Origin: Octopus sinensis
Taxonomy: Eukaryota
Length of the DNA: 64,000 nt
NCBI RefSeq assembly: GCF_006345805.1
Contig: NC_043000.1
Span: 101,494,001-101,558,000 of the forward strand
Direction: 5' to 3'
Shown one piece after another: positions 1-64,000 of this stretch. A program made the translations under genes and the position numbers. The notes beneath the pieces were generated by a model. The model had not been told where the DNA came from. It saw only the letters and a list, made by a program, of their open reading frames with translations, and did no database searches. Position 1 is the stretch's first letter; each line of letters begins with the position of its first letter.

Positions 1-176
1 GAAAAGCCTGACTAGAGGCTCGACCTTCCAAGTATTTTTTTTTTATAGGGCTTAGTAAAAATGGACTGCTACAGTCAGTGTGTGAATCTGAGAGGGGAAT
101 ATGTCAAATAAAATCATAATTAACTGATCTTCCTGTATTTTCTATTACTCAAAGCCAGGAACTTTTCAGCACCCCA
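1..176 (+). mobile_element. Tc1/mariner 3' end remnant (transposase C-terminus and right TIR)
   Basis: Reads ...QCVNLRGEYVK* (about 76-111), matching the mariner C-terminal KCIxxxGxYVE* pattern. Followed by TIR-like aaagccaggaacttttcagcacccc. Confidence 0.65.
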
Positions 177-209
177 TTTGTACATACATACCTATTTACA
201 TACATACAT

Positions 210-530
210 ATAATCCCAGAAAAAAGACAGGAAGATCCTGTTTGGAATGCCTTGCCTCATCGATCTGCTCAATCAGGATTGACCATGGGTTAAACAATTA
301 TAACATCTTTATATATTGAGCAGCCGAATAGCAAAAATATTGATGCTGAATGAAATTCTTTACAACATTCAGTTACAACATTCTTTATATTTTGAGTTTT
401 GAAATTATTCTTGTGTTTTTGACATGGCCTTTCATTTTCTTCTAGTGTAGATGACATATATACCTTATATTGATTTAGTGAACTGACCCCTCTGCAACAA
501 ATTTGCAGAATTGATGCCAAAGTTAGGACT
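210..530 (-). mobile_element. Heavily decayed Penelope-like GIY-YIG/3' remnant
   Basis: Minus ORF fragment YKVYMSSTLEENERPCQKHKNNFK weakly resembles GIY-YIG 'YIG.T...F..R...H...F'. Downstream GATGAGGCAAGGCATTCC resembles the HHR core and stem II at 51434. Confidence 0.35.
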
Positions 531-883
531 AGATAGACACATATACACACATACATATTTATATATGTGTGTATTCATATATGTACATACGTGGAAGCAC
601 ACACATGTATATATATGTTTTCACACACACACACACACATTATCATCATCATTAATATCCATACATATCATATGTGTGTATGTATATATGTGAACATACA
701 CACACACATATATATATATGTGTAACTATCTATCTATTTATCTATCTATCTTTCTATCTATCTACCTATCTATCAGTCTTTTGTCTGTTTGTCTATTTAA
801 ACCCATTTAATATCCAAAAATACACATACATGCATGCATACATACCTACATATATGTAAGTGTATGTATATATGTGAATGCAC

Positions 884-917
<34 letters not shown>

Positions 918-2386
918 TTATCATCATCATCATCATTTAACAAACATATTCTTCAATGTGTAAAAACAAACATTTTGGGTGGCATATTTTAAATATTTAT
1001 TTAGATCCCAATTGCTTAAGAAATGATGGAACATGTGTACAATGGTTATTCAAATAAATTCTTTTAAATAGTATATTACTCAATGGATATTTTGCAATAT
1101 GAACTGATTAACTACTAAATAAATGAGTTTTTTTTTTCATAATTCTAATCATCTCCATATTGAGTTTCCATGTTATTGCTTATTGTTTGTGTCTTGAAAC
1201 ATTTTAATACATCTTCTTACCAGAATTTATACCATTTATAAACATGTATATATTATATTTCATTTCCCTCAATATATAAAATTCATATAGCTCTAGCTTT
1301 ATTTCTTTCTATATTTGTGCAAGACACTTTTGCCGCAAGGAAAAATGACATTATAGTATAGACCTAAGGGAAATAATTATTTGAGCAGTTCACGAGCATG
1401 CAAGATATTCTTTTTGATAGTAAACTTATAGTGAAAGACATAACTGCTGGGCAGAATTATAATTAAAACATATTGATGTACAGAAGAGCCTCTTATAGAA
1501 AAGCCAATGGCAACTATAGCAGGAGAGGTGACAGACGTCATTATAAATAGGTGAGGTTAACCTCTATATATGGTTGCTAGAAGTAGCAACCAAATCACTG
1601 TCAAATCATTTTCTGTTGATTTTAAAAAAGAGAGGACAGAGTGGATAATGTAGTCTGGGATGGTCATGGTTTGTGTGTGACCTTTGGTTGGATTGATGTA
1701 GGCTGATCTGGGACTAAACATCAACAACAACTGCCTACAGATTAGCTGCCTATTGAAACACTACTTAATGGTGTAGTTAATCTTGAATGTGTTACTATAT
1801 TGGCCACAGGCTGGGTTAGTTTATGATCTGGAAAGGTTGAATTAGGGGAAGGCTGCATCCTTTGCTGTGGGCCTGTTGAGGGCATGTGTTTTGGATGATG
1901 ATGAAATGATAGAACTACAATAAACTTGACCAGAAATTAGTTGGGGAGGGAAGGCAATCAAAGATTTTTTTAATTTTGGACTCTAGTACATAATAGAATA
2001 ATAATAATAATAATTATTCAAATTACTGCATTCAGGTTTATTGTGTCACATCACCATGATAAAATGAGTAAAATATTAATTTCGAATTTTAGCACAAAAC
2101 CAACAATTTCAGAGGAGAGGGTAAGTCCATACTTCGACCCCAGTTTTCAACAGGTGCTTAATTTATCATGCTCCAGAAAGGGATGAAAGGCAGAGTTAAC
2201 CCCAGTGGAATTTGAAATCAGAATGTAAAGATGGATGAAACACTGCTAAGCATGCTTCTGCCTGCTTGCTTCCTTAAGAATGAGAAAAGCATTAATTTTA
2301 TATCATGAGTTTTATCCAATAGCGCATATATTTATGCTCTCTCGCATACACATACAATCTCTCTCTCTCTCTAGCACTCACACACA

Positions 2387-2447
<61 letters not shown>

Positions 2448-3481
2448 ACACACACACACAGAGGCATGCTTTGTGTGTTTGTGCATAGGTTTGTTATGCA
2501 ATAGGTTGAGAATGCCTCATACATCCTTATAAGATTTTGAAGTGGCTCTGTATTATACTGTTTCTTTAATACATTATATCTTTAAAGGGAATTCCTCTGG
2601 AATGAAATACCATGACCTAAATGTATTTCACAACACACATACATGAAGTATGTGACATCAACAATGTTTAAATTTTAGATCTGTTTCTTTGCCAAAATTT
2701 TGTTTTACTTGTATGCTGTAGTTGCATGCTAGTAAATAAACTTTTACCCTATCTGTGTATACATCAGGCCAGCAATTTGAATTCATCTCCAGAGCAAATC
2801 AAGTATATGGCAGTGATAATCTGAAATAACAGTGAAATATTGATATCTGTCTCTGTCGTTCATCTCTAGAGTAATTTGTTTCACCTGCCTTTAAACAGAC
2901 TTTCCTTGGACAAAATACCACAGTCTAAAAGTGTTTGACAGCACACATACATTAGGTATGTGACATTGATAATGTTTACATTATAGAGCTGCCCTTAGTT
3001 CAAAATTTGAAGACATACACATACATGCATACATATACATATACATACACACATACATATGTACGTGGCAACAAATTTGCACAAAACCCTAGAAATACTC
3101 AGAAATACGCAGATTCTTCAAATCCAATCTATTAGTGGCATAGTGAAGATTTGTAAGACATACCAAAAATTTTCCATGTGAGATTTTTATGTGAATAAAT
3201 GCATACACGTGGGTGTATACATCGAGAGTTGAAACAACACATCAACTCAACCACATATTTACAAACAGTGGAAGCTCTTTTAACTCAAAAAGTCTTGTTC
3301 TTTCTTAACGACCGGCTTGAAATCTCTCAAGAAGAGCTTGAATTAAACTCAACGAAAAATCATATATACATATATACACACTGTCTCTCCTACACTGACA
3401 CATATGGAGAGTAGTACAAAATGCACATGCCTCCATGTACATGTATACATATGTACGTATGTGTAGGCATCCTATAATCCT

Positions 3482-3717
3482 TTATTTCTTTATTGCCCAC
3501 AAGGGGCTAAATATAGAGGGGACAAACAAGCACAGACAAAGGGATTAAGTCGATTACATCGACCCCAGTGCATAACTGGTACTTAATTTATCGACCCTGA
3601 AAGGATGAAAGGCAAAGTCAATCTCGGCAGAATTTGATCTCAGAACATAACGGCAGACAAAATACTGCTAAGCATTTCGCCCAGCGTGCTAATGTTTCTG
3701 CCAGTTCGCCACCTTCT
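3482..3717 (-). mobile_element. tRNA-derived SINE family A (Meta-domain-like), full length
   Basis: Reverse complement of the 62864 copy. Central gactttgcctttcatcctttc.gggtcgataaattaagtaccag. Flanking direct repeat tataatcct. Confidence 0.85.
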
Positions 3718-4267
3718 TATAATCCTGTCATGCATGCATATAAACAAAGACACAAACACACACACACATGCATGTACAAGTATGCATAAGTAACTCTATA
3801 TTGAGGTCCATACACTTGGATCTTGTTATTAACAAAGCAAATCAATTAATCAAAAACAAGAAAGAAAACAAACAAAAAAAATCAGAATATATTTACAATT
3901 AACTTTTGCATTATCTATTAATGAAAAGGTCAGTTATTATATCACTGATAATTAGAAGTCAAAGGTGTCACTTGCAAAACATCACAGCTGGATATTAAAT
4001 GATAAAGGTCTGTTATGTATGATTTCTGACACCTTATTTTCCTGTTCCTATGTTTATTATCTATTTACCCTTTGTAAAACTGAGAATCTCTTAACAACAG
4101 TATGCCTTGTGTCTCTGTCTTTGTGACAATGTGCTTGTTTTTTTTTTATTTTGTATAATGAAGTGGAGTCACCTTGTGTTTCACAAGTTTTGGTTGGTTT
4201 TGCAAACATCATGTCGAATGGTTCAGGGGCAAGGAAGTGTTTTGTATATTTAAATTTTAGTTCTGTG

Positions 4268-4369
4268 TTCAGTCCCACTGCATGGCACCTTGGGCTAGTG
4301 TCTTCTACTATAGCCTCGGGCCGATCAGAGCCTTGTGAGGGGATTTAGTAGATGGAAACTGAAAGAAGC

Positions 4370-4425
<56 letters not shown>

Positions 4426-4675
4426 TAAATACATATATATGTATGTATGTGTGTGTGTGTATATGTTTCTGTTTCTGTGTTTGTCCTCCCAACACCGCTT
4501 GACAACTGATGCTGGTGTGTTTATATCTCCATAACTTAGCAGTTCAGCCTAAGAGACTGCTAGAATAAGTGCTAGGCTTACAAAGAATAAGTCCTGGTGT
4601 CGATTTGTTTGACTAAAGGTGGTGTTCCAGCATGGCCGCAGTCAAATGACTGAAACAAGTAAAAGAATAAAAGAA
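4268..4675 (+). mobile_element. SINE family B (tRNA head, CORE-like, internal TA/TG microsatellite), 5'-truncated
   Basis: Same head and tail as the copies at 6797, 30721 and 60524. Ends gactgaaacaagtaaaagaataaaagaa. Confidence 0.85.
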
Positions 4676-4682
4676 TACAATG

Positions 4683-4839
4683 AGTTTCTTTCAGTTTCTG
4701 TCTACCAAATCCACTCACAAGGCTCTGGTTGGCCTGAGGCTATAGTAGGAGACACTTGCCCAAAGTGCCATGCAGTGAGAATAAACACAGGACCATGTGG
4801 TTGAGAAGCAGATTTCTTACTACACAACCATGCCTGCAC
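4683..4839 (-). mobile_element. SINE family B head, inverted relative to neighbour
   Basis: Reverse complement of ggcatggttgtgtagtaag...ggcactttgggcaagtgtc...gaaactgaaagaa. Confidence 0.8.
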
Positions 4840-5624
4840 CTAAGCTTGTCAAAATGTGTTAGGTGAGGAATTTTGATTCATCATAATGATTAAGTGTTAA
4901 GATTTGTAATTTACCTAGTGGTTATGAATTTGATCCTGCATTAAAAATAAATACTGCTAATGATACTTACTGCAGCAGAACCACATGTCCATAGTGCAGC
5001 TGTTCTCTTGTCTTCAGACAATCAGGCTATCTTTTCCTTAATGACAAGTCGGTTTTGGATAATTATTGATTCTTTAGAGAATATCCATTTCTCATTTAGA
5101 GCTGGTACCAATGCCTGTCAAACAAAGCATTTGGCCGACTCATTCTGGCAGCAGAGATAATTTCAACAAATCAAGAATTAATCTTATATGTTCACATTTA
5201 ACATACCCTTGTTCGTCACTGTTGATCACCCTGAGCTATTTCTCATGCTTCATTTTCTTGATATATGTGTCTGTCCATACACACACACACACACATTAAA
5301 TATGATACACGGATAGCTATTTTAATCTAATACTGCTTCTGTTGCATTTAATGGATTTTTATTCAGCCAGGTGGCTAATTACAGCACCAATAATTGTTCA
5401 ACCACTGTTTTCCACTTATGATGGATTTCATCTTAGCATGTGGTTGGCAGTTAGTACATACTACTGACAAAACCCAACAAGGCACAAATGCACATCTAGC
5501 ATTTTTCGCCCTTCCGTTATCAATATAATTTTTGTTGTTTAAGCATAGCAGTAAATTTGCCTTTTCACCATGTATTTACATGAAATATGATACACAGATT
5601 GCTACACAAACACACATTTATATA

Positions 5625-5676
<52 letters not shown>

Positions 5677-6796
5677 TATATGCACACACACATATATATA
5701 CCTATACATACTTTGCTCTTGTTCAAGTGCAATGAACAAGCAGTATCACAAGGAGAGTAACTAATATAATAATATCTCTGATGTGGATAGTGGAATGATA
5801 ATGTACTCATATGGATTTAATAAAAGGTTTGGTTTGAGTTTCTGGAACATTACTAATTGCAAAAGGGACTGAAGAAGACCAGACGATGTGATGGCTGAAA
5901 TATTTTGACTATAATAACCAAGATGGAAACATTAGTCCAAATGTTTCTCTGTGTATTAATAAATTCTTATTAGAACAAGTGATATCAGCTAGTCAACACT
6001 AATGTAATATTTATGACCAATATAGGAAGCTACAGATAATTTACTAAACACCTTGAAAATTTTGATGATGTTGCAAAGTAATTGAACCACCTAGGTAGTA
6101 TATTTATTACAAATATTGTCATAATGGTATTAAGCTCTTTTTAAGCCAGAAAATCAACAGTTACACATATGAGAAAAAACAAACAAAACAAACCTGCAAT
6201 GTTATCTACCAATATATTCCTAAGCTGTGTACTGAGTAGGCAGTTCTGCATTACAATAAAATTTCCAATCACATGGTTCCAGGTACCATCCCACTGTGTT
6301 GTACCATGAGCAAATGGTTTCTATATATTTTAAAAAAATTTTTTCTGCTTCTTCTTCTGTGTCCTTGTTGAAGTATGTCCATCTCTCCCTCCTCATCTTA
6401 CATTCTCTCTCTCTCTCTCTTTGCTCTCTTCATTTTATTTTTTTCAAATATCTTTCCTCAACAGTTCTCTAATTTTATTGTTTTCCTGAATCCACCCCTG
6501 TAATTCTATTTGCCAATTCATCTCATTAAATACCCACCTTCCAACCCATCTAGTTTCTATGACATACCCAACCATCTGTTTCCCACTAGTAACCCACCCA
6601 TCTTTTACCCATCTACCTATGTTTTTCCCACTATTTGCCCACACTTTTATTTCCTACAAGTTACCAACCATCTATTTCCTAGTACTTAGCTATTCATCTA
6701 TTTCCTACAAGCTACCTCTCCATCTGTATCCTGTTAGTTTTCTCCCCTTTGAACAAAACCATTTTCTGAATAGTTAAGAAGTTTATACTATTTCTA

Positions 6797-7190
6797 GGCT
6801 CAGGCGTGGTTGTGTGGTAAGGAGCTTGCTAACCAACCACATGGTTCTGGGTTCAGTCCCACTGTGTGATACCTTGGGCAAGTGTCTTCTACTATAGCCT
6901 CAGGCTGACCAAAACCTTGTGCGTGGATTTGGTAGACGGAAACTGAAAGAAGCCTGTTGTATGTATGTGTGTGGTGTATGTTTGTGTGTCTTGCTTGTCC
7001 TCCTACCATCGCTTGACAACCGATGCTGGTGTGTTTATGTCCTCGTAACTTAGTGGTTTGGCAAAAGATACCAATAGAATAAGTACTAGACTTACAAAGA
7101 ATAAGTCCTGAGGTTGATTTGCTTGACTAAAGGCAGTGCTCCAGCGTGGCCACAGTCAAATGACTGAAACAAGTAAAAGAATAAAAGAGT
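6797..7190 (+). mobile_element. SINE family B, full length
   Basis: A-box-like tggttgtgtggtaag and B-box-like gggttcagtccc, CORE-like accttgggcaagtgtcttct, conserved tail. Confidence 0.9.
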
Positions 7191-7334
7191 AAGTTTACTA
7201 AATAATCATGAGGTTGTGGGTTTGATTACATTGCATTTGGACATGACATTTTTAACCAAACTTTTGGGTTGCCCCAAGCCTTGTGAATGAAACTGGGTAG
7301 AGAGAAATAACGGGAGCCTTTTGGATGGATTGTA

Positions 7335-7846
7335 CCATAAATCCTCGAGTATAGTCCGCATTTTTTCCCCAAAATTTAAAGGTCAAAATTCCTAGTGCAT
7401 ACTATATACAAGGTTAAAAATGAAAAATATTTTCTAAGCAATGTCCAAGTCTCTTTTTGCTGTCCGGCAATGTTTATTCAGACGCATTTTGTGATGTCGG
7501 GTGCGAAAATACCTTACGCTAAGCCTGAAAGCAATGAAATCATAAAAGAATCATCCATAACCTGCAGTAAGCAACATTTATTAAATGTTATTACTGTTAT
7601 TTCTTTATTTTCTGCAAACAAAATGCACAAAAAAGCTACATGTTTGCAATATGTTATATATACAATAATAATAAGGGATGTTACCGTATACATTTTTATA
7701 AACCAAGGATGTTATATAGACCCCCTTGACTCATGTTAGAGAAGGGGTGTGTATTATACACAAGGTTTAGATTTTTCAGAGGTACAGCCCCCTAAAAATC
7801 CCCTGCGTATTATACTCAAGGGCAGACTATACTCGAAGATTTACGG
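7335..7846. mobile_element. Non-autonomous Tc1/mariner-pogo superfamily MITE
   Basis: About 25-bp TIRs ccataaatcctcgagtatagtccgc / gcagactatactcgaagatttacgg, flanked by TA on both sides. No transposase. Confidence 0.85.
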
Positions 7847-9588
7847 TACTTATAATTCAAATTGACTTGCCTTGTCACGCATTGTATCTTGCTGATTTGA
7901 CCAGCAAGTAACATTGAAGGTACACATGTCTGTGGAATACTCAACCATCTATCTGTTAATTTAATGAACCAGAACAACTGATGATTAAATAACATTATAT
8001 TCATTGTTGAAACCATTTTTGGATCCATCAGTCTATGAAGGGTGAAATGAATATGGAAATGAAAGATGGAGTGGGAGAGATGGACATTCAGAAACAAAAA
8101 GACAGAGAAAGAGAAGCAGGGTGTATGTAAAAGAGAGAGAGAGAAAGAGAGAGGGAAGGAGAGAGAGAGGAGAATAAAAGAAGTACAGAAAGAAAAATCA
8201 TCCTTCAGTTTCCTTCTGGTTATATACCCATTTATTTTTTACTATTTCTTACTAATTATCTCTCTCATCTATTTCTCCTTAGTCATCTACCATCCCATTT
8301 CTCACAAGTTATTTACCTATCTACTTCTTACAAGTTATTTACTTTGAAACTTAGCCACTCCTCACTAACCCATATATACACACACTATTAACTCACATCT
8401 ATTTATCAACATACCTAACTAAATAACTACTCAACATCCCAGCCACCCAACTATCCACCAACCAATCTATTTCACTATTCAATACTTTATTTAAATGCCA
8501 AAGTCATTGCTGATAATTTTCAAATTAAGAAAGTTGAAAAAAAAAAAGTTCTTTAAAGTGGAATTAGTTACCTGTGGTACAAAGAAGTGCAGCACCATGC
8601 TTTTAGTGTGTAAATTGCTAATCATGAATCATTACCAATATCTAGTTGTTACTAACTCTAGCTCTTTAGCATCGCCAAACTATTTTCTTCTTTCTTGTTT
8701 CTATGTATTTCTTAAGATCAAAAGAAACATTAGTGGAAACTCTAATAATGTTTCTCTTCATGTCCAGTTCCTTTTGATTCCAGACTCACTTTAGTATAAT
8801 TTTCAAAATTTCTTCGTAGTCTTCATATGACCTATTGCTTAAAGGTGGCCAAGTTTTAAACATAACCGGAATAAACTTAAGGGGGTCAGACATAACTGAT
8901 GTTGAAGAGATAGAGAGACGAAATAAATCTTTGAAAGAGTGGTTTCCTTTTAATCTCGGACATCTTTCCGAGGTGATCTGTTGATACTGCCCTCAATCCT
9001 GCCATAAATTTTCTCTCAAAGACTAAACGTATCCCCTTCCCTCCTCTCAAAACTAGATATATCTTCTTCCTTCCTAATATAGTACTACTCTTACCACTAC
9101 CACTACTGTTCTTGTATCGATTTAGTGTTATGCTTTCAAATCACACAGCTGTGATGAATTGAGTCAAAACATCAAATGTTTGTGTTTCATTTTGACATTT
9201 CATAATCAATGTGCTATCTCTTAGCGAACAGTTGTTATTGTTGTAGCCCCAGATCAACCCTAACTGAATAAACTTATGATCAAATGCCTTCCAGCCATGA
9301 CCATTTTGCCTCTTAAATTTTATAATTTTGTTTTTATATTTAGGAATATGTTATCCGATGTGTCTAATTCTATTTTTACAAAAGGGCGAGGTGGGATCTG
9401 AAGACATTAGGGTTTTTTTAAGAATTCCAAAGATTTCTTTCCTCTTCTCTTTTTTTTACATGATAGCAATGTGGGATTTGATCCTCCTCTACCTCATCAT
9501 CATCATCATCATCATCATACTAATCACATGTTTCATATAGTCACCTAGCAACATGTTCACTTAAGTCTAATATTTTGTAAGGATGTGT

Positions 9589-9648
<60 letters not shown>

Positions 9649-9708
9649 ATGCGTGTATGCATGCACACTTGCACAAATTATCTAGATATAAACATAGATA
9701 TATGTAAG

Positions 9709-9891
9709 AAATTAAATAAATAACAAAGGAACAAGAAATAATGTAATGAATTTTATTAGCTTACAGCTGTCTCCATTATAAGGTGATACACAAGCAGTCA
9801 GCTATGAGTGCATAGCATTTTGTAGCAGAAACAACAGTAAGCCAATGAAGTTCATTCATAATTTCTTGTTCCTTTCTCATTTATTTAATTT
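9709..9891 (+). repeat. Foldback element (about 63-bp arms) with degenerate HHR
   Basis: Left arm aaattaaataaa..aaaggaacaagaaat..agcttacagctgtctc pairs with the right arm. Inside: CTATGAG-TGC..GCA-GAAAC-aaca-GTA. Confidence 0.7.
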
Positions 9892-12360
9892 TTCATTATG
9901 CTCTGTACTCGCCTAATACTTTTTTTTTCTGAAATGTATATACATACATATTGAGTTCTAACACCTGTTATTAGTATTGCTATGTCTAAACGAAATATTA
10001 ATATATATTAAATATGTGGGTGTGTGTGTGTATTCATGTGCGTGTGTGTGTGTGTGTGTGTGTGAATGTGTATGTGTAAAATATGTTGCTGTTGTCATAA
10101 TTATATGGACACATACTCTCACAACCACATGTAATATTATAAATACAGTTTCATTTATGTATAAATCCATATATCATCAGTATTCATTAATATGTACTGA
10201 AATAGGCAAACCTACTGTTTCATGTAACTATAATTACATCCATATTTACACATACAGCATAAAAATGTGTGTGTGTGTATGTGTGTGTGTGTGTGTGTGC
10301 ATATTCATATTTAATGTGTGCATATATAAAATTTAAAAGTAAAAGTCGGATGTACATGAAGCTGTATGAAATATGCACTTATTTTCTCTTTTGTATATTC
10401 ACATACGCACAATAGTTTTCTATATACACTATGCTTACATACACAAAAAAACAATACAAGCACATGATATTTACATATATGCAGATATACATACTCTTTG
10501 CATATACACTCCTACATAACATACACATAACAAATCTACACACATAGAATCTACAGACATACATTCACACGCATCTCTTTCTCTCTCTCAATCTCTCTCT
10601 CACTCTTTCACACACACACACACACACACATACACACACACACACAAACAGATGCACGTACAGTATGGTATATTAACCATTTTGAAGCTTTATAATCCTC
10701 TCATTTATCTAATGATAAAAACTAATAAATAAAGCATAAATGTGTTTCCCCGAGATATGAATAAAAACTGAAGGTAAATTAAGGTCTAATTTGTTCAATA
10801 AATACTCAGTAATTATTGAATTTATCAAACGATCAACTGTTTTAGTGCCACACTTCTCCATTCAACCTTCAGCAACAGTGTCAAATGGATGATTAATTCT
10901 GTGTATAGTGCCAAGAAGAAACTATTTCTAACTGACTGTATACATTGATAACAGATGCTACTAATGTTCTCTTAAAGATAATACTTTCAATAGCTACAAT
11001 AATTATCTACAAACTCCTACTACTCTTACTACATGTTCACCAAATATTGAATATCATTAGTTCTCCACCAATATCCTATTGGCATTAATTCTGTGGGGGT
11101 TTTGTTTTTGTTTTGCTCCATTTCTTATTTGTATAATTTGTTTGGAGGTTGAAGAACAGTTTCCACACTCTTTCCCAGCTTTTCCTATTTGTTGGAGATA
11201 AGAGATGCTAACCCTTTAGCATTTAAACCAGCAGTGTCAGCTCTAAATAATCCATCTCTTGTATGTTTAAACTGGCCAGATCCAGCCTCTTACAACTACC
11301 CGACAATGTTATTCAAAGAATAAACAATCACATCATTGAAATCTCATAGCTACAAGATAATCATCCTGGCTGTGTGGTAAGTATAGGTGCAGGAGTGTTT
11401 GTGTGATAAGTAGCTTGCTCACCAACCACATGGTTCTGGGTTCAGTCCCACTGTGTGGCACCTTGGGCAAGCATCTTCTACTATAGCCTCGGGCTGACCA
11501 AAGCCTTGTGAGTTGATCTGGTAGACGGAAACTGAAAGAAGCCCGTCGTATATATGTGTATATATATATGACCTTTTGAAGGTCATTGATTGCATTAACC
11601 AGGAAGAAAGGTGTACATAAATGGGGATTAATGTTCCAAGATGTTGATTTTTTGAGCTGATAAAATAGAGGTGTCAAGATAAATAGTGGCAGGTTAGGTG
11701 AGTGGGCTGAGAAAAATTGATCCCATCCTTCCACCGATCTCAGAATTCCTCAAGGGGAATTGGACACCATTCTGCCTAGTCTGACTATACTATTCTTTTA
11801 TTCTTTTATTTATTTTAGTCATATGATGGCGGTCATGCTGGAGCACCACCTGTAGTCGAGCAAATCGACCCCCAGGACTTATTATTTACTTATTCTGTCT
11901 GTTTCTTTTCCCAAACCGCTAAGTTATGGGGTGTGGCATAAATACATGCATGTTTATATGTATGTATGTGTGTGCGTGTGTGTGGGTGTGGTTATATCTT
12001 CTTAGTTTATGCCTCAATGAAGTATGGAAGTATGGGTATTAAACCAATGATGATGTTGACGATAATGAAAGGGACTCTTTTTTTTATATTTATTTTTACT
12101 TTTGTCAATCCAGCTTGCTTGGAACAATGACAGTAAACCAAAGACACAATAACAATGAGACAACGATAACAATCTGTGTATCTGCAGAGTTTAGCAACTT
12201 CTTCATTATCTGCCCGACGTCTGAAAGCCAGAGATGTCTTTATTGACAACAAACCACATAACCAAGCAACCTGTAATGCAATATATATCAATTAATATTA
12301 GAGAAGGAACCATAAGAGCTGATATGAATATTAAATAGCTTAACTTGGTCACCTTGTCAA

Positions 12361-12485
12361 CTTCCACCACCACCACCACCACCACCACCATCACCATCAT
12401 CATCATCATCATCATCATCATCTTCTTCTTCTTCTTCTTCTTCTTCTTCTTCTTCTTCTTCTTCTTCTTCTTCTTCTTCTTCTTT
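12361..12485. repeat. Compound trinucleotide microsatellite (CAC)n(CAT)n(CTT)n
   Basis: Direct reading. Confidence 0.95.
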
Positions 12486-13354
12486 TCTTTTCTTCTTGGC
12501 AAAGGAGCCACTATGTGGGTGTTTGATTCGGTAAATTTTACATCATACCTAAGACTATACTGGATTACATAGTACTTGATACAAGGAAAGGCTGGATGGT
12601 CATTGCTGGAACCACTTCTTATTTCATATTTTTATTTTCCTAAAATTTTCGTTGTGTCTTGCAACCTTTTCCATAGTCTTGACTCTATCCATTATTTACA
12701 CTGCGTTCCGTTTTGTTTGTTTGTGCACATGCATGTGGCTCAGTGTGTGGGTGTGTGCCTATACATGCATGCATGTACATATGTATGTGTGTATGTATGT
12801 GTGTATGTATGTATGTATGTATGTATGTTGTATGTATGTATGTATGTTTGTATGTATGTATGTATGCATGTGTGTGTGTATGTATGTATGCATGTGTGTG
12901 TATGCATATATATATATGTATGTATGTGTGTGTATCTGTATGTATGTATTCTGCCTATTCATGTGCTTGCATGTCTGTGTGTGTGTGTGTAAGTGTGTGT
13001 GTGTGTTTTACAACTATGTACCATGTTTGTATGTATGGATGTACATCTCTATATGTGTGGACCCATGTCTCCATATGTGTCCTTGTGTGGAGTAAAGTGT
13101 GTGTGTATGTATGGTCTTGTGTTTCAGTCTCCATTTGTGTATGTGTGCTTGTCTGTTTATATAACCTACGTACCTATCCGTCTGTATGTTGATCTGTTTA
13201 TTTTCATAAATATAACGGACAGAGTCAAGACTATTGGAAAGGTTGCAAGGCGCAACGGAAATTTTAGGAAAATCAAAATAAGAAATAAGCGGAAATGTTT
13301 ACCGGTGAGTGCATTACATTATAAGGCACAAAAAGAAAATGACTCTTCTGAGAC

Positions 13355-13399
<45 letters not shown>

Positions 13400-13634
13400 C
13401 ACATACTGTATATATGTGCGTGTGTGTGAATATACATTATATATGTATATATTTGTAAATAGTAAGGGATTACTCCAAGCGTTTACCGGCTTGCTCTCAG
13501 TTAAGTATTCAAAATAGGTATTCAACAGTTAATACATAAATCCAATAATGTTCTTATATGATAAGAATTTAGAGATATATTCTGTTGGATACTTCTGAAT
13601 ATATTACAATAACTATATAGGTTTCCTGGGGTAT

Positions 13635-14420
13635 ATAATATCAACAGTAATGATAATAATATTAATAAAGAGCTAGAATCCTGTTATGTGTAAAATAAGT
13701 GTAAAACTAAAAATGTAATATATAAATGTAAAGTTACATCTGAGGGTAATGAATACTTTATCATCGTGGGGCATCATTAATTTTTAAGAGAAGACTGGCA
13801 AATCATTTGAGCTCATTTAGAGATAAAGATAAAAGATTCTGAACATATCTTAGCAAATTAATCTAGTTTATTAAGGACAGAAACAAAGATTATACTATCA
13901 ACTGGGAATTAATTAGTGCTGCAAAAACATACAGTCCTGGAACTAAAAAATGTGACCCATGTTTAAAAGAATTTTACCAGATTTTTAATCCAAGGGTAAT
14001 GTAATAAATTCTAGACAGGAACAAGCTTTGAGATGCTTGCACATGAGGAAATTCCCGTTTGCCCAGTATAAATGAATAACAAACATTTAAACAGTGGAAT
14101 GTTTTGAAATAATGGACTCTAAATGATTATCAAATCAAAACTTGAATTGAAGATTGTTCACGTCTAATTTAATGAACGACTCTACATGATACAATGCAGA
14201 GTAGATAAACAAAAAACTTTAAACACTTAAATCGAAAGATATTAAGTGCAGATCCTGAAGAAACTGCTCTGGTATTATAGTAGGGCTGCAATTCCAATGG
14301 TTACTGATCGGTGCAGTAGAAACATGTGTAGGTCTATGTAAAGCTGTATATATAAAAACAATTAAAAGTAATGCTATGCAACTTTGTATTAATCCTTATT
14401 ACTGTTATTGTTGATAATAT
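13635..14420 (+). mobile_element. Penelope-like element 3' remnant: GIY-YIG pseudogene plus 3' HHR
   Basis: Translates with stops and frameshifts as NKCKTKNVIYKCKVTSEGNEYF..VGAS..FKRRLANHLSSFRDKDKRF*TYLSKLI*FIKDRNKDYTINWELISAAKTYSPGTKKCDPCLKEF..INSRQEQALRCLHMRKF, ending about 14075. HHR at 14250. Confidence 0.85.
14250..14335 (+). ncRNA. Type I hammerhead ribozyme motif (PLE-associated)
   Basis: Stem I agauc/ggucu. Core CUGAAGA at 14255. Stem II acugc/gcagu around a long loop. GAAA at 14319. Palindromic ACAUGU at stem III. GUA cleavage triplet 14328-14330. Confidence 0.7.
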
Positions 14421-14639
14421 ATGTGTGTGTGTGTGTGTATCTGTGAATATATATGTAAATATGTGTGTGTGTGTAATATATATATATATATATATTTATA
14501 TATGAATGTATGTATGTATATATGTGTGTGTGTGTATATATATGTGTGTGTGTGTGTGTATGTGAGTACCCAAAGGGGCAGCTAGGCGTCAGGTATACAT
14601 ATCAAAAGGAGTAGCTGTAGTTAAGAGATTTGCAAGTGT

Positions 14640-16860
14640 ACTACAATGTGAAGATCAGAGACATGAGGTGTTCAGGATTGAAAGGGGCTTTAAAGTTAAC
14701 CTAGCTTAGACAAGAGTGGTTGTTAGTAAGAAAGAAGATAAAACTTTCTTTCCATCAGGTAAATGGTCCTGCTCCATATGTAGGAAAGGAGTTGGAAGTA
14801 ATTTCATTTGCTGCACCCAGTGTAAACTATGGACACATAAGAGATGCAGTGGTATCACAGGTAAAAAGCACCCAGTCCACACTGTAAAGTGGTTGGTGTT
14901 TGGAAGGGCATCCAGCTGTAAAAACCTTGCCAAAACTGACCTTGCCTGTGTTTGTACCACGTAAAAAGCACTACTCACCTTGCCTGTACTTGTGCTGTGT
15001 AAAAAATACTCAGCCCACTCTGCTGAGTGGTTGGTGTTAGGAAGGGCATCCAGCTGTAAAAATCCTGCCAAAACAGGCACAGAAGTCCAGTGCAGGCTTC
15101 AGCCTGGCCGGCTCTTGTGGTATCTTTGCATGTGGCAGATGTACAGGATGATCTGAAAATATTGTTTCTAGAATAAGAATTGGGTGGAGGAAGTTCAGAG
15201 AGCTATTACCTCTGTTGGCAACAAAAGGACTTGCTCTCAGAGTGAAAGGTAGACTATATGATGCTTGTATATGAACGGCTATACTCCATGGTAGTGAGAC
15301 ATGGGTTCTGAATGCAGAAGACATGCATAGAGTGGAGAGAAATGAAGGTAGTATATTCTGATGGATGTGCAGCATCAGTGCACATGTATGAAAAATTTCA
15401 AATGTATTGAGAGAAAAGTTGTGCATAAGAGGAATCAAATGTACATGCAAGAAAGAACACTACATTGGTTTGGACATGTGATGTGTATGAATGAGGACAG
15501 CTGCATAAAGAAGTGCTAATCACTGACAGTGGATGGTACCTGTGGAAGAAGGAGACCCAGGAAGACAGGAGATGAAGTGGTAAGGACTGAACTCAGGAAG
15601 CTGGGCATCACTGAGGAAATGACAGTGGACTAAGATGTCTGGTGATATGATATTTTTGAGAAGACCAGCCCACATCAGCAAAAATGAGTTTCAGAAGTGG
15701 GTGTCACACCCACAATTAACAAGAAAACTTCTGACACACTCTACCACGACAAACCAGATTACATCTCAACATCTCTTCTCTTCTTCACATTTCTGCTTCA
15801 TGTACTATAATTACATGCCCCTCCCTAATCCTGTTCGCTTGCCCCCCCCCCCGACCTGGGTGTTCTACCTACACATATCAAGAAAACTTTTCCTTCACCC
15901 TACCCCAACAAACCAACCTACATCTCTTCTCTTTCTCATATTTTCCTTCTTCATACATTATGCCTAGCTCTCACTCCCCAATCTCATCCTCACACCCCTG
16001 TTTCTCTTTGTCATTGCTATCAGGTAGCCCCACCAACTCTGTATATACCCGTGTTTTTTCACCACTTATTCGCACTCTTTAATCACACTCTCTTTACAAT
16101 ATCCTATTATTTATATTATGGCATTTGAACCTCAAGGGTATGCCCTGGCACTTGTTACCATCTATATATCTCTCTCCCCTTACTCAACCATCTCGTTTAT
16201 ATTCTGATCCCAGTCCCTTGTGAGTATGCCACCATCTCTATCTTGCTGTCTCCCTCTCTCTCTCCTTCTCCTGCACTCCTCTCAGGTTAGGCAACCATGT
16301 ATTTTCTTTGCAGTAGCACACCTGTTTGTGTCTTCATTCCTGATTTTTCTTTCTTTGGCCAGGTAACCTTGTACTTCCTCTACATCAAGGTACCTATATC
16401 TGTCTCACTATAACCTTTTCACTATCACCTCCTCCAGTGCCACCTCCCACCTTAAATGTTTTTTTTTAATGTTTTGCAAGTACTTGGTGACCCTGTCAGT
16501 GTAGGTGCAACTTAAAAGCACCCAGTCCACACTGTAAAGTGGTTGGTGTTTGGAATGGCATCCAGCAGTAAAAACCTTGCCAAAACTGACCTTGCCTGTG
16601 TTTGTACCACGTAAAAAGCACTACTCACCTTGCCTGTACTTGTGCTGTGTAAAAAATACTCAGCCCACTCTGCTGAGTGGTTGGTGTTAGGAAGGGCATC
16701 CAGCTGTAAAAATCCTGCCAAAACAGGCACAGAAGTCCGGTGCAGGCTTCAGCCTGGCCAGCTCTTGTGGTATCATCCCACCCATGCTAGCATGGAAGAC
16801 AGATGTTAAATGATAATGATGATGATGATGATGATAATGATGATGATAATGATGATGATA
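14640..16860 (+). mobile_element. RTE-clade LINE, 5'-truncated and decayed (RT C-terminal region, 3' UTR, (GAT)n tail)
   Basis: KVNLA*TRVVV..GKWSCSICRKGVGSNFICCTQCKLWTHKRCSGITG, then RIRIGWRKFRELLPLL..KGRLYDACI*TAILHGSETW..WFGHVM..RRRPRKT. Ends in a (GAT)n tail at about 16810-16860. Confidence 0.9.
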
Positions 16861-17459
16861 TTGTGAATGTGTGTGTCAGCCCACTATTAGATCACTGAAG
16901 TGCTTGGTCATTACAAACTTAATATCACCATTTAAAGCAAATGGCATTTGCAGGTGTCATGAGAATTAATTTTTCAAGTTTATACATTTCTCATATTTCT
17001 GTATGTAATCTAGTTATTGCTGCCGCTGTGGTTGTCATTGTAATTGCTGTTGCTGTTACTGTTGTTATTGCATTTTTGTTGCTGTTGCTATTGTTTTCTG
17101 TGTTGCTTTCATCATTGTGTTGTTGCTACTGTTGTTAATGCTGATGTTGAGCCTGAGGTCTGCTGTGTATGAGTTGACTTATTAACCTTTAGCACACTGC
17201 ATTTTCTCTAGAATTGTTTCCTCTGCCGCTGCCCTGTTATTTCAGGGGAGAAACTAATACTGTTACATGATGCACCTACAGTGTGCTAAAGATTAAATGC
17301 TCTCCGTGTGTGGCTATTATGGCTTTCTATGTGTATCTAGGACTATATTGTAACCAATGTGCTCATAAAGAGAATATAAAAAAAACAACAGCTGGATGCA
17401 CTGTATAACAGCTACAACCTTATTTCTAGTCAGCCACACCATTACATAGGGTATGCCTT

Positions 17460-18212
17460 AATAAACCTTTAAGATTCAGATATCTTTAATAAAATCTTAT
17501 GCTTGTTGTCCAGATTGTTTTGAATCAAACTTACATTGTCTCGTAGCTTTAAGATTTCAAATGATGTGATTGTTTAGTTTCAGAATGACATTGTAAGGGT
17601 GGTGCAAGGGGCTAGATCTGGCTGGTTTGAACTTAAAACAGGTACAATATTTGGACCAGATGTTGTTGGTTTAGATGCACAAGGGTTAAAGGATATTTTT
17701 ATTTTGTGATAATAACAGAGAAGAATCAGGTGAAGAATCCTTATTATGAAGTTGCATGGTAAGGTGACAAGCTGGAAGAATTGTTCTTTTTCTGAACAAA
17801 ATGCTAACCAGCATTTTTCCTACACCTATGTTCTGAGTTCAAATTCCACCAAGGTTGACTTTGCTTTTCATCTCTTCAGGATCAATAAAAAAAAATACCA
17901 GTTCAGCACAAGGGCTTGATATAATCAACTATCCACCTTTCTTAAAAATTTCAGACTTTGTATTCTATAGTATAAATAATTATTGAACCTTTATCATTTG
18001 CATTTTTCTGTCAAAAGTAATGCCAATGTATTCATATTGTTTTGAATTAATCATGCATCGTCTTGTAGCTTTGAGATTTTAATGAGGTAACTGTTAATTT
18101 TTAGAATGGCATTGTAGGTTTGGCGTGAGAGGCGAGATCTGGCCACTTGGTACTTGAAATGGATAGAATATTTTGGCTAGATATATGGTCAATTTAAATA
18201 CTAAATGGTTAA
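17460..18212. mobile_element. Two decayed TTAA-type MITE copies flanking a SINE family A copy
   Basis: Both resemble 49931-50150 and end aagggttaa / aaatggttaa. Family A SINE at about 17760-17960. Confidence 0.65.
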
Positions 18213-20070
18213 GTTGCATAGTTGAAGGGTTAGCCAATACCTTTTACCTTTATATTTGACAGAGAGCAATGTCATCATTTGAAATATAGAAGAAAGTATG
18301 ACAAACTTTTGTGCAGTGGAAACTACACAATTCCACTCACAATGTGTTTGTGAAACCAAGGTCAGAAATCAGATGTCCAATTGAGAAATTGAACCCAAAC
18401 CATACAGTTGCAAATCAAACATTTCCATTCTTGGTTTGTCAAGGGTCAACTTCAAATATGACCCACTTAAAGACACTGAATCCCAATATAAAAATTCTGT
18501 GTACATATCATTAATTCTAAGATTCGTTCTAAAACTTAGTCTTTTTCTTCCTATAAAATATTGAAATTCTTTGTCAAACGTGATTTTAATATTTGCGTGA
18601 GTGGCTGCTTATTTTTTCTTTGTGTCTTTCATTATCTTTTAAGTTGTTTTTCTTTTTCTTGTTTGTTTGTTTTTTTCCCTCATTCATCTTTGACAAAATT
18701 ATATGCCAGGAATAGTTACAGATGCTCTGAATTAGTGTTGAAACCAACTGTTTATTTTGAGAAATTATCTTCACTGTCTGATAAACATTGTTTTGTTGAA
18801 TAAGAAAGACTAGCTCCCACTTAATAATTGGTTTATATTTTTGGTACTGCTAATAATTTGTTCACACACACACATCACACACACATCACACACACATATG
18901 AATGTATGTATCTATATATATGTGTGTGTGTTCATATAAACTATATGTGTCTGTATATGTGTGTGTATGGTCTCATGAGAGTCTATTCTTTGACAATTCC
19001 TCCCTGGTGGGTCATATATTATTCTAGATAAAAAAGCATCCAGATGTGATCACCCAATCAGAACAGCCTGTGACCCAGCAAAATAAATAAATAAATAAAC
19101 CCACAATGCTTTTGATATACACTTACCTTGTTTACCAATTTACTATTCATACAAAACCTGTGAATAATATAATAAAACACTTGAAAATTCTTCCTTTCTT
19201 AATCTAAAACAATTAGAGGTGTGTATGTGTGTTTGTGTTTATGAATGTGTAAAGGAACATATTCTTGCATCATTTTCTTTCTCTTGCTACAATGTAATAT
19301 AAAACACTATAGTAAACCCTTTACTCTACTGTTGTTATTGAGCACTTTCTCAATTAATGTTCTATGGCTTTTATATACCTGAACATGTTTAAAACTTCTA
19401 CATTACTATGTGCATGTGTGTTAGATGTGTGTGTATATAAGTTATGAATTTGTTAGTAAATGAGTGTATATATGAGTATTTATGTATGTGTGAGTGTTTT
19501 TGTATGTATGTGTGAGTGTGTGTGTGTGCAACCCAAGCTGATGTGTTTGCATCCCTGTAACTTAGCGATTTGGCAAAAGAGACTGAGAGAATAAGTACTA
19601 GGCTTACAAAGAATAAGTCCTGGGGGCGATTTGCTCGACTAAAGGCGGTGCTCCAGTATGGCTGCAGTCAAATGACTGAAACAATTAAGAGAGTAAAAGA
19701 GTGTATATATATATTATATATATATAGGAAAAGCAGGTAATCAGAATTTGGATAATTCTTTGATAGCGCTAATAAAGAATTATCAAAACTTCTGTCTATA
19801 TCCTCTTTCTTAATATATAAAATCTGTATACCACTTCATACAATCTCTTTCTCCCTCTCCTCTCTCTTTCTCCCTCTCCTCTCTCTTACTCCCTCTCCTC
19901 TCTCTTTCTCCCTCTCCTCTCTCTTTCTCCGTCTCCTCTCTCTTTCTCCCTCTTTCTCGGTGTGTGTGTCTGTGTGTGTTTGACTACAAAAAGAATTACT
20001 CCATCTGAGGACATGGACAGAATTATTAATTTGTAGGCATTTTTCAGTCCCAGAAACTGATTCCTTCAAA

Positions 20071-20101
<31 letters not shown>

Positions 20102-20463
20102 AGATGAATTGACCCCCCCCCCCCGTATTGCACTAGTTCTGTATTTATCGATCCCTAAAAGGATGAAAGGCAAAGTTAACCTTGGCAGGATTTTTCTGCT
20201 AGTGCAGAGAGCTTGAATAAACACTGCAAGGCATGCTGTCTGGTTCCCTAACAAATCTGCCAACTCACACCATCTATATATGTAAGAGCATGTGGACTGG
20301 TAGTCTGGCTTCCATTGTTTTTTTCTGTGTGTGTGTGTGTGTGTGTGTTGTGTGTCTGTGGCCATCATGTATATGTGTTTGTGTTTGTTTTTGTTCTTTG
20401 TATATGTATGCGTGGAGATTTTTCTTGCTAGCAGCCTTATGGCCATGTGTGTATGTACACAGA

Positions 20464-20501
<38 letters not shown>

Positions 20502-20694
20502 CCGCCACAACCATCATCTTTTCCATGCATGCATGGGTGAGACTGAATTTTTTTTTATGGGTGGTTGTCCTTCTTGTCACCGACCCTTACCTGTTTCCTA
20601 GTAAAATGATATTTATCCACAGCTAGACATGTTTTCCATAGAAGGTTGGAAATAGAAGACTCCAATTACCAAATTTTATGAATATGAATATGTA

Positions 20695-21090
20695 CAGATG
20701 TGACTGTGTGGTAAGAAGCTTGTTTCTCAACCCCATTGTTCCTGGTTCTGTCTCACTGCATGGCACCTTGGCCAGGTGTCTTCTATTATAGCCTCAAGCT
20801 GCCCAAAGCCTTTGAGTGGAATTAGCTGATGAAAACTGAAAAAAGCCCATTGTGTGTGTGTGTGAGTGTGTGTGTGTGTGTGTGTGTGTCTTTTTGTCTC
20901 TGTTTGTCCCTCACCACTGTTTGACAAATGGTGTTGGTGTGTTTATGTTCCCATAATGTAGTGGTTTGGCAAAAACAACTGATAAAATGAGCACCAGGCT
21001 TAAGTAAAAAGTAAGTACTGGAGTCAATTTGTTTGACCAAAATTCTTCAAAGTGGTACCTCAGAATGACCAAAACAAGTAGAAGAATAAA
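20695..21090 (+). mobile_element. SINE family B
   Basis: Head, internal (TG)n and tail as in other copies. Confidence 0.8.
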
Positions 21091-21607
21091 ATAACAAATA
21101 ATTCTGTTGTCAATCTCTTTACGATGGTCACTAAGTTACCTGCATCACTACCAAAAAAAAAAAAAGAATAATTAATGAATAAACTTTTATTAAACCAACC
21201 AATATTCTTCATTTTCCTATTCTAACTCCATTCTTCCTTCTTGCTCTTATTCTTTCTTCACCTGCAACCTCATTCTTTCCCAGATTTCCTGCCTTTCTCT
21301 CCCCAACTACTTTTCTCCCAAGCATTCATGACAATTAATTACTTGCTATTTCCTATAAATCTTCTCTGTATCCATGGTCCCCATGAGCTATAGACAAAGA
21401 AAGAATACTTTTCTGATTTCCTGAAGAACTCTCTTTCCAATATCAAAATAACTCTTCTCCCAAGTACAAGACTAAGAAACATTTTAACTGTTAATATTAA
21501 TTACCACTTTCAGGTGGAAAGCGGGTACACTAGGTAAAATGCTTAGTGGCATTTCTTCTGACTTTACGTTGTGAGTTCAAATTTTGTTATAATGTAAGAT
21601 GATTAAG

Positions 21608-21935
21608 TGAAGGTGCATGGCTCAGTGGTTAGACCATCGAGCTTATGATTGTGAGGTTGTGAGTTCGATTCCCAGACTGGGCTACATGTTGTGTTCTTGA
21701 CACTTTGTTTCACATTGCTCCAGTTAACTCAGCTGTAGAAATGATTTGTGACATCACTGGTGCCAAGTTGTATCGGCCTTTGCCTTTCTCTTGGATAACA
21801 TTAGTGGTGTGGAGAGGGGAGGCTGGTATGCATGGGTAACTACTGGCTTCCATAAACAACCTTGCCCAGACTTGTACCTCGGAGAGTAACTTTCTAGGTG
21901 CAATCCCATGATCATTCATGACCAAAGGGCGGTCT
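21608..21935 (+). mobile_element. tRNA-derived SINE family C
   Basis: A box tggctcagtgg and B box gagttcgattcc. Similar copies at 31897 (+) and 42275 (-). Confidence 0.85.
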
Positions 21936-22454
21936 ACCAAAATGATTAATGTTATTGTGCTCAGATAATGGCTTTATTAATGAATGAAGAAAATATTGCA
22001 ACAATTCCAAACCAAAGTCCAAAATGGTAAACTGTAACTTCAATTGCCCATGATGCAAAATAAACCATCTGTACCACAGTAAGCATGCTAAGGTGAAAAG
22101 AGTAAATCCACAACAATGAGTTGATGTATATCTAACATCACCAGGTAGAGTCAATAAAGTGTCCTCTCCGTATGAATCGCCGTAAGCTTAAGTAATAAAT
22201 GTTGTGGGAGTGAAAAATGTCACATGATAGAATTGTGTCCATTGATTGGATGATGCTTAATAAACAATGTTTTGTGTTGAGACAACAGGAGTTGTCTCAG
22301 ATTCTACTGAGGTTGGCTTTGCCTTTGATACTTTGGGGGTCAGTAAAATAAGTACCAGTGGAACACTGGGGTTGATATAATCAACTTAGTTTCTCCCACT
22401 AAATTGTTAGTCTTGTACAAAAATTTGAAATTTGTACAATATTAATTACCACTT

Positions 22455-22655
22455 TCAAGGTGTCAAACTAGCAGAATCATGAGTACACCAGGCAAAATGC
22501 TTAGTGGTATTTTTTCTGACTTTATGTTCTGAGTTCAAATCCCGCTGAGGTTGACTTTGCCTTTCATCCTTCCAAAGTCAATAAAATAAGTACCAGTCAA
22601 TGTATTTGAGTTACTGCCTCCCCACAAATTGCTAGCCTTGTGACAAAATTTGAAA
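22455..22655 (+). mobile_element. SINE family A (variant tail)
   Basis: gttctgagttcaaatccc..gttgactttgcctttcatcc..aagtaccag. A partial copy precedes it at about 22300-22435. Confidence 0.75.
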
Positions 22656-22659
22656 CAGA

Positions 22660-23475
22660 TATCAATGTGCAAGAGAGACGACTGGGTTGGTATGGTCATG
22701 TGATGTGTATGAAAGAGGACAGCTGTGTAAAGTAGTGCCGATCTCCAACTGTGGAGATAACCTGTTCAAGAGGTAGGCCCAGGAAGACATGGGATGCGGT
22801 GGTGAAACATGACCTTTGAATGTTGAGCCTTGTGGAGGCAATGACTAGTGACCAAGACCTTTAGTGATATGCTGTGCTTGAGAAGACCTATCAAGCCAAG
22901 TGAAATCACAGTCATGGCTGATACTGGAGTTATGTAGCTGGTACGCATGCTGGTGGCATGTAAAAAGCACCTTTCAAGTGTTGGGTCTCATGGTCGTAAT
23001 GTGGTTGATGCTGGTGTCACATAACTAGCACCCCTGTTGGTGGCACGTAAAAAACACCTTTTGAGCAGTGGGCCTCATGGAGGCAATGTGGCTGATACCA
23101 GTATTGTGTAACAAGTACCTATGCCAGCGGCACATAAAAAGCACCTCTTGAGCATTGGGCATTGCAGAGGCAGTGACAAATGACCAAGACCTTCAACAAT
23201 ATGCTGTGTTTAAGTAGAAGACCCATCAAGTTAAGTGAAATTGTAGTTGTGGCAGAAACTAGGGCTACTCAACTGGCACCCATGCCAGTGGCATTAAAAA
23301 GCACCCACTACACTCTCAGAGTAGATGATGTTACAAAGGGCATTCAGCCATAGAAACTATGCTAAATCAGACTGGAATTTGGTGCAACCCTTCAACTTGC
23401 CAGCCTTGATCAAACCATTGAACCCATGCCAGCATGGGCAACAGATGTTAAATGATGATGACGATGATGATGATC
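22660..23475 (+). mobile_element. RTE LINE 3' fragment with internally repeated 3' UTR
   Basis: VQERRLGWYGHVMCMKEDSCVK*CRS..RGRPRKTWDAVVKHDL, repeated ..taaaaagcacc.. units, (GAT)n tail. Confidence 0.85.
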
Positions 23476-23677
23476 AATTGCCACTTTACCTTTTGCCTGT
23501 TCTATGTATCACATTCCATATACAGGAGATATTTCCCTGGTGTCTATGCATTGTGTATAATACATATTCTCAATTGTTTTCAACCACTAGAGTAAAATAG
23601 GACTTATGAAAAGAAAGCTTTTATTGCTCAGAACATATGAAACAAAACCTAAAACCTGAAAACAAGCATTTAAGATA

Positions 23678-24216
23678 ATCATCATCATTATTTAACATCC
23701 ATTGCCCATGCCAGCATGGGTTGGACAGTTTGACTAGAGCTGGTAAGCCAGAGAGCTGCATCAGGCTCCAGTCTGTTTGGCATGGTTACTATGACTATAT
23801 GCCCTTCCTAATGCCAAATACTTTACAGAGTGTGCTATATGGTCACTTTTATGTGGGACTTCATGGGTGCTTTTATGTGACACTACACAGGCACTTTTAC
23901 ATAGCACTGTCACAAGTACTTTCCATGTGGTACCGGCACAGGACTGTTGCAGATCAATCCTCCCCACCAGGAGGACTAAAAAATTAACACTTCTGCTGTG
24001 GGGCACATGTCTTCTAGGCATTCCAGTCCTTTCTCATCTTGCCTGAAAAATTCAGCATCTTGAAGTCATTCTTCACTACTTTGTCCCATGTCTTCCTGGG
24101 TCTCTCACTTCCACGAGTTTCATCTACTTTGAGAGATCGGCATTTCTTTATAGATCTGTCGGTGTCTGTCTGCATCACATAAATAAACCAACACAGTCTT
24201 CTCTCTTGCACACAAC
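23678..24216 (-). mobile_element. RTE LINE 3' fragment, opposite orientation
   Basis: Minus ORF CVQERRLCWF..SIKKCRSLKVDETRGSERPRKTWDKVVKND. Tail (CAT)n on the plus strand at about 23680. Confidence 0.85.
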
Positions 24217-25825
24217 ATTTATGAAAATACTTTGGACAGATAAAGAGCTGATATTTAATCCTAGCAGTAGCCAATTTACACTTGCGTTTATTACTAGCGA
24301 TGAGAATGTTAATCCTTTAATTATGTAACTCTATAATCAGGATTTTTCACAAGTGTTTCTCTCTTATCAATAAAATAAAGATACATTCTAAGAAATCCTC
24401 TACCTGGTTGCATGATCTGCTAGAAGTAGCAGCAAAATCTCCTTTTTACAGCTTATGTTTTTAAAAACAACTGAAGTAGCCATTGTATCATACATGTAAA
24501 CTACATCCAAAAAACCCAGCAGTATCTTTTAACTATAAATCTGCCTGATCAAAGGTAATTTAATATTAAATGAGAACAGTGACAGTCTTCTTTGTCTCAA
24601 ACCTTAAGATGTTCAGGCTTTTGGAATGTATAATTTAGTAATTTTCTTCTTTTCTCATTTCAAATCATAGATCCTTGTATTTATAGTCTTACATCTTGTC
24701 TGTCGCTTATGATAATGACTGCTTACCTTATGGTTCATCATCAGTAAGGTAGGTCTGTATTGTATATCAACATGGTCTAGCATATTGAAATTTTAATATT
24801 TTTAATAATCCTTTTATGGGAATATCACTTACTTTTAAATGTACTTTACTTTTAGGTAAATATTCACATAAGTGCAGGTATGGCTGTGTGGTTAAGAAGC
24901 TTGCTTTGCTACCACATGGTTTTGGTTTTAGTCCTACTGTATGGCACCTTAGGCAAGTGTCTTCTCCTGTAGCCCCAGGCCACTGTTAAAGTCTTGCGAG
25001 TAAATTTAGTTGCCTGAAACTGTGAAAGCTTGTCATATATATGTGTGTGTGTGTGTGTGTATCCATACATACAGGCTTGTCCTTTATAGGTGTTGGTGCC
25101 ACATAAAATGCACTGGAGCAGGTGCTGCATAAACACACCTGTGCCAGTGATACATTAAAGCACCCAGCACACTCTGTAAAGTGGTTGGCATTAAGAAGGG
25201 CATACAGCTGTAGAAACTGTATCACAACAGACAAGTGGAGTCTGGCCAGCTCCCTCGCTGCTCAGCTCTTGTCAAACCATCCAGGCCATGCTAGCATGGA
25301 AAGCAGGTGTTAAACGATGATGATGTTGATGTTAATGGTGTGTGTATGTGTGTGTGTGTGTGTGTGTCTGTGTGCATGTGTGTACATGTGTGTGTCTTTG
25401 TTTTTTCCTCACCAGTACATGACAAGTATTGGCTCGTTTATGTCCTTGTAACTCAGTGGTTTAGCAAAAGAAACCAGCAGAAGTAGCAGATTTTGAAATA
25501 AGTAGTGGGGTTGATTTTTTTCAATTAAACTCTTCAAACTGGTAACTGCTCCAGCATGATCATCTGTGGTCATTGTGACACCTGGCATGTAGTACACTGT
25601 GCACTTGTTCAGGCAATGTCGATTTAATGAAGGCACTGAACAAATGTACAAATACATTTGATCTCTATAAACAAATCATTTGTCTAGATTGTTCAGCAAA
25701 AGCTGAATACCCAAACATAATCTTTGATGGGAGATTCCATTATATATATATATATCGCCATGTTGATTCGCTAGCCTCTGCACGCATTTTTTTCTCTCCT
25801 TCTTTCTGTGTTTCTTCTCTGTGTA

Positions 25826-25863
25826 TCTTTCTGTTGAAGAGCGTAGGCTCGAAACGTAAAAGA
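25826..25863 (+). ncRNA. Minimal hammerhead-like motif in a short repeat (about 25755-25990)
   Basis: ucuuu-CUGUUGA-A-GAGC-guag-GCUC-GAAAC-GUA-aaaga. Stems I and II are perfect, stem III is a loopless ACGU palindrome, and the core has A6->U. Confidence 0.6.
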
Positions 25864-25990
25864 CTTGTTTTATTTATATTCGTGAGCGCCATACTAATAC
25901 AATTGTTTGTTTGTATTCCACCTGCCTTCGTCTTTTGTTTATTTCCATAAACCTGCCTTCGTCTTTTGTTTATTTTCATAAAGCTTCCCG

Positions 25991-26035
<45 letters not shown>

Positions 26036-28838
26036 AATAATATGTATTGAACAGTGAGATTGAATTATCAACATTGCATTTGGTGAATAAATGCACTTTA
26101 TTTGTGGATTGACATTGCTACCAAAGGTTTCATTTGGAAAGAATTTTTACAATTTTCAAACAATCCACTTAATAATGCTGGTAAATGCTTGTAACAGAAT
26201 ATAAACATAAATCATATAACATACATGTTCCAATACTTTGCCTGATCATTCATCATTTTTCAAATGGTTTGATGGCTAATAAAAATTAAATCCATTCCCA
26301 TTGAAGTCTGAAACTTATTACAAACAATTCCAACATAAGAAATTATAAAGACCTTTAGAATATGATAGTTAGTTTATGAAACAGAATACACAATATTCAT
26401 GCTTTAATTCAAAGACTCTATTGTTTTTCACTTTTCATCAAAACTTTGATATTATTTTTTTTCCTTTATATTTGTTTTTTTTTTCATTTTAAAATTTCTC
26501 TTCCTTTCAGAAACTATATGTTGGTAATTCTATTGGAACGAATTAAAATACAGTGAAAAGATAAATAAATAAATAAATAAATGAATATATAAATAAATAA
26601 ATAAAATTAAAAGAGACTGTAGAATTGGCTCATTGAAGATGCCATCGATTATCAGTGGCAATGGACAATAATGGCATTATGTCTGATGCATGGAGAGTTG
26701 AATACGGCAAAATTCCAGTCTCCAATAACAAATCTAAGCATTCAGCACAATACCTCTATTATTCTGAGATAGAGCAGTTGTCAAAAAGTAATGTCAAATT
26801 GAATAAGGGTGGTGGAGAAGTAGTAATGTACAAAGAAAAATAAAATAAAATTGCCAAAAAAAAAAAGAACGATAAAAAAAAACATACAAATGAATTTCTA
26901 TGAAAGAGTGATCTTCCACAGCATTCAATTTTATATCCTAGTTTCAGACAAGTATTATACGTATATATATTTTATTTGATTGTAATTTTCATTTTTTATT
27001 AAATACAAAACACTTTCTCTACTTATTGACATTCATATAACTATTATTATTTGGCCATTAATTTTGGGCAGAAATCTAAATCCATATTCTAAAACAGAAA
27101 CTGAATAATGTTCTTTCTCTCTTTGATTTTATTTAAATTTTTTTCTGTTGATATTTTTTTCTCTCATTTTTGGCTGTTCTTCCATATTAATTCCTCTGAA
27201 ACTAAGTTTGTTTATGACATCTAGCTGTCTAATTGAGTGAACAGTATGTATGAAAATCTCACCTGCTGGTATAGATTTCAGGTCAGACAAGCCAAGCTGG
27301 TTGATATATTAAAAGCATATTAATCCTATGTTAATACCAACCCATTTAATACTGCCACTGCTTCTATGATACACAATCTCTAGTTTTAAAAATATTTGTA
27401 TTTAAATGAAAATCTTTCATTGTAAAATTATGTAAGAACATTTTTTTTTTGTTGTTACATTTCCACTTTAAATTCCAACTTCATAAAGTAAAAAGTCAGC
27501 TCTTCTACTAAATTCCTACAGATTCTTGATTATTTTCAAAATTAACTGAAAAACCCACAGGCAGTATATTTCATTAGAAATACAGCCATGAAAGGGTTAT
27601 CAAGCTCTTTCAGATCCACAACTATGTAAGTGAAGCCAGAAGAAGACTACAAGAAACTCTAATTAGAAAACGAAAATAAAACCTCTCTTGTTTTCCATGG
27701 AAATCACTTCCTTCTAACAATCTATTTTCTTTATTTGATATAGTTTTGTTCTTCATAACAATTAACAGACAAAAGAGGTAATTAACCTTGATGATTATTA
27801 TGAAACTCTTGTTTCACCTGCATAAAGGTCATTTCATTGTTCTAATTCTCTGTACTGTGTGACAGAATTTAAAGATTGCAATGTAGATTGTCATTTAACA
27901 AAAAACCATGTATTAAACTTTTGTAAATGTTATTGCAGACTTTGTATGAAAATGAAAGTATGTGATGGAAAACATTGTGAGAAAGTTGATTGTACAACGT
28001 TGTTATCACCACATCCTTGTACATTTATCAGACAATCTAGTTTGTAAACTCTGCTATATCAGTATCTTTGCATAGAATAGTTTTCTTGCCATTCTGCTTG
28101 GGTTCCATTGTGTATTACATACAATCTACATCTGTGTATTAGTTATTAAAAGCTTGGTGACAATGTACCAGTGTAACCAAGTTAACTAACACTACAGTTA
28201 AACAAAGGAATGAACAATCTTCCATTTGATCACTTGACTGCTAGAAATAAGAAGCTAATCTCCCTCATATTACATTCCACGAAGCACACTGGACAAACGG
28301 TTAGTGATGGCACCAAAGTAAGAAACATTTGGTGTAAGTTCTACAGTGTGTCGCCCCTTCTCCTAATTAGAATTGTTTGATAAATATAATCAAAGGTGAT
28401 AGCCTGTAGTATATATTATATAAGTTCAGTATTGTTTAATAGTTCAATGACTGAACTATTGAAACAACCTGTGTAGGTTGGTTGGTTGGTTGGTTGGTTT
28501 CTGCAATCACACATTACACAGAAAGAGAGGGAGATACCAGTAGAAAAGAGATACAGAGAGAATTTAGACAAGAGGTGCAGGATGAGCAAAGATAATGACA
28601 GGGTTGTTACAAGAGGAGTGATACAAATGAGAAATTTATTTTATTTAATCTCAAGATAATAAATATTTTTATTTTGTTTTTGAAAATTAGTTTCCATTTC
28701 ATCATTTCATTTTGATACAAATAATTCGATAAAAGTTAAATTATGATCATTGTGTGGCAGCCATATCTCCTAATATTAAACATGGGGGTCAAAAGTATAC
28801 TTCCAAAGTTACCCTTCATATGATGAATAACACTCTAG

Positions 28839-29228
28839 TCTCTCTATATATAAAGCTGAAGTTGTCTGTGTATGGCAGGTTTGGTAGCCTTCAACTAACA
28901 CTATCTCCTCCAAGACACTGCGGTGCAAGTTGACCAAAATCGAGAGTATGATAGAAGAAGGCTTGCTCTTCCTTCTGTAGAAAAAAAATTCAAATCGGAC
29001 CATGTTAAGACCAAAAATTATTTACATCAAAAAGGTGCTTTTTTTCTATGAAAATCCCTATTTTTAACGATTTTTTTGACTGCTGTGTCGCCATTTTTCA
29101 GTGTATGTTCAGAAAAATGTTCACTTAAAGAGAATAACAAGCTACATAAATGCAAAATTTTTGCTTTTCAAAAATTCCAATTCTAAAGGGTCAAAACAAA
29201 CCCGAGCAACGCCGGGCGATACTGCTGG
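28839..29228 (+). mobile_element. Non-autonomous Helitron
   Basis: 5' TC..tctatatataaa start. 3' GC-rich hairpin cccgagcaacgccggg (29201-29216), then CTGG (CTRR) followed by T. No TSD. Confidence 0.75.
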
Positions 29229-30531
29229 TATAGTATATTATTGATAATGATTCAATCTTCCATCATTGCTATGGCATTGTTGAAAGAGTGAATCACTCTG
29301 CTCTTTTTATTACTAAGTTTTATATTTTCCATTGGATCGTGAAATTTTGTCCAAATCACAGTTAGGTAGCTTCAACCTTTATTCCCAGCCATAATTAAGT
29401 TTACCTAATGCCAAATGTAGTCATAGCTGTACAATGTTCAGGAAAAAAAATGGTAGGATATTGGTGGAACACTTTTGATCAGAGGTTTGCTCTGTCAGGA
29501 GGAAAAATACAACAGCTTCAACAACATAGTAACCTTTTCTATAATGCAGCTTTAATTCTTAGCACATATTGTAGCTGCATATGACTTTCAGTTAGGAAAT
29601 ACTTATTAGCAGCAGAAGCATTATAAATACCAAAAGGCAATCTTTATATCCAACTCAAGTGGATGTTTTGTTAGAACACTGAATACTGCTGTATTTGCCT
29701 TAAGAGGATCTCTCATATAGATGCATGGTGCATAAAAGCATACATGTTTATATCATTGGTGAATGAAAATTGTCTGCTCTGGGTGCCAGAACTGCCAGAT
29801 CATGTGATTTCGATGTACTGTGTCTCTTCAGTGACAGCTGTCTACTTGCCACATAAGAATCTTGAGTATCAGTTCTATAAGTAAACTTAGAGCTTCTTTA
29901 GAGTATGTAATAGTAACATTCTATAATGATATACTATATAGTTAAAACTCTATTAAACACTAATATAAATGTTTAGCACATTAGTTCTCTGGTTCTAAAT
30001 CTTTGCAACTTTGTGGTACACTGAGAAATTACTACCACAAGTCACATGGAATGTAAAACATTACAAGCAAACTTAACAAGGAGATTTGAAACACTCTTTT
30101 GAAATCTTAAAAATATATTGAATCCTAATACTTACATAGTTACATACTAACATTCATACACGCACACACACATACACATGCATACACTGTATGGTTAAGA
30201 AGTTTGCTTCTCAAGCATGTGGTTCCACTGCATAATACTTTGGACAAATGTCTTCTGCTGCAGGCTTTGGAATGACCAAAAGGCTATGAATGGATTTGGT
30301 AGACAAAAACTGAAATACTGTTGTGTGTGTGTGTGGCTGTGTTTCTTCAGCTTGATATGATTGTGGTAAATGAATGTCACTGATAAAAGTGGTGTCATTC
30401 ATTTCCAGCCAGTCATGAAAATATGTCCAGTTATGGGGAAATATTATCTTGCTAAGAAACAAGTGAGGGCTGGCAAAAGGAAAAGAGGGTTGGCAACAGG
30501 AAAAGGGGGTTGGCAACATTGAAAATCTGCC

Positions 30532-31130
30532 TTAACACTTTAACATTTAAACTAGCCATATATGGCCAAAATATTGTATTTGTATTATGCTCAAACAGGC
30601 CAGCTCCTACTGCTCACACCTACCGTAAAATGTCGTTCTAAAGATATTCAATCATATCATGGAAATCTCAAAGCTACAAGATAATGCATGATTAATTCAA
30701 ACCAATGTGAATTAATAGGAGGCATAGGAGTGGCTGTGTGGTAAGTAGCTTGCTTACAAACCACATGATTCCGGGTTCAGTCCCACTGCGTGGTACATTG
30801 GGCAAAGCCTTGTGAGTAGATCTGGTAGACGGAAACTGGAAGAAGCCTGTCGTATATATGTATATATATATATGTGTGTGTGTATATGATTTTGTGGCTG
30901 TGTTTGTCCCCCCCGCAACATCACTTCACAATCAATGCTGGTGTGTTTATGTACCCGTAACTTAATGGTTCGACAAAAGAGACTGATAGAATAAGTACAA
31001 GGCTTACAAAGAATAAGTCCTGGGATTGACTTGCTCGACTAAAGGCTGTGCTCCAGCATGGCCACAGTCAAATGACTGAAACAGCTAAAAGAGTAAAGAG
31101 AGTTAGAGTAATCTGAATGCTAAAGGGTTA
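30532..31130. mobile_element. TTAA-type MITE interrupted by a full-length SINE family B (30721-31100)
   Basis: ttaacactttaacattt ... aatgctaaagggttaa ends bracket the SINE. Confidence 0.75.
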
Positions 31131-31896
31131 ATAAATCAACTTCATCTGAGTATGAAATGTAGATATTAAAACGGTGGTAATGAAGATGATATCATGGACT
31201 TCATACAGATTTTGTCTATCAAATTCATTTGCATGACACTGGTCAGTCTTGGGGATAGAGTAGAAAAAATTGCCCAATGTGCTATGCAATGGGACTGAAC
31301 TCACAGACAAACTTTTTAGCCAAAGAGCTATGCTTTAAATTTCTGGTCTGAAGTGAGTGATTGTGGTAATGATTTCAATATTTTTGGACTTGTCACGCCA
31401 TCTTTTGTGGTTTTAAATTTTATACCTTGTTTCAATTCATATCATCAAAATATACCATAAAACATAAAGAAATAACTGATGTGATTAATAGTCTGGAAAA
31501 TTTTAATTTCTATTGCTCTTGTACAATTCAACAGACTTAATATTATTATCTATGGCATAGCTTTGAACTGATCACCATAAAGTAACAAACTGGTTATAAA
31601 TTAAAATGTTCAATTAGTAAATTACAAACAAATCAATGTTCCATTAATGTCTAATGTTTATGGGGAGAAAATGAAATTAATAGAATTCAATACCTTTGGA
31701 ACACAGTGCTGTGCTAATATGAAGAGTTACCTCCCCTCCTTTGGTGATTGGAATTAATTATCTAGTTAATTGAGTTTCTTTTTCTCTCCTCACTATGGAT
31801 GTAATTGGAATTCATTAAATTTTTTTAGTTTATCATATTGTATTTAGGCCCACCACTTCCTAGTAATTGTTTCAGGTTGCCATATTACTTAGTGTC

Positions 31897-32620
31897 CAGG
31901 TACCTGGCTCAGTGGTTAGAGCATTGGACTCACAATCACGAGGTAGCGAGTTCAATTCCCAGACCAGGTTGTGTGTTGTGTTCTTGAGCAAGACCCTTTA
32001 TTTCATGTTGCTCCAGTTCACTCAGCCATAAAATTGAGCTGTGACATCACTGGTGCAAAGCTGTATCAGCCTTTGCCTTTCCCTTGGATAACATCAATGG
32101 TGTGGAGAGGGGAGGCTGGTATGCATGGGTGACTGCTGGTCTTTCATAAACTCTTGCCTGGACTTGTGCATTGGAGTGGAATTTTCTTGGGAAAATCTCA
32201 TGATTGAAGGGGGCCCTTTACCCTTAAAAAGCACCTTTTGAGCATTGGGCCCCACAGAGGCAAGGTGGCCAATGCTGGTGGCATATAAAAAGCATCTTTC
32301 AAGTGTTGGGCCTCACAGAGGCAATGACAAATGTGACCAAGACCTTTGGCATTATGCTGTGCTTGAGAGGAAGGTCCATCAAACCAAGTAAAATCACAGT
32401 CATGGCAGATACTGGTGTAATGTGAATGGCACCCATGCTGGTGGCATGTAAAAGCACCCATTACACTCTTGGAGTGGTTGGCATTAGGAAGAGCATCCAG
32501 CTGTAGTAAACCATGCCAAATCAGACTGGAATTTGATACAGCCTTCCAGCTTGCCAGCTCCGGTTAAACCATCCAGCCCATGGACAACAGACGTTAAATG
32601 ATGATGATGATGAGTATGAT
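31897..32620 (+). mobile_element. SINE family C followed directly by an RTE 3' UTR/tail
   Basis: A/B boxes at about 31905-31960. RTE tail ggaagagcatccagctgtag..gacgttaaatgatgatg. Confidence 0.8.
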
Positions 32621-32794
32621 GATATATATCTCATTTCCATCTTAATTGTGGCAGTACTTATAAGACTGAGGAGGTCTTTGAAGATACAAACTTGTCCTCC
32701 GTTGTCATCATACAGCTAACAATTTGCTTTTCCCTGTATTCTGTTGTTAAATAATCTTAATTATTTCAGCTGTAGAGTTGTTTCTTCTGGACAG

Positions 32795-33165
32795 GCAAAG
32801 GCATGGCTGTGTGGTAAGAAGTTTGCTACCCAACCACATAGTTTTGGGTTCAGAACCACTGTGTAGTACCTTGGGCAAGTGTTTTGTACTATAGCTCTGG
32901 GCTTAATAAAGCATTGTGAATGGATTTGGGAGATGGAAACTGAAAGAAGCCCTGTGTGTGCATGTGTGTTTGTCCCTCACTACTGCTTGACAGTCAGTGT
33001 TGGTGTGTTTACATCCCCGTAACTTAGTAGTTCAGCAAAAGAAACTGATAGAATAAGTACCAGGCTTTAAGAAGAGAAAATAAGTACTGGTATATATTCA
33101 TTTGACTAAAGGCAGTGCTCCAGCATGGTCATAGTCTAATGACTTAAACAACTAAAAGATAAAAG
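32795..33165 (+). mobile_element. SINE family B
   Basis: Matches the other copies. Confidence 0.85.
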
Positions 33166-33987
33166 TTGTGTGTATGCACGCACAAGTGTGTGTGTGTGTG
33201 TGCGCGCGCACATGTGTGTGTGTTAGTATTTGTGTCTGTTCTCCTGCTACTTGATAAAAAAATTTCCTTACTATCTGTTTTTCTCTTTTTCGTTTTTCTC
33301 ATGCAACCAAACAGGTACCGCTGAGTATTTTTCTACTTCCCTACTTCCCTCCCACTCATTCGGCTTTGCTGATTTTTTGTCAATTTTTGTAATTGGCCAA
33401 AGTAGCAATTTTGTCACATAACCACCATTTTACCATTTTCCATTCCGATACACTTGTGCAATACAGATACTATATGATATGCTATCATTCAATGCATAAT
33501 TCAAGATAATATGTAATAATGTGTAAGCATACTTTTTCTGTAGTGTACTCAGTAATATATTACATAGTCTAATTTTATAAATCATACAGTCATATGCAAC
33601 ATTACGCATACAATATAACACTCTTCATCTTAGTTGATAGAGCATATGTGCATGTGTATAATAGCACATCGACATACCTGGTAATATATTACTAGATAAT
33701 AGGCTGTAATATTTTATATCACACATTTGCCCATTATAGCATCAACTAAATGTATATTATATTATACAATATACCTGCCAAATTTAAAATATCCATGCAT
33801 TACCGCTCTGCTTGCTAAGCCATTATAGCATATAAAACATACAAACAATATTGTAATGTCATCTGTGTCATACAATACCTTACTATATAACATAACCATG
33901 CACGAGCCATTGAAGGGACCAGTATGTGGTTGTCTGGATTGCTAGAAAGAGCAACTAAATCTCTCTTAAATTACTCCTTATATATTG

Positions 33988-34336
33988 TCTGTGTGGTAAG
34001 AAGCTTGCTTCCCAACCACATGGTTCCAGGTTTAGTCTCACTGCATGGCACTTTGGGCAAGTGTCTTCTTCTATAGCCTCAGGCTGACCAAAGCCTTGTG
34101 AGTGGTTTTGGTAGACAGAAATTTAAAATAGCCTATTTATGTTAGCATGTCCCCCCACCATTGCTTGATAAATGATATTGGTGTGCTTATGTTCCCGTAG
34201 CTTAGCAGTTTGGCAAAGGTGACCAATAGAATAAGTACTAGGCTTACAAAGAATCAGTCCTGGGGCCTGTTTCTTCAACTAAAGGCAGTGCTCCAGCATA
34301 GTCACAGTCAAATGCCTGAAACAAGTAAAAGAATAA
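33988..34336 (+). mobile_element. SINE family B (no internal microsatellite)
   Basis: Matches the other copies. Followed by a minus-strand RTE tail at about 34345-34625. Confidence 0.85.
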
Positions 34337-35058
34337 AAAAATATCATCATGATTATCATCATCTGAAACCCGTTTTCCATGCTGGTGTAGCAGAGTTACA
34401 TATTACATAGTTACACAGGCATGGGTCAGGCAGTTTGACAGAAGCCTGCCAAGTGGAGAGCTGTCTAAGCTCCAACTGTGTGTTTTGACATGGTTTCTAT
34501 GGTAGGATGCCCTTCTGAACATCAACCGCTTTACATAGTGTGGTGGGTGGTTTCTATGTGTTCCTGGCACTGATGCTTCTACATGGCACCAGCAAAAGCA
34601 CATTTCATGTGGCACCAGCACCTGCAAGGCATAGAATTTGATTGAATTGTCATCACTGCATCTGTAACTTAGCCTTCTTTTTTCAAGGTAGGGGTGGTTG
34701 CCCTATTACAAACTCACTTTTACCTCTAGGAAGAAGTGATTCACATTAATCTGGCCTCTATCCTTTGACTTGTCCAGCATGAGAAGTGTACCTGGTGCTT
34801 GCACTCAACTTGTATAGCTCTCAGGGTCATTGAGTCACTCAAGAATCCACCACTCTGCACCGAGGACTGGACTTTGTGGGGCACATTTTGGGCCTTAATG
34901 AACTTTAAATATTGCATCACTGTATTATGAACCATTTTCTTGTCCCACTACTGTACTCCCACACCCTCTTTCAACCCTTACTGTCTTTTATTCCTTCACA
35001 CCCATATCTCACTCATCTCAGTATTATATTCTGAATTTAGCAGTGTACAAGCCATCCA

Positions 35059-35110
<52 letters not shown>

Positions 35111-35533
35111 TTTTATTTGTTTTGTCTATCAAAGAATATATTTTGTAGTCAATTATATGATAATTTTCAAAGAGAAAATTCACATAAGAACAGAATTGAT
35201 AACATCTCATCTAGAAATACTAAAGTTATTACATGACAACAACTGGCAGGGCATAACATGCAGGGTGCCATCAGAGAACATATCTGAAGAATCGATTCCC
35301 AAAATGTGGTGTAGTTTTGCTTCATGAACAAAACTATTCTTTTCTCTGAAAATAGTAATTGTTTTTAAACAATAGATGTTTTTTTGTTTTAGTTTCTAAT
35401 AATGGATTTGGGGATTAAAAACAAATGAGATAGCAGAAATAAATCAGTCATTTTTAATAGGGTATATCAGGAAAGAAAGCATGAAAGAAGTTGTGAATAA
35501 ATCATTTAGCTAAAGACAAAATTATGTAATGGA

Positions 35534-35591
<58 letters not shown>

Positions 35592-36280
35592 GTGATGGTG
35601 ATGGTTTCAGAGTTGCAAGCAAATGGCTTGATCTGAATACACTGTAGGAACAACATCATGGGCAAGCCACTTAATAAAACACAGAACGCTGTTAAATTCA
35701 CATCTACCAAATTCACTCACAGAGGCTTTGATCAGCCTGAGGATATAGTGGAAAATACTCTGTTAAGTATAGAGTTGAATTTCGTGTAGCCACCTGTTGG
35801 CAACTTTTCTCCCCAACCCATTTTGTAGTAGGTATTACCCATTTTTCTAGGCTCTTTTCACAGCTATACCCCATTTGAAATTTGCATTAGGTTTTGTATG
35901 AGAAAAATGAAAGGTAGGGTGGGGGCTTCTTTGTAGCTTGTAGAGAAAATGTTAAACATGCCTGAAAAAGAAACCTGGTCTTTCCCCCACTCAACTAAAA
36001 GACATGAAGAACTGCCTAAGAAGGCAAATAAGTACTGGGGGTGGGGAAAAGAAGAGAGAACCAACACTCAATTCTTCTAGAACTCCCAGAATGAAAATCT
36101 AGACTCCTGAAAGACTTTCCCTCTATTCATTACTAAATCTCTTTCCCTCTTCTTCATTGTTAAAAGTAAAGAAGCTAGAAAAGATCAATCGTATTTCAGT
36201 CTAATTGACATTTTAAATAACTGAGGCTTTCCTTTCCCTGTCTCTATCACTTCACTCCTTTTCTCTACAGTTAAGAAAAT

Positions 36281-36580
36281 GAAGGTGTGTGACCCAGTGG
36301 TTAGGGGAATTTGGCCCACAATCATAAGGTCATGAGTACAATCCTGGTGGTGCGCAACTTAACCTTGCTGCAGTCCACTCAGCTGGCAAAAATGTGTCGT
36401 AGCTGTAATTCAAAGGGGCCAGCCTTGTCACATTCTGTGTGAGGCTGAATCTCCCTGAGAACTACGTTAATGGTATCCATGTCTGTGGAGTATTTAGTCA
36501 CTTGTGCATTAATTTAACGAGCAGCATCTTCTGTTGATCAGATTAACAGGAGCCTCATTGTTGTAACCGATGGAGTGCCT
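36281..36580 (+). mobile_element. tRNA-derived SINE, fourth family
   Basis: Decayed A/B boxes. Body aaagggccagccttgtcacattctgtgtga.gctgaatctccctgagaactacgttaa is repeated at about 36975-37080 and partly (minus) at about 7860-7960. Confidence 0.7.
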
Positions 36581-37935
36581 TTTTAAAGGGAGTGAAAGTA
36601 AAGGAAATGTTCCATGTGTTTAGTATAAGCAGTGAAAGCTAAGATGAAATAATTGTTATTCCATCATACCCTTGACTCATACTCAGTTTGATAACAATCT
36701 GCACATTGATGTTTATCTGGGGGTCTCACAGATCTCACATTTGTGGGCCTCATAGATCTCCAGATCTGTGAAGCCCACATTCTTCTGGCATTCAGATCTG
36801 TGAGACCCACAAATGCCACAGTTAGGACTGGATTAACACCCATAGTAACCCTAACGGCTAAAAAGATTTTCCTGGTCCTATATAGGTTCTTTGTTCATTT
36901 TCTTCCTACCACTTGAAGGTTTATCTTGCTTCAGGCCACTCAACTAGCCAAAATGGGTTGTAAACGTAATTCTAATTCAAAGGGGCCAGCCTTGTCACAT
37001 TCTGTGTGAAGCTGAATCTCCCTGAGAACTACGTTAATGGTATGCATATCTGTGGAGTACTCAGCCACTTGCACGTTAATTTTATTCTCAAGTGGTAGTG
37101 AAAAGTGAAAGTGACATCCAATATTTGCTGTAGTTATTTGTCTTTGATTGAGCAATATGTCTTTGATTGAGCAATATGTCTATGTATCTATGTATTCACT
37201 TTTCTTTTGATCAATGTATCTACTTTTCTTTCAATGTATGTATCAGTCTTCTCTGAAAATACTGATAAACATTTAAAAACAAAAAAAATGAACGCCACTT
37301 TCCTTTCAGTCACCAATCAATGCCTCTCTCACTCTCTCTCTCTTTCTCTTTTACTTCATCTCTGTCCCTCCCCTCTCCCACTTTGCCACTCACTTCAATT
37401 ATACCTCCTCTGCTTAACACCTTTTATTTCTCTTTTTCTTTGTACCTCTCCCTTCAACCTTTTTACCTCTTCCTTTGAAGTAAGTGTCAGACACATGTAC
37501 ATAAAAAAAAACAAAAGTTAGCATATTAATATTATTGATGATGGTGATAATATTGGTTTCAAATTTTGGCACAAGGCCAGCAGTTTTGAGGGAAGGAGTA
37601 AGTCGATTACATTGACCTCCAGTGTTCAACTGGTACTTATTTTATTGACCATAAGGATGAAAGGCAAAGTTGAATTCAGCAGAATTTGAAATCAGAATGT
37701 AAAAATGGATGAAATGCCATTAAGCATTTCACTCAATATGTTAACGATTCTGCTAGCTTGCTGTCTCAATAATGATAATACAAAAACATAGCACTACTAG
37801 GCACCGCACACATCCTACATAAAACATTTTCAATACAGTAGAAATAAGAGCATTACAACAAACCACAGCACACACCCAAGGCACACAGAGTTGCACTCAG
37901 TAGTGTAGTGAAAGCACATGATAAAAATGAGACTA

Positions 37936-37938
<3 letters not shown>

Positions 37939-38006
<68 letters not shown>

Positions 38007-38365
38007 CAACAACAAGAGCATTCAGTGAGCACAAACCTCCACCAAGGCAACACCAACATCCTCTCAATGATTAGCCAGAGATAGTTTTTTAGAATGGGAA
38101 TATCTGAAATAAACTCAACTGCTCTTATAAATGGGAATACTAAAAATGAACCTGACCACACTCAGAAATTAAGTAAAAAAACGGAAAAAATAATCCAGAA
38201 TCCTTGTCTGGTACTGGATCAATCTTAAAATCTAATCAGTTCATGCCAATCATGAGGCCAAACATCCCTGAACGTTTCATCCGAATCCATCCAGCGGTTC
38301 TTGATATATTTTGTCCTTGGGCAAACAAACACAATTGAAAATAGCTCCGCCTTTGCTAAGGTGGA

Positions 38366-38430
<65 letters not shown>

Positions 38431-38789
38431 CAACAACAAGAGCATTCAGTGAGCACAAACCTCCACCAAGGCAACACCAACATCCTCTCAATGATTAGCC
38501 AGAGATAGTTTTTTAGAATGGGAATATCTGAAATAAACTCAACTGCTCTTATAAATGGGAATACTAAAAATGAACCTGACCACACTCAGAAATTAAGTAA
38601 AAAAACGGAAAAAATAATCCAGAATCCTTGTCTGGTACTGGATCAATCTTAAAATCTAATCAGTTCATGCCAATCATGAGGCCAAACATCCCTGAACGTT
38701 TCATCCGAATCCATCCAGCGGTTCTTGATATATTTTGTCCTTGGGCAAACAAACACAATTGAAAATAGCTCCGCCTTTGCTAAGGTGGA

Positions 38790-38836
<47 letters not shown>
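37939..38836 (-). mobile_element. Two tandem, apparently identical 424-bp units of a Helentron/DINE-1-like (HINE) element separated by (TAA)n
   Basis: Period 424 (also seen in duplicated ORFs 37853/38277 and 38225/38649). Sub-terminal inverted repeat acctccacc / ggtggaggt, terminal hairpin ctccgcctttgctaaggtggag, second stem-loop-like gagcattcagtgagc. Confidence 0.7.
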
Positions 38837-38837
<1 letters not shown>

Positions 38838-41808
38838 TTGAGGAGATGCCTCCCTAGTCGCATGACTCTGACCATTTTCCACTTCCATTTATTCTGGGAA
38901 CAGGAGCTCAAAATGTTAATTTCTGAAGTGCTTGTAAGCAACTCTAGTGATTTTATAGGTGAAAAAGGGCTATACCCAATGCTAGTGGCCAAGTATTTAG
39001 TGCCTTAGGGCTAGCCTAAGGCACTGAATGTTTGGCCTCCAGCATGCCCTCTTCTCTTTGCCCTACAATGTGCATATCCTCTCATGGTGCTACAATGTGC
39101 TTCCCTCTTTTCTCAGTCCTACATTATGCAATTTAACAATTATTCTAGCAATCACATTCTTTACATCAGCTGAAAAATGTAATGGAAATTAACATAATTA
39201 GCTTGTGCACAACAAATCTGTAGTGTCATTATCATGCATATTACTAATTAAATCTGTTTTCTGACAAAATTATAAATGCTTCATATCAAATTGTTTGACA
39301 AGTAATCAGACCACAAAATTTTTTCTTCTTCCCTTCCATACTCCAATCCTGTTTGCCATCCTCTTCTAGTATGAGATTGACCATTCCTGCTGTTTTTTTG
39401 TTTTGAGTTTTTAGGTGGGTTGAGAAATTTTCTAAAAGTTGGTCAGAATTTGAGTGGCACCCCAAAATTTCAAAACCCTAACCATTTGCCCTGTTTGCTT
39501 AACTGTAACATCAGGTTTGTTCATAACCTCCTCATGTTAACGTATGAATTAACTAAAAACATTTGAAGATTATGTCCCAGCAAGGCTGAAACCAACAAAT
39601 GAATTATAACAAATATACTTTTATTTGTTCCTATTTATAAATTTATTGTTTTTATTTGTTACTGGTAAATTTACATTATTGCTTGTAATATATATATTAA
39701 GAGTCTCTAGTGTTTTTATTATTAACTTTTGAATTATGAAATATTGTATTTCACTCATAATTATTATATTATTCATTAAATTCAATCGTGTTTTTGTTTT
39801 GGAGAGAATTGAAATAAAGCTTCCAATTTCTGTTATTATAGTAGTAACTATGCAAGACTGGTGGGATTATTATTTGTATGGACTTAAAGATTGGTCGCTA
39901 TTTAGTATATAATTTAGTTATTGTAGGTTTATTATTAATACCAATACAGTACATAGATTTATGTGTTTCTTGTAGTTTTATTTTAGTGTTTAATCCTGTC
40001 TATATTTGATTGAATATTGTTGTACATAGGTTAAATGTGTTTGAAAGTTATGTGTTTTATTTTTTGGTATGTTTGTTTCCATACAGTACTTCTTTTAGTG
40101 TTGTTGACACCACCGGATTGAATGGTACTGCCCAGGTGTTGAAACCATAATGATATCCGTGGGGCAGCTGATGATGGAAGTATGTTGAATTGTTGGTATG
40201 GCTGTTTGTGTATATGTGGAATAGTGTTATAACACATTCATTTGATATAAGTTGACTGAGTGTTGAAATAATAATTATTGAATAAAAGAAATAGTTTTAT
40301 TTTCCCTAACAATTCTCAGTTCTCCATAGCAGAAGTGTCAAGGCTGCATCTCCTGATGAAACGGATTGGCCTGCAAAAGTTCTGTGCCGATGACATATAA
40401 AAGGTAGTCATGCTGGCACCATGTAAAAGTGCTCGTGCAGGTGCTATGTTAAAAGCAACCGGTGCACACTGTAAAGTATTTGGCATTAAGAAGGGCATTG
40501 ACCCATAGAAACCAAGCTGAATTAAACTGGAACTTGGTGCAGCTCTCTAGCTTGCTAGCTCTGATCAAACTGTCCATCCCATGCCAGCATGGAAAATGGA
40601 TGTTAAAGTAGGAGGAAGAGGATAGCCAAATTTGGCTCCAAACTTAAGTACTAGAACAGGAAAGTAAAATACTCAATTATTAGAACCTTGGTGCTCGAAG
40701 GTGTTCTTTTTCTTGATCTCAGAAGGATAAATGATAAAGGAGACCGCAGTGGGATTTGAAATCATAACATGAAGAGATGCAACTAAATATTACTTGCCAT
40801 TTTATCCACTGCTGCAGCAAATCTGACAATAATATATGGTAAAATTCTGTAATAAATCTGACTATTCTGAAGAAAGATAAACCCATAAAATATAACTAGT
40901 AAGCTGGATATAAAAAAAAAACTTCCTTAAGCAGAAATGTGCAAATGTACATTAAAATGATACAAGTCGTCATCATCATCATCATCATTTAAAGTATATA
41001 TTAAAAAAGGCAGACTTCATATTTCTTGTCCCAAAATCTGAAATTACAAATATATTGCTTTTAAAAGTCAACCATGTTTTTTTTCGTAAGTATCAAGTTA
41101 ACATTTGTGATTTAAATTACTGCAATAATCCAATCCTACATTTAAATGTTGCAGTAAATTTAGAAATTTGTTTTTGTTTTTCCTTTCCATGTTCAATTCA
41201 GAGATCTTGTCTTGCCTTGCAAGTTTCTTGATAACTTCACTAGTGTCAGTCTAGTAAAATGCACCCAGTATGTTCTGCAAAGTGGTTGGCATTAAGAAGG
41301 GCTGCTGGCCATAAAAAAACCATGCCAAAGCTGACATTTGTGCTTGGGGTAGTCCTCTGGTTCAACAGCCTCTGTTGAACTGTCCAACCCATTCCAACAT
41401 GGGGGAAAAAAAAAACCAGATGTTAAATGGTGATAATGATGATGATGACTAAGGCAATGATGATAATGTTGATAATGAGAGTGATGATGATGATGTTGAT
41501 AATGATAACAATGATGATGATGTATATTTTAATGTCATTTTGCTATGCAGTTATTTCTCTTGGACTATAGACCACAGAGTCATAAGTTCAACTCCTATGA
41601 AAACTGGTATGATCTACGCATAGGCAGGTTGTGTTACTTTGCTCACTCAAGCTTACATCATTTACAAAAAAATAAAAAAATATTCCTGTTCAGCTTTTAC
41701 TCCAAACTTCAGCAGTCATTGATAGGAAGACCATTTGGCTATTCTGTGCCATTTAGCACATTAGTCCATCCATACCTACAATTATCATCACCATCATCAT
41801 CGTCGTCG

Positions 41809-41858
<50 letters not shown>

Positions 41859-42274
41859 GTCATCATCATCAATAAATGTCTGCCTTCCATACTTGCATGG
41901 TTTAGATGGTTTGACAGGAACCGAACAGGCAGGAGCCTGCACCAGACTTCTGTGTTTTTACAGCTGGATACCCTTCCTCACACCAACCACCCAGCAGAGT
42001 GGACTGAGTTCTTTTTACATAATACAAGTACACACAAGGTGAGTTTGCCATGGTTTTTAGAGCTGGATGCCCTTTCAAATGCCAACCACTTTAGAATGTA
42101 GACTGGATACTTTTGAAGTAGCACCAGCACTGACAGGGTCACCAAGTAACTTGCAAAACAAAGATTCTTTGAGAGGGGAGGGAGCATTGGAGGAGATGTT
42201 CTGTTTTTTTTTTTTGTTTCGGTTGTTTTTGTGGCACATCAAATGAGAACTGATTGCTAACCACTAGTTTATGG

Positions 42275-42530
42275 GTAAAGGGTTAAGTCAGTTGTAAATG
42301 ACCATGGGATTGCACCTAGAAAGTTACCCTCCAAATCACAAGTCCAGGCAAGGTTATTTATGGAAGAACAGCAGTTGCTGATGCATACCAGCCTCTCCTT
42401 TCCTCACCACTGATGTTATCCAAGGGAAAGGCAAAGGCACCAGTGATGCACAACTAATTTCAACAGCTGAGTGAACTGGAGCAACATGAAATAAAGTGTC
42501 TTGCTCAAGAACATAGCTCACAGCCTGAAC
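42275..42530 (-). mobile_element. SINE family C, 5'-truncated
   Basis: Reverse complement of the 21608 body. Confidence 0.8.
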
Positions 42531-42648
42531 CTCCTCCATTTCATGGAGAAAAAAGGAACTTTGAGTATTCCTGCCTTGTTGTGACCCTTTCACAGCATAC
42601 AATTGCTTATTCTGAGAGAATGTGATAAAGAGAGAGGGGAGAGATGTT

Positions 42649-42686
<38 letters not shown>

Positions 42687-43639
42687 AGGGGTAGAAGAAA
42701 GAACAAAAGAAAGCTTGGTGAGAGAGAGAGAGAGGGGGGATAGGAGGAATAACAAGAGTGAGATTGGGGAAAGAGAGAGCGAGACAGAAAAGAATTGACC
42801 CAACTATTGATTTATAAAAACAATAGCTTAATCAGAAAATTATCCTGCTGGAAGAAATAGACATAAATATTCCAGTTAGCTTAAAACAAAATGTGAATTT
42901 ATATTTTCTTTCATTCTTTTGCTGCCCTTGTTAGTCTCTCTCTGTCTTTCTCTACTTTTGCCTCTGTCTTACTGGCCACCCGTCAGTATATCCGCCTCTC
43001 TTTCTCTCTCATACCGAAAAAAGAGAAGAGAAAAGAGCCAAATGTGGCATATAATTATTTCTCCACATCTCCGTGTTTCTATCAATTGTGTGTGTATGTA
43101 TGCGTGCATGTGTGAATAAATTTGTAAATGGATTTCCATTGGACTTGGTGATAAATATTCTTGTCGTTTGATCAACTGAATCATTAACTCATTGAACAAG
43201 AGCTTAAGAAGTACCTGATTGTTCCAACAATACTTGTATATTTAAAAAGAAAAAACATTGAGCAAAATTGACATGATGCAGGATGACTCCATGGAATTAC
43301 AGGTACAGATTTCATTATAGTTACCTTTAACCAGTTTTACTCACATGGCATTGTATTAACCTAAGGCTATTGTAAAATCCAAAACACCCAAACTTCCATG
43401 TAGTAGGATTGAACTTCAAACTTCATGATTGTAAAGTAAACTTTTTTAATCACTCAGGCATGCCTGTGTCTAGGCATAATAAGACTAAAATGCTTCTGGC
43501 ATTCTTACTAGCCACTGCTGGGATGATCTTAGTCTTGCTCCTATTATATACTGTGTTTATAAACACAACATTATTGTAAGAGATGTTGTCTCTGGAGGAA
43601 TATTACAGTAAATTTGCTTTTCAGTGATGTATTTACATT

Positions 43640-43778
43640 AAGTGTGGCCGTGTAAGAAGCTTGCTTTCCAACCACATGGTTCCAAGTTCAGTCCCACTGC
43701 ATGAAATTTTGGGCAAGTGCATTCTACTATAGCCTTGGACTGACCAAAGCTTTGTAAGTGGATTTGATAGATGTTAAC

Positions 43779-43822
<44 letters not shown>

Positions 43823-44257
43823 TGTGTGAATGTGTGTATATAAATATATATATATAGGTACAGTAGTGACTGTATGATAAGAAGCTTGCTTCCCAACCAG
43901 ATGGTTCCGGGTTCACTCCCACTGTGTGGCACCTTAGGCAAGTGTCTTCTACTATAGCCTCAGACTGACCAAAGCCTTGTGAGTGAATTTGCGAGATGGA
44001 AACTGAAAGAAGCCTGTCGGATATGTATATATGTGTGTGTGTATTTGTGTTTTTGTCTTTGTCCCCCCACCTTCACTTGACAACTGATATTGGTGTGTTT
44101 ACATTCCCATAACTTAGCAGTTCAGCAAAAGAGATTGATAAAACAAGTACTAAGGTTACAAAGAGTAAGTCCCAGGGTCAATTTGATCGATCGACTAGTG
44201 GCTATGCTCCAGCATGGCCACAGTCAAATGACTGAAGCAAGTAAAAGAATTAAAGAG
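43640..44257 (+). mobile_element. SINE family B head plus (TG)n, followed by a second full copy
   Basis: Two successive heads at about 43640 and 43857, one tail ending about 44257. Confidence 0.8.
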
Positions 44258-44340
44258 TACATACATATTACACATATATATATACATAAATACATACACA
44301 AGCACACATATACATATATGTATAAATATATACATACATA

Positions 44341-44413
<73 letters not shown>

Positions 44414-44445
44414 GTATATATATAATATATATATATATAATATAT

Positions 44446-44476
<31 letters not shown>

Positions 44477-44919
44477 GTATGTATACGTATATATATTTAT
44501 ATATGCATACACACATTCACCTCTATTTTCTATTTTGCTTTATATTCACCTGTATCACAGATCATCATCATAGCTGTCAATGTTATCGTCGTCATCATCA
44601 TCATCATCATCATTATCAACTGAAAGTACTTTTCCCTCCCAGTGCATTCCTGATAATCTATTCTTACCAGTACACTCATCTTTCTTTACCATCTTCAGCC
44701 AATGTCGTATGACGTTCAGTTCGTTAAATTTTCAACTTGTCCTCAGCTTTCCTCATAAATTAAGATTAGCCAACCTCCAGCAATTCATATCTACCTCATT
44801 TCTCGGCAATTGTTCATGATATGTTGCAAATCACTGTCCATATTTCACCACAGATACATCATCGTCATCGTCTTATTTCATACACATGCCTCATAAAATC
44901 TTTCTCCCATATTTGAGTA

Positions 44920-45490
44920 GAAACAAGATGGGGGAGGGGAGAGACAGAGATAGGGGTGGGGGATAGATATGTGAGATAGAAATTTGGAGAGAGAGAGAGT
45001 AAGTGGAGAGAGGAAGTTGGAGAGAGAGAGAAAGAGGAGAGAGAGGGAAAAGGAGAGAGAAAGTGGGAGAGAGATTGCAATGAGATAGAGAGTAAGCAAG
45101 GAGGGGAGAGACAGAGAGGGACAAATTGTGAGAGAGAGAGAGAAAGAAAGTGGGATAGAGATAGAAATGAGATAGAGCCAGCAAGAAGGAGAGGGAGAGA
45201 AAGGGATAGATTGTGTGTGTGAGAGAGAGAGAGAAAGTGGGAGAGAGATAGAAATGAGAGAAAGAGGAAGAGAGATAAAAATGAGAGAGAGAGAGAGAGC
45301 AAACAAGAATGAGAGAGAGAGATAAATTGTGTGTGAGAGAGAGAGAAGGATAAAGTGTGTGTGAGACAGAGAGACAGAGAGAGAAAGTGGATGAGAGAGA
45401 GAATGTAGGAGAGAGATAGAAACGAAAGACAGCTAGCAAGGAGGTGAGGGAGAGATAGAAAAAGAAAGAATGGGGGAGAGGAAAAGAGAG
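44920..45490. repeat. Long GA-rich polypurine low-complexity tract
   Basis: Imperfect (GA)n with recurring gagaaagtgggagagagat units. Confidence 0.9.
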
Positions 45491-45909
45491 AAATCCTGTT
45501 AAGTTAACTGTATTAGCAACATACCACAATGGTGCACATATAAATGATTATGCTACATGTTACTACATGTTACCGCTTCTTGAATTTGGTTTGAATTACT
45601 TGCCGCTTTTTCTTTTATACAGTAAAAGAAATAGTTTTATTTTTACTAGCAATTCTCCATAGCAGATGTTTCAAGGCTGCACATCCTGATGAAAAGGATT
45701 GGCCAGCAAAAGTCCTGTGCCAATGCCGCATAAAAGGCAGTCGTGCTCGCGCCATGTAAAAGCGCTCATGCCAGTGCCATATTAAAAGCATCTGAAAAGT
45801 GAAAAGTGGTTGCCATTAGAAAGGGCACTGAACCATAGAAACCAAGCTAAGTTAGACTAGAACCCGATGCAGCACTCTGGCTTGCTAGCTCTGATCAAAC
45901 TGTCCAGCC

Positions 45910-46711
45910 TGCAAAATTTTTTTTTTCTACGAGAGTTCCAGACCCCAGTAATGAGCTCATTTGCATGCAATCAATCAGAACTTACCTTTGACCTTGCTGT
46001 CAAGTTAACGAACACACTCTTATTTCTTTATTGCCCACAAGGGGCTAAACATAGACGAGACAAACAAAGACAGACAAAGGGATTAAGTCAATTACATCGA
46101 CTCCAGTGCATAACTAGTACTTATTTTATTGACCCCCAAAAGGATGAAAGGCAAAGTCGACCTCGGTGGAATTTGAACTCAGAACGTAACGGCAGATGAA
46201 ATACTGCTAAGCATTTCGCCTGGCGTGCTGACATTTCTGCCAGCTCACTGCCTTAACAAACACACTCTACCAAGTAAACTCAAAATGAAAAACGATGTTG
46301 TAAGTCGACCAATCACCAAGTTTTGCCTGATTTTAGAAGGAGACAAGTAATTAGATAGATTTGCATCTATACCTATTATTGGATTTTGTTAGGGCCCCAT
46401 ATGATAAAGATGTGGATGGGAAAAAAGTGGATAGAGGGTGATGTACTAGCAACCCTCTCCCTTCACTGTTTTAGAAAGTAAACAACACAAATAACTATGC
46501 AGAGACAGCCATGGTTGAAATAAGAACAAGAACAAGAAGCATTATTAAAAGAGAAAAGAACCATGGTCATTCCTTACCCAAGTGACCTTATCTTATCGCC
46601 CATTACTTGTTATGCACTCATAAATGAGTTTGATAGTTGAGCTCTGTTTGGCTGTATGCAAATGAGTTCATAACTGGGGTCCAGAACTCTCGTGGGAAAA
46701 GAAATTTTGTG
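45910..46711. mobile_element. Non-autonomous TIR DNA transposon (about 70-bp TIRs, 7-bp TSD tccagcc) with a nested SINE
   Basis: Left tgcaaaattt..acgagagttccagaccccagtaatgagctcatttgcatgc matches the reverse complement of the right end. tccagcc at 45903-45909 and 46712-46718. Confidence 0.85.
46021..46252 (-). mobile_element. SINE family A, full length, 16-bp TSD
   Basis: TSD ttaacRaacacactct at 46005-46020 and 46253-46268. Confidence 0.9.
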
Positions 46712-47574
46712 TCCAGCCCATGCCAGCATGGAAAATGGATGTTCTCCTTTATCATTTATTCTTCTGAGATCAATAAAATGAGAACCTTCAAGTACCGAGG
46801 TTGTAATATATGACTGTTTGACTTTCCTGGTTCAAGTACCAGTTTAAGTTTAGAGCCAAATTTGGCTACCTGCCTCTTCCTTCTCCTCCACCTACTTTAA
46901 CACTATTTCTTTTATTGCTTTTGAAATTTTGATTTTTAAAGATAAGAAAACTAAGGAATATTGGTTTCAAATTTTGGCATAAAGTCAGCAAGTTTGAGCA
47001 AGGGGGTAAATGGTAAATTGATTATATATATCACCCCCAGTGTTTAACTGGTATTATAATATTATTGCTTCTCGAAAGGATGAAAGGCAAAGTAGACCTC
47101 AGTGGAATTTGAATTCAGATTGTAAAGTTTGATGAAATACCATTAAGTATTTTGTCTTGTGTGCTAACGATTCTGCCAATTTACCTCCTTAGTAATGAAT
47201 ATTAGAAAGTTGTAATTTATTTGGAAACAAGGGAGGGTTAGCAACAGAGAGAGCACTCAGCCAGAGAAAAATTGCCTCAATAAGACTTGTCTAACCCATA
47301 CTAGCATAGAAAATGTAGATGTTAAATGATGATGATGATGATGATGATGAAATCCTGGTGATGATGATGATGATCAATGTCATCTTTTACATTGGCTTTC
47401 CATGCTAGTATGAGTAAAATGATTGAACAAAATTCAACGGACCACAGGACTATATCTTCTTTCAATGTCTTATTTTTGGCATGGTTTCTATGCCTGGAAG
47501 CCACCAGGCATAGAAATGTGTGTGAGTATGTATATATTTTCGTAACATATTTCTACTATATATATATGTATGTA

Positions 47575-47745
47575 GTTGGAATTTACAAAAAACAAATGAA
47601 ACAAAAGATGAAGACTGGTGTGTATGCGACAAATAGATGTATTAGTTTAACGCTCAGGAATTGAGAAAGCCTTTTACATTTTGAGCCTATGCTCTTCAAT
47701 AGAAAGGAACACAGAAATAAACAGAAAGAGAAAATAAAAAGGTCT
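47575..47745 (-). mobile_element. Second copy of the 25.8-kb HHR-bearing short repeat (degenerate core)
   Basis: Minus strand ccttt-CTATTGAAGAGCATAGGCTC-AAAATGTA-aaagg at about 47670-47707, with a similar downstream tail. Confidence 0.65.
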
Positions 47746-47761
47746 AGCAGCTATGTATGTG

Positions 47762-47826
<65 letters not shown>

Positions 47827-47905
47827 TGTGTGTATGTATGTATGTATATATATATGTATGTATGTGTCTGTATGTATATATATTTATGTATGCATGAATA
47901 TATGC

Positions 47906-47944
<39 letters not shown>

Positions 47945-49930
47945 TGTATGTTTAATCTTCTTGCAAAATTTTAAGTTTTTGTTATACATTCTTGCATAAT
48001 CCTTAGTGCTGTTAATCTGGTAGCCCTTAAATATCATTCACCTTGCAGAAACAGATATTACAAATTCTGATAAAGAGAGTGCTTCTACTTGCAACTGCTG
48101 TTCATGACAATATGAAGAATGCAATTACATTGCACAGAAACAAAACCAAAAAATATGTAGAAAACTGTCTCTGAAAATGTTAATATGGAAACTTATTAAT
48201 TTCTTTATAAAAACTTTTAAGAAAAATTAAATAGGAAAGTGATTTATTTCATGTTATTGTTCTTTTTATATTTCTTTTGTTAATTAACATATTTATTCAT
48301 TTATTTTTAATGAGGAATGGATTACCACAGATGTTTCATTTGATAGATTATTGTGATTTCCAGTTGAACAATTTCCATTTTGTATCTCATTACCAACAGT
48401 GAGCCACAGTGTTCAAAGAAAAGACATTTAATTTTTAAATGGCTCACTCCACTTGACTATAAATAGGTACCAACCAAGGAGTAAATTTACAGCTTTACCA
48501 TTATTAGAAGTGAGAAAATTTTTTAATTTAGAACTGTTTCATTAGCTTGACTTGCTGTTTTCAATTCTTCTCAAAAGCATTGGGAAGAGAAACTAGAAAC
48601 CATTCTAGTACTGAGTCACAGATCAAAGTAGAGCTCACAGTCATTCAATGATGTCATTAACTTGAGCCATAGTCTTGATTTAGTAAGTTTGTGATGATAT
48701 CTGATGAGTCACCATCCATTTCACATTAAACTCATTATGCACCAAGGAATTAAATTGTCATCCATGGTTCCTGAGAAGACAAACAAAATGAGTTTATTCA
48801 AACTTTTGTTTGTTGCATCAACTCTATGTCTTTAAGTTTAGATTTCCAAATCCCCATGTTTTAATCAACCTGCTGTGATATTTTGATAAATTCATGTGAA
48901 TCCACTTTTCTTTCAGTTTAAAGTGAGGTTGATTGTCACAGAAATCTAAGATTTTCATGCAACTTATTTCTATAGATGTTTGGTGTAGTTCTATCTCAGA
49001 AAAACGATGGTTGTGGTAATTATTTTCCTGTTTAGCTGATTGATTAAATGGAAGACTGTGTCTGGCATATGAACAGGCACATTGCTATATTGCTGTCATG
49101 GTTTATAAATTATGATCTTTAACATGTCGTACATAGCCTTGAGTGACTAGTTTTATCAAAGACATTTAGTTCTTGCAACTACCCTAACTATTCCTTGCTG
49201 TTATTGTTATTTACAACCAGAGATGGAGCGACTAGAAATCAATGGAATCATTTGGCATTTGTATATAAGATCAAAAGTAGAAACCCATATTTTATGTTTT
49301 TGGAGATCAGACCACGAATCTGAAATACAAGTTTGCCTTTATTGGATTTGTTGTAAACTGACTAATGTTAGGGATATACTTCTTCTAAAAGGAATTCTAC
49401 GAACAAGCCTAGCATTGAGTGGAATAAATTAATGGTTATAAAAATATTATTGTATATCTGATGTAACAGGGAACCAAAAAAACTGAAAAAAGCAATAATA
49501 ATTATTTGGAAACCAGAAGTTTGCTTTGCAGTCATGCGGTCCCAGTTCCAATTCTACTTGTGGTGTCTCCAGGAAATGCCATGGGTTGACCCATAGCTTG
49601 TGAGTAAAATTAAGTGTGTGGAAACTGTCAGATCGATTGTATCTGTAAGTCAATGGTTTGATCTTGCCACACGTCAGTGGAATTTGAACTCACAGCATAA
49701 AGAACCAGAAGAAATATTGCAAAGCATTATTTCCAATCTCCTATAACAATTTTGTCAACTCTTGAAGTATGAAGCAGTTTTTAAATCTACATCTTTTTTT
49801 TTTTATCAGGAATTGTGTTATTCTAAAGTGACAGCTGCCATTTAGATCATGCTGATCATCATTTTAATATAAAATGTTTTCTGCTGATTGGAGTGGTCTG
49901 CTGTATAAGCATTTTGGATGACAAGCTTAA

Positions 49931-50150
49931 CCCTTTAGCATTCAGATTACTTTGTCAAATGTGATGCTTATTCATTCACATTACTTTGAATTAACTATGC
50001 ATTATCTTGTAGCTTTGAAATTTCAATGATGTAATTATCTATTTTTTGAATGACATTATAAGGTAGGTGTGAGAGGCAGGATCTGACTGGTTTGAACATA
50101 AAACAGGTTGAGTATCTGCACCTGATATGGCCTGTTTAAATGCAAAAGGG
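49931..50150. mobile_element. piggyBac-like MITE
   Basis: TTAA|ccctttagcatt ... aatgcaaaaggg|TTAA, 220 bp. Other copies at about 11210, 17460, 17990 and 30532. Confidence 0.85.
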
Positions 50151-51425
50151 TTAATTTGGCACTTGATTTAACCCTTCTATCTGGGTCTGGACACCTTTAC
50201 CTGAATACACTTTTATCACAAACATAAAGCTTAGGTTTCTGTTCCAAGAGTAACTTTCTCCTTTATTCTTACCTATCTTGAAAGAGCTAAAAGCTGTCAT
50301 TAGCACTGCCCTTTCTCTTCAGACTAAATCATTACAAATAAAAACAACAAAATTGTAAAAACTACCATTCTTCTCAATGTTTTATCACCTCATCTGTTAG
50401 GTCCAGTATTTTCAGATTCAAACACATTATTGTTTTATCCTTGGTCGTTCTTCGCTGCCATTGCTACATTCCATTATCAGCCCACAACACCTTCTCTTCT
50501 CTTATCAAGTGTCAACTACTTACATCTCCACAACAGCGCAACTAAATCTCCTCTACTCAACAGTAAATGTCATTAATGTACAGACATTACTTCAACTTAC
50601 TTTTATTGAACTCCACCTTTTATGTTAGCAAATAAAGTTTGTTTTGTATGCATATACATGCTTCTGGATTCAAGCTCAAAGCTCTCTACCTTGGGGAAAA
50701 TATCTTCTACTCTAGTCTTGGATTGACTTATACCTTGTGAGTGAAATTTTGTTGACAAAAACTGAACAGAGACCCACTGTTTGTGTGTATGTGTGTATTG
50801 TCCATAATGTATCTACATCATCATCATAATATGCATGGTTTGGGCAGAATTTGTTGAATTTGGTTTATACAGCTGGATGCCTTTCCTGCTGCCAACTCTC
50901 ATCTGTTTTTAAGTAAGGTAATATTCTCCCACAACCTATGTTTTCCACAGAAGAAAGGAAACAAATGATGTTCATTTACAATCGACTTGCTAAATTAACA
51001 CAAGAACATGAACAAATACATACACACACTAGTACACACACACACACACACTCACACACACTCACACACACTCACACACACACATACACATGATAAGCAT
51101 TTAGTTTACTAAATCCACTTACAGGGTTTTGGTCAGCCTAGGGCTCTGGTAGAAAACAGCTGCCCGAAGTAGTGTACAGTGGAATTGAACCTGAAAGCAC
51201 ATGGCTCAGAAGCAAATTTCATAAGCCACACACCCATGTCTGAAGCTTTACATACATACAAGCATACATAGGTCCATACATGCATGCATTGCTGGCCTTG
51301 TACCTATATATGTATGTGTGTGTGAGGCATATGTGCATATATATGTATGTGTGCGTTCGTATATGTAAGTATTTGTATGTTGTATTTATATATATATATA
51401 TGTATTTATGTTTCTCTCTGTGTAT

Positions 51426-51484
51426 ATTCCACTGATGAGGCAAAGCATTCCTAAATGCAAAGTCAGAAATCCGGGATCTGGAAT
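51426..51484 (+). ncRNA. Type I hammerhead ribozyme, near-intact
   Basis: Stem I auucca/uggaau. CUGAUGA at 51432. Stem II ggc/guc plus gcauu/aaugc. GAAA at 51466. Stem III AUC/GAU. AUC cleavage triplet 51476-51478. One extra A before GAAA. Confidence 0.8.
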
Positions 51485-51620
51485 TATCCAGTAATTTTTT
51501 ACTAGTTTTATCTTGTCTTTTTGTCTTCTCTCCATGTTGCTATATGAACACTTAAAGTGGTTTTAGAGTTAGATCATGGCTGCTATTTTCAGCATGGCAG
51601 TATCTCGTAGATACCCTAAG

Positions 51621-51664
<44 letters not shown>

Positions 51665-52063
51665 AAGCCAGCAATTTTCTAGAGGTGGGTGTTTGGTTGA
51701 TACCATTGGCCCCTATACTTAAATGATACTTTATTATATTAACCCTAGAGGAACAAAAAGCCAAGTTAACTTCAGGTGGACATCATCTCAATGCATAAAG
51801 AGCCAGAAGAAATACTGCAAACCATTTTATCCAATCCCCTAACAACTCTGTCAGTTCTCCAAGAATGAGGCCATCTTTAAATCCCCATCATTTTACCAGG
51901 ATTTGTATTATTCTAAAGTGACAACTGCCATTTAGATTAACTATTGGACACTCTAGCTTTATCACGCTCAGCATTCAGATATTATGTTTCTGAACGAATG
52001 GTATCCTATCTCAGCATGCATTCATACACATTGTTTCAGCTATTTGTTCATAAAGCAGCAAGG

Positions 52064-52440
52064 AAATCACTATGTGGTTGCATGGCATGCTAAAAGTAAC
52101 AGCTAAATCTCTTTCAACTCACACAAAGAGAGAAGGGCAAGACTGATCTAGAGCTGAACAACAATAACTATTACAAAAATCTCTATGTGGTTGCACGGCT
52201 TACTAAAACTAACAGCTAAATCTCCTTCAACTCACACAAAGAGAGAAGGTTAAGACTGATCTAGAGCTGAACAACAGTAACTATAGCAAAAATCTCTATG
52301 TGGTTGCACGGCTTGCTAAAAATAACAGCTAAATCTTCTTCAACTCACACAAAGAGAAAATTATTAGTTCTTGCAGTCACTTTCAACATTGCTCTGTTTG
52401 GTCAAGAATGATCTGGAGCTGAACAGCAATATCTATTGCA
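52064..52440 (+). repeat. About 3 copies of a 113-bp tandem repeat derived from a dispersed short element
   Basis: ctatgtggttgca at 52070, 52183 and 52296. Related dispersed copies at about 1565 and 24400. Confidence 0.85.
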
Positions 52441-52739
52441 ACAACTTCCTTTGTATATTCATGTGTAACCAAGGACTGTATACTCATAATAAACAGCAAC
52501 AAAAGCTAATAAATAGCCATTCGTTTAACTAAATGGTGCTGACAGAGTGAATATTTTGACTTTGATGTTTGTAAATAATATTTTAGCGCCTTCCTTTAAA
52601 ACCATTTAATTTCATACTGTCTTCAAAACAGTAATGCACATTAATCAACTGAATATTTAGGCTATAGTTTTAATAAAATGTCCACAAAATTATATTGTTT
52701 GACATGTTACCTATGTATTTAGAATATATAAGTCTATAA

Positions 52740-53400
<661 letters not shown>

Positions 53401-53729
53401 CCACACATGTGTATGTATAAATGTGTGTGTATAGGCATATAACTGTTTGTGTGTATGTATATGTGTTAATGTATATGTGAATTTGTCTGTGTGTTTATAT
53501 GAAAAGAAAAGAAAGCAAAGGAAACAAATAGGTGTATAGTGGAGTATAATGTAACGCTACAAATCAAACTTTCTTAATTTTGAAATTATTTGTTAAAGCA
53601 TAGAAATCAAAGCATTTCACTATTTACTTTAGTGACAGTTAATATTGAAGGTTGTAAGTGTTTACATGTTGACCTAATAGCTAATATAAAGTCAGTGTTA
53701 ATATATTAAATACAGTAAACACCAAAACG

Positions 53730-54030
53730 TCATCATCATCATCATCATAATTTTCATCATTGTTGTTGTCATCGTCATCATCTTCATCATCAACATTATC
53801 ATCATCATTATTGTCATCATCATCATCATCATTATCAACATTATCATCATTGCCATTATCTTCATCATCAGCAACATCATCATCAGCATCATCAACATCA
53901 TCATCATCAGCATCATCATCATCATCATCATCCTCATCATCATCATCATCATCACCACCACCACTACCACTACCACCACCATCATCATCATCACCATCAC
54001 CATCACCATCATTGTCACCACTGCCATTGC
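53730..54030. repeat. Imperfect (CAT)n/(CAC)n expansion, tail of a minus-strand RTE-type repeat
   Basis: Adjacent to a reverse RTE-type tail (ttcccatgcttgcatggg..ctggatgcctttcc). Confidence 0.8.
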
Positions 54031-54329
54031 TGACCTAATGTCTGCTTTCCCATGCTTGCATGGGTCAGGCAGTGTTTGTTCGGGCAGGTATTTTGCTATA
54101 GCTGGATGCCTTTCCTGTGGCCAATCTTTACCTGTTTCTAAGTGAGGTATTATTTCTCTTTAGCTGGACATGTTTTCCATGAGAGACTTGAAACCAATGG
54201 CACTTTGTATAATGGTGATGCTTACAAATGTCACACGATATCAAATCGTGGAAACATACTCATAGATATAGATATATATTTGCATATGTGGTAAATGAAA
54301 GAATGATGGAATATATGACAATTTTTATT

Positions 54330-55582
54330 ATTAATCACACTAAACAACTGGTTCAGGAGTATCCGGCAGTGCAGGTGTGTTTCATCAGGTGATAAATAGA
54401 TACAACTCATTAAAATAACAGTTCCGCAATGTATCGTCTCATTTTGTAGAAAGAAAACCAACAATACAAAGGAAATATCTTCATTATATAGATAAAAAAT
54501 AAAATTACAGATGCAAAAAAGAAATGAAGACAATGAGAAATACAGAGAGAAAAGTATTAAAAATAACCGTCAACAGATATTGGATGTATAAACTCCCTCA
54601 TGCAAGCTGCTTGGAGCATGTATATTCACTCATCCAAGCATCTGCAAAAATGTAAGCATACGCACACATGTGGTTTTATGCACTCACGATCACAAAGCGA
54701 GTTAAATAACTGCTCGGTGTTTATAAGAATGGGAGAGGTTAAAGCTAAACTTAATTCATCCATACCTTAAAGTAAATTATGTCAACAGTTACTGAAATGC
54801 ATTCCCACTGCATTGTATGAAAGTACATTTATATGCATGTAGACATCTTGAGAGTCTTTCAGAAATTCTATTAATGATCTTTTCGTTGGTTCACAGAATA
54901 GACAGTGATTCCTTGGAGCAGAGTCAGCATCTCCTGGAAATGGTGTTGTATGGTTTTCCATGCCTTACTATGGACCAAATTATGTTATACTAAATTTTAT
55001 CTTCTTTCAGTCGTCATGCAAAATCGGCCAAAGATGTTGAATGTCTCTTATTGATTCTCTTGAAGCTAGTGGCATGGTTGCAATAATCATTCTTAACTGA
55101 ATCAGCCATCTTCCCAATTTAAACATATGTGCCTAGTACATTTATATACAAGGTTTGTACTCAAACAGAGGTTCATCAATGGGCATTTTAATTTTTCTCT
55201 GCATGAGCATTTACCATATTTATTTGTATACATGGCAGTTCTGACTTCATTTTCTGACTTGTTACCATGTTAGCTAGATCATAATTGTTTCTACTATTAC
55301 AATTTCACCATAATTGGTGCTTTTCATTGTGGTTTACATCTCCTTTGTTGGTATTTAGATGTGTATGTTTGCTAGATCCAGTAGGTGGGTTATTGAACTG
55401 TTGTCGCATCTTACTATTGTTTATGCAGTACATAAGCTGCTCCAAATTAGTTGATTTAGTGTAGGATACCTTCCCGGTGTGCCAATTAAAAATAGCATAC
55501 TAATGATTAGATTTAGGAAAACATTTGTCCAAAGTGGCAAAAAATTTTCCAGCAATCTTAGTTGAAACATTTGAACTAAAAA
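54330..55582 (-). mobile_element. Penelope-like element remnant (RT C-terminus, CxCx5C linker, GIY-YIG; Naiad-like)
   Basis: FSSNVSTKIAGKFFATLDKCFPKSNH*YAIFNWHTGKVSY, then CSCREKLKCPLMNLCLSTNLVYKC, then IGKMADSVKNDYCNHATSFK..STSLADF..IIWSIVRHGKPYNTISRRC*LCSKE..IINRISERLSRCLH. Decayed CUGAUGA motif at about 54333-54393. Confidence 0.85.
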
Positions 55583-55759
55583 TGTGTGTATTTATGTATA
55601 TATATGCATATGTGTATATATGTTTATATATACACATGTGTATATATATATATATATATGCATGTGTGTGTGTATATATATGCATATATGTGTAAATGTA
55701 TATATATATGTATATGTATATATACACACCTATACATACCCCACAGCAGAAGTGTTAAA

Positions 55760-56020
55760 ACTGATCCTGGTGGTGCCATGTAAAAGCACCCATGTGGTAC
55801 CATGTAAAAGTGCCTGTGCTGTGCCATGTAAGAGCACTCTTACAGCACCACTTAAAGTGCCCATGAGCACACTCTGTAAAGTGATTGGCATAAAGAACGG
55901 CATCCAGCCATAGAAACCATGTCAAATCAGACTGGAGTCTGGTGCAGCCCCCTGCCTTGCAGCTCATGTCACACCATCCGACACATGCCAGCATGGACAA
56001 CAGAGGTTAAATGATGATGA
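55760..56020 (+). mobile_element. RTE-type 3' UTR/tail
   Basis: taaaagcacc repeats, ggcatccagccatagaaacc, (GAT)n end. Similar tails at about 25090, 40400, 41200, 41870 (-), 56820 and 62540 (-). Confidence 0.75.
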
Positions 56021-56057
56021 TTAAGTATGTGTGTATGTATAAATATAGGTATGTATG

Positions 56058-56130
<73 letters not shown>

Positions 56131-58060
56131 TATATATATAATATATATATATATATGTATGTGTGTTTGTATGAATATATATATATATATATGTATGTGT
56201 GTTTGTATGAATATATATATATATATATATTTACACACACACATATGCATACACAGACATGTATATGGGCTTCTTTCCATTACTGTATGCCATTCCACTT
56301 CCAAAGCTTTGGTCAGCCAAGGCCTCCATCACAAAACACCTGTCGAAACTGCCAATGAAAAGTGATTAATTTCTAAGACCACCAAATGGGGAAATATACA
56401 GATAGATAGTTAGATTAGTGATATCATATTTAATACAGTGAAACATGAAGGTACTAATAAGAAATAATTATGTGCTGCGCAACACACAGTGATATGCAGA
56501 TAGATAGATAAATTAATAATGATGTATTTAATATAGGGAAACATCAAAATAATAACAAAAATAATTATGTTGTGAATTGGCTACTTTGATAGATATACTG
56601 ATTCATAACTAATCTAATGTTAACCCTGACACATTTTCACTGTCATCACCTCTGTCTTACTGTATGTCTGTCTGTCTCTCTGTCTCTGTCTGTCTCTCTC
56701 TCTCTCCACTCTCTTTTCCAACTGAGATAGCCATGTATCTCCTCTATAGTATCTCTCCTTCTCTCATACTTTCACCTCTCATCACCTTACACAAAACCAC
56801 CTCTCTCAGTTGAGGGATCTTGTTTTATAAGTTACTTGGTGACCTCACTGGTGCTGGTGCCACTTAAAAAGCACCCATTATACTCTGTAAAGTGGCTGGT
56901 GTTAAGAAGGGCATTCAGTTGTAGAAATCATCCCAAAGCAGATAGTAATGCTTGATACAGTCCTCTGGATCACCAGCTCCTGTCAAACTATCCTCTCTAT
57001 GCCAGCATAGAACACATGCTTAAAATAGTGATGGTGCTGATGATGATATATTTAATGTAAGAGTGTTTACACATTCAATTTAGCACATTTAATGTTAATG
57101 AGAGCTGATCATGTAGTGAGATAGAAAAATATACAAGACGTAAAGTTAGTGATAGCATAATTAATACAGGGAAACTACAAATTGCTAATAAGAAATAATT
57201 ATATGGTGAGATGACTAAATCGAAAAATAAACAGATAAATAGTCAAGTTAGTATTTTTATACAAGAAACATCAAAATGTTAATGAGAAATGATAACGAGT
57301 GACAAAAAAAAAAAAGAAAATTATAAAAAAATAACTTTCTCAGTCACTGACTTGTTATTTACAGGTTTTCAATAAATGTATGAGACAACCCTTGGATATT
57401 TTTCTATCTTATTCTGACCTCATCAGCAAAATATAATTTTCACCATATGTAATCAAGTAGTAATGAGATAATTTCTTAGTTTGTGTTTCTCAAACACTGC
57501 CCTGCAGTGCATTAGTGTGCCAAAGATTTTTGAAATATAATTTAGAATGCAGGCTCAGCTGTTGTTAATAAGTCTCTTTTCCAACCATATAGTTTGGGTC
57601 CAGTCTCTGTGCATGACATCTTGGGTAAGTAACTTCTATTATAGCCCCAGGCTGCCCCAAATCTTGTAGGTGGATTTTGAAGTGAAAACCAATCATGTTA
57701 TAGTCATGAGTGTCACTGCCATATAAGTGATGTCATTAATTTCGAGTCTTCCTTGAGAACATATATAGCCATAGGCAGATTTATCTCACTTGCTAACAGG
57801 AAAGGATAATAGATCTTATAAAATCTGCCTCAATGAATTCCATCTGACCCATAGAAGCATGAGAAAGTGGATGTTAAAATGATGAGAATGATAAGGACGT
57901 TGATGAGTTTAAAGCTTCAGAAAATCAAAGCTAATGCCCGAGCGTCTTAAACATTGAGTTATTCTTGATGCTCTTATATACAAGTATTAAGGATTAACAC
58001 TTAACATCCATTTTCCATGCTGGCATTGGCTGGATGGCTTGGTAGAAACTGGCAAGGCCA

Positions 58061-58293
58061 AGGTGGTGAGCTGGCAGAAATGTTGGCACACCGGGTGGAA
58101 TGCTTAGCAGTATTTCGTCTGCCGTTACCTTCTGAGTTCAAATTCCCCCGAGGTCAATTTTGCCTTTCATCTTTTCAGGGACGATAAATTAAGTACCAGT
58201 TATGCACTGAGGTCGATGTTATCGACTTAATCCCTTTTATCTGTCCTTGTTTGTTCCTCTATGTTTAGACCCTTGTGGGCAATAAAGAAATAG
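58061..58293 (+). mobile_element. SINE family A with a perfect 16-bp TSD, nested in a minus-strand RTE tail
   Basis: gaaactggcaaggcca at 58045-58060 and 58294-58309. Confidence 0.92.
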
Positions 58294-59140
58294 GAAACTG
58301 GCAAGGCCAGGGGCTGCACCAAGTTCCATAGACTGTTTTGGCTTGGTTTTTGTGATTGAATGCCCTTCCTGATGTCAGTCATTCCACAGAGTGTATTAGA
58401 TGCTTCTTATGTGGTTCCATCACCAGTGCTTTTTATGTGGAACCAGCGCCCACATTAATGTTTTTTATGTGGTGCAAAAATATAAAAAATTAAACAAGGT
58501 GTGTAATGGTTTTCTATTTTTTTTTAAACTTCTTTTTATGGCCTTCACTCCTTGGAGCTAAGTGGACTCATGCTATCTTCACTCAAGCATTCCTGTTTTA
58601 CTTCTCATTCTTCTTTCAATTATATTTGTTGTATCCCAACCACTCAAACTCACCCCTCCCTAATTGCTGTACCTCGTTGTTTTATCTCAGAATGTCATTC
58701 CTCTGGAAGTTGCTTTCTGCTGATATATTTCCTGCAGCTGTTCAAAGAGAAGCCTTAAAGGCATTAATCTCACTGGTCTTGGAGGGCCTTCAAAGGCCTG
58801 GGGTACTTCCCTCTTCTCTGGGCCCAGCATATAGGCATGGAAGAAAAAACATATGCATTAGAAATTTGTCATTGGCTCCATAGTGTGCCAGAAAAAGAGT
58901 GAGAACCACAGCTGTAAAATAATGGTAACAAATTTTAGTGCAATGCCAGCAGTTTTATGGAGGGGACAAGTTGATTACATTGACCCTGTACTTTATTGTT
59001 ACTTGTTTCACTGACTCCCCAAAGGGATAAAAAGCAGTCAACCTTAGAGGTATTTGAACTCAAAACATACAGCCAAGCATTTTGTTCAATGTGCTAATGA
59101 TTCTGCTAGCTTGTTACCTTAACCCACAGCTCTAAATAAT

Positions 59141-59353
59141 TTTTTCTACTCTATGCACAAGGCCCAAAATTTTTGGGGAGGGGCCAGTCGATTAGATTGA
59201 CCCTAGTACACAACTGGTACTTAATTTATTGGCCTTGAAAGGATGAAAGGCAAAGTCGACCATGGCAGAATTTGAGCTCAGCACGTAAAGACAGATGAAA
59301 TACTGCTAAGCATTTCGCCTAGTGTGCTAACATTTCTGCCAGCTTGCCACCTT
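59141..59353 (-). mobile_element. SINE family A variant with a 17-bp TSD; an older copy lies adjacent (about 58925-59120)
   Basis: ccacagctStaaataat at 59124-59140 and 59354-59370. Confidence 0.88.
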
Positions 59354-60523
59354 CCACAGCTGTAAATAATGTACATGTTTATAGTTAAGGTAGTGTTAAC
59401 ATATATAAGGAGAGAATCAAAACAAAAATAGATAATTATGTTGCAAGGGCAACATCAATATATGTCAGTGACTCATCCTTTTTACACTTTTCTAACAAGT
59501 AAAGGAGATAACTCTGAATATGTTTCACTTTATTCTAACCTCATCAGTGAAATGTAGTCTTTATTGGTATTGTCTAAAGGAGTGATTAGTGAATTACTAA
59601 GTAATTGTAAAAAACTGTACATTTCCTGTCGATGAATAATAGAACCTCTTCAAAAATTAATAATTTGGAAAAGCTCTCAACTTGAAAAATAATAAGTCAA
59701 TTAGTTTTAGCATATTTAATGAAAGAGAGCATTGAAAAGCTGACAAGAGCTAATTGTGTAGGCAAGGAAATATTATACTGATTAATTAACAAATTGATAA
59801 ACATGGTAAAGGCTAAGTTTCACTAATGAGAACAAAATTAGATGAAAATTGGTCTGAAATGCCTTGTATTTAACAGAAAGTTATAGATTAATGCACTTTA
59901 TATTATATAGGCCATGTAAACATTGACTAAACTACAATCATATGTATTTGCTTACTTCTGCAAGTACAGTGAAGGTTATACTTTGCTGATGTGGTCAGAA
60001 TAAGTTCAAAACGTATTCCTTTATTTGATTCAGTCATTGAGCTGCACTGTTAATAGGTTTAGTTGATCAAGTCAACTCCAGTACTTATTGTTTGGTATTT
60101 ATCTTACTGATCTCTTTTTGTCAAACCATTAAGTTATAGGGGTGACACAAACAAACCAACACTAGTGAGGAGAAAGAAATACAAACATATACATGCAGAT
60201 ACACTCACACATGAATATAAATATATAATGGGATTCAACACAGTTTCTGTCTGAGGCTTGAGTACAAGATGCTTGCCCAAAGTACCATGCTGTGAGATTC
60301 AATTCAAAACCATGTGGCCACAAAGTGAACACACAGCCATCCTGCATCTATATCTGGAGTTCTTTTTTCAGTACTTGGCAGAAATATGAAAATAATACTG
60401 GTTTCAAATTGTGGCATGAGGTCAGCAATTTCGAAGGAGGTGGGGAGATAGTCAAATTCATCGATCCCTGTACTTAGTACTGGTACTTAGTTTATCAATG
60501 TGAAAAGGATGAGAGGTAGAGCC

Positions 60524-60943
60524 TACTCTTTTACTCTTTTTTTACTCTTTTACTTGTTTCAGTCACTTGATTGTGGCCTTGCTGGGGCACCACCTTTAGT
60601 CGAGCAAATCGACCCCAGAACTTATTATTTGCAAGCCTAGCACTTATTTTATCAGTCTCTTTTGCTGAACCACTAAGTTACGGGGACATAAACAGACCAG
60701 CATCAGTTGTCAAGTGATGTTGGGGGGACAAACACAGACACACAAACATATACACACATATATATATATATATCCATATATATGATGGGCTTCTTTCAGT
60801 TTCCATCTACCAAGTCCACTCACAAGGCTTTGGTCAGCTTGAGGCTATAGTAAAAGACACTTGACCAAAGTGCCATGCAGTGGGACTGAACCTGGAACCA
60901 TGTGGCTGGTAAGCAAGCTACTTACCACATAGCTACTCCTGCG
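60524..60943 (-). mobile_element. SINE family B, full length
   Basis: Reverse complement of the 6797 copy, with an (actctttt)n tail. Confidence 0.9.
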
Positions 60944-61154
60944 TCTATTGTATTTTATTCACCAAATATCTATTTCTAGTTAGCTTTTTAATTTTTCTTG
61001 TATTATGTATGTTTATGTGTTTGTTTTGCAAGATTCCTGATATGAAATCATGTTTGGAACAGATATTGTTGTATTTGAGGATGGTTATTTTCTTTCTTTT
61101 CTTTTGTTTTTTTATTTGCCAAATAAACTCTTGTACCATATGATTGTTCTTCAC

Positions 61155-61308
61155 TTTATTATTCTTATTCTTATTTTAGTGCCCTTTGTCTGAAAGATTT
61201 GAACTAGACAAGACATGAGCCACGTAGGAGGAAGGGTCACTGAAGAGGTCACAAAATGTGTGACAAAAGATTTTAGACAAAGGATACTAAAATAAGAACA
61301 ATAATAAA
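61155..61308 (+). repeat. Foldback element with HHR motif (G12 mutated)
   Basis: Arms cttattttagtgccctttgtctgaaa / ttttagacaaaggatactaaaataag. Inside: guca-CUGAAGA-g-GUCAC-aaaaugu-GUGAC-AAAA. Confidence 0.6.
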
Positions 61309-61525
61309 TCTGAAATGAAGAACAAGTATATAGTCATTGCGTGTGTTTATTTGGCAAAATATAAAAACAAAGAAAGAAAAAGAAATACGGAGATGTACTT
61401 GCATAGCAAGTGACCTGATCTGAGATTGTGTGCTGGAATGAAAACAATTGCAGTGTCGAAGGTGTTTATAAGCCATTTAAGAAACACATAAAAACTGTTA
61501 GATTCATTTCAACATGTTATTTTAA

Positions 61526-61576
61526 TTTGTCAAAATATTTTCGTCGCTTTGAGACCGTGGCCTGTTCACTGACAAA
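61526..61576 (-). ncRNA. Hammerhead-like motif with G3-C8 core variant, inside an inverted repeat (61477-61620)
   Basis: Minus: uuuguca-GUGAACA-ggccac-ggucucaaa-gcgac-GAAA-auau-UU-ugacaaa. 7-bp stem I, palindromic AAUAUU stem III. Confidence 0.6.
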
Positions 61577-62378
61577 ATTCCGTACTGAAGTGAATCTAAT
61601 GGTTTTTGTGTGTTTCTTAAAAAGAAATAACCATCCTGAAATATTGCAATATTGTATTAAATAGTTTTACACTAACTTAATTATTGATAGCTAAAAGGCT
61701 GATGGTTCATATGCTGCCCCTTATAATAGAGTTGACTACACTAAAGGACCAAAGCTGGTAGTATTAAAGTGATGGATTATGTCCATCACCCAAGTACCTA
61801 CAGTGTGATTTGAACTCAGAACCTAAAGTGCTAGAACAAATACTGCATCTAATTTGGTGTTTTTGCAGTTGTACCAATTCACCCCTTTGGAGTGGAAGAT
61901 TATTATTGACCCTGAAAAAAGACAAAGTTGATCTTGATGAGATTTGAACACACCATGCCAATGTCAAAACAAACATGGCAAAGCATTCCATCTGATACTC
62001 TAATTATTCTTCCAGTTTGTTATTGAAAAAGATGGAATGTCATTGTTGGAACACACTTGATTATAAGTCTCTGCTCAAACAGGACTGACATGGCGATAAA
62101 CAACACAAACAACAAAATAGCATCCACAGCAGCTGCTGCTAACAAACAAATGCCGTGCTCAGAATTCCAGATTCATTAATTATTCCAAACTTGTACTTGC
62201 TTTTCTACCCAACGCCTCACGTATCATATTTCAAATTGATTGTGTTAATAAAGAGGCAAGAATTGAGAGTGTCCATACTGACACATAGTGTGGACAGACT
62301 ACCAGCTGTTTCTAAATGATGAAAAAATCTCCTCTTTAATAGGTGACAAAAGTGCACATACACACAAACTGACAAGCT

Positions 62379-62422
<44 letters not shown>

Positions 62423-62498
62423 CATACATACATACATACATACATGCATGAATGTGTGTATGTATATATATATATCTATATATATACATACATATGAA

Positions 62499-62534
<36 letters not shown>

Positions 62535-62863
62535 ACTCGTCATTATCATTTAATGTCTGTTGTCCATGCTGGCTTGGGTTGGACAGTTTCACCAGGGTTG
62601 GCAAGCTGGAAGGCTGCACCAGACTCCAGTCTGATTTGGCAGGGTGTCTATGGCTTGATGCCCTTTCTAATGCCAACCACTCTGAGAGTGTAATGAGTGC
62701 TTTTACGTGCCATTGGCATGGATGCCATTTGAATGACACCAGTATCTGCTACAACTGCAATTTTGCTCAGCGTGATGGGTCTTCTTCTCAAGCACAGGAT
62801 AAGGCCAAAGGGCTCAGTCATTGCCTCTGTGAGGCTCAATGCTTGAACGGTACTTTATATATA

Positions 62864-63094
62864 AGGCGGCGAGCTGGCAGAAACGCTAGCACGCCGGGCG
62901 AAATGCTTAGTGATATTTCGTCTGCGTTACGTTGTGAGTTCAAATTCCGCCGAGGTCAACTTTGCCTTTCATCCTTTCGGGGTCGATAAATTAAGTACCA
63001 ATTACGCACTGGGGTCGATGTAATCGACTTAATACCTAAGTCTGTCCTTGCTTGTCCCCTCTGTGTTTAGCCCCTTGTGGGTAATAAAGAAATA
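62864..63094 (+). mobile_element. SINE family A, youngest-looking copy (CpGs retained), 15-bp TSD
   Basis: ggtactttatatata at 62849-62863 and 63095-63109. B box gagttcaaattcc. Confidence 0.93.
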
Positions 63095-63295
63095 GGTACT
63101 TTATATATATCTTATATATATCCCGGATAAACCCCCTACACCCGGATATGTCTCTGTAAACAATAACTCTCTACTTGAGTGGGCCATAGTGCCCAAATTC
63201 TGACTTGAAAGACTTCACCAGGTGGTGCTATTAAGTTAGACATGGCCTGGGCCAATAATGGCCGAAACCTATCAAAGTATCAAAGTATCAAAGTA

Positions 63296-63353
<58 letters not shown>

Positions 63354-63358
63354 TATAT

Positions 63359-64000
63359 ATTGGGTCATTCCATAAATAATGCTGTTATTTTATACTCCTT
63401 TTATTTTTCAAAATTAAGATAAACAAAGTTCTTTTTTAATCTAAAATATACTTTCCTTCATTTTCTACAATGCTCTTCCATCAATCTGGTAGACTTGCAA
63501 GGCTCCTCTTCCAAAATTCACTTGTCCATGATGAAAAATACTCTCCAGTACTGTTCTGAGCTCATCTACAGAATTCATGTTTTTTCCATCCAAATGATTT
63601 TGATGACTGTGGAATAAATGATTAATCAGATGGAACTAATCTGGTGAATATGGTGGCTGAGTGGATCATCGTTTCCCATTCAAACTGCTCCAGCCTTTGG
63701 AATGTCATCCTTTCTGTATGTGGCTGAGCAATATCATGAAGGAAGAACACCTTTTGCCTTGGAACCAAAGATGGTCGTTTTTCTTCTAATGCTGACGTAA
63801 GCCATTCAAGCTGCTTGCAGTAAATCTCTTTTGTTGTTGTTTGGTTTGGGTTTAAAAGTTCAAAGAGGACTAAACCTTTCATATCTCACCAAACAGAAAA
63901 CAACACTTTTAACCTGGACTGCTGGTGTTTCTCCTTTCCCCACCCACTGTCTTCAATGCTTGACATTTTTATAGAGAACCCATTTCTCATCACCAGTCAC
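63359..64000 (-). pseudogene. mariner (DD34D-type) transposase pseudogene and TIR, running off the window
   Basis: Minus: VTGDEKWVLYKN..VW*DMKGLVLFELL..LEEKRPSLV..FFLHDIAQPH..PSD..HLF..QNHLDGK..FWKRSLASLPD*WKSIVENEGKYILD* (stop about 63436). TIR-like ttgggtcattccataaataatg abuts a (TA)n tract. Confidence 0.92.

What the first reader, a model, noticed from the sequence alone, without database searches (positions are those of the whole stretch)
51426..51484. Near-intact stand-alone hammerhead ribozyme between microsatellites
Seen: all conserved core bases (CUGAUGA, GAAA, AUC), a 6-bp stem I, a bipartite stem II (ggc/guc, AAA/AAA internal loop, gcauu/aaugc) and a short stem III. It lies in a roughly 200-bp unit bounded by TA/TG repeats, with no PLE ORF next to it. 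It has a non-canonical extra A before GAAA, as does the 14250 motif. Known: type-I HHRs occur in Penelope pLTRs and retrozymes. Inference: this may be an active self-cleaving RNA that would cut any plus-strand host transcript.
Basis: partly seen in the sequence, partly recalled or inferred. Interest (0 to 1): 0.75.

Follow-up and report, generated by a model that had tools for sequence, protein, structure and literature searches.

The report
Lopsided hammerhead in a Penelope-type retrozyme
This is one cut-short copy of a scattered, protein-free 489-base repeat whose hammerhead motif carries a family-wide unpaired A beside the catalytic core; it was likely pasted in by a Penelope-type retrotransposon enzyme and is predicted to cut RNA only weakly and only as a pair, so it would rarely cut a host transcript.

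Summary
The hammerhead is real but not stand-alone. It lies in a 5'-truncated copy (51323-51627) of a 489-nt ORF-less repeat with hundreds of exact-match copies. The family shows Penelope-like insertion anatomy: (TA)n targets, two fixed 3' ends, partial tandems and inverted arms (41 of 43 pairs use different ends). The extra A before GAAA is inherited, not damage: no copy lacks it. A sister subfamily has an A opposite it, echoing the mismatch at the base of helix II in published Hydra-clade hammerheads; the window's lineage likely lost the 5' partner. Core bases are fixed across subfamilies while helix I covaries (C-G 56, U-A 23). Helix III is predicted to form only between two molecules, and no partner lies in the window, so cutting host RNA is unlikely. 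The 14250 A is a copy-level change in an A-U pair, not the same feature. Cleavage is untested; copy 5' ends do not pile up at the cut site. The scan noted this kind of element before, on other DNA of this genome. New here: the one-sided junction.

The parts
51323..51627 (+). 5'-truncated copy of the 489-nt non-coding repeat (unit positions 187-486), single arm ending at the family's first fixed 3' end
   Evidence: 285/300 identical to the sample majority, no inverted arm
51418..51491 (+). Type I hammerhead motif including extended helix I
   Evidence: (96.2% of cells paired over 83 copies)
51432..51438 (+). Core strand C3-A9 (CUGAUGA); N7 varies U/C/A across the family
51439..51464 (+). Bipartite helix II (3 bp, 3x3 A loop, 5 bp, 4-nt loop); middle pair is G-C or G.U across copies
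   Evidence: G.U 50, G-C 26 of 83
51465..51465 (+). Unpaired A between C11.1 and G12, fixed in the family; likely the left-over 3' half of an A.A mismatch kept in the sister subfamily
   Evidence: 0 matches without it; 132 of 132 copies have a base here: A 127, G 4, C 1
51466..51478 (+). GAAA, 9-nt odd palindrome forming helix III (predicted dimer interface), U16.1 and C17; predicted cut 51478/51479
   Evidence: same helix III layout in 20 of 26 Hydra-clade rows of File S2, PMC8557442
51600..51614 (+). Short hairpin about 12 nt before the fixed 3' end; candidate signal for the borrowed reverse transcriptase (inferred)
   Evidence: fold; end site
51622..51654 (.). (TA)n tract, the insertion target
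   Evidence: 148 of 188 family arms have TA repeats within 20 nt of their 3' end

Best explanation
The motif is a type I hammerhead inside a 5'-truncated copy of a 489-nt non-coding repeat family that was likely reverse-transcribed into (TA)n tracts by a borrowed Penelope-like (likely Hydra-clade) enzyme, and it is predicted to cut only slowly and only when two hammerheads pair through helix III. Shown: the unit repeats head to tail, ends at two fixed sites, is randomly shortened at its 5' side, often comes as two inverted arms, and has no ORF. Shown: the A before GAAA is in every copy and a sister subfamily has an A facing it. Inferred: the ancestor had a Hydra-type 1x1 mismatch at the base of helix II (here A.A); the window's lineage deleted the 5' A, leaving one bulged A, and kept amplifying. 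Inferred: multimeric transcripts of tandem copies self-cleave at low rate as dimers, and religated circles or uncut multimers are the templates, primed about 10-15 nt behind one of two hairpins. Inferred: the solo window copy has no partner and would seldom cut a host RNA.
For: Family: 298, 533, 272 and 337 exact matches to four 21-24-nt patterns with 0 in reversed controls; 2436 first-look candidates. Anatomy in a sample chosen by anchors outside the ribozyme: 188 terminal arms, 101 end at site A, 86 at site B, 1 elsewhere; 41 of 43 inverted pairs use different ends (one locus counted twice); 148 of 188 run into TA repeats; all 14 arms that pass the unit start continue into the previous unit, not into an ORF. 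Arms of one insertion share lineage alleles (16/16, 18/19, 24/27, 25/27, 25/27 at five sites) and differ by 6.8% against 10.0% for random pairs. This matches the PLE anatomy and (TA)n preference in PMC8557442. Selection on the fold: helix I C-G 56 / U-A 23 of 83; the common variants inside the motif are all unpaired, wobble or compensatory, while 45% of random single changes would be compatible; the 12 core bases and the extra A are the same in all three subfamily majorities, across a branch of 0.14. Extra A: 0 matches without it; 65 of 65 informative unbiased copies (64 A, 1 G; 3 further rows were alignment artefacts); no deletion at 5% or more in four runs of three organism labels. A.A sister form: 153 exact matches, 30 of 30 aligned keep both As; the only form in 3 of 3 contigs of organism C. 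Hydra-type traits: 15 of 26 Hydra rows have a U.U or U.C mismatch at that place and 20 of 26 have the odd 9-nt helix III. A mismatch there is compatible with activity in the axolotl retrozyme, better as a dimer (PMC7229834).
Against: No cleavage data. No pile-up of copy 5' ends at the cut site: 1 of 188 at unit 338-340, and 83 of 89 arms that reach it run through. The excess just 3' of it (32/121 vs 11/89, p 0.015) is matched by another bin (23/163 at 391-400), and arms of a pair are not independent. The hammerhead fold of this copy lies 4.3 kcal/mol above its lowest-energy fold. Core invariance alone is weak: about 2 changes would be expected in 12 positions at the rate seen outside the motif (my estimate). 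The stem I compensation is one or two events, not 23. No autonomous partner was found among 30 RT loci and 70 endonuclease loci, so the Hydra assignment rests on likeness. Circle versus linear multimer was not resolved. The direction of the A loss rests on a midpoint-rooted tree, one other organism and the published Hydra pattern.
Confidence: 0.62

Rival explanations
1. Same mobile element, but the hammerhead is vestigial: the A.A mismatch and then the lone bulged A broke the G12.A9 stack, and the family spread from uncut tandem transcripts without any self-cleavage.
For: Templates were mostly intact across the cut site (83 of 89) with no pile-up. The base of helix II is the most conserved pair apart from A15.1-U16.1, and the tested natural insertions named in PMC3088659 are elsewhere. 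Naiad PLEs proliferate without canonical hammerheads (PMC8557442). The extra A also allows a competing 5-bp helix with the core strand (probability 0.17 in this copy).
Against: Lineage-level changes inside the motif are all structure-compatible, including a compensatory pair in helix I that arose after the A loss, while 24 positions differ among subfamily majorities in the 135 nt behind the motif. The dimer palindrome is kept.
Confidence: 0.27
2. One reading: an efficient monomeric ribozyme that cuts plus-strand host transcripts passing through this locus.
For: All 12 core bases are intact, helix I can extend to 12 bp, the copy is nearly pristine (end branch 0.0047), and invertebrate retrozyme hammerheads often cleave well as monomers (PMC7229834).
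Against: Helix III pairing 0.01-0.02 and helix I 0.21-0.24 in the monomer ensemble; non-canonical junction; no partner in the window; no host gene shown.
Confidence: 0.06
3. The copies are 3' fragments (pLTRs) of an autonomous Hydra-clade element whose ORF was not sampled.
For: Most copies are 5'-truncated, the motif has Hydra-type traits, and only part of the family was fetched.
Against: All 14 arms that pass the unit start re-enter the unit. An RT fragment hit only 1 of 147 family loci, antisense and beside a 50-nt piece of the motif. An endonuclease fragment hit 3 loci, each on the strand opposite the anchor arm (not followed further).
Confidence: 0.05

Closest known systems
Metazoan non-LTR retrozymes (PMC7229834, passages and section 15 read; bioRxiv 10.64898/2026.07.22.740005, parts 1-2 of 5 read)
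   Same: ORF-less head-to-tail unit with one type I hammerhead, low GC (31%), stable predicted circular fold (z -3.9 to -6.2 for 4 natural units), weak palindromic helix III, dispersed monomer derivatives, proposed PLE origin.
   Different: Unit is 489 nt (170-400 nt RNAs in PMC7229834; 51-972 bp in the preprint); mostly truncated arms, not long arrays; circular RNA and cleavage not shown; one-sided extra A.
Hammerheads of Hydra-clade Penelope-like elements (PMC8557442, passages and File S1/S2 part read)
   Same: (TA)n targeting, partial tandems, inverted 5'-truncated arms, a tail at one end, odd 9-nt helix III palindrome, non-paired base of helix II.
   Different: No ORF; tail is about 100 nt against 30-40; mismatch is A.A (sister subfamily) or a lone 3' A (window lineage), whereas File S2 shows U.U or U.C in Hydra rows, and none of its 34 rows has an extra base on the 3' side only.
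Minimal PLE hammerheads (PMC4209133, parts 1-2 of 4 read)
   Same: Type I, palindromic helix III, predicted dimer use, low expected activity.
   Different: Their conserved extra base lies between 9 and 10.1 (5' side) with G10.1-C11.1 adjoining G12; here it lies between 11.1 and 12.

Membership tests
Type I hammerhead ribozyme | Core C3-A9, G12-A15.1, U16.1, H17 | tested here: met
Type I hammerhead ribozyme | Three helices around the core, supported by covariation | tested here: met
   96.2% paired, one compensatory pair, two wobble pairs; helix III only predicted as a dimer
Type I hammerhead ribozyme | Pair 10.1-11.1 directly adjoining A9 and G12 | tested here: not met
   extra A at 51465 in all copies; Rfam gives no hammerhead match. 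It is a variant, not a consensus member.
Type I hammerhead ribozyme | Site-specific self-cleavage | not testable with these tools
   indirect test on copy 5' ends inconclusive
Type I hammerhead ribozyme | Helix I / helix II tertiary contact | not tested
   a bulge 6 bp up helix I and the A-rich loop of helix II lie at plausible distances (inference only)
Non-LTR retrozyme | Non-coding head-to-tail unit with one type I hammerhead per unit | tested here: met
   two-hammerhead tandems exist (for example L038); the window copy itself is a truncated single unit
Non-LTR retrozyme | Expressed as linear and circular monomer RNA | not testable with these tools
   only contigs of runs guessed to be RNA were available
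Non-autonomous Penelope-like element | 5' truncation, partial tandems, inverted arm, tail at one end, microsatellite target | tested here: met
Non-autonomous Penelope-like element | 3' similarity to an autonomous partner | tested here: inconclusive
   none found in 30 RT loci and 70 endonuclease loci; small sample of over 12,000 and 23,000 candidates
Hydra-clade PLE (autonomous) | Single ORF with RT and C-terminal GIY-YIG endonuclease | tested here: not met
   no ORF in the unit or in sense upstream of it

The most novel reading that the evidence does not exclude
A hammerhead subtype with a lone extra base between helix II and the general base G12 is catalytically active as a dimer. It arose by loss of one half of a Hydra-type mismatch, stayed under structural selection through a large expansion, has an independent parallel in a second family of this genome (extra C, 37 of 37 aligned rows), and is invisible to Rfam and to descriptors that require 11.1 to adjoin G12, so such ribozymes would be undercounted in animal genomes.
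Probability: 0.4. Interest if true: 0.55.

Novelty: new variant of a known kind. Interest (0 to 1): 0.33.

Why it matters
The element class is known and this genome is full of hammerhead relics, so the locus itself is ordinary. The junction is the useful part: three natural subfamilies give a ready series (A.A mismatch, lone bulged A with C-G or U-A in helix I) to ask how much distortion next to G12 a hammerhead tolerates, and whether Penelope-mobilised RNAs need cleavage at all, which PMC8557442 calls unclear. If active, search descriptors need a 3'-side insertion.

Tried and rejected
Rfam at E<=10: no hammerhead among the 150 listed of 201 window hits or in the local scan. Extra A as CpG decay of a G: rejected, the mirror product TG is absent from the first 100 of 298 listed matches. 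Extra A as private damage: rejected. Parallel with 14250: rejected. Neptune-like RT fragment at L054 as partner: none of the 29 other loci of that family shares the unit. Endonuclease-bearing elements as partner: only neighbouring insertions and one weak tail-like hit (E 0.005) in 70 loci. Helix II C/U variant tied to arm type, which would point to a linear dimer master: no (p 0.28). Other registers at the base of helix II are 3.0 and 6.5 kcal/mol worse than the bulged A. A covariance model found no second copy in the window; it was not run on the whole genome, so distant sister families may be missed. Sequencing runs: no RNA holder listed on record; contigs of five runs guessed to be RNA hold family pieces but cannot show strand, ends or level, so they were not used for expression. 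Precedent for a 3'-only extra base: none seen in six searches or in the passages read; figures were not visible, and Lunse et al. on PLE hammerhead variants was not held, so a precedent may exist there.

Full report
Observation. The motif is at the stated place: helix I 51426-31 with 51479-84, core CUGAUGA 51432-38, two-part helix II 51439-64, one extra A at 51465, GAAA 51466-69, a 3-bp helix III and C17 at 51478. A full type I descriptor gives 2 hits in the window and 0 in 20 shuffles. The bare core pattern and the isolated fold are not significant alone, and Rfam lists no hammerhead at E<=10.

It is not stand-alone. A DNA search of the window's genome gave 2436 first-look candidates, and the 40 scored include full-length matches at 92-95% identity. 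Four exact patterns give 298, 533, 272 and 337 matches with 0 in reversed controls; at 5-6% divergence of copies from their subfamily majority this means roughly one to a few thousand arms (my estimate). Aligning loci gives a 489-nt head-to-tail unit without an ORF. The window copy covers unit positions 187-486 at 51323-51627, so the TA/TG-rich stretch on its left belongs to the element. That the animal is likely an octopus I take from earlier scan notes; I did not test it.

Insertion anatomy. To avoid bias I sampled by two anchors behind the ribozyme (the first 100 listed of 533 and of 272 matches; 166 loci fetched). Of 188 terminal arms, 101 end near unit 490, 86 about 100 nt into the next unit, 1 elsewhere; 148 run into TA repeats. 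In 41 of 43 inverted pairs the two arms use different ends (one locus is counted twice). 5' ends are scattered, and all 14 arms that pass the unit start re-enter the previous unit. The different-ends test was prompted by earlier scan notes on other families. Both ends lie about 10-15 nt behind a hairpin. Arms of one insertion share lineage alleles and are closer than random pairs (6.8% vs 10.0%), so they come from one template or one master. This is the Penelope-like anatomy in PMC8557442, and (TA)n is the listed target of nearly all Hydra families there. No autonomous partner turned up in 100 PLE loci.

The extra A. It is inherited: a pattern with one or two bases in place of three finds 0 matches; 65 of 65 informative unbiased copies have a base there, as do 132 of 132 longer copies; no deletion reaches 5% in four runs of three organism labels. 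Contigs of another organism showed an added A after A9 (3 of 3). That form has 153 exact matches in this genome, and 30 of 30 aligned copies keep both As. It is a separate clade (100/100, branch 0.14, midpoint root, bootstrap not fully settled). File S2 of PMC8557442 shows a U.U or U.C mismatch at this place in 15 of 26 Hydra rows and the same odd 9-nt helix III in 20 of 26, but none of its 34 rows has a 3'-only extra base. The simplest history is a Hydra-type mismatch, here A.A, that lost its 5' half in the window's lineage, which then became at least as numerous (337 vs 153 matches to patterns of 23 and 21 letters). A second family with no similarity in the motif region also has an extra base before GAAA in 37 of 37 rows (rows were top hits to a query with that junction); there it is a C that can slide and leave G10.1-C11.1 canonical. 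Most other hammerheads in the fetched loci lack it. The 14250 motif is a different case: its family pairs A with U there (25 of 32 rows) and the window's A is a substitution shared by 4 rows.

Selection on the fold. Over 83 copies 96.2% of cells pair; one helix I pair is C-G in 56 and U-A in 23, two others alternate with G.U (0 of 500 shuffles reach the covariation score, but relatedness inflates this and the change is one or two events). Common variants inside the motif fall on N7, loops, wobble or compensatory sites; 45% of random single changes would be compatible, so six in a row has p about 0.008. The 12 core bases and the extra A are identical in the three subfamily majorities, while 24 positions differ in the 135 nt behind the motif. 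The compensatory change lies inside the lineage that lacks the 5' A, which argues that the fold still mattered after the loss.

Activity. Not shown. Helix III costs +2.4 kcal/mol as a hairpin and gains -9.9 as a duplex between two molecules; in the monomer ensemble it pairs with probability 0.01-0.02. PLE-type hammerheads cut weakly and as dimers in PMC4209133; the axolotl motif with a U.U mismatch at the base of helix II cuts 22% in an hour as a monomer and better as a dimer (PMC7229834). PMC3088659 names active insertions at 6a and 13a and a U.U mismatch, not an 11.1/12 insertion, in the section read. As an indirect test I mapped copy 5' ends: 83 of 89 arms run through the cut site and 1 ends at it; an excess in the 22 nt 3' of it (32/121 vs 11/89, p 0.015) could reflect a cut subset, stalling at helix I or joining at AT-rich sequence, and a bin far from the ribozyme is as high. 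Templates were thus mostly uncut or religated. I put measurable dimer cleavage at a little better than even.

Host transcripts. The window holds one family copy, the 14250 helix III cannot pair with it, and Pfam finds only transposon-like fragments above cut-off among 150 of 216 ORFs scanned. Efficient cutting of a host RNA is unlikely and no such RNA is shown.

Papers seen: PMC8557442 passages and supplement part 2 of 59; PMC7229834 passages and section 15; PMC4209133 parts 1-2 of 4; PMC3088659 passages and section 8; bioRxiv 10.64898/2026.07.22.740005 parts 1-2 of 5 (24, 25; its supplements are closed and may list related families); PMC11300833 and PMC6765202 passages. Lunse et al. was seen only as a citation. 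Hammerhead numbering and the role of the G12.A9 stack are established knowledge.

Verdict. A real hammerhead variant in an ordinary truncated copy of a non-autonomous Penelope-type retrozyme. It works like a PLE-type dimeric hammerhead but fails the consensus junction. New variant of a known kind; interest modest.

Noticed in passing
window 14251-14335 (+), with ORF remnant about 13744-14100: Type I hammerhead with long helix II behind a broken GIY-YIG-like endonuclease end; family of at least 561 candidates; the window copy has U11.1 changed to A.
   Followed up: yes
L139:1190-1290, L064, L208-L237: Second hammerhead family (2961 candidates) with an extra C on the 3' side of helix II, two-part helix II, odd 9-nt helix III, TA targets and inverted arms; L216 has a PLE RT fragment in sense about 480 nt upstream.
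   Followed up: partly
window 57401-57426 (-) and 59523-59547 (-): Two degenerate hammerhead-like cores that resemble each other, probably relics of another family.
   Followed up: no
L054:1479-1528: Only the 50-nt core of the family motif is present, fused antisense to the 3' end of a PLE RT-endonuclease fragment.
   Followed up: partly
L151, L164, L195: Copies lacking one G in loop III, which makes helix III a perfect 8-nt palindrome while the extra A stays.
   Followed up: no
window 51432-51436 with 51462-51466: The extra A allows a 5-bp helix between the core strand and the 3' strand of helix II (probability 0.17 here, fully Watson-Crick in the commonest unbiased variant, 31 of 68 copies with N7 = C and U in helix II); a possible off state.
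   Followed up: partly
window 37944-38837: Exact 424-bp duplication (100% identity, 2.1 copies) between AAT tracts; recent duplication or assembly artefact.
   Followed up: no
window 52064-52357: 113-bp tandem repeat, 2.6 copies, 92% matches, 440 bp downstream of the element.
   Followed up: no
window 63625-63885 (-) and 14710-14961 (+): Mariner-type transposase fragment (PF01359) and a PHD-finger match (PF00628), likely from mobile elements.
   Followed up: no
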